Part shown: one piece after another, positions 1-26,497 of the stretch
Position numbering within the stretch: the first letter of the stretch is position 1
Layout of the letters: every line of letters starts with the position of its first letter
Origin: Flavipsychrobacter sp.
GTDB lineage: Bacteria > Bacteroidota > Bacteroidia > Chitinophagales > Chitinophagaceae
Assembly (NCBI GenBank): GCA_051959855.1
Contig: JBQCEX010000109.1
Span: 1 to 26,497, forward strand
DNA length: 26,497 nucleotides
Direction: 5' to 3'
Notes under the pieces: generated by a model
The model's input: only the letters and a program-made list of their open reading frames with translations
The model's database searches: none
What the model was told of the DNA's origin: nothing
Program-made: the position numbers and the translations under genes

Positions 1-31
1 CACTGTCAATTTTCACAAGGTGATCGGGCAT
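1..31 (-). CDS. 5' end of a gene running off the left edge (MPDHLVKIDS...), possibly a flavodoxin/ferredoxin reductase-like FAD-binding oxidoreductase
   Basis: ATG at 31-29 on the minus strand with an open frame to the window edge, ~10 nt downstream of an ECF-like -10 element. The N-terminus is reminiscent of Bacteroidota 'HIVKIKSI' FAD-binding reductases, but only 10 codons are visible. Confidence 0.3.
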   Translation of the reverse strand, partial: MPDHLVKIDS

Positions 32-40
32 ACCTAAATG

Positions 41-69
41 ATAGACGCCAATTCATCTCAAAACGTTAA
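41..69 (-). promoter_or_regulatory. Candidate ECF sigma promoter (TTAACG-N16-CGTCTAT)
   Basis: Minus strand reads ttaacg ttttgagatgaattgg cgtctat: AAC in the -35 position, a 16-nt spacer and CGT in the -10 position, just upstream of the ATG at 31. Confidence 0.4.
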
Positions 70-127
70 TAAGAATAAATATTTTTTAAATCAATAAGGA
101 AAGACTGCACCTATTGCATTTCCATTG

Positions 128-1642
128 CTATTCTTTTGCCAACCGTAATACCTGCTCTCCATCGCTATTCGCCAGTCGTACAAAATAGATACCGGCTTGT
201 AGACTACCTAAGTTCAGGGGAATATTATAGCTACCGGTCGCCAATGTTTTTTGCTGCAATATTGTTTGTACGGCCCTTCCGTTTACATCATAAATTGTTA
301 TAAATGGCGCGTCCGGTTTACTCAGGCTAAAGTGCAATGTAGCCACATCATGCGAAGGATTAGGATATAAGCTAGCGTAGCTAAGTGTTGAAAATACAAA
401 AGGCACACCGGTATAGCCTTCCAGTTTTAATTTAAAAAAGTCAGCTTCTGCCTCATCAGCAAGACCCGCAAATGTAATAGTATGATCATTAGTATCAATC
501 GCCAGGCCTGCAAAGTTTGAAAAAGTAGTACGAGTATTAAAAAGCGAAAGCGGAACTGTAGTTGTTCCATTTGTGCCGAAGCTGCTATCATAGCTAAGGT
601 CTGGCTTATAGCTACTAACAAAATAGTTAGAGCTTTTAACCCCGGCACCTATAAAATTGCCGTTTGGCAATAGAGCTAAGGCTTCCAAAGGTTCATTTAC
701 GGGTGCCAATCCGTTTATCCCCCAGGTGCTGTCAATTATTCCATTTGCGGTAAATCTTTTGAGATAACTAGTAAAAGTAACAGTAGAATATGCAAAGGCT
801 AGTAGCTTCCCATCAGCTTGCTCAAGCAAAGATGCCAACCGCAACGTATCAACACTGGCTTTGCCATTTATACCAAAGCTGGAATCAATTTGTCCATTTG
901 CTGTTATTACCGAAAAATTATTTGAATGTATGGACGGACCTACAACACACATTTTACCACTTCGCAGCTGCACCAGGCCCTGTATACTTGTCAGGCTCGA
1001 ATCCGTTTTTAAAACACACATGCCATTTACACCAAATGTTGAATCATATGAGCCATCAGGCTTTAATTTTATAATGCATGCCACTGCATTGTCGAAAGAG
1101 TCAGCAGCTGTAGCGCCTATTACAATTTTATTATCTGGCTTAACTGCTACATCATAACCTGAAAAAATAATATTATTGCCTGGCGCTTTAATTATTGATG
1201 CGCCATTTATACCGAATGTAGAATCAAGTGTGCCATTGGTCTGCACCCTGATACAAATAAGCTTGTAAAGTCCATCTGTAAATATAAATCCGGTTGCAAG
1301 TATTTTGCCGTCGGCCTGCATAGCAGCACCGAAGCAATCAAAATTAGAGTCTATGGCGATGGAGGCTGTGCCCTTTATTCCAAAAGTATTATCCCTGCTG
1401 CCATCTTTTAAATAGCGTCTGATTACCATTCCGCCATCGCCGCTACCTGTATCGGCTAACACTATTGTCCCACCGCCACTTATTGGCATTAGTTGATAGA
1501 TATGGGCACTTAAACCGAATTTTGCTATCTGGTCTTTAAAATATCCATCAACTCCATAAGTCGAGTCCAAAGTGCCTGGTTGGGCAAAAGAACAAATGCT
1601 AACAAAAAGTAGTAACAGCAGAATGGGTAGAGGATGTTTCAT
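128..1642 (-). CDS. Delta-60 repeat (DUF5122 beta-propeller) protein with T9SS type A C-terminal sorting domain, paralog 1
   Basis: Sec signal peptide; recurring (L)DSTFG.NG / QADGKILATG repeats; C-terminal YPNP...IYDVNGR...LQAGIYFVRL...LAKE Por-secretion tail. Confidence 0.88.
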   Translation of the reverse strand: MKHPLPILLLLLFVSICSFAQPGTLDSTYGVDGYFKDQIAKFGLSAHIYQLMPISGGGTIVLADTGSGDGGMVIRRYLKDGSRDNTFGIKGTASIAIDSNFDCFGAAMQADGKILATGFIFTDGLYKLICIRVQTNGTLDSTFGINGASIIKAPGNNIIFSGYDVAVKPDNKIVIGATAADSFDNAVACIIKLKPDGSYDSTFGVNGMCVLKTDSSLTSIQGLVQLRSGKMCVVGPSIHSNNFSVITANGQIDSSFGINGKASVDTLRLASLLEQADGKLLAFAYSTVTFTSYLKRFTANGIIDSTWGINGLAPVNEPLEALALLPNGNFIGAGVKSSNYFVSSYKPDLSYDSSFGTNGTTTVPLSLFNTRTTFSNFAGLAIDTNDHTITFAGLADEAEADFFKLKLEGYTGVPFVFSTLSYASLYPNPSHDVATLHFSLSKPDAPFITIYDVNGRAVQTILQQKTLATGSYNIPLNLGSLQAGIYFVRLANSDGEQVLRLAKE

Positions 1643-1699
1643 ACAAAGAGCGAGGTTTAGGTAAAAAGACTGTTTTTCAAGCCCTAAAGTAGAAGCATT

Positions 1700-1717
1700 T
1701 TTGTAAAATAAATGTCA
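1700..1717. promoter_or_regulatory. TTTGTAA-N4-AATGTCA element upstream of delta-60 paralog 1
   Basis: The same half-sites and spacing recur at 3551-3568 at nearly the same distance from the paralog 2 start codon. Confidence 0.45.
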
Positions 1718-1819
1718 CAAAGAAAAATAATGAAATACCTTTTTACCTTTCGTTATCATAACAAGTTAATTCTCAGCACCCTATTTTTTTCAATCTTTTT
1801 TGCTCCCGGTCAATACCAA

Positions 1820-1850
1820 AGATAATAGCCCCCTTGAGAGGTCATTATCT
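1820..1850 (-). terminator. Probable intrinsic terminator of delta-60 paralog 2
   Basis: Minus strand agataat-gacctc-tcaa-gggggct-attatct forms an imperfect hairpin ~35 nt after the stop at 1885; the following U-tract is weak. Confidence 0.4.
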
Positions 1851-1884
1851 AATTGAATCAGTTGCTCATGATCAATATTTGCCG

Positions 1885-3495
1885 CTAATTTTTTATGATT
1901 GCTATTGATTTTTTTTCAAAACTGGTCTGCAAGGTAATAATATAGTTACCTGCTTGCAGGTCATCCATATCTACATCCATCTCGTGCTTTCCAACGGCAA
2001 AATTTTTGGATAAGGAAATTACTTTTATTATTCTTCCGGACATGTCATACAGTAGCGCCGATATGCGGATGGATGTGTTGAGTGAAAAGTAAATTTTTGT
2101 TTTGCTATTTGTAGGAACAGGATAGGCATACACCGATGTAAATGCTGAGTGGACCGATTGAACAGATGCATTTTCTTCAAGCTTGAACTTCATCAGGTTA
2201 ATGTTTTTTCGCGGGTCGCTTGTAGTGCTTAGCCCACCCAGTATTATTGATTTGCTGTACAGATCTATTGCCATGTCCCTGGTCTTGTCTACCGTATAGA
2301 AGCCGCTGCCCGAAATAGCAACATCCGTACTGCCATCCGTACCAAATGAACTATCGATGTACCCATTAGCATTAAATCTTGCTACCACATAGGTAAACCC
2401 GTTGGTGCCGGGCGCAATGGTGGAAACTCCCCCGAAAATTAATTTTCCGGTTGACTTAATATCCATGAAGCATGGATTTTGGTTAGGATAAAAATAGGTG
2501 CTCGTAATGCCGTTTTCACCCCATGTGCTGTCCGCACTTCCGTTTTCATTTAGCCTGTGCAGATAGTAGTCCAGCCAGTATGCGGGGTGCATGCTTGTAT
2601 CATAGGTTTCAACAACCCCTATCAGCTTTTTGTCAGGCTGCTCTATAATTCCATATCCGTATGCTGAAGAATCATAGCTATAAGTAACTACGCCATCATG
2701 GCCAAAAGTAGAATCAATGATACCATTGGTATTAATGCGCATTATGACAGCTTTATAAATTCGGCCAAAATTATAGTTGCCGGCTAATGCAATTTTCCCC
2801 GATTGCAGTATAGTGGCATCATTAAGCATATCATCAAATGATCCGAAGCTTTTTGTAAACAGACCATTTTTACCGAAGCTAATATCCGGACTCCCGTTAG
2901 CATTTACACGCAGCAGTGCCCAGGAAAAACTAAAATTGCTGTCAACTGCCTGTCCTGCTATCACGATTCGGCCATCTGCTTGTATAAGTGGCTTGCTGCC
3001 AAACAAGCATAAAAAGTGGCTAGGCTTCATGCCTATAGTAACGCCGTTATTGCCGAAAGATGAATCTAATGTTCCATCAGCATTTATTCTTGCAACCGCA
3101 AGATCATACACATAGTTTATGAAATCAGTTTCCCGGTAGCCTGCAACTACAATTTTACCATCACTTTGAAGGGCTGCGCCGGTAAGGTAAATGTTTCGGC
3201 CCAGGCGACAATAAGCTGTGCCATCTGTCCCAAAGCTCCGGTCCACCGTTCCATCAGCCTGGTATCGCCTTATGCCAAGTTCTTCTAGTGTGTCTTTTAG
3301 TACATTGCCCAGCATCAAAATTTTTCCATTGCCTAATGCTATGGTTTTAAACATATCGTTGTCCAGCGATGTGGTAAGAAATGAATCTGTCACAATTCCG
3401 TGTTCACCAAACGATGAATCAAGCCTTCCAACCTGGCAATAAGCACTATAAGGAAGTAATAACACGAGAAGGATAGGTAAAAATCGATAGGACAT
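1885..3495 (-). CDS. Delta-60 repeat (DUF5122) protein with T9SS type A sorting domain, paralog 2
   Basis: Signal peptide; LDSSFG..G / QSDGKIVVAG repeats; C-terminal YPVPT...LYDMSGR...LQAGNYIITL...IIKN. Confidence 0.88.
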   Translation of the reverse strand: MSYRFLPILLVLLLPYSAYCQVGRLDSSFGEHGIVTDSFLTTSLDNDMFKTIALGNGKILMLGNVLKDTLEELGIRRYQADGTVDRSFGTDGTAYCRLGRNIYLTGAALQSDGKIVVAGYRETDFINYVYDLAVARINADGTLDSSFGNNGVTIGMKPSHFLCLFGSKPLIQADGRIVIAGQAVDSNFSFSWALLRVNANGSPDISFGKNGLFTKSFGSFDDMLNDATILQSGKIALAGNYNFGRIYKAVIMRINTNGIIDSTFGHDGVVTYSYDSSAYGYGIIEQPDKKLIGVVETYDTSMHPAYWLDYYLHRLNENGSADSTWGENGITSTYFYPNQNPCFMDIKSTGKLIFGGVSTIAPGTNGFTYVVARFNANGYIDSSFGTDGSTDVAISGSGFYTVDKTRDMAIDLYSKSIILGGLSTTSDPRKNINLMKFKLEENASVQSVHSAFTSVYAYPVPTNSKTKIYFSLNTSIRISALLYDMSGRIIKVISLSKNFAVGKHEMDVDMDDLQAGNYIITLQTSFEKKSIAIIKN

Positions 3496-3546
3496 GACTG
3501 CGAACGGTTTAACACAAAGACGATATTTTTTGCCTGAAAAACAAAA

Positions 3547-3554
3547 TACCTTTG
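3547..3554 (+). promoter_or_regulatory. Bacteroidota sigma-A -7 box (TACCTTTG) upstream of the AraC gene
   Basis: Exact match to the TAnnTTTG consensus ~100 nt before the ATG at 3651. Confidence 0.5.
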
Positions 3555-3568
3555 TAAGTAGAATGTCA
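3551..3568. promoter_or_regulatory. TTTGTAA-N4-AATGTCA element upstream of delta-60 paralog 2
   Basis: tttgtaa gtag aatgtca, matching 1700-1717. Confidence 0.45.
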
Positions 3569-3650
3569 TATAAACAATTCAGGCATTTTTTTGAGAATTA
3601 CTTTTCAAAAGGCATTTAAAAAAAAATGCGACATTTATAGCTCAACCTTT

Positions 3651-4499
3651 ATGGAGCCGATCATCACTACAGGTACTGTCAAAACTATCCAGGCTATTAA
3701 TCTCAATGGTCATGCGCCATGCTATTATGCCCGCTGCACTCATCCGCAGCTAAGCCGTTTTGTCGATTACTATATACAAGTTCAGGGGGCAGGCAGAACG
3801 CTTGATAAAGATATTCAGCCACGCCCTGGTGCATCACTCATTTTCGATTTTAATGGTATTCTGTTCAACGATCAGTTTTTTGCGCACAATGCACTGGCAG
3901 GCATTCACGAACAGGCCTACAATATCAAACCCCGTACGCAAGAGGCTGACTGTTTCACCGTTAAGCTAAGCGCTTATGGCTTAAGCCGCTTCACTCAGTT
4001 ACCTGTAGATACATTTACCAATCATATAGTGGAAGCAAAGGTTGCCTTCGGTGACAGCATTGCTGAGTTATATGATACCATGGGCCGGCTGAAAGAATTT
4101 GAAGAACGGATAGCACTTGCTGAAGCTTACCTTGCTGATCATCTTCTGCCTGCAGATGAAATGGATGACTACATCTGGCAAATTGCTGACAAGATATATG
4201 CAGAAGATGGTAATAGCGCTTTTGATGCCATTCGTGCTATGGCGCCAATGAGTATCAGGCAACTGGAGCGCCGCTTTCGTAGTATAGTAGGTGTAGGCAT
4301 CCGCTCTTACATGCGCATTTGCAGGTTTAGCAAGGCAAACGAACTGCTTATTACACAACCTCATAGTGCACTCACTCATGTAGGCTATGAGGCAGGTTAC
4401 TACGATCAGGCACATTTTTCCCGCCACTTTAAAGATGTTACGCACCTTGCGCCTAAAGACTATGTCCCTTGTGCCCCTGCCCTGAACGGTCGTAAATAA
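3651..4499 (+). CDS. AraC-family transcriptional regulator with DUF6597-type N-terminal domain
   Basis: C-terminal double HTH (MSIRQLERRFRSIVG...GYYDQAHFSRHFK) and N-terminal HPQLSRFVDYY. The ATG at 3651 is preferred over the TTG at 3591. Confidence 0.9.
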   Translation: MEPIITTGTVKTIQAINLNGHAPCYYARCTHPQLSRFVDYYIQVQGAGRTLDKDIQPRPGASLIFDFNGILFNDQFFAHNALAGIHEQAYNIKPRTQEADCFTVKLSAYGLSRFTQLPVDTFTNHIVEAKVAFGDSIAELYDTMGRLKEFEERIALAEAYLADHLLPADEMDDYIWQIADKIYAEDGNSAFDAIRAMAPMSIRQLERRFRSIVGVGIRSYMRICRFSKANELLITQPHSALTHVGYEAGYYDQAHFSRHFKDVTHLAPKDYVPCAPALNGRK

Positions 4500-4541
4500 G
4501 TTTTTGTCGTGCTCGTACAATTTCTGCCAGCCACACTCAGG

Positions 4542-4549
4542 TAGTTTTG
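4542..4549 (+). promoter_or_regulatory. Sigma-A -7 box (TAGTTTTG) for the SDR gene
   Basis: Exact TAnnTTTG match 16 nt before the ATG at 4565. Confidence 0.5.
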
Positions 4550-4564
4550 TCAAAAAATTATTTC

Positions 4565-5380
4565 ATGGACTTAGGGTTAAAAGGCAGAACAATTTTCATC
4601 ACTGGCGGCAGCAATGGCATAGGAAAAGCAACAGCTTTGCTCCTTGCAGAAGAAAAAGGACTCAACATCACCATCAGCTATTTTAAGAACAAGGAAAATG
4701 CGGATGCCATCGTGCAGCAGATAAATGCATCAGGCAATAATGGCTTAGCAGTATATCTCGATCTTGCGGACCACAATTCCATCAGGCAGGCAGTTGCAGA
4801 AATAAATAACACTTTTGGTGGTATTGATGTGCTGGTAAACAATGCAGTGCAATGGGGCAACCCTGCCAATCGCGGAAAAGCTTTTGAAGAGTTGCCCATC
4901 GACCAATGGCAGGAATTGATCAGTATAAATCTTTTTGGCACTATCCTGCTTACGCAGCTTGCAGTGCCGCACATGCGCCGCAGCAAGTGGGGCCGCATCA
5001 TCAATGTCTCCAGCGATGTCGGCTACGACAGCATGAAAGGTTCCGGCCCTTACAGCACGCTTAAAACAGCCCTGAATGGATTCACCGCTAATCTGGTCAT
5101 AGAGCTTTCTGCTGATGGCGTGCTGAGCAATGTGGTTATCCCCAGCTGGACACTTACCGATAGGGCGCTCGGCAATTTTCCTGAAGCATTTCGCGAGCTG
5201 GCAGTAAAAGCATATCCCACAGGCCGCATTACCACTCCTGAGGATATTGCTGCTATGATTGTATTTCTCGGCTCAGCCGCAAATGGACATGTAAATGGAG
5301 AGCAGATACGTGTAACCGGCAAAAATTCTCAATCTATGCTTGCATCAATATTTCATGACTATACTATGAATAAAAAGTGA
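4565..5380 (+). CDS. Short-chain dehydrogenase/reductase (SDR, FabG-like)
   Basis: MDLGLKGR start, TGGSNGIG Rossmann motif, VLVNNA, catalytic YxxxK (YSTLK). Confidence 0.92.
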   Translation: MDLGLKGRTIFITGGSNGIGKATALLLAEEKGLNITISYFKNKENADAIVQQINASGNNGLAVYLDLADHNSIRQAVAEINNTFGGIDVLVNNAVQWGNPANRGKAFEELPIDQWQELISINLFGTILLTQLAVPHMRRSKWGRIINVSSDVGYDSMKGSGPYSTLKTALNGFTANLVIELSADGVLSNVVIPSWTLTDRALGNFPEAFRELAVKAYPTGRITTPEDIAAMIVFLGSAANGHVNGEQIRVTGKNSQSMLASIFHDYTMNKK

Positions 5381-5443
5381 GTAACCTAATATAATTGTAC
5401 AAAGCTGCTATAAGCCTGCCTTACAGCATTAAGGCAATCCTCC

Positions 5444-5466
5444 CATGCCGGCGTCTCGCCGGCATG
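5444..5466. repeat. Perfect GC-rich palindrome CATGCCGGCG-TCT-CGCCGGCATG (REP-like hairpin)
   Basis: 10-bp perfect stem with a 3-nt loop in an AT-rich intergenic region; no U-tract on either side. Confidence 0.75.
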
Positions 5467-5574
5467 TTCACGCCGAACAAGTAAAATAGTTCAAGCTAAA
5501 TGACGTCATCATAATCCAACTGCTTGCTTCAAAAACACTTTTTGAAATTTTTAATTTTTACTTTTTAATTGAAT

Positions 5575-5897
5575 AATGTGGACATCTTAATTTGGAACCT
5601 ACCCTTTCCGCATAGTACCTTGCAACATACCTCTTTCAGAGGGGCGGGTTATGTTTAATACATGTCGCCATTAGCTAATCATCATATCAGCTAATTGGTA
5701 AGTTCTTTGACATACTGTAAACTCTAACATCTATTAGCTCATCAGCTGATCATCACATTGTCTAATTTTAAATGCGACATTTTGTAACCTTTTGGGTAGT
5801 TTTTGCGTAGTAATGTTACTTTCTATAAAAGTATCATAACTCAGTAAATACAAGGCATCTGGCCGAATGAGCCTAATAAAATGTCCCAAAAGAAAAA
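5575..5897 (+). repeat. Dispersed modular repeat, copy 1
   Basis: Four blocks match the reverse complement of 12161-12461: A 5575-5597 (23/23), B 5704-5725 (20/22), C 5770-5822 (52/53), D 5878-5897 (20/20). Confidence 0.9.
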
Positions 5898-5923
5898 ATC
5901 CAGTGGCCTGTTACATTAATGCC

Positions 5924-5956
5924 CAAAAGAAAGCGGATAGCTGTTTGCCATCCGCT
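5924..5956 (-). terminator. Intrinsic terminator of delta-60 paralog 3
   Basis: Minus strand AGCGGATGGC-aaaca-GCTATCCGCT (10-bp stem, one G-U) followed by TTCTTTTG, ~20 nt after the stop at 5978. Confidence 0.75.
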
Positions 5957-5977
5957 CAATCAACATAGGACCCTGGT

Positions 5978-7579
5978 TTAATATTTCGTCACCTTCATTA
6001 CATCATGTTGGTGGTCACACCACATGTTCAGGAAGTAGTGCCCAGGTACCAGGTCATGCATATCCACAGATAAATGCTGCCTGCCATTTAGCATTAAGTT
6101 ATTGACTGAAACTATTTTTAAGGTCCGTCCGGTTATATCATTCAGTGTGATGTAGACATGTGCGGGCTCCTTCAGGTAAAAATCTAATTGCGTTTTGTCT
6201 GCTGCAGGATTAGGATATACCGATATGTTGGTGACTGTCGTTTGTATCGTTGGTACTGCCACATTATGTTCCAGCTTGTACTTCATCAGGTTCAAATTGG
6301 CATAATTCGTTACACCCGAAAGAACTAATGTTTTACTGTAAAGGTCAACTGACATAGCGTAGGGGTAATCTTCTACAGCGCTGCTGTTAGGTAAATATGT
6401 TTCTGTAACGCCAGCCATACCGAAGCTGTTATCGGGGCTGCCGTCGCTGTTAAAGCGCGCTACTATATAAAGATAACCTGTCAATGCACTGTCTGATGAG
6501 GCCCTTCCGCCAAACAGCAGTTTGCCGGTACTTTTTATATCCAGGAAACATGGGTAATCTCCGGGAAGGAAATGTGTCTTTACTACACCGCTGCTGCCCC
6601 AGCTATTGTCCGTGCTGCCATCTTCATTCAGTCGCAACAGGAAGCAATCGGGCACAAAGGCACTGTGATTTGCTGTATCTGTTGCTACAACACCGGCAAT
6701 CAATTTCTTATCAGATTGTTCTACTATAGCATAACCATAGTTAGCATTGCCACCAAAGTTTCGGGTTACCACACCGTCTGTCCCAAAGGTAGAGTCAACA
6801 CTGCCGTTGGTGTTCACACGCATCGCTGCTATGGTCCATGCTGGGTTTGAATAATAATCGCCCAATACGACAATCTTGCCGCTTTGTAACAAAGCCATAC
6901 TATAGAGGTTATTATATTTAGGCACAAAGCTCTTGATAAGCATGCCTGTACCATTAAAGCTTAGATCAGGTGAGCCATCGGCATTTAAACGGCTGATCAT
7001 AAATTGGGAATAATAGGCGGTATCTACGGCTGTTCCTGCCAATAATATTTTGCCATCACTTTGTACAGCTATTTGTTTCCCCGCCAGGCCGCTGTATCCT
7101 GCAGGCGGACTGATGCGTACCACTCCATCAGTGCCAAAGGTAGAATCCAGGTTACCGTCGGTTTTTACCCGCATGCACAGCAGCTTGTTTGTATATACAT
7201 TGGCATATCCGGTTATCAATATTTTACCGTCAGCCAGCATCGTAGCATCCAGGCCATATGTTGTAGTGTCAACTGATAGATATGAAATTCCCTTCCCACC
7301 ATGATAGCTCATATCCACAGCTCCATTTTCCAGGTATCTGTGCAGGACAATAGTTACAAGAAAGCTATGTACGGTATCGCCCATTGCAAGCAAGCGGCCA
7401 TCGCCTAAGGGCATTATTTTGTAAATGCGGCTTTCACTAAGCGTCACTGCCGGTGCAGTCGTTAGGGAATCCGATACAATGCCGTTCACTCCAAAGGTGG
7501 AGTCTAAAGTCCCTATGCCGGTCTGCGCTTTCGCAACCGTGCCTATTATGGTCATAAGGAAGAGTAAAAGGGATTTCAT
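5978..7579 (-). CDS. Delta-60 repeat (DUF5122) protein with T9SS type A sorting domain, paralog 3
   Basis: Signal peptide; LDSTFG.NG / QSDGKILLAG repeats; C-terminal YPNPA...LNDITGR...LVPGHYFLNM...VTKY. Confidence 0.88.
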   Translation of the reverse strand: MKSLLLFLMTIIGTVAKAQTGIGTLDSTFGVNGIVSDSLTTAPAVTLSESRIYKIMPLGDGRLLAMGDTVHSFLVTIVLHRYLENGAVDMSYHGGKGISYLSVDTTTYGLDATMLADGKILITGYANVYTNKLLCMRVKTDGNLDSTFGTDGVVRISPPAGYSGLAGKQIAVQSDGKILLAGTAVDTAYYSQFMISRLNADGSPDLSFNGTGMLIKSFVPKYNNLYSMALLQSGKIVVLGDYYSNPAWTIAAMRVNTNGSVDSTFGTDGVVTRNFGGNANYGYAIVEQSDKKLIAGVVATDTANHSAFVPDCFLLRLNEDGSTDNSWGSSGVVKTHFLPGDYPCFLDIKSTGKLLFGGRASSDSALTGYLYIVARFNSDGSPDNSFGMAGVTETYLPNSSAVEDYPYAMSVDLYSKTLVLSGVTNYANLNLMKYKLEHNVAVPTIQTTVTNISVYPNPAADKTQLDFYLKEPAHVYITLNDITGRTLKIVSVNNLMLNGRQHLSVDMHDLVPGHYFLNMWCDHQHDVMKVTKY

Positions 7580-7623
7580 ATTAATTGTTTTTATATAAAG
7601 GTATAGTCTATATTAAATATTTT

Positions 7624-7642
7624 AAAATGATTCAATCATTTT
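7624..7642. promoter_or_regulatory. Perfect 19-bp palindrome AAAATGATT-C-AATCATTTT, candidate operator
   Basis: Perfect dyad in the short divergent spacer between delta-60 paralog 3 and paaY, 10 nt upstream of a TATTTTTG -7 box (7652-7659). Confidence 0.6.
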
Positions 7643-7677
7643 TTCAATAATTATTTTTGAACAGCAATTCCGTTGAT

Positions 7678-8277
7678 ATGTTCTATTCATTTAAGGGCTT
7701 TATTCCAGTGGTTCATCCCTCTTCTTTCGTACATCCTCTTGCCGCAGTAACAGGCAATGTGGTGATAGGCAAAGACGTATATATAGGCCCGGGCGCTGCG
7801 CTGCGTGGCGACTGGGGAGGTATAGTAATAGAGGACGGCTGCAATGTGCAGGAAAGCTGCACGATACATATGTTTCCGGGGGTAACGGTGCTGCTGAAAG
7901 AAGCGGCGCATATAGGTCATGGGGCTATCATACACGGGGCTACAATAGGTCGTAATGTAATGGTAGGCATGAATGCTGTAATAATGGACGAAGTAGAGAT
8001 TGGTGATGAAAGTATAATAGGTGCAATGGCTTTTATAAATGCCAATACTAAAATACCATCCCGGTCGCTGGTAGTAGGCAACCCCGGCAAGATAATAAAG
8101 CAGGTGAGCGATGAAATGATAGCCTGGAAGACCAAGGGAACCCGCCTGTATCAAACCCTGCCTAAGGATTGTTATGATAGCCTTCGGGAATGCGAGCCGC
8201 TGCGGGAAATGCCAGCCAACCGTCCAACGCAGGAGTCACTTTACGAAATCTGGAATAAGATAAAGAACGAGCAATAG
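7678..8277 (+). CDS. paaY: PaaY-like hexapeptide-repeat (gamma-carbonic anhydrase family) protein
   Basis: PVVHPSSFVHPLAAVTGNV..G...IGPGAALRGDWG.I....CNVQESC..H...HIGHGAIIHG and the C-terminal WKTKGT.LYQ.L...C..SL...EPL pattern typical of PaaY. The ATG at 7678 is preferred over the TTG at 7657. Confidence 0.75.
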   Translation: MFYSFKGFIPVVHPSSFVHPLAAVTGNVVIGKDVYIGPGAALRGDWGGIVIEDGCNVQESCTIHMFPGVTVLLKEAAHIGHGAIIHGATIGRNVMVGMNAVIMDEVEIGDESIIGAMAFINANTKIPSRSLVVGNPGKIIKQVSDEMIAWKTKGTRLYQTLPKDCYDSLRECEPLREMPANRPTQESLYEIWNKIKNEQ

Positions 8278-8285
8278 ACAGTGCT

Positions 8286-8327
8286 AAAAAAGAAAAAGGT
8301 CAGATTCCGTAGAAACTGACCTTTCTT
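8286..8327. terminator. Bidirectional intrinsic terminator between convergent paaY and arsR-family genes
   Basis: AAAGGTCAG (8295-8303) pairs with CTGACCTTT (8316-8324), flanked by A-rich and T-rich tails. Confidence 0.75.
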
Positions 8328-8355
8328 AAAATGGGTAATCTGGGAAATTATCTAA

Positions 8356-8718
8356 TTAAGCTTCATCAGAATTAACCAGGTCATTCACAAATTTAGCCAC
8401 AGATGCTATACGTGCATGATTCAGCGCATAGTGGATAAATTTACCATCACGCTCAGTAATCACGATGTTAGCACGACGAAGGATAGCTAGGTGCTGAGAC
8501 GCAACAGACTGTTCGAGACGCAGTTTCACATAGATATCAGTTACATTCATGCGTTTGTTTTCTTCCAGCAACTTCACTATTTGCTGACGCAGTTTGTGGT
8601 TAATGGCTCTCAGTGTCATTGCAGCACTTTTTACAGCCATGTAATCTAATTTAATGTGTTCGTTCGAACCCTCGTCCTTGCGAATTACCAGCGTGTTAGC
8701 TGACATTGTCGTTTCCAT
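8356..8718 (-). CDS. ArsR/SmtB-family winged-helix transcriptional regulator
   Basis: LRAINHKLRQQIVKLL...NVTDIY..L.LEQSVASQHLAILRRANIV...RDGKFIHY; no metal-binding Cys. Confidence 0.9.
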   Translation of the reverse strand: METTMSANTLVIRKDEGSNEHIKLDYMAVKSAAMTLRAINHKLRQQIVKLLEENKRMNVTDIYVKLRLEQSVASQHLAILRRANIVITERDGKFIHYALNHARIASVAKFVNDLVNSDEA

Positions 8719-8815
8719 TTACATTAAAATTTTACAGGAGTTAAAAAATAATTACTTCTCTTATTGCTTAAAAAGCGTTAATAGACGCGGTCTATACCGC
8801 TTCGATAACAATATG

Positions 8816-8823
8816 CAAACATA
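8816..8823 (-). promoter_or_regulatory. Sigma-A -7 box (TATGTTTG) for the ArsR-family gene
   Basis: Exact TAnnTTTG match on the minus strand ~98 nt upstream of the ATG at 8718; a GCGGT-ctat-ACCGC hairpin (8787-8800) lies in the leader. Confidence 0.45.
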
Positions 8824-8915
8824 CTATAGTAAATAATATGAAACAACCTTTTAAATGCACATTCTGTTAACCTTGCGTTAAAAAAAACTTCAATAATATT
8901 TTTTAACAATAATAA

Positions 8916-9599
8916 TTAATTGATTTTGTTTGATTTATGTGTGAAAACTTGTTTCAAATAGAAAGGTTCTGCTGTGGATAAATTGACAAAGGCTTGACAC
9001 TTATATTGTTCGTATGCATACATAGCCCACGCATCTTTATCTATTAACTTATTAGGAATAATAACAGCTTTTTTAACATTATATATATTTTCTATTTGTT
9101 TGTCTGTTTCACCCGTTATTAACAGCCTGCCATTGATGCCATCTAGTAATTCTTCAAGCTCAGCCGCATGTATATGTTGTGGCTCTATGTATACTTTAAA
9201 TTCTTTATCATAGGCTCCGATGAAAAATTCATTTTCTCGGGCAATGAGCATACTCAAAAAAACATCATATTCATTCAAATTGTTATACTGCTGCCATGCG
9301 AGTAAAGTGAGTTTATTATCTAATAATAAAGGTTTATCCAAGGCATAACATAAGCCCTTTGCTGTGCCCATGCCTATACGCAACCCCGTGTAAGAACCTG
9401 GACCTGCACATACTGTTATAGCGCTAAGCTGCTGCATTGCAATGTTTGCTTCACTAAGTACCCCGTCAATTAACGTATTTATTAAAGCCGACTGGTTCTT
9501 GCTGTCTTCTATAGATTTGGCTGATACGATGTGCCCATCGGCGGATATGGCTACGAAGCCATTATCAGCGGAAGTATCTATGTGTAATAAGTATGTCAT
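8916..9599 (-). CDS. tsaB: tRNA t6A biosynthesis protein TsaB
   Basis: LLHIDTS N-terminus; AITVCAGPGSYTGLRIGMGTAKGLCYALDKPL signature; C-terminal EPFYLK. Confidence 0.93.
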   Translation of the reverse strand: MTYLLHIDTSADNGFVAISADGHIVSAKSIEDSKNQSALINTLIDGVLSEANIAMQQLSAITVCAGPGSYTGLRIGMGTAKGLCYALDKPLLLDNKLTLLAWQQYNNLNEYDVFLSMLIARENEFFIGAYDKEFKVYIEPQHIHAAELEELLDGINGRLLITGETDKQIENIYNVKKAVIIPNKLIDKDAWAMYAYEQYKCQAFVNLSTAEPFYLKQVFTHKSNKIN

Positions 9600-9610
9600 G
9601 GTTTGAATGG

Positions 9611-9638
9611 CAAAAATAGGGTGAGCGTATTACATTTG
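9611..9638. promoter_or_regulatory. Back-to-back sigma-A -7 boxes for divergent tsaB (TATTTTTG, 9618-9611, minus) and ridA (TACATTTG, 9631-9638, plus)
   Basis: Two exact TAnnTTTG matches in the 44-nt spacer, each a few nt before its ATG. Confidence 0.6.
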
Positions 9639-9643
9639 CAGCT

Positions 9644-10024
9644 ATGGAAAAGAAAATCGTTAATACTAATAATGCACCTGCGCCAATAGGGCCATATAAC
9701 CAGGCAATACAATTCGGTAATCTGCTTTTCGTATCGGGGCAAATATCGCTGGATGCTGCTACGGGCAGCCTGGTGCAAGGTGATATAAAGACTGAAACGC
9801 ACAAAGTGATGGAAAACCTGGCTGCGATACTAAAAGAAGCAGGCATGGATTTCTCAAACGTATTGAAGTCAACAATATTTCTGATGGACATGGGGCAGTT
9901 TGCACAAGTGAACGAAGTATATGGCAGCTATTTTAAAGATAATGCCCCTGCGCGTGAAACAGTGCAAGTGGCAGGCTTGCCGCGTGGTGTGAACGTGGAA
10001 ATATCTGTGATAGCAGGCAAATAA
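9644..10024 (+). CDS. ridA: RidA (YjgF/YER057c/UK114) family reactive-intermediate deaminase
   Basis: APAPIGPYNQA, LFVSGQI, VNEVYGSYF, PARETVQVAGLPRGVNVEI. Confidence 0.9.
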   Translation: MEKKIVNTNNAPAPIGPYNQAIQFGNLLFVSGQISLDAATGSLVQGDIKTETHKVMENLAAILKEAGMDFSNVLKSTIFLMDMGQFAQVNEVYGSYFKDNAPARETVQVAGLPRGVNVEISVIAGK

Positions 10025-10051
10025 TAATCAACATACAGTGTGAAATACTGG

Positions 10052-10090
10052 AATGGAATGTGCTTAACTGTAGAGCGCATTCCATTTTTT
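10052..10090 (+). terminator. Intrinsic terminator of ridA
   Basis: GGAATGTGCT (10055-10064) pairs with AGCGCATTCC (10074-10083), followed by ATTTTTT. Confidence 0.75.
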
Positions 10091-10326
10091 ATGATCGTTT
10101 GTAGCATAGGATATAGGACTGTAGCGGCTTTCAAATAAAAGCTAAAAATTGGGGATAGTATGTGAGTGTATATGAAGTATTCCATTGCATGTATAATGCG
10201 ATATGGTGAATTGCTGTGGATACAATGAGCAGTGATAGCATTGTTTGCATGATAATCTAAAGGTTTACAGGTGATTAAATAAAATTGAGCTTTTGGGGAT
10301 ATGCTGTGAATGAAAGTAGTTAAGAC

Positions 10327-10356
10327 AGCAGTGGAATGCAATTGCATCCCACTGCT
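10327..10356 (-). terminator. Hairpin downstream of glnS, probable terminator
   Basis: Minus strand AGCAGTGGGATGC-aatt-GCATTCCACTGCT (13-bp stem, one G-U) ~25 nt after the glnS stop; the U-tract is weak. Confidence 0.55.
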
Positions 10357-10381
10357 ATTATTCATATTGTTATTTAATGTT

Positions 10382-12061
10382 TTATCCTTTCTTCATTTCT
10401 TTTGCCCATGCATCTTTCAGTGTAACTGTACGGTTGAAGATGACCTTGTCAGGGGTGCTGTCTTTATCTACACAGAAGTAGCCTTTGCGCATGAACTGGA
10501 AGCGTTCGCCGGGTTGTGCTGCTGCCAAGCCGGGTTCTATGTATACCTGAGGCAGAACGTCCATAGAATCCGGATTGATGTAGTCTTTGAAATCACCTTC
10601 TTCGCTGGAAGGATCTTCTACGCGGAAGAGACGATCGTAAAGGCGGACCTCAGCTGTTTTGGCATGTGGTATGCTGACCCAATGAATAGTGCCTTTTACT
10701 GATATGCCGCTGGTATCGCTGCCGCTTTTGGTTTCGGGCAGGTATTCGCAAAGCACTTCGGTAACGTTGCCCTGCTCATCTTTATTGAAGCCTGTGCAGC
10801 GTACTATGTATGCATTCTTTAAGCGCACCATGAGACCGGGGCCAAGGCGGAAGAATTTCTTTGGTGGTTCTTCCATAAAGTCCTCGCGTTCTATCCACAG
10901 CTCGCGGCTGAAATGGAGCTTACGGCTGCCAGCACTTGCGTCTTCAGGATTGTTCTCTGAATTGAATATTTCTTCTTGTCCCTCTGGGTAATTGGTGATC
11001 ACTAACTTTACCGGATCGAGGACAGCCATGACACGGTTGGCAGTTTTGTTGAGCTGCTCGCGTACGCAGAATTCTAACAGGCCTACATCTACAATGTTTT
11101 CACGTTTGGCTATACCTATGGTATCGCAGAACTGACGGATAGCCTCCGGCGGATAACCGCGGCGGCGCATACCGCTGATAGTAGGCATACGTGGATCGTC
11201 CCAGCCATTGACATGCTTTTCATTTACCAGCTGCAGCAGCTTGCGCTTGCTCATAACCGTATAGGTAAGGTTGCGGCGGGCAAACTCGTACTGGTGAGAA
11301 GGGAATATCTCCAGCTTCTCAATGAACCAATCGTAAAGCGGGCGGTGATGTATGAACTCGAGCGTGCATATAGAATGTGTAATATGCTCAATGCTATCGC
11401 TCTGACCATGAGCGAAGTCGTACATGGGGTAGATGCACCATGCATCGCCTGTGCGGTGATGGTGTGCATGCTTGATGCGGTACATGAGCGGATCGCGCAG
11501 CAGCAGGTTAGGATGTGCCATGTCTATCCTGGCACGTAATGTCTTTTCACCATCCTTGTATTTGCCGGCACGCATATCTGCAAACAGCTGCAGGTTTTCC
11601 TCTACACTGCGGTTGCGGTAAGGGCTTTCCTTGCCGGGCTCTGTGGTAGAACCTTTAGTAGCCGCAATTTCATCAGCGCTCAGGTCATCCACATAAGCAA
11701 GGCCTTTTTTGATGAGTGTGACAGCAAACTGATATAGCTGCTCGAAATAATCTGAGGCGTATAACTCATTGGCCCATTCGCTGCCGGTGCCCTGGAGCAA
11801 CCATTTAATGTCAGCCTTTATGCTTTCTACATATTCAGTTTCCTCTGTTACCGGGTTGGTATCGTCGAAGCGGAGGTTGCATTTGCCATTGTATTTACGG
11901 GCCAAACCAAAGTTGAGGCAGATGGATGTAGCATGGCCTATGTGCAGGTAGCCATTCGGTTCCGGTGGGAAGCGCGTATGTATGCGGCCCCCGTTTTTGC
12001 CTTCGGCAATATCCTGTTCTATTATCTCTTCTAAAAAATTGAGTGACTTTTCTTCGCTCAT
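10382..12061 (-). CDS. glnS: Glutamine--tRNA ligase
   Basis: [15 protein letters not shown] (HIGH motif), [35 protein letters not shown]. The true start is MSEEKSLNF at 12061, preceded by a TACCTTTG -7 box; the ORF-track extension to 12148 is not coding. Confidence 0.97.
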
Positions 12062-12068
12062 AGCGCTG

Positions 12069-12076
12069 CAAAGGTA
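12069..12076 (-). promoter_or_regulatory. Sigma-A -7 box (TACCTTTG) of glnS
   Basis: Exact TAnnTTTG match, followed by CAGCGCT and then the ATG. Confidence 0.65.
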
Positions 12077-12086
12077 AATAATTATA

Positions 12087-12146
12087 AATGTGGTAATGTG
12101 ATGGAATGCGGCAATGTGTCGGAATGTGATAGCATGCTGCAATGTC
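12087..12146. repeat. Degenerate tandem repeat of AATGTG-type units, 18-nt period
   Basis: AATG(T/C)(G/C) at 12087, 12095, 12105, 12113, 12123 and 12141; units 12087-12104 and 12105-12122 are 14/18 identical. Confidence 0.65.
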
Positions 12147-12160
12147 ACATTTGTGGGAGA

Positions 12161-12461
12161 TTTTTCTTTTGGGACATTTTGAGTAGCTGAAACGACTGTA
12201 AGTATTGATTTTACTGGCTTATTAAAGATTTAGTAAAAGTAACATCACTACGCAAAAACTACCCAAAAGGTTACAAAATGTCGCATTTTGATTTTAGCCA
12301 TGAGTTGTAAGTCGTTAGTCAAAACTTATTAAAGGGTTTACAGTATATCAAAGAGCATTGATGTGTTCTTTGTGGGAACACACCCCTGACCCCTCTCAGA
12401 GGGAGGGGTTGTGCAAGATACTATGCGCGAGATGCGGATTCCAAATTAAGATGTCCACATT
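12161..12461 (-). repeat. Dispersed modular repeat, copy 2 (inverted relative to copy 1)
   Basis: Blocks A 12461-12439, B 12354-12333, C 12288-12236 and D 12180-12161 match copy 1 in reverse complement. Confidence 0.9.
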
Positions 12462-12638
12462 CCCGTATTTGATAATACAAGAGCTATTGCTTGATATGCA
12501 GCGCTCGTTTATGTTATTTCGACATTGCCCTGTTATGGTTGTTGGTATCGCTCATTCACGCTGCCCTCCTACATATCAACAACGGAGAAAATAATTTAGT
12601 TTTAGGATTTATGAATCGCAGTTGTAAAATGAAATAAA

Positions 12639-13217
12639 TTGAAAACTTCCACTGCTTTGTTCTGTATTTTATTCTGCTTGTCCTGCGTTACTTCATATAA
12701 AGCGAGGCACAATGGCGTTTATAAGTTGCATGAATATGGGAATTCAAAATCTTTAAGCCACGTTAATAAACCATTTTATTTCAGGTATAGCATTGCAAAT
12801 GAACAGATAAGTATTTGGTCTAATGACTCGTTGCATTATTTAGAAGAAGTATTTTGCTACACTGCACGGCTGGATAAAAAGAAGCGCCGATACTATGGAA
12901 TGAATTTTCAAATTCCAGATAGTGTTACAAACAAAATTATCGGGAAATTTAATTCTTTAGGTGTACGTAAGACTCTTGTAGAAGATTCATGCTCACACTT
13001 TACAACGTGTGATGATTGTGGGCCAAAAGAATATGAATATTCCAGTTCAGGGCAATACATTCATAAAATGTGTTTTTCAGATAGAGGGTATCAAACTATG
13101 GATTCCTTTGGCAATTATATTGAGCAATGCGTGGAAGCGAATAAAAAATTTAATTTATTCATTGAACGCCTTCCTCATGGCGAATATCAAAAAAATATGG
13201 TTACATTAATCAAATAA
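12639..13217 (+). CDS. Hypothetical Cys-rich protein, possible lipoprotein; may extend in-frame to 13337
   Basis: 192-codon ORF with TTG start, hydrophobic N-terminus ending in LSC and a CxxC (CDDC); AT-rich; no family recognised. Confidence 0.6.
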   Translation: MKTSTALFCILFCLSCVTSYKARHNGVYKLHEYGNSKSLSHVNKPFYFRYSIANEQISIWSNDSLHYLEEVFCYTARLDKKKRRYYGMNFQIPDSVTNKIIGKFNSLGVRKTLVEDSCSHFTTCDDCGPKEYEYSSSGQYIHKMCFSDRGYQTMDSFGNYIEQCVEANKKFNLFIERLPHGEYQKNMVTLIK

Positions 13218-13370
13218 GAAGATTACCCTAGCTATTTCACACTGTGGTTGGAATATTGCAGCGACCATGTGGGCGGCTTTCTGGTGACAAACCAGCAAGA
13301 GAAGAAGAAGATAAATGACTGGAATAAATGTGCGTAATAAATATTAGTATTGAAAACAATTTCTTTTGAC

Positions 13371-13913
13371 ATGAAATACCTCATTTACTTTATCACAATC
13401 CTGTTTGCAAATAAATGCATGGCGCAGAAAAGAGTGGATTTTAGATCATTTATTCCTAACTCATCTTTAAGAAGTTCAAATGAATCTGTTATAGAGTATC
13501 TTTTAGATACAACTGCTAACCGGTTTTTGTCACTTGCAAACGATGGCAGATCAGCTTTGCATAAAGCGATAAAAGATGGATTTGAGGAAGGTAAGCAAAC
13601 AGATAGGCTTGGATCATACACTTATCCTTCAACATTGAAAAGAAGAGATCTTAATATTCAGTTTGTAAATTGGACCAACCTGTATGGCCTTGAGGACGGA
13701 GATAGTGCATGGAACAATACTGTCTTTACCTGTTTAATATTTATTCCGGTAATGATAGAAGAAATGAAAGGCGAAAGTGTGCTTACTATCTGTTTCAAAA
13801 CCGAATTTGAAATTTCAGGGGATGGGCCTTTAGGTGGCAAGAGCAAAGAAGAAAAGGAATTTAGAATAAAGAAACTGAATATGTATATGGTAGACGGTAA
13901 AGAAATTAAATAA
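13371..13913 (+). CDS. Hypothetical secreted protein
   Basis: MKYLIYFITILFANKCMAQ is a Bacteroidota-style signal peptide with Q at +1; AT-rich; no family recognised. Confidence 0.65.
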   Translation: MKYLIYFITILFANKCMAQKRVDFRSFIPNSSLRSSNESVIEYLLDTTANRFLSLANDGRSALHKAIKDGFEEGKQTDRLGSYTYPSTLKRRDLNIQFVNWTNLYGLEDGDSAWNNTVFTCLIFIPVMIEEMKGESVLTICFKTEFEISGDGPLGGKSKEEKEFRIKKLNMYMVDGKEIK

Positions 13914-13930
13914 CAATTGAATTTTATACT

Positions 13931-14478
13931 ATGCTTTACAAAGACAAGCTCGAAGCACCCCGCCTCATTACACGCTTTGTGACGCAGGAAGATGTGCCTG
14001 TGTGGCTGGAGTATTGCAGTGACCCTGTGGCGACGGAATTTACCGGATTGAGTGATAAGACACCTGAAGAGATGGCGCTGGAAGTAATGAAGATAACCCT
14101 GAAAAGATATGAAGAGGGACGACTGGGCCTGCAGGCGCTGATAAGTAAAGAGACGGGCGAAATGATAGGGAAGTGCGGCCTGCTGATACAGCATGAAGTG
14201 AACGGAAAGACAGAGCTGGAAATAGGCTACCACCTGATACGCAGATATTGGGGGCAGGGCTATGCTATTGAGGCTGCACAAATGTTCAGAGATTATGCTT
14301 TTGAAAATGATATGGCGGATTCTGTTGTGTCAATAATAGATCCTTTAAACATTGCCTCTCAAAAGGTGGCATTACGAAATGGTAGAAGCTGGTGGATAAG
14401 GAAGCTACCTTCAGAGATAATATTTATTACCTGTACCGGATAACTAAAGAGGAGTGGATGGAACTGCGGGGTAAATAG
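13931..14478 (+). pseudogene. RimJ/RimL-type GNAT acetyltransferase with a single-base frameshift near 14384 (or a sequencing error)
   Basis: RLITRF...IGKCGL...ELEIGYHL.RRYWGQGYA.EAA...SIIDPLNIASQKVALRNG, after which the natural-looking tail KLVDKEATFRDNIYYLYRITKEEWMELRGK* continues in another frame from 14386. Confidence 0.75.
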
Positions 14479-14509
14479 AGAAATACATATATTAGCCAAG
14501 ACTACCCTT

Positions 14510-15151
14510 ATGAAAAAATTGCTACTATTAATCTTTTTAATGCCGTTTGCGCTTTATGCGCAGCAAAGCGATGAGCGCTATGAGCTAGACAGGACAATAG
14601 CACTGCCGGGGAAACATGCGGGTGGTATCTTCATGAAAGCATATAACTATACGCATGGTAATTCAGTTGATTTTTATGTGGTGAATAATGGTGCGGAGCC
14701 AAAATATGAGCAGCTGCCGGACAGCTATATGGGTAATGGTATGAGTGATATGCTGGGCTATGTAGACTTCAACAGGGGCAAAGGGTTGGTAAGGGCAAGC
14801 GGGCTATTTGTGTATGAGCCAAAGGATACTAATGGATGTATGCAGCTTGTGGTAATAGCGTGTGATGTGGAAATACGATGCGTGAAAGGCGAGGCTGATG
14901 TAACGATAACTAATTTGCGCTACTGCAATTACAAGCGTAACAGCGACCGCAGCGACGTATTGCGAATAGGCAATGCGCAGCAGCAAGAGCCAGGTAAAGG
15001 TAGGTATGAACGACTGCTGGCAAGCAATGTGTGCCCGGAAGAGATGGCAGCGCTGAAGACTTTTGTGCAAAATGCAGGTAATGAAATGCTGGACAGGATA
15101 GATGAGGGAATGGGCGGTGCACAAGGCAAGCTGAAAGAAATAGATTGGTAA
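14510..15151 (+). CDS. Secreted protein, DUF4468-like, paralog A
   Basis: Signal peptide (ALYAQ); central CMQLVVIACDVEIRC...VTITNLRY; ends KEIDW. The family assignment is tentative. Confidence 0.65.
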   Translation: MKKLLLLIFLMPFALYAQQSDERYELDRTIALPGKHAGGIFMKAYNYTHGNSVDFYVVNNGAEPKYEQLPDSYMGNGMSDMLGYVDFNRGKGLVRASGLFVYEPKDTNGCMQLVVIACDVEIRCVKGEADVTITNLRYCNYKRNSDRSDVLRIGNAQQQEPGKGRYERLLASNVCPEEMAALKTFVQNAGNEMLDRIDEGMGGAQGKLKEIDW

Positions 15152-15194
15152 ATAGTTTGGCTTGTTATTTGCTTCTTGTCATCTAAATCGCTTT

Positions 15195-15824
15195 ATGAAA
15201 TATATACTACTGCTATTGTTGCTGTCATTGTGGGGCTATGGGCAGCAAAATGCCGAGGTGCCTGCTTTCTCGCGTACAGTGGCAATACAAGGTACGCATG
15301 GGAAGCGTGTTTTTTCTACTGCCATTGTTTACTGTAAGAAAAACACGAACAGGTTTTATGTGGCCAATAATGAGGCAGCGGAACATGCGCCCCTGCTGAA
15401 GCGGAAAACCCTGGGTGAAACCAAAAGGGAAGCCTTACTGGGCTATGAAAGCAGTGACAGGGATGAACAGCAAGTGATGGCTGATGCACTGATAGTATAT
15501 GAAACAACAGGCGATAATAAATGCATGCAGCTACTGGCCATAAGCTGTGATGTGCGCATAGACTGCAAGTCCGGCGGTGCAGAAGTGCGATTGCAAAACC
15601 TGAGATATCATCATTTGACCAGGAATAAACCTGCCACATTAGTGCCAATCAACAATGGTGATAAAGCTATAGAAAGTGTGGGCAATTACAGTGATTTGCA
15701 GCGCAGCAATATTTGTCCTGAAGAGCTGGCTGCCATTGATAAGTTCGTAAAGACTTCAGCCAACAAGATATTGGATAATATAGCAGCAGGAATAGGTGGC
15801 AACCTGAAAGAAGTGGACTGGTAA
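15195..15824 (+). CDS. Secreted protein, DUF4468-like, paralog B
   Basis: MKYILLLLLLSLWGYGQQ signal; CMQLLAISCDVRIDC...VRLQNLRY...CPEE...KEVDW aligns with paralog A. Confidence 0.65.
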   Translation: MKYILLLLLLSLWGYGQQNAEVPAFSRTVAIQGTHGKRVFSTAIVYCKKNTNRFYVANNEAAEHAPLLKRKTLGETKREALLGYESSDRDEQQVMADALIVYETTGDNKCMQLLAISCDVRIDCKSGGAEVRLQNLRYHHLTRNKPATLVPINNGDKAIESVGNYSDLQRSNICPEELAAIDKFVKTSANKILDNIAAGIGGNLKEVDW

Positions 15825-15825
15825 A

Positions 15826-17463
15826 TTATTTGCCCAAACTATTTTCTTTACGGATCACTTCCTTCACGGCTTTGTCCAGCTCCTGAGTAATGCTTGCTAT
15901 GCCTTCTATTACTACCTTATTGGTGGGGTCAGTGAGATCATCATAATTGAATAACTGAACCAGGCCGAGAATGGACGCCACCGGGCCGCGCACATCATGC
16001 GCCTGCATATGTGATATTTCTTTCAGTACCTGCGATTGCTTTTTAATATGCTCTACCTGCTCGCGGATCATTTGCTGCTGCTGCCTTTTTTCGCGGGTGA
16101 GCATGCGGTTTCTTTTACTGTGCCTGCGCAAACTGCGCAATATAAATGCAATAAAGCATAATAGCAGTCCAATACTGATGATATAAATAACACGTTCTTC
16201 CTGTTTCTGTTTTTCTTTCAGCTTGCTTATTTGCAGTTCTTTGTCCTTTATGGTAAGAGCTTCATCTTTAATATCGAGTTGTCGTTTGTTTTCCAGCTCG
16301 GCAAGCTTGAGATTATTCTCGATAGAGAAAACAGAATCTTTTAAAGTAGTATATTCTTTAAGGCTGGTATATGCCTGCTGATAATTGCCTGATAAAAAGC
16401 TTGCGTTTGCGATATACTCGCTGAACTCGATAAGCGGACTTACAAAGTTGGTTGAACGACAGATAGCAGCAGCTTTTTGAAGATATTGTATGGCCTGTTG
16501 CAGGGCTGCCTGCTTACGAACGGCGGAAAGAGCCGGCAGCGTAGTATCTGTTGCCATGCTAAAATAAGCCTCACCGATATTGCCGAGATTAATGGCTATA
16601 CTATTCTGGTTGTTCACTTTTTTGCTCACATCCAGGGCTAATTGCAGATAATGAATAGCACTATCGTAACGGTGCATGTGTGTGTACACGTAGCCGATAT
16701 TGGACAAGTTTATCTGCACTGCATAGTATGAACCAAACTGTTTGTTGATGCCTAAAGCAAGCTTGTGATGTTCGAGCGCTTTAATATAATTACCATTTGC
16801 GTCTTCTATGATACCTATGTTGCCCAGGCAGCGTGCAATGCCAGGTTTATTGTTGGCCTGCTTATACAGATCGAGCGCCTTGTGATAATATTCCGCTGTT
16901 TTTTTATAATCCTTTTGTTCGAGATAAATAGAGCCGATATTCTCATTGATGATAGCCATATTAGCCAGCACATGTGCGGTCTCATAAATTTTTAAAGCTC
17001 TGAAATTGTATTCGAGCGCCTCAGTGTATTTACCTAAAGACATGTAGGCTAATGCAAGATTGGAAGCGGTGGCTGCGATATCTGTCTGGTTATGCAGGGT
17101 TTGAAAAATCTGTAATGCTTTCAGCTCATGCTCAATTGCTTTGTTATGATCTGCGCGATTATGATAATTGGCACCAAGATCGGCATTTGCGAGGGCTATA
17201 CCTTTTTGCCAATGCAACTGCTCGGCAAGCTGCAAGGTTTGGGTGGCATATTGTAAGCCTGTATCTGTATTGATATTGGCGTAAATGAAAGCAAGCTGCT
17301 CCAGCAATTTAGCCTTATTGGTATCGGGGGACGCATGACTGAGCTCTCGTTTAAGAGAGTCTGTAATAGCAAGCTGAGACTTCTGTGCATTACCCAAAAG
17401 CGGCAACAACAGCAATAAAAAAAGGAAAGGGTTCTTCAATAGACAACTAAAATTTTTGAACAA
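15826..17463 (-). CDS. Periplasmic TPR-repeat sensor with one TM helix and a terminal HisKA (DHp) domain, lacking HATPase_c
   Basis: Signal peptide, multiple TPR helices (A...NLG..Y...G.Y..A......AL.I), TM VIYIISIGLLLCFIAFIL, coiled coil, H-box SHMQAHDVRGPVASILGL, stop ~45 aa later. The exact start is uncertain (TTG 17463 or 17439). Confidence 0.8.
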   Translation of the reverse strand: MFKNFSCLLKNPFLFLLLLLPLLGNAQKSQLAITDSLKRELSHASPDTNKAKLLEQLAFIYANINTDTGLQYATQTLQLAEQLHWQKGIALANADLGANYHNRADHNKAIEHELKALQIFQTLHNQTDIAATASNLALAYMSLGKYTEALEYNFRALKIYETAHVLANMAIINENIGSIYLEQKDYKKTAEYYHKALDLYKQANNKPGIARCLGNIGIIEDANGNYIKALEHHKLALGINKQFGSYYAVQINLSNIGYVYTHMHRYDSAIHYLQLALDVSKKVNNQNSIAINLGNIGEAYFSMATDTTLPALSAVRKQAALQQAIQYLQKAAAICRSTNFVSPLIEFSEYIANASFLSGNYQQAYTSLKEYTTLKDSVFSIENNLKLAELENKRQLDIKDEALTIKDKELQISKLKEKQKQEERVIYIISIGLLLCFIAFILRSLRRHSKRNRMLTREKRQQQQMIREQVEHIKKQSQVLKEISHMQAHDVRGPVASILGLVQLFNYDDLTDPTNKVVIEGIASITQELDKAVKEVIRKENSLGK

Positions 17464-17548
17464 TATAGTAAATAATGCTTGCAGCAGGAAATAAATGCAG
17501 GTCTAATGACCCCTAAAGGGGACGAGAACAGATGAGAATAAGAATCAT

Positions 17549-17556
17549 TATATTTG
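17549..17556 (+). promoter_or_regulatory. Sigma-A -7 box (TATATTTG) for the beta-barrel gene
   Basis: Exact match; it lies inside the longer ORF-track frame, which supports the 17580 start. Confidence 0.45.
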
Positions 17557-17579
17557 TTTTATACCTAACAACCGCCCTT

Positions 17580-18266
17580 ATGTTACCAATAAGCCGCATT
17601 GCATTCATTTGTCTTTTACTATTCCTGCCATTTATCGTAAACGCGCATGTAACATCGTTGAAACAACAGGGTGACACAATGAAACATAAGAAACAATCAT
17701 TTATTAAAAATTGCGAGGTAGGGATAGGTATTGGCCTTAGTTCTAATACAATACCTGGAAACACGGGTTATAAGCACAAAGAAGAAAAGGTGGCAGCCAT
17801 AAGACTGGCAAAGAGTATAGGGCAGCACTACCAGGCAGGTGTGGAACTGAGCTTCGTGAATATGGGCTATGCACAGGCAGGAACCATAAACGCGTGGAGA
17901 GGGTTGAGCGTGGTATATACCGAGCGTATATATGGAAAGCCGACTATACCCCTGTGTCTATTTGGGAACTATATGTTTCATGTTGGGTACTCTACTTTTT
18001 ATGCAGGAGTTGCTGCAGGCTATATGTGGACCGTTCTTAACTATAGCGCCGAACAGGTAAAGACGGAAAATAATGCATCGAGCTTTGTGATAGGAGGGCA
18101 GGTGGGTTATCAATATCTGCTGGGAAAACATTTTTCACTAGCAGCAGTTGCCAGTCTGCGGTACTGCAATTTGCAGACCCTGCATGAGAATAATACTTAT
18201 AAGGCGACCTCTATTTTTTATTACCCGATAACAGTGGGGGCGAGCTACCTGTTAGGCAGGAAGTAG
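17580..18266 (+). CDS. Outer-membrane beta-barrel protein
   Basis: Signal peptide ending VNA; alternating amphipathic strands (EVGIGIGL, FYAGVAAGY, IGGQVGYQY); terminal strand ITVGASYLL. Confidence 0.7.
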   Translation: MLPISRIAFICLLLFLPFIVNAHVTSLKQQGDTMKHKKQSFIKNCEVGIGIGLSSNTIPGNTGYKHKEEKVAAIRLAKSIGQHYQAGVELSFVNMGYAQAGTINAWRGLSVVYTERIYGKPTIPLCLFGNYMFHVGYSTFYAGVAAGYMWTVLNYSAEQVKTENNASSFVIGGQVGYQYLLGKHFSLAAVASLRYCNLQTLHENNTYKATSIFYYPITVGASYLLGRK

Positions 18267-18323
18267 ATAATGTGCTATTATTGTAGGACTGAACATTTTA
18301 TACAAATTACAAAAGTCCGATTC

Positions 18324-19001
18324 GTGAAATATAGTATCATACTCTTCTTTGGATTATTTATTGCCGTGCTGCAATGTAAAGCTCAAAAAGATAAATGTGC
18401 GCCATGCGGGGAGTGGAGAAGAAAAGTGAAGGTGCTGCTGGATTTTGAATTTGATGAGCTGATAGAAAGAAAGGCAGCTATGCCCACCACAGTACACAGC
18501 ATGGCACATGAGGCGCCACCCGATACGCTACGGCCCGGGATGCCCTATGCTGAAAGAGGAAGATATGTGGATGAGAGCAATGTAGTGATGGTAGACGCTA
18601 ACATACTGCGCTACAAAATAGACAAGAACGACCAGGATATAGACATAGTGCTGCAAGACCCTAAGACAAAGGAAACGATGGTGGCACGTATACCGCAGCC
18701 CTGCTGTGAAGACCTCGCGCGCAACACAGCATTGCAAGACAGATATAAGCTAATAAGAACCTGGTTTATAGACAGTGTGGCACATGGCAAAATATCGAAC
18801 AAATTTAGAAAGGCACCAAAGAACACACCTTACAGAGTAGTGGGCGTGCCGTTCTGGGATGCATTTGATGATGCTGAACGAGGAAAGGGCGGCGCTGCAC
18901 CTAACTTTCGGTCCATACACCCTGTGCTGGATTTTGTGACCTCTTATGGCAGTGTAGTGCATCCTGTGAAGAAGCAGGCAATACGGCGGGTGATACAGTA
19001 A
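18324..19001 (+). CDS. Secreted hypothetical protein, possible OB-fold-like family
   Basis: GTG start with signal MKYSIILFFGLFIAVLQCKAQ; motifs CGEWRRKVK, DQDIDIVLQD, TMVARIPQPC, VVGVPFWD, GAAPNFRSIHPV. Confidence 0.6.
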   Translation: MKYSIILFFGLFIAVLQCKAQKDKCAPCGEWRRKVKVLLDFEFDELIERKAAMPTTVHSMAHEAPPDTLRPGMPYAERGRYVDESNVVMVDANILRYKIDKNDQDIDIVLQDPKTKETMVARIPQPCCEDLARNTALQDRYKLIRTWFIDSVAHGKISNKFRKAPKNTPYRVVGVPFWDAFDDAERGKGGAAPNFRSIHPVLDFVTSYGSVVHPVKKQAIRRVIQ

Positions 19002-19073
19002 GTGGCGTTCTACGCTATAATACTACCACGAAGTGTCATTATTCATTACTTTTATGCTCTCTTTTAAAGCATT

Positions 19074-19502
19074 ATGAGCGATAATATGAAACGCCCGATA
19101 AGGGTGCTGGTGGCAAAAGTGGGCCTGGACGGACATGACCGCGGAGCCAAGGTGGTAGCTACGGCGCTACGCGATGCAGGTATGGAAGTAATATATACCG
19201 GCCTGAGACAAACCCCTGAGATGGTGGTAAATACAGCATTGCAGGAAGATGTGGACGCGATAGGCATCAGCATACTAAGTGGTGCGCACATGACCGTATT
19301 TCCTAAGATAGTGGAGCTGATGAAGGCTAAAGGGCTGGATAATGTGTTGCTGACAGGCGGTGGTATTATACCGGAAGAAGATATGCAGCAACTGTACAAG
19401 CTGGGTGTGGGTAAACTGTTTGCACCGAGTGCTCCCACTACAGATATAGCAGAATATATAGAACATTGGACAATAGAGCATCGCGGTGAACTATTTAACT
19501 AA
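19074..19502 (+). CDS. Stand-alone cobalamin-binding domain (methylmalonyl-CoA mutase small-subunit/C-terminal type)
   Basis: [19 protein letters not shown] (DxHxxG base-off/His-on motif), [25 protein letters not shown]. Confidence 0.92.
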
Positions 19503-19526
19503 ATAAAACCATAGAAATAAGCATAC

Positions 19527-20306
19527 ATGTACCAGACAATACTGACCTCACTGGAGAATGGAACGATGGTGATCACCATTAACCGCCCGGATAAAATGAA
19601 TGCACTGAACAAAGATGTGATAGAAGAGCTGGGCAAAGCACTGGATGAAGTATATAACAACGCAGCCATAAAAGCAGCAATAATAACAGGGGCAGGTGAG
19701 AAAGCATTTGTAGCCGGCGCTGATATATCTGAATTCTCAGCACTGAACGTAGACGGCGGCATGGCGTTGGCGGCTAAAGGTGCCAAGCTGGTATTTGACA
19801 AAATAGAAAATGCGCCAAAGCCTATAGTAGCTGCGGTAAATGGCTTTGCGCTGGGTGGTGGTTGTGAGCTGGCTATGGCCTGCCATTTCCGTATAGCGAG
19901 TGAAAACGCAAAATTCGGTCAGCCGGAAGTGAACCTGGGGCTGATACCGGGCTATGGCGGTACGCAACGCATGACGCAACTGATAGGTAAAGGCAAGGCT
20001 ATGGAACTGATGATGACCGGTGATATGATACCTGCAGACGAAGCAAAGGCACTGGGCCTTGTGAACCACGTAGTTCCGCAGGCAGAGCTAATGGCAAAAA
20101 CCAGGGAAATAGTGCAAAAAATACAGGGGAAAGCGCCAATTGCGGTATCAAAAATAATTTTATGTGTGAATGAGGCCGCAAGGGGTGAAAATGAAGGTTT
20201 TGCCAATGAAATCAAGCGTTTCGGGGAGTGTTTTGCTACTGAAGATATGGTGGAAGGGACTACCGCGTTCTTAGAAAAAAGAAAAGCTATTTTTAAAGGA
20301 AAATAA
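19527..20306 (+). CDS. Enoyl-CoA hydratase/isomerase (crotonase family)
   Basis: INRPDKMNAL, AFVAGADI, AVNGFALGGGCELAMACH, FGQPEVNLGLIPGYGGTQR with both catalytic Glu residues. Confidence 0.93.
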   Translation: MYQTILTSLENGTMVITINRPDKMNALNKDVIEELGKALDEVYNNAAIKAAIITGAGEKAFVAGADISEFSALNVDGGMALAAKGAKLVFDKIENAPKPIVAAVNGFALGGGCELAMACHFRIASENAKFGQPEVNLGLIPGYGGTQRMTQLIGKGKAMELMMTGDMIPADEAKALGLVNHVVPQAELMAKTREIVQKIQGKAPIAVSKIILCVNEAARGENEGFANEIKRFGECFATEDMVEGTTAFLEKRKAIFKGK

Positions 20307-20338
20307 TTTTTATATCTTCAACGCTAAATTTTACCTAC

Positions 20339-21304
20339 ATGCGTATTAGAGTTACCCGCGCAATAGTTGCTTTGTTGTCCTTACTGGCAGTAGCACCCTC
20401 TGCAAAAGCGCAGGATGCTGCCAACGTAGAACCTCATGGTTTTTCTTTCGGAATGAAATTCGGAATGTCTGACCTGTGGGGCGATGTAGGTACACAAACT
20501 GTTGTAGACCACTATACGAACAATAAGTATTGGGATAAGCCACAATTCATGGGTGGTCTGTTTTTCCGCTACAGCGTTCATCCTGCATTTAATATCAGGT
20601 TGAATTTCAACTATGGAACATTGTTTGCTACGGATGAGTGGAACACGCAGAAAGCCAAGAAAGCAAGCAACGACCAGAGCGACTATGTGCAACGCTATAC
20701 CCGCTTTGCGGATATACACGACAATGTGTGGGAAGGTAGCCTGACCTTTGAAATAGATCCGCTGCGATTGGGTAGCTACACTAGCAGAGGCGCACGCAGA
20801 GCAGGGCAGCCGTATTTGTTAGCGGGTATCGGTTATTTTCACTTCCAGCCATATGCAACTTATACAAACAAAGAAACTAAAGTATCGCAGTTAGTAAATA
20901 TTTATGACCTGCACCTGGAAGGCGATGGATGGAACATTCCTAACGCGCCTGCCCGCTACAGCCTGTGGCAAATGGAAATACCGCTGGGCGTAGGATATAA
21001 AATTGATATTGGCGAGCACCTGAACATAGGTCTGGAATATGAATACCGTATGACCATGACTGACTACCTGGACGGCGTGAGCAATACGTACATTGATCCT
21101 AAGTACTTTGATATGAACCTGACACCTGATAAAGCTGCCATTGCAAAAGATATGTATGACAGAACATGGGTGAACGGCATCAACAAAAATGGCATACCTG
21201 CAGGCACACCAAGAGGTAATCCGTCAGTAAATGACTCTTACTCTACTATTTCGCTGGTTTTCTTCTGGAAATTCAAGACACGTGAAGGCAACTGGTGGGA
21301 ATAA
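20339..21304 (+). CDS. DUF6089-family outer-membrane beta-barrel protein (PorG-like)
   Basis: Signal peptide; GMSDLWGDVG, PYLLAGIGYFHFQP, IPLGVGYK, YRMTMTDYLDGVS, RGNPSVNDSY. Confidence 0.75.
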   Translation: MRIRVTRAIVALLSLLAVAPSAKAQDAANVEPHGFSFGMKFGMSDLWGDVGTQTVVDHYTNNKYWDKPQFMGGLFFRYSVHPAFNIRLNFNYGTLFATDEWNTQKAKKASNDQSDYVQRYTRFADIHDNVWEGSLTFEIDPLRLGSYTSRGARRAGQPYLLAGIGYFHFQPYATYTNKETKVSQLVNIYDLHLEGDGWNIPNAPARYSLWQMEIPLGVGYKIDIGEHLNIGLEYEYRMTMTDYLDGVSNTYIDPKYFDMNLTPDKAAIAKDMYDRTWVNGINKNGIPAGTPRGNPSVNDSYSTISLVFFWKFKTREGNWWE

Positions 21305-21330
21305 ATAAGAAAATAATATTATGATAATAC

Positions 21331-21357
21331 AGAGCGGTACTTGATACCGCTCTTTTT
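21331..21357 (+). terminator. Intrinsic terminator after the DUF6089 gene
   Basis: AGAGCGGTA-cttga-TACCGCTCT followed by TTTT. Confidence 0.8.
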
Positions 21358-21454
21358 ATATGAAGCCGACAGATATATGAAAGGATTAGTACGCAGAGAA
21401 ATGCTGAAAGTCAGAATAAAGCGCTATTTTCAATCCCCAACTTTATAAGCGAAT

Positions 21455-22030
21455 ATGTTTGCATATCTTGAAGGAGCACTTACTTATAAGTCTCCGTCAT
21501 TACTATACATGTCTGTAAACGGTGTAGGTTATGAGCTGCAGATAACCCTGCAGACCTATAGCAAGATACAGCAGAAAGAGAGCTGCCGGCTGTACACGCA
21601 CCTGCAGATACGCGAGGATGCGTGGGTATTATATGGTTTTGCAGATGAGCAGGAACGATTGACCTTCAGACAGTTATTAGCCATAAGCGGTGTAGGGGCT
21701 GCAACAGCCAGGATCATACTTTCGTCGCTCACGCCGGAAGAGCTTGCGAGAGCTATAGCAAGTGAAGATGCCCGCACATTAGAAAAAATAAAAGGTATTG
21801 GAGCAAAAACTGCCCAGCGCATCATATTGGAACTGAAAGGCAAGCTTTTTGGGGCAAAAAGTGCTGATTTACTGCATGTAGTGCACAATACAACGGAAGA
21901 AGATGCGTTAATTGCATTAGTGAATCTTGGTATCAGCCGGGCGGTAGCCGAATCAGCCATTAAGAAAATTGGTAATACCTCTTCCCTTACTGTGGAAGAA
22001 TTAATAAAACAGGCGCTACGTGTGTTGTAA
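21455..22030 (+). CDS. ruvA: Holliday junction branch migration protein RuvA
   Basis: VNGVGYEL, LYTHLQIREDA..LYGF, LLAISGVGAATA, LEKIKGIGAKTAQRIILELKGK, ALIALVNLG...EELIKQAL. Confidence 0.96.
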   Translation: MFAYLEGALTYKSPSLLYMSVNGVGYELQITLQTYSKIQQKESCRLYTHLQIREDAWVLYGFADEQERLTFRQLLAISGVGAATARIILSSLTPEELARAIASEDARTLEKIKGIGAKTAQRIILELKGKLFGAKSADLLHVVHNTTEEDALIALVNLGISRAVAESAIKKIGNTSSLTVEELIKQALRVL

Positions 22031-22048
22031 ACACAAACCAGAATAAGT

Positions 22049-25000
22049 GTGAAGGGTAAAAGTAACTTTGGATATAAAATATTAGTTTTTATAGCGCTGG
22101 TAGTGGCTATAGCGCATGCTGCTGCCCGCGAGCGCAAGCCGTTTGATTATGATGATCCCGATCCGGACCCGCAAACGGACAGTCCTGCAACGGCAGGCAA
22201 CAAACCGGTGGACAGTGCCCACCTGCTGCGATTTCCCCTAAAAGATAAACTGAACAGCCCTCTGCCAGACAATCAACCATCGGGCATGGACCTGCAGGAC
22301 CCGCCGAATATAAAGCAAACGGTGACTTATGACCCTGATAGCCAGCAATATTACTTCAACAATAAGATAGGCGATGACTACCTGCATGAGCCTACCTCCA
22401 TGACCCTGGACGAGTATATGAGATACCAGGGCGCTAAAGATGAGCAAAGCTACTGGCAACGCAGACTGGATGCGCTGACGCTTTTTAATAAAAAGCCTGA
22501 ACTGCCGCAGATGTACAAAGAAGGCATCTTCGATCGCATATTTGGCGGCAGTAACGTATCAGTAAAGCCACAAGGTAATGTGGATGTAACCTTTGGCGGT
22601 AACTGGCAGAATATAAAGAACCCGACCCTGGTGCAACGCGCTCAGAAATATGGCATCTTCAACTTTGACATGCAGATGAACATAAACCTGGTAGCGACGG
22701 TGGGGGATAAGCTGAAACTGAACATAGCTCAGAACACTAAGGCAACTTTTGACTACCAGAATATGCAAAAGCTGGAGTATACAGGTAAGGAAGATGAAAT
22801 AATAAAGAAGGTTGAGGCAGGTAATATAAGTTTCCCTTTGAAGAGCAGCTTGATAACAGGTGTACAATCACTATTCGGGCTGAAGACGCAGTTACAATTT
22901 GGTAAGCTATGGATAACAGCAGCAATAGCCCAGCAGAAATCTCAGCGTAAGAGCCTCACCATACAAGGAGGATCACAAACGCAGCAGATAGCTATAAAAG
23001 CAGATGCCTATGAAGAGAATAAGAACTTTTTGCTGGCACAGTACTTCCACGATAACTATAACAATGCACTGAAAGATTACCCGCTCATCAACTCGCTGGT
23101 AACGATCAATAAAATTGAAGTCTGGATAACTAACCGCACAGGTACTACCACTGGTGTAAGAAGTGTGGCCAGCTTTATGGACCTAGGTGAACATAATCCA
23201 TACCAAACCAAATTTCTGGATGGGTCTGGTCCTGTGTTACCAGACAACAGGTCGAACCAGCTATATAAAGACCTAAGTGATCCAGCAGCCCGAGGTACTG
23301 ACATACACTCATTTTTGAGTAACAGGCTAAACTTGCAAGAAGGACCAGACTATTGGATAACTACCTCACGCCAGCTAGCACCTTCAGAATTTACTTTTAA
23401 TCCGCAATTGGGTTATATCTCATTGAATACGCAACTAAACCCTGATGATGTGCTAGGTGTGGCATATCGATATACTTATAAAGGCCAGGTATACCAGGTG
23501 GGTGAATTTGCTGAAGATCTGCCACCTGATACTACCAACTCGAGAGTGCTGTTCTTGAAAATGCTAAAAAGTAAATCGAACACACCAACACTGCCTATAT
23601 GGCAACTGATGATGAAAAACATCTACGCGCTGGGTGGCCTGGGTGTGACGAAAGACAACTTTGTGCTAAACGTAATGTACCAGGACCCGGGAGGTAGTGA
23701 AAAACGCTATCTGCCGGAAGGGCCGCAGGCAGGCGTACCACTGATATCATTGCTGAACCTGGATAAACTAAACTCCCAGAACCTGCCACAACCCGATGGT
23801 ATTTTTGACTTTGTAGACGGTATAACCATTAATACGCAACAGGGGAAGATAATCTTCCCGGTACTGGAGCCATTTGGTAAGGACCTGGCACCCGCATTAG
23901 GAGGTGATAAAACACTGCAGAAAAAATATTTGTACCAGGTGCTATATGACTCCACCCGGACAATAGCCCTGCAGTTTCAACAAAACGACAGGTATATACT
24001 GAGAGGCTCTTACAAGTCGTCATCGTCATCTGAACTGTTCCTGGGTGGCTTTAATATACCGCAGGGGTCAGTAACCGTGACAGCTGGTGGTACAAGACTG
24101 GTGGAAGGAACAGACTACCAGATAGACTATGGCCTTGGGCGCCTACGAATATTGAATACAGGTATCCTTAATTCCGGCATTCCCATAAACGTACAATATG
24201 AAGATAACAGCACCTTTGGTTTCCAGCAGCAAAACTTTATGGGTGCGCGATTTGACTATTACCTGAACAAGAAGCTGACGCTGGGCGGTACCTTCATGAG
24301 GCTGACGGAAAGGCCATTTACCCAAAAAGTAACTTTTGGTGACGATCCGATCAGAAACACTATGCTGGGCATAGATGCCAACTACCAATCTGAATTCCCG
24401 GCATTGACAAAAGCATTAGACAAGCTGCCTGTTTATTCTACCTCTACGCCATCATTCATCAACGCGAGCGGTGAAGTGGCAAGCTTGCTACCGGGACATG
24501 CAAAGCAAATAAATGCACTGGATAAAGAGGGATCGGTATATATAGATGACTTTGAAGGAACCACCAGCACTTATGACCTGAAGCTGCCTGCCATATCATG
24601 GACACTAGCTTCTACACCTGTAGATGCAAGGAACAGGGCAGGAACCTTACTATTTCCTGAGGCTACGCAGGATAATCAGCTAACTTATGGCATGAACAGG
24701 GCGCTATTGGCCTGGTACTTTATAGAACCAACGCTGGAAGATGCTACTGCGGGCATACCGGCTTATGTAAAAAATGATTCGAACCAACACTATGTAAGGT
24801 TAGTGCAACAGATAGATGTGTTTCCACAAAGAACAGTAACCTCACTGCAAAATGCGCTTAGTACACTTGATGTAGCATTTTATCCGAAGCAGAGAGGGCC
24901 CTACAACTTTGATGCAACCAATATAGATCCGAGTACAGGGGAACTGCTAAATCCGCAAAGCCGCTGGGGTGGCATTATGCGACCGCTGGATAATACTGAC

Positions 25001-26497
25001 TTTGAACAAAGTAACGTAGAGTACATTCAGTTCTGGATAATGGACCCATTCATTCATAACCCGAACGCGAAGGGCGGCTCTTTGTACTTTAACCTTGGTA
25101 ATGTATCAGAAGATGTGCTGAAGGATTCGAGAATGTTCTTTGAAAATGGTATTCCGAGCCCGAAAGATCTGACGAAACTTGATAATACGGTATGGGGCTA
25201 TGTACCAAAATTTGAACAGCAAATAACAAGAGCTTTTGATAACGACCCTGCAGCGCGTGCCATACAAGACGTAGGTTATGATGGATTGAATGACGATGAA
25301 GAAAAAACATTTTATGCTCAATATCTGAAAGAGCTTGGAGCAAGGCTTGGTACCACTTCACCTGCTTATCTCGCGGCATTGGCCGACCCTGCAAATGATG
25401 ACTATCATTACTATCGCGGTGCTGACTATGACCAGGTGAACCTGAGTATATTGGGCAGGTATAAGAAATTCAATAATCCGCAGGGCAATTCACCTATTAC
25501 TGATCCTAACGCCGTGTATTCATCTGCCGCTACGACATTACCTGAGTCAGAAGATATAGATCGTGATAATGCGCTGAATGAATCAGAAGATTATTATCAA
25601 TACCGTGTAGACCTGTCACCGGCTACTTTGCAGGTGGGTACTAACTATATAGTAAACAAACAATCAAGCAATGTGAAGCTGCCTAACGGCAGTTACGAAA
25701 ATGAAGACTGGTACCAGTTCAAAATTCCTATCCAGGAATACTCTCATAAGGTGGGCAGTATATCGGACTTTCGTTCTATACGTTTCATACGTATGTTCCT
25801 GAATGGCTTCCAGGACAGTGTGATACTGCGCTTTGCAACACTGGAACTGGGCCGTAATCAATGGCGCCAATACCAATATTCATTACAGACACCGGGCGAA
25901 AATGTACCACAACAAAATGTACCTACTACCGATGTGACTGTAACATCAGTAAGTGTGGAAGAAAACAGCGAGCGTACACCAATCCCTTATAAGATACCGC
26001 CAGGAGTTAACAGACAGCTTGCTGCAGTGTCAAACGGGCAAACTGTAGCGCTGAATGAACAGGCGTTATCTATGAAGGTGTGTACACTAAGTGACGGTGA
26101 CGCACGTGGTATATATAAAGAAGTTGATGTAGATATGCGCCAGTTTGACTACCTGCGCATGTTTGTACATGGTGAGTCAGTGCCGGGATCTGCGCCTATA
26201 AAGGATGGAGATCTGAACGCATTCATACGTATAGGTAGTGACTATACTACTAACTATTATGAATACCGTGTACCTATAGCTGTGACCCTACCGGGCACTA
26301 CAGATGAAACCCTGATATGGCCGACAGCTAACTACTTTAACATAACGCTGAATGACCTGATAAATGCCAAGCTGGAACGCGATAAGAAAGGTGTGCCTAC
26401 ATACGTGCCATACCAGACAAAAGATCCGAATGGCTACACGATCGTAATATTGGGTAACCCTAACCTGGGCGATGCCAAAAACATAATGCTGGGGATA
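22049..26497 (+). CDS. sprA: T9SS outer-membrane translocon SprA (Sov), 5' part, truncated by the window end
   Basis: GTG at 22049 opens a frame that was checked at intervals and found open to the end (1483 codons): signal peptide, VKPQGNVDVTFGGNWQNIKNP, FDMQMNINL..TVGDKLKL, FNPQLGYISLN, QPDGIFDFVDG, ERPFTQKV..GDDPI, YIDDFEG, LYFNLGNVSEDVLKD, GNPNLGDAKNIMLGI. The position after ruvA matches the well-known Bacteroidota ruvA-sprA synteny. Confidence 0.95.
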   Translation, partial: MKGKSNFGYKILVFIALVVAIAHAAARERKPFDYDDPDPDPQTDSPATAGNKPVDSAHLLRFPLKDKLNSPLPDNQPSGMDLQDPPNIKQTVTYDPDSQQYYFNNKIGDDYLHEPTSMTLDEYMRYQGAKDEQSYWQRRLDALTLFNKKPELPQMYKEGIFDRIFGGSNVSVKPQGNVDVTFGGNWQNIKNPTLVQRAQKYGIFNFDMQMNINLVATVGDKLKLNIAQNTKATFDYQNMQKLEYTGKEDEIIKKVEAGNISFPLKSSLITGVQSLFGLKTQLQFGKLWITAAIAQQKSQRKSLTIQGGSQTQQIAIKADAYEENKNFLLAQYFHDNYNNALKDYPLINSLVTINKIEVWITNRTGTTTGVRSVASFMDLGEHNPYQTKFLDGSGPVLPDNRSNQLYKDLSDPAARGTDIHSFLSNRLNLQEGPDYWITTSRQLAPSEFTFNPQLGYISLNTQLNPDDVLGVAYRYTYKGQVYQVGEFAEDLPPDTTNSRVLFLKMLKSKSNTPTLPIWQLMMKNIYALGGLGVTKDNFVLNVMYQDPGGSEKRYLPEGPQAGVPLISLLNLDKLNSQNLPQPDGIFDFVDGITINTQQGKIIFPVLEPFGKDLAPALGGDKTLQKKYLYQVLYDSTRTIALQFQQNDRYILRGSYKSSSSSELFLGGFNIPQGSVTVTAGGTRLVEGTDYQIDYGLGRLRILNTGILNSGIPINVQYEDNSTFGFQQQNFMGARFDYYLNKKLTLGGTFMRLTERPFTQKVTFGDDPIRNTMLGIDANYQSEFPALTKALDKLPVYSTSTPSFINASGEVASLLPGHAKQINALDKEGSVYIDDFEGTTSTYDLKLPAISWTLASTPVDARNRAGTLLFPEATQDNQLTYGMNRALLAWYFIEPTLEDATAGIPAYVKNDSNQHYVRLVQQIDVFPQRTVTSLQNALSTLDVAFYPKQRGPYNFDATNIDPSTGELLNPQSRWGGIMRPLDNTDFEQSNVEYIQFWIMDPFIHNPNAKGGSLYFNLGNVSEDVLKDSRMFFENGIPSPKDLTKLDNTVWGYVPKFEQQITRAFDNDPAARAIQDVGYDGLNDDEEKTFYAQYLKELGARLGTTSPAYLAALADPANDDYHYYRGADYDQVNLSILGRYKKFNNPQGNSPITDPNAVYSSAATTLPESEDIDRDNALNESEDYYQYRVDLSPATLQVGTNYIVNKQSSNVKLPNGSYENEDWYQFKIPIQEYSHKVGSISDFRSIRFIRMFLNGFQDSVILRFATLELGRNQWRQYQYSLQTPGENVPQQNVPTTDVTVTSVSVEENSERTPIPYKIPPGVNRQLAAVSNGQTVALNEQALSMKVCTLSDGDARGIYKEVDVDMRQFDYLRMFVHGESVPGSAPIKDGDLNAFIRIGSDYTTNYYEYRVPIAVTLPGTTDETLIWPTANYFNITLNDLINAKLERDKKGVPTYVPYQTKDPNGYTIVILGNPNLGDAKNIMLGI

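Follow-up and report, generated by a model that had tools for sequence, protein, structure and literature searches.

We analysed a window of 26,497 nucleotides of Flavipsychrobacter sp. DNA (contig JBQCEX010000109.1, positions 1–26,497) that carries two copies of a modular intergenic element. Copy 1 lies between convergent genes, encoding an SDR protein and a T9SS beta-propeller protein, and copy 2 lies between divergent genes, upstream of both glnS and an ORF on the opposite strand (Table 1). In order, the element comprises a T-tract, block A, hairpins (from one to three, differing in sequence), block B, a linker, and blocks C, D and E. Block A comprises TTTGG, a spacer of fixed length and a promoter-like TAnCTTGC, and block B comprises GYTCTTTGACA, three to four variable nucleotides and a second box, CTGTAAACCC. 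The B-C linker is one of a few alternative modules. The C-D-E unit, 133–149 nt long, has inverted ends (AAATGyGACATT) and tandem units of 10–11 nt; the whole A-E element has a short palindromic motif alone at both ends.

Pairwise alignment of the two copies reproduced the block identities on which the original prediction was built (A 23/23, followed by CGCATAGTAYCTTGCA; B 20/22; C 52/53; D 20/20), and an inverted-repeat scan agreed (I1, 5751–5897/12161–12307; I2, 5575–5644/12392–12461; I5, 5704–5725/12333–12354). The B-C linker is 44 nt and the C-D linker 55 nt in both copies, while the A-B distance is 106 nt in copy 1 and 84 nt in copy 2. The description of a modular, non-coding, multi-block element that is not simply one gene's promoter also held, as did its gene context. 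Its limits had been drawn too short, as the T-tract of copy 1 and the E block of both copies belong to it. The B-C linkers, described as unrelated, do differ in sequence, but they belong to a set of alternative repeat modules and are met again in other copies.

Table 1. Features of the two element copies and their surroundings in the window
Feature	Position	Strand	Description
SDR gene	4547–5380	+	
Copy 1, T-tract to block E	5548–5917	+	
Copy 1 pre-A module	5548–5570	+	phased T-tracts TTTTTAATTTTTACTTTTTAAT, UP-element-like
Copy 1 block A	5575–5624	+	AATGTGGACAT, sharp left boundary; putative promoter firing rightwards
Copy 1 −33-like TTTG	5591–5594	+	within block A; spacer of fixed length follows
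Copy 1 −7-like box	5616–5623	+	TACCTTGC, one T short of TAnnTTTG
Copy 1 A-B interval	5630–5695	+	three hairpins: 5630–5642, 5643–5669, 5670–5695
Copy 1 block B	5702–5725	+	GTTCTTTGACA (boxA-like), TA, CTGTAAAC (second box)
Copy 1 B-C linker	5726–5769	+	AGCTAAT/CATCACATT type, common to at least 8 other copies
Copy 1 C-D-E unit	5770–5917	+	148 nt; ends are inverted AAATGyGACATT copies
Copy 1 block C	5770–5822	+	10–11-nt tandem units ACATTTTGnnn
Copy 1 C-D linker	5823–5877	+	
Copy 1 block D	5878–5897	+	
Copy 1 block E	5907–5917	+	degenerate copy
Intrinsic terminator of convergent T9SS gene	5931–5957	−	hairpin and T-run; outside the repeat
T9SS beta-propeller gene	5978–7579	−	
glnS	10382–12061	−	ATG at 12061
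glnS own canonical −7 box	12069–12076	−	TACCTTTG, 7 nt ahead of ATG
Copy 2, block A to module F	12461–12086	−	
Copy 2 CACATT repeat module F	12086–12128	−	sits upstream of block A in other copies
Copy 2 C-D-E unit	12141–12288	−	148 nt
Copy 2 block E	12157–12141	−	CCCACAAATGTGACATT
Copy 2 block D	12180–12161	−	
Copy 2 C-D linker	12235–12181	−	
Copy 2 block C	12288–12236	−	
Copy 2 B-C linker	12289–12332	−	GACTAAC/GACTTAC type, recurrent module
Copy 2 block B	12333–12356	−	GCTCTTTGATATACTGTAAACCCT; boxA-like, one C-to-T change
Copy 2 A-B interval	12360–12409	−	two GC-rich hairpins
Copy 2 hairpin two	12384–12360	−	GGTGTGTTC...GAACACATC
Copy 2 hairpin one	12409–12389	−	ACCCCTC...GAGGGGT
Copy 2 block A	12413–12461	−	AATGTGGACAT...; TTTG 12445–12442; TATCTTGC 12420–12413

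A dispersed repeat family

The element had been taken to be present twice. Instead of two neutrally decaying copies, the source genome (G000; 3.49 Mb in 600 contigs, 90% complete) holds about 66 loci with the same blocks in constant order, part of a modular intergenic repeat family of 40–85 copies in this uncultured Chitinophagaceae bacterium. The T-tract module alone has about 40 copies, often immediately 5' of block A. No 14-mers in the whole genome are repeated more often than those of the blocks, so the likeness between copies 1 and 2 is far above chance. The same composite element is also abundant in a sister species (G001). The 13-mer GYTCTTTGACATA occurs 42 times in G000, 35 times in G001 and 27 times in one Flavipsychrobacter genome (G041), compared with 0–5 times in each of 61 other relatives, where the instances checked fall in the rRNA spacer; the reversed pattern, used as a control, occurs 0 times in G000 and G001, once in G041 and 0–2 times in the remaining genomes. 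Units in G041–G043 stand alone: after the upstream gene's terminator come a canonical TAnnTTTG box, then a hairpin, block B and GC-rich hairpins, and in G042 and G043 an array of five GTTAGCAAAG units, analogous to the block C units, lies downstream of B. The element matches no Rfam family: a covariance-model search of the window returned no match at the gathering score and noise alone at E up to 10 for both copies, and eight related loci gave no match. The exact B 20-mer gave no match in IMG/VR viral contigs.

The equal linker lengths of the two window copies had been read as spacing under selection, a reading that the wider family does not support. Start-to-start distances range over 73–125 nt from A to B and 51–84 nt from B to C (outliers up to 264 nt), and take values of 86, 97–98 or 107–109 nt from C to D. 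At the glnS site, the sister species ortholog has a different linker type (TTTTACT) and a different A-B filler from those of window copy 2. The variable layout points to shuffling of modules among copies and not to a constraint on spacing.

Variable spacing bears directly on the original idea of a DNA-level multi-site nucleoprotein element, for which helix spacing would matter and which we now consider very improbable. Its candidate sites would be the AATGnnACATT palindromes, an imperfect inverted repeat in B (TTGACA-TAC-TGTAAA) and the 10–11-bp phased GTAAC/ACATTTTG units of C, to which a recombinase would bind, or else a regulator such as a winged-helix response regulator. AATGnnACATT does occur 209 times where about 52 are expected from base composition, the 10–11-nt period of C and of the G042 and G043 GTTAGCAAAG arrays is what sites along a single face of the DNA typically show, and ACATTTTGTAAC resembles OmpR-type half-site arrays. 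However, the blocks are variably spaced across the family, the distance between the two boxes of B varies by 1 nt, a variation ill suited to a dimeric operator, and a search for a linked recombinase or regulator gene found only housekeeping neighbours. The B half is also more simply explained by its identity with the rRNA boxA, described below. The original alternatives of nucleoprotein site and structured RNA were each only partly right: the front of the element reads as promoter, 5' hairpin and boxA, and C-E could hold protein sites.

Block B carries an rRNA-type boxA sequence

Block B opens with 15 nt, AAGYTCTTTGACATA, that are identical to the 16S-23S spacer boxA of six of seven Chitinophagaceae rRNA operons examined, the seventh having an A where the other six have Y; these operons are those of relatives, the rRNA operon of this MAG being unassembled. 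The sequence AAG[C/T]TCTTTGACATA equals the rRNA spacer aaGyTCTTTGACATATTGGG in six of the seven, and in copy 1 it is AA (5700–5701) together with the start of B that gives the 15 nt shared with the spacer boxA of those six operons. The leader boxA of Chitinophagaceae rRNA operons reads GTTCTTTGAAAG. No counterpart of the second box or of blocks C-E was found in the rRNA operons; CATTGTCGCATT repeats, similar to module F of copy 2, precede the spacer boxA in the operon of one related genome. Block B is nearly invariant between species whose glnS DNA is just 77% identical, while the linkers turn over, and its division into two boxes suits sites read by a protein and not a seed for base pairing. 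The genes for NusB and Rho are both encoded.

A promoter-like box and hairpins precede boxA

About 85 copies of block A align without gaps, showing two conserved boxes, a spacer of variable sequence and conservation that drops to zero past CTTGCA. Chitinophagaceae rrn promoters have the form aaTTTGG-N19-TAccTTTGCA. In the window copies, TTTG is followed by a 21-nt spacer and TA(C/T)CTTGC; the interval from TTTG to the box is 21–22 nt across this genus compared with 19 nt in the family rrn promoters. The −7-like box of this genus, TAnCTTGC, is one T short of TAnnTTTG, which G041-type units carry in canonical form. Given the short −7 box and the longer spacer, the promoter strength of block A is uncertain. 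A TAnnTT(TG/GC) box lies upstream of 97 of 107 B copies as against 10.5% of shuffles, at distances from B that cluster at 28–31, 41–48 and about 86 nt.

The interval between A and B folds throughout the family (mean z −2.6 against shuffles; 71% below −1.5), with hairpins that are unrelated in sequence, whose arms do not align in register across copies and which end 4–6 nt ahead of the boxA-like box. In copy 1 (MFE −20.2 kcal/mol, z −2.0) the arms of the last hairpin are AGCTAAT, accounting for the CATCA/AGCT units noted originally, and the hairpin ends 6 nt before the box. In copy 2 (MFE −24.4 kcal/mol, z −4.4) the GC-rich hairpins are a REP-like module that is placed elsewhere in other copies. 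All tandem rrn promoters examined in the family show the same succession of promoter, hairpin and GTTCTT. In B. subtilis rrn, too, a 5' hairpin is followed at once by the NusB-binding boxA (PMC13753749), a layout that the element matches.

Gene context, orientation and mobility

Judged from crude ORF calls, the downstream gene is co-oriented with the element in 47 of 62 cases, and between tandem genes 22 elements are co-oriented and 2 opposed (binomial p ~4e-5). Such a bias would be expected of an element that fires outward. Genes downstream of elements include glnS, gltX, ileS, valS, two DEAD-box helicase genes, rpsA and yebC. Those checked (glnS, valS and ileS) keep their own canonical promoter beside the ATG, so the element would be dispensable for their basal expression; the −7 box of glnS is also kept in relatives that have no element. 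Both G000 and G001 carry the element upstream of glnS and gltX, G001 has none upstream of valS and ileS, and glnS of G041 and G043 has none. Synteny with the sister species stops exactly at the outer edge of block A in copy 2.

This pattern recalls selfish, now mostly inert MITE-like repeats, whose blocks would be leftover transposase or recombinase sites or products of gene conversion and whose likeness to boxA and promoter would record an origin in an rRNA operon without present function. Presence and absence between sister species, amplification confined to lineages (42, 35 and 27 copies as against 0–5 elsewhere), a module swap at an orthologous site and the retention of native promoters are all in keeping with such repeats, as are the inverted ends of C-E, its subterminal 10–11-nt iterated units and its change in length by one unit (138 vs 148 nt). 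We nevertheless hold this explanation to be rather unlikely. An inert insert would not be expected to show 22:2 co-orientation between tandem genes, a near-invariant B amid changing linkers, or a hairpin that survives full replacement of its sequence. Nor was there a direct repeat around 31 C-E units or the valS insertion that would mark a target-site duplication, and neither a Y1_Tnp transposase nor a gene-sized pair of element ends, as in an autonomous element, was found in the fragmented, 90% complete genome.

About a quarter of the copies, window copy 1 included, point towards a convergent gene from its 3' side. For these copies antitermination into a gene would be meaningless, which counts against reading the element as a leader. 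An alternative is a family of sibling small RNAs, each short, with a protective 5' hairpin and a single-stranded B, that would act in trans, for example as NusB-S10 decoys or antisense regulators. The stand-alone units of G041–G043, mostly facing the next gene's 3' end, favour this proposal, as does copy 1, which faces both the convergent gene and its terminator hairpin; among B-only units of other Flavipsychrobacter genomes, 26 are opposed and 13 co-oriented. Yet most copies in G000 lie upstream of co-oriented genes, B consists of two boxes around a variable centre, and complementary sites show no excess (43 11-mer matches vs ~23 expected, many of them variant B copies). With no conserved 3' terminator seen, and no conserved fold found in C-E by RNAalifold, small RNAs seem to us quite improbable. 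The terminator of the T9SS gene is the first hairpin ahead of any rightward transcript from copy 1.

Proposed function and relation to known systems

The reading that we favour, at a probability of roughly 0.5, is that the copies are composite, once-mobile elements joining a promoter and a Nus-type antitermination leader to the C-D-E unit. From sequence features we infer that block A fires and that B acts as a boxA, and also the way in which the element moves. The front part (T-tract, A, hairpins and B) would start transcription and follow the design of the family's rRNA promoters, with a promoter of the Bacteroidota type, a 5' stem-loop that is retained while its sequence varies freely, and, 4–6 nt on, an rRNA-type boxA. 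On the nascent RNA this boxA would recruit NusB-S10, with NusG and NusA, protecting RNA polymerase against Rho and pausing, and the protected polymerase could then cross some 150–400 nt of untranslated repeat (linker, C, D and E) into the next gene. C-D-E would most likely be remnant mobilisation or recombination sites, or else an array of protein-binding sites, and recombination swapping modules between copies would give the family its mosaic look.

A stronger version, which we regard as unlikely, is a self-spreading promoter-boxA cassette that places some 40–60 ordinary genes under rRNA-style, Nus-factor-dependent, Rho-resistant transcription. If it were true, the cassette's genes would include four aminoacyl-tRNA synthetases, rpsA and two DEAD-box helicases, and repeats would have built a "mobile antitermination regulon" independently in at least two lineages, the genus of G000 and G001 and one Flavipsychrobacter species.

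One close parallel is the rRNA antitermination signal (boxB hairpin, boxA and boxC, acting with NusB-S10-NusG-NusA-SuhB), with which the element shares the order of promoter (putative in the element), small hairpin and boxA. The element's boxA core, GYTCTTTGACA, is one base off GYTCTTTAANA, a consensus that is gamma-proteobacterial and has 0–7 non-rRNA instances per genome (PMC5725501). Unlike the rRNA signal, the element is not upstream of rRNA, is dispersed in at least 40 copies per genome as opposed to one or two per rRNA operon, and follows its boxA with a different second box and repeat modules, its activity being predicted from sequence. Non-rRNA boxA sites, as at suhB, rpsJ and CRISPR arrays in Enterobacteria, likewise lie in the untranslated leaders of ordinary genes, roughly one known case in four having to do with translation (PMC5725501). 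They occur singly and are inherited vertically, whereas the boxA described here is repeat-borne, has reached dozens of sites and varies from one sister species to the other.

The Correia elements of Neisseria and other promoter-bearing MITEs resemble the element in being short, non-coding intergenic repeats with inverted ends, which in the element belong to the C-E unit, and presence/absence differences between relatives. Their outward promoter activity can alter expression of the next gene, as that of the element might; to our knowledge, no boxA-type leader has been described for Correia elements. Unlike them, the element showed no TA or other target duplication, and a full-length terminal inverted repeat of the whole element was not found. 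Pneumococcal BOX elements and E. coli BIMEs are, like the element, intergenic, hairpin-rich and non-coding, with collinear modules in variable subsets and numbers. They are unrelated to it in sequence, the "boxA" of BOX being a coincidence of name, and the element differs from both in that its modules include a promoter-like block and an antitermination box of the rRNA type.

A dispersed family of modular elements

Aligning 5540-5960 (+) with 12100-12500 (-) reproduced the shared blocks of the original prediction: copies 1 and 2 are identical over block A (23/23, then CGCATAGTAyCTTGCA) and over D (20/20), and agree at 20/22 positions in B and 52/53 in C. Each copy has a 44-nt B-C linker and a 55-nt C-D linker; A and B lie 106 nt apart in copy 1 and 84 nt apart in copy 2. 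Copy 1 lies between convergent genes, as had been described, and glnS lies downstream of copy 2, starting at an ATG and not at the GTG of the raw ORF (Table). T9SS sorting domains place the window in Bacteroidota.

The element, first described as present twice, is a dispersed family. When both copies were searched by BLAST in the genome (G000; 3.49 Mb, 600 contigs, 90% complete, 42% G+C; the window is contig C109), they gave 160 matches at 66 loci on 62 contigs. By module we count ~55 matches to B, ~52 to C, ~43 to A (~85 by a looser pattern), 40 pre-A T-tracts and 24 D, all lower bounds because the MAG is fragmented and some contigs stop within repeats. The genome's top 14-mers by copy number come from element blocks (AATGCGACATTTTG, 40 copies; TGACATACTGTAAA, 34). 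A scan of GTDB species genomes restricts block B to Flavipsychrobacter-like Chitinophagaceae MAGs, and among 40 relatives the C-D part occurs only in G001, a sister species of the same genus assembled in 790 contigs. These repeats explain the 600-790-contig assemblies of both genus MAGs.

The window pair is not a local duplication, because copy 1 is closer to a copy on contig C571 (85%, its best match) than to copy 2 (81%). We also rejected the two copies as ends of a composite transposon or of an invertible 6.3-kb segment, because the genes between them are housekeeping ones (T9SS protein, acetyltransferase, ArsR, TsaB, GlnRS), the C571 match is closer, and modules are never mutually inverted. 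Contig C555 carries a second inverted pair ~5.8 kb apart, whose likeness to the window pair, with 6.3 kb between arms, is probably a coincidence.

Table. Coordinates of elements and neighboring features.
Feature	Sequence	Position	Strand
Element copy 1	window	5575-5897	+
Element copy 2	window	12461-12161	-
Short-chain dehydrogenase gene	window	4547-5380	+
DUF5122/T9SS beta-propeller gene	window	5978-7579	-
Its paralog	window	128-1642	-
Its paralog	window	1885-3495	-
glnS start, ATG	window	12061	
glnS raw ORF, GTG	window	12148	
Module F repeats, copy 2	window	12086-12128	
REP-like double hairpin	window	12360-12409	-
TPR-repeat protein gene	window	15826-17463	-
Second inverted pair, arm 1	C555	5218-5505	+
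Second inverted pair, arm 2	C555	11323-11489	-
~102-aa gene	L082	705-1010	-
~102-aa gene	L084	2693-3001	+
~102-aa gene	L086	762-1070	-
Promoter-like repeats, viral contig	L197	6559-6720	

Module order is constant on one strand: pre-A, A, a variable interval, B, linker, C, D, E. Start-to-start distances are 73-125 nt for A to B and 86, 97-98 or 107-109 nt for C to D; for B to C, 24 copies fall at 51-84 nt and a further 10 at 98-264 nt. The equal 44-nt and 55-nt spacers of the window pair, previously taken as a sign of selection on spacing, do not demonstrate a constraint, as distances vary family-wide and modules are exchanged. The supposedly unrelated B-C linkers do differ in sequence, but they are alternative modules that each recur in several copies (AGCTAAT/CATCACATT, TTTTACT, GGATTATCC...GGGG and CGACTTAC). 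At the glnS site of G001, C-D-E and the flanks are the same as in copy 2 (~85-90% identity), and the linker type, A-B filler and A subtype differ; because these orthologous elements carry different versions of all three, we read the copies as exchanging modules.

Block B matches rRNA boxA in sequence

Antitermination through boxA is considered a feature of rRNA operons and a few fixed genes per genome. Block B begins G(C/T)TCTTTGACA, and the gamma-proteobacterial boxA consensus is GYTCTTTAANA (PMC5725501). Using operons of relatives, that of G000 being missing from the assembly, we found that the 16S-23S spacer boxA, aaG(t/c)TCTTTGACATATTGG, equals block B over 15 nt (AAGyTCTTTGACATA) in six of seven operons; the seventh, from another Flavipsychrobacter MAG (G042), carries A in place of y. 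The rRNA leader carries (a/g)(t/a)TCTTTGAAAG ~140 nt before 16S in the 11 Chitinophagaceae loci with enough upstream sequence (the G042 leader is partly masked), and in Chitinophagaceae rRNA operons (L105-L118) two or three tandem TAnnTTTGCA promoters each lead into a short hairpin and then GTTCTT(A/T/C)A. When the modules were compared with one related rRNA operon, B alone matched; A, C, D, E and F did not.

The 13-mer GYTCTTTGACATA occurs 42 times in G000 (reversed-pattern control, 0), 35 times in G001 and 27 times in G041, a further Flavipsychrobacter MAG. Counts are 0-4 in each of 40 other family genomes, where the instances checked lie just after 16S, and 0-5 in each of 21 other genomes of the G041 genus (5 each in G042 and G043). 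In variant copies B comprises two boxes, GYTCTTTGACA and CTGTAAACCC, with 3-4 free nt between them. The front half of the element shares its hairpin-then-boxA order with the rrn operons of B. subtilis, which carry a small hairpin at their start and a NusB-binding boxA immediately after it (PMC13753749). G000 encodes NusB, on contig C366, and Rho.

At gathering and permissive thresholds, Rfam returned no family match for the window copies and related loci; a DUF2693-RNA match over B is noise (13.6 bits against the 81.3 needed). A T-box likeness of GGGGTGGTAC hairpin modules in G041 was dropped, with no Rfam match.

Repeats of CACATT/GCCGCATT (module F) come after E in copy 2 and lie ahead of A elsewhere in the family. 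In the G042 rRNA spacer (L090), CATTGTCGCATT repeats resembling them adjoin boxA on its upstream side, hinting that more than boxA may come from the rRNA spacer.

A promoter-like block and a hairpin precede block B

Across ~85 copies block A aligns with zero gaps as AATGTGGAyATsTTwwyTTGGAA, 18-19 variable nt and TAnCTTGC, with a sharp left edge and conservation lost immediately 3' of CTTGCA. This two-box pattern resembles the rRNA promoters of Chitinophagaceae (aaTTTGG-N19-TAccTTTGCA), although the -7 box is one T short and the spacer longer. Family-wide conservation supports block A as a putative promoter. A TAnnTT(TG/GC) box lies within 130 nt upstream in 97 of 107 B copies, compared with 10.5% of shuffled controls.

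Judged by folding each sequence against its shuffles, the interval before B folds better than expected (mean z -2.6, with 71% lying below -1.5). In B copies the stem stops 4-6 nt 5' of TCTTTG. The CATCA/AGCT units reported for copy 1 form the arms of such a hairpin. RNAalifold gave no consensus fold for 16 promoter-hairpin-B units, because MAFFT does not align their hairpin arms in register.

In three MAGs, G041 (JBGAFS01), G042 (SZAS-24) and G043 (43-93), B is present and A, C, D and E are all missing. Upstream of these B-only units there is always a canonical -7 box of the Bacteroidota (TAtATTTG/TAaATTTG), then a hairpin of variable sequence, with B 28-31 nt after the box; the terminator of the upstream gene is often directly 5' of the box. 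RNAs acting in trans, as siblings or decoys, could also be built from such hairpin-B units; we consider this improbable, as B has no excess of antisense targets in the genome.

Three B-only units of G042 and G043 are convergent to paralogous or orthologous ~102-aa genes (MKLI.VTGI.EYRDDIAA...; Table), for which no Pfam family and no G000 homologue were found.

Gene context and mobility

On a crude gene map of simple ORF calls (>=90 aa), the downstream gene is co-oriented with the element in 47 of 62 cases. Between tandem genes 22 elements are co-oriented and 2 opposed (binomial p ~4e-5, our own calculation); 14 lie between divergent genes and 10, copy 1 included, between convergent genes. This asymmetry is what is expected as the trace of an outward-firing insert after selection. 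The convergent neighbors, among them pyruvate kinase, Tex and NAD synthase, are ordinary genes and include no transposase. The 41 co-oriented downstream genes scanned include glnS, gltX, ileS, valS, two DEAD-box helicases, yebC, dnaX and feoB, besides many unrelated enzymes; rpsA is also downstream, 650 nt from a C-only copy. The four synthetases exceed expectation (Poisson ~2e-4, post hoc and assuming ~20 synthetase genes in ~3,100).

At valS, the upstream element forms a ~450-nt insertion in G000 that is absent from G001, and the one upstream of ileS is likewise absent; those upstream of glnS and gltX are common to both genomes, and glnS in G041 and G043 has no upstream element. At each site examined the gene has kept a canonical TAnnTTTG box beside its ATG. 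Searches found no target-site duplication and, in G000, no transposase partner (Y1_Tnp, gene-sized end pairs, neighboring genes).

We put at roughly one in two the probability that this is a composite, recombining, formerly or currently mobile element whose front half is an rRNA-style promoter leader, a reading drawn from sequence comparison. In such a leader the promoter, 5' hairpin and boxA would load Nus factors on RNA polymerase, which would then cross the untranslated repeat and transcribe the next gene. Against it stand the off-consensus -7 box, the retained native promoters, and the quarter of copies, with most B-only units elsewhere, that face a gene's 3' end. Inert MITE-like repeats of rRNA-spacer origin appear unlikely, though less so than RNAs acting in trans.

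If the promoter-leader reading is true, a promoter-hairpin-boxA repeat at dozens of loci would be a new genome rewiring of elongation, beyond initiation, and would show how mobile promoters landing far from a start codon overcome Rho. The family would offer ~100 natural boxB-boxA leader variants for Bacteroidota, where elongation control is poorly known. Were the units inert, it would still be a clean case of module shuffling in intergenic repeats.

The back half and other modules

The C-E unit spans 133-149 nt, mostly 138 or 148, the difference being one internal unit of 10-11 nt. C itself is made of such units (GCGACATTTT, GTAACCTTTT, GGGTAGTTTTT, GCGTAGTAAT, GTTAC...), and the ends of C-E are inverted, as the start of C is matched by E, and in part by D, in reverse complement. 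Related periodic arrays are found after B in other genera, with GTAACAATTTGTAACA in G041 and five GTTAGCAAAG units in G042 and G043; an rRNA promoter of G042 also has such an array, of GTAACGAAAG, behind it. RNAalifold found no consensus fold in 36 C-E units, and a small peptide from the block D ATG was rejected, as other copies have ACC, ATC or ATA and their frames differ. Candidate roles for C-E are protein sites on one DNA face or remnants of a mobilization site. A multi-site complex at the DNA level, for which the 10-11-nt units might speak and the variable module distances do not, is the least likely of the readings.

The exact B 20-mer occurs in no viral contig searched. One exact copy of the C-start 20-mer AAATGCGACATTTTGTAACC lies in the viral contig IMGVR_UViG_3300033273_000468, where it immediately follows a -7 box and the promoter context is unrelated; this contig contains three tandem promoter-like repeats (TATATTTGTCGTAAATGC...; Table), one of which holds the 20-mer.

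A REP-like, GC-rich double hairpin (CCCCTC...GAGGGGTCAGGGGTGTGT...) in the window recurs on C197, C67, C242 and C380 of G000. It is a separate small repeat whose place varies, the A-B interval in some copies and the B-C interval in one other; no RAYT-type Y1 transposase was found in G000. An analogue in G041 follows B (cccctcc...ggagggg / ...cGGGGTGGT). Downstream of some elements (C132, C523, C533; loci L046, L070) lies a T-tract (AATTTTGACTTTTTAATTTTGAA) with three TATACCC units at a 10-11-nt period, an iteron-like layout.

The window also encodes a protein with TPR Pfam matches. Three secreted proteins encoded there are paralogs of ~500-535 aa that all combine DUF5122 beta-propeller repeats with a sorting domain for T9SS at the C-terminus, and their internal repeats account for most direct-repeat families of the window.
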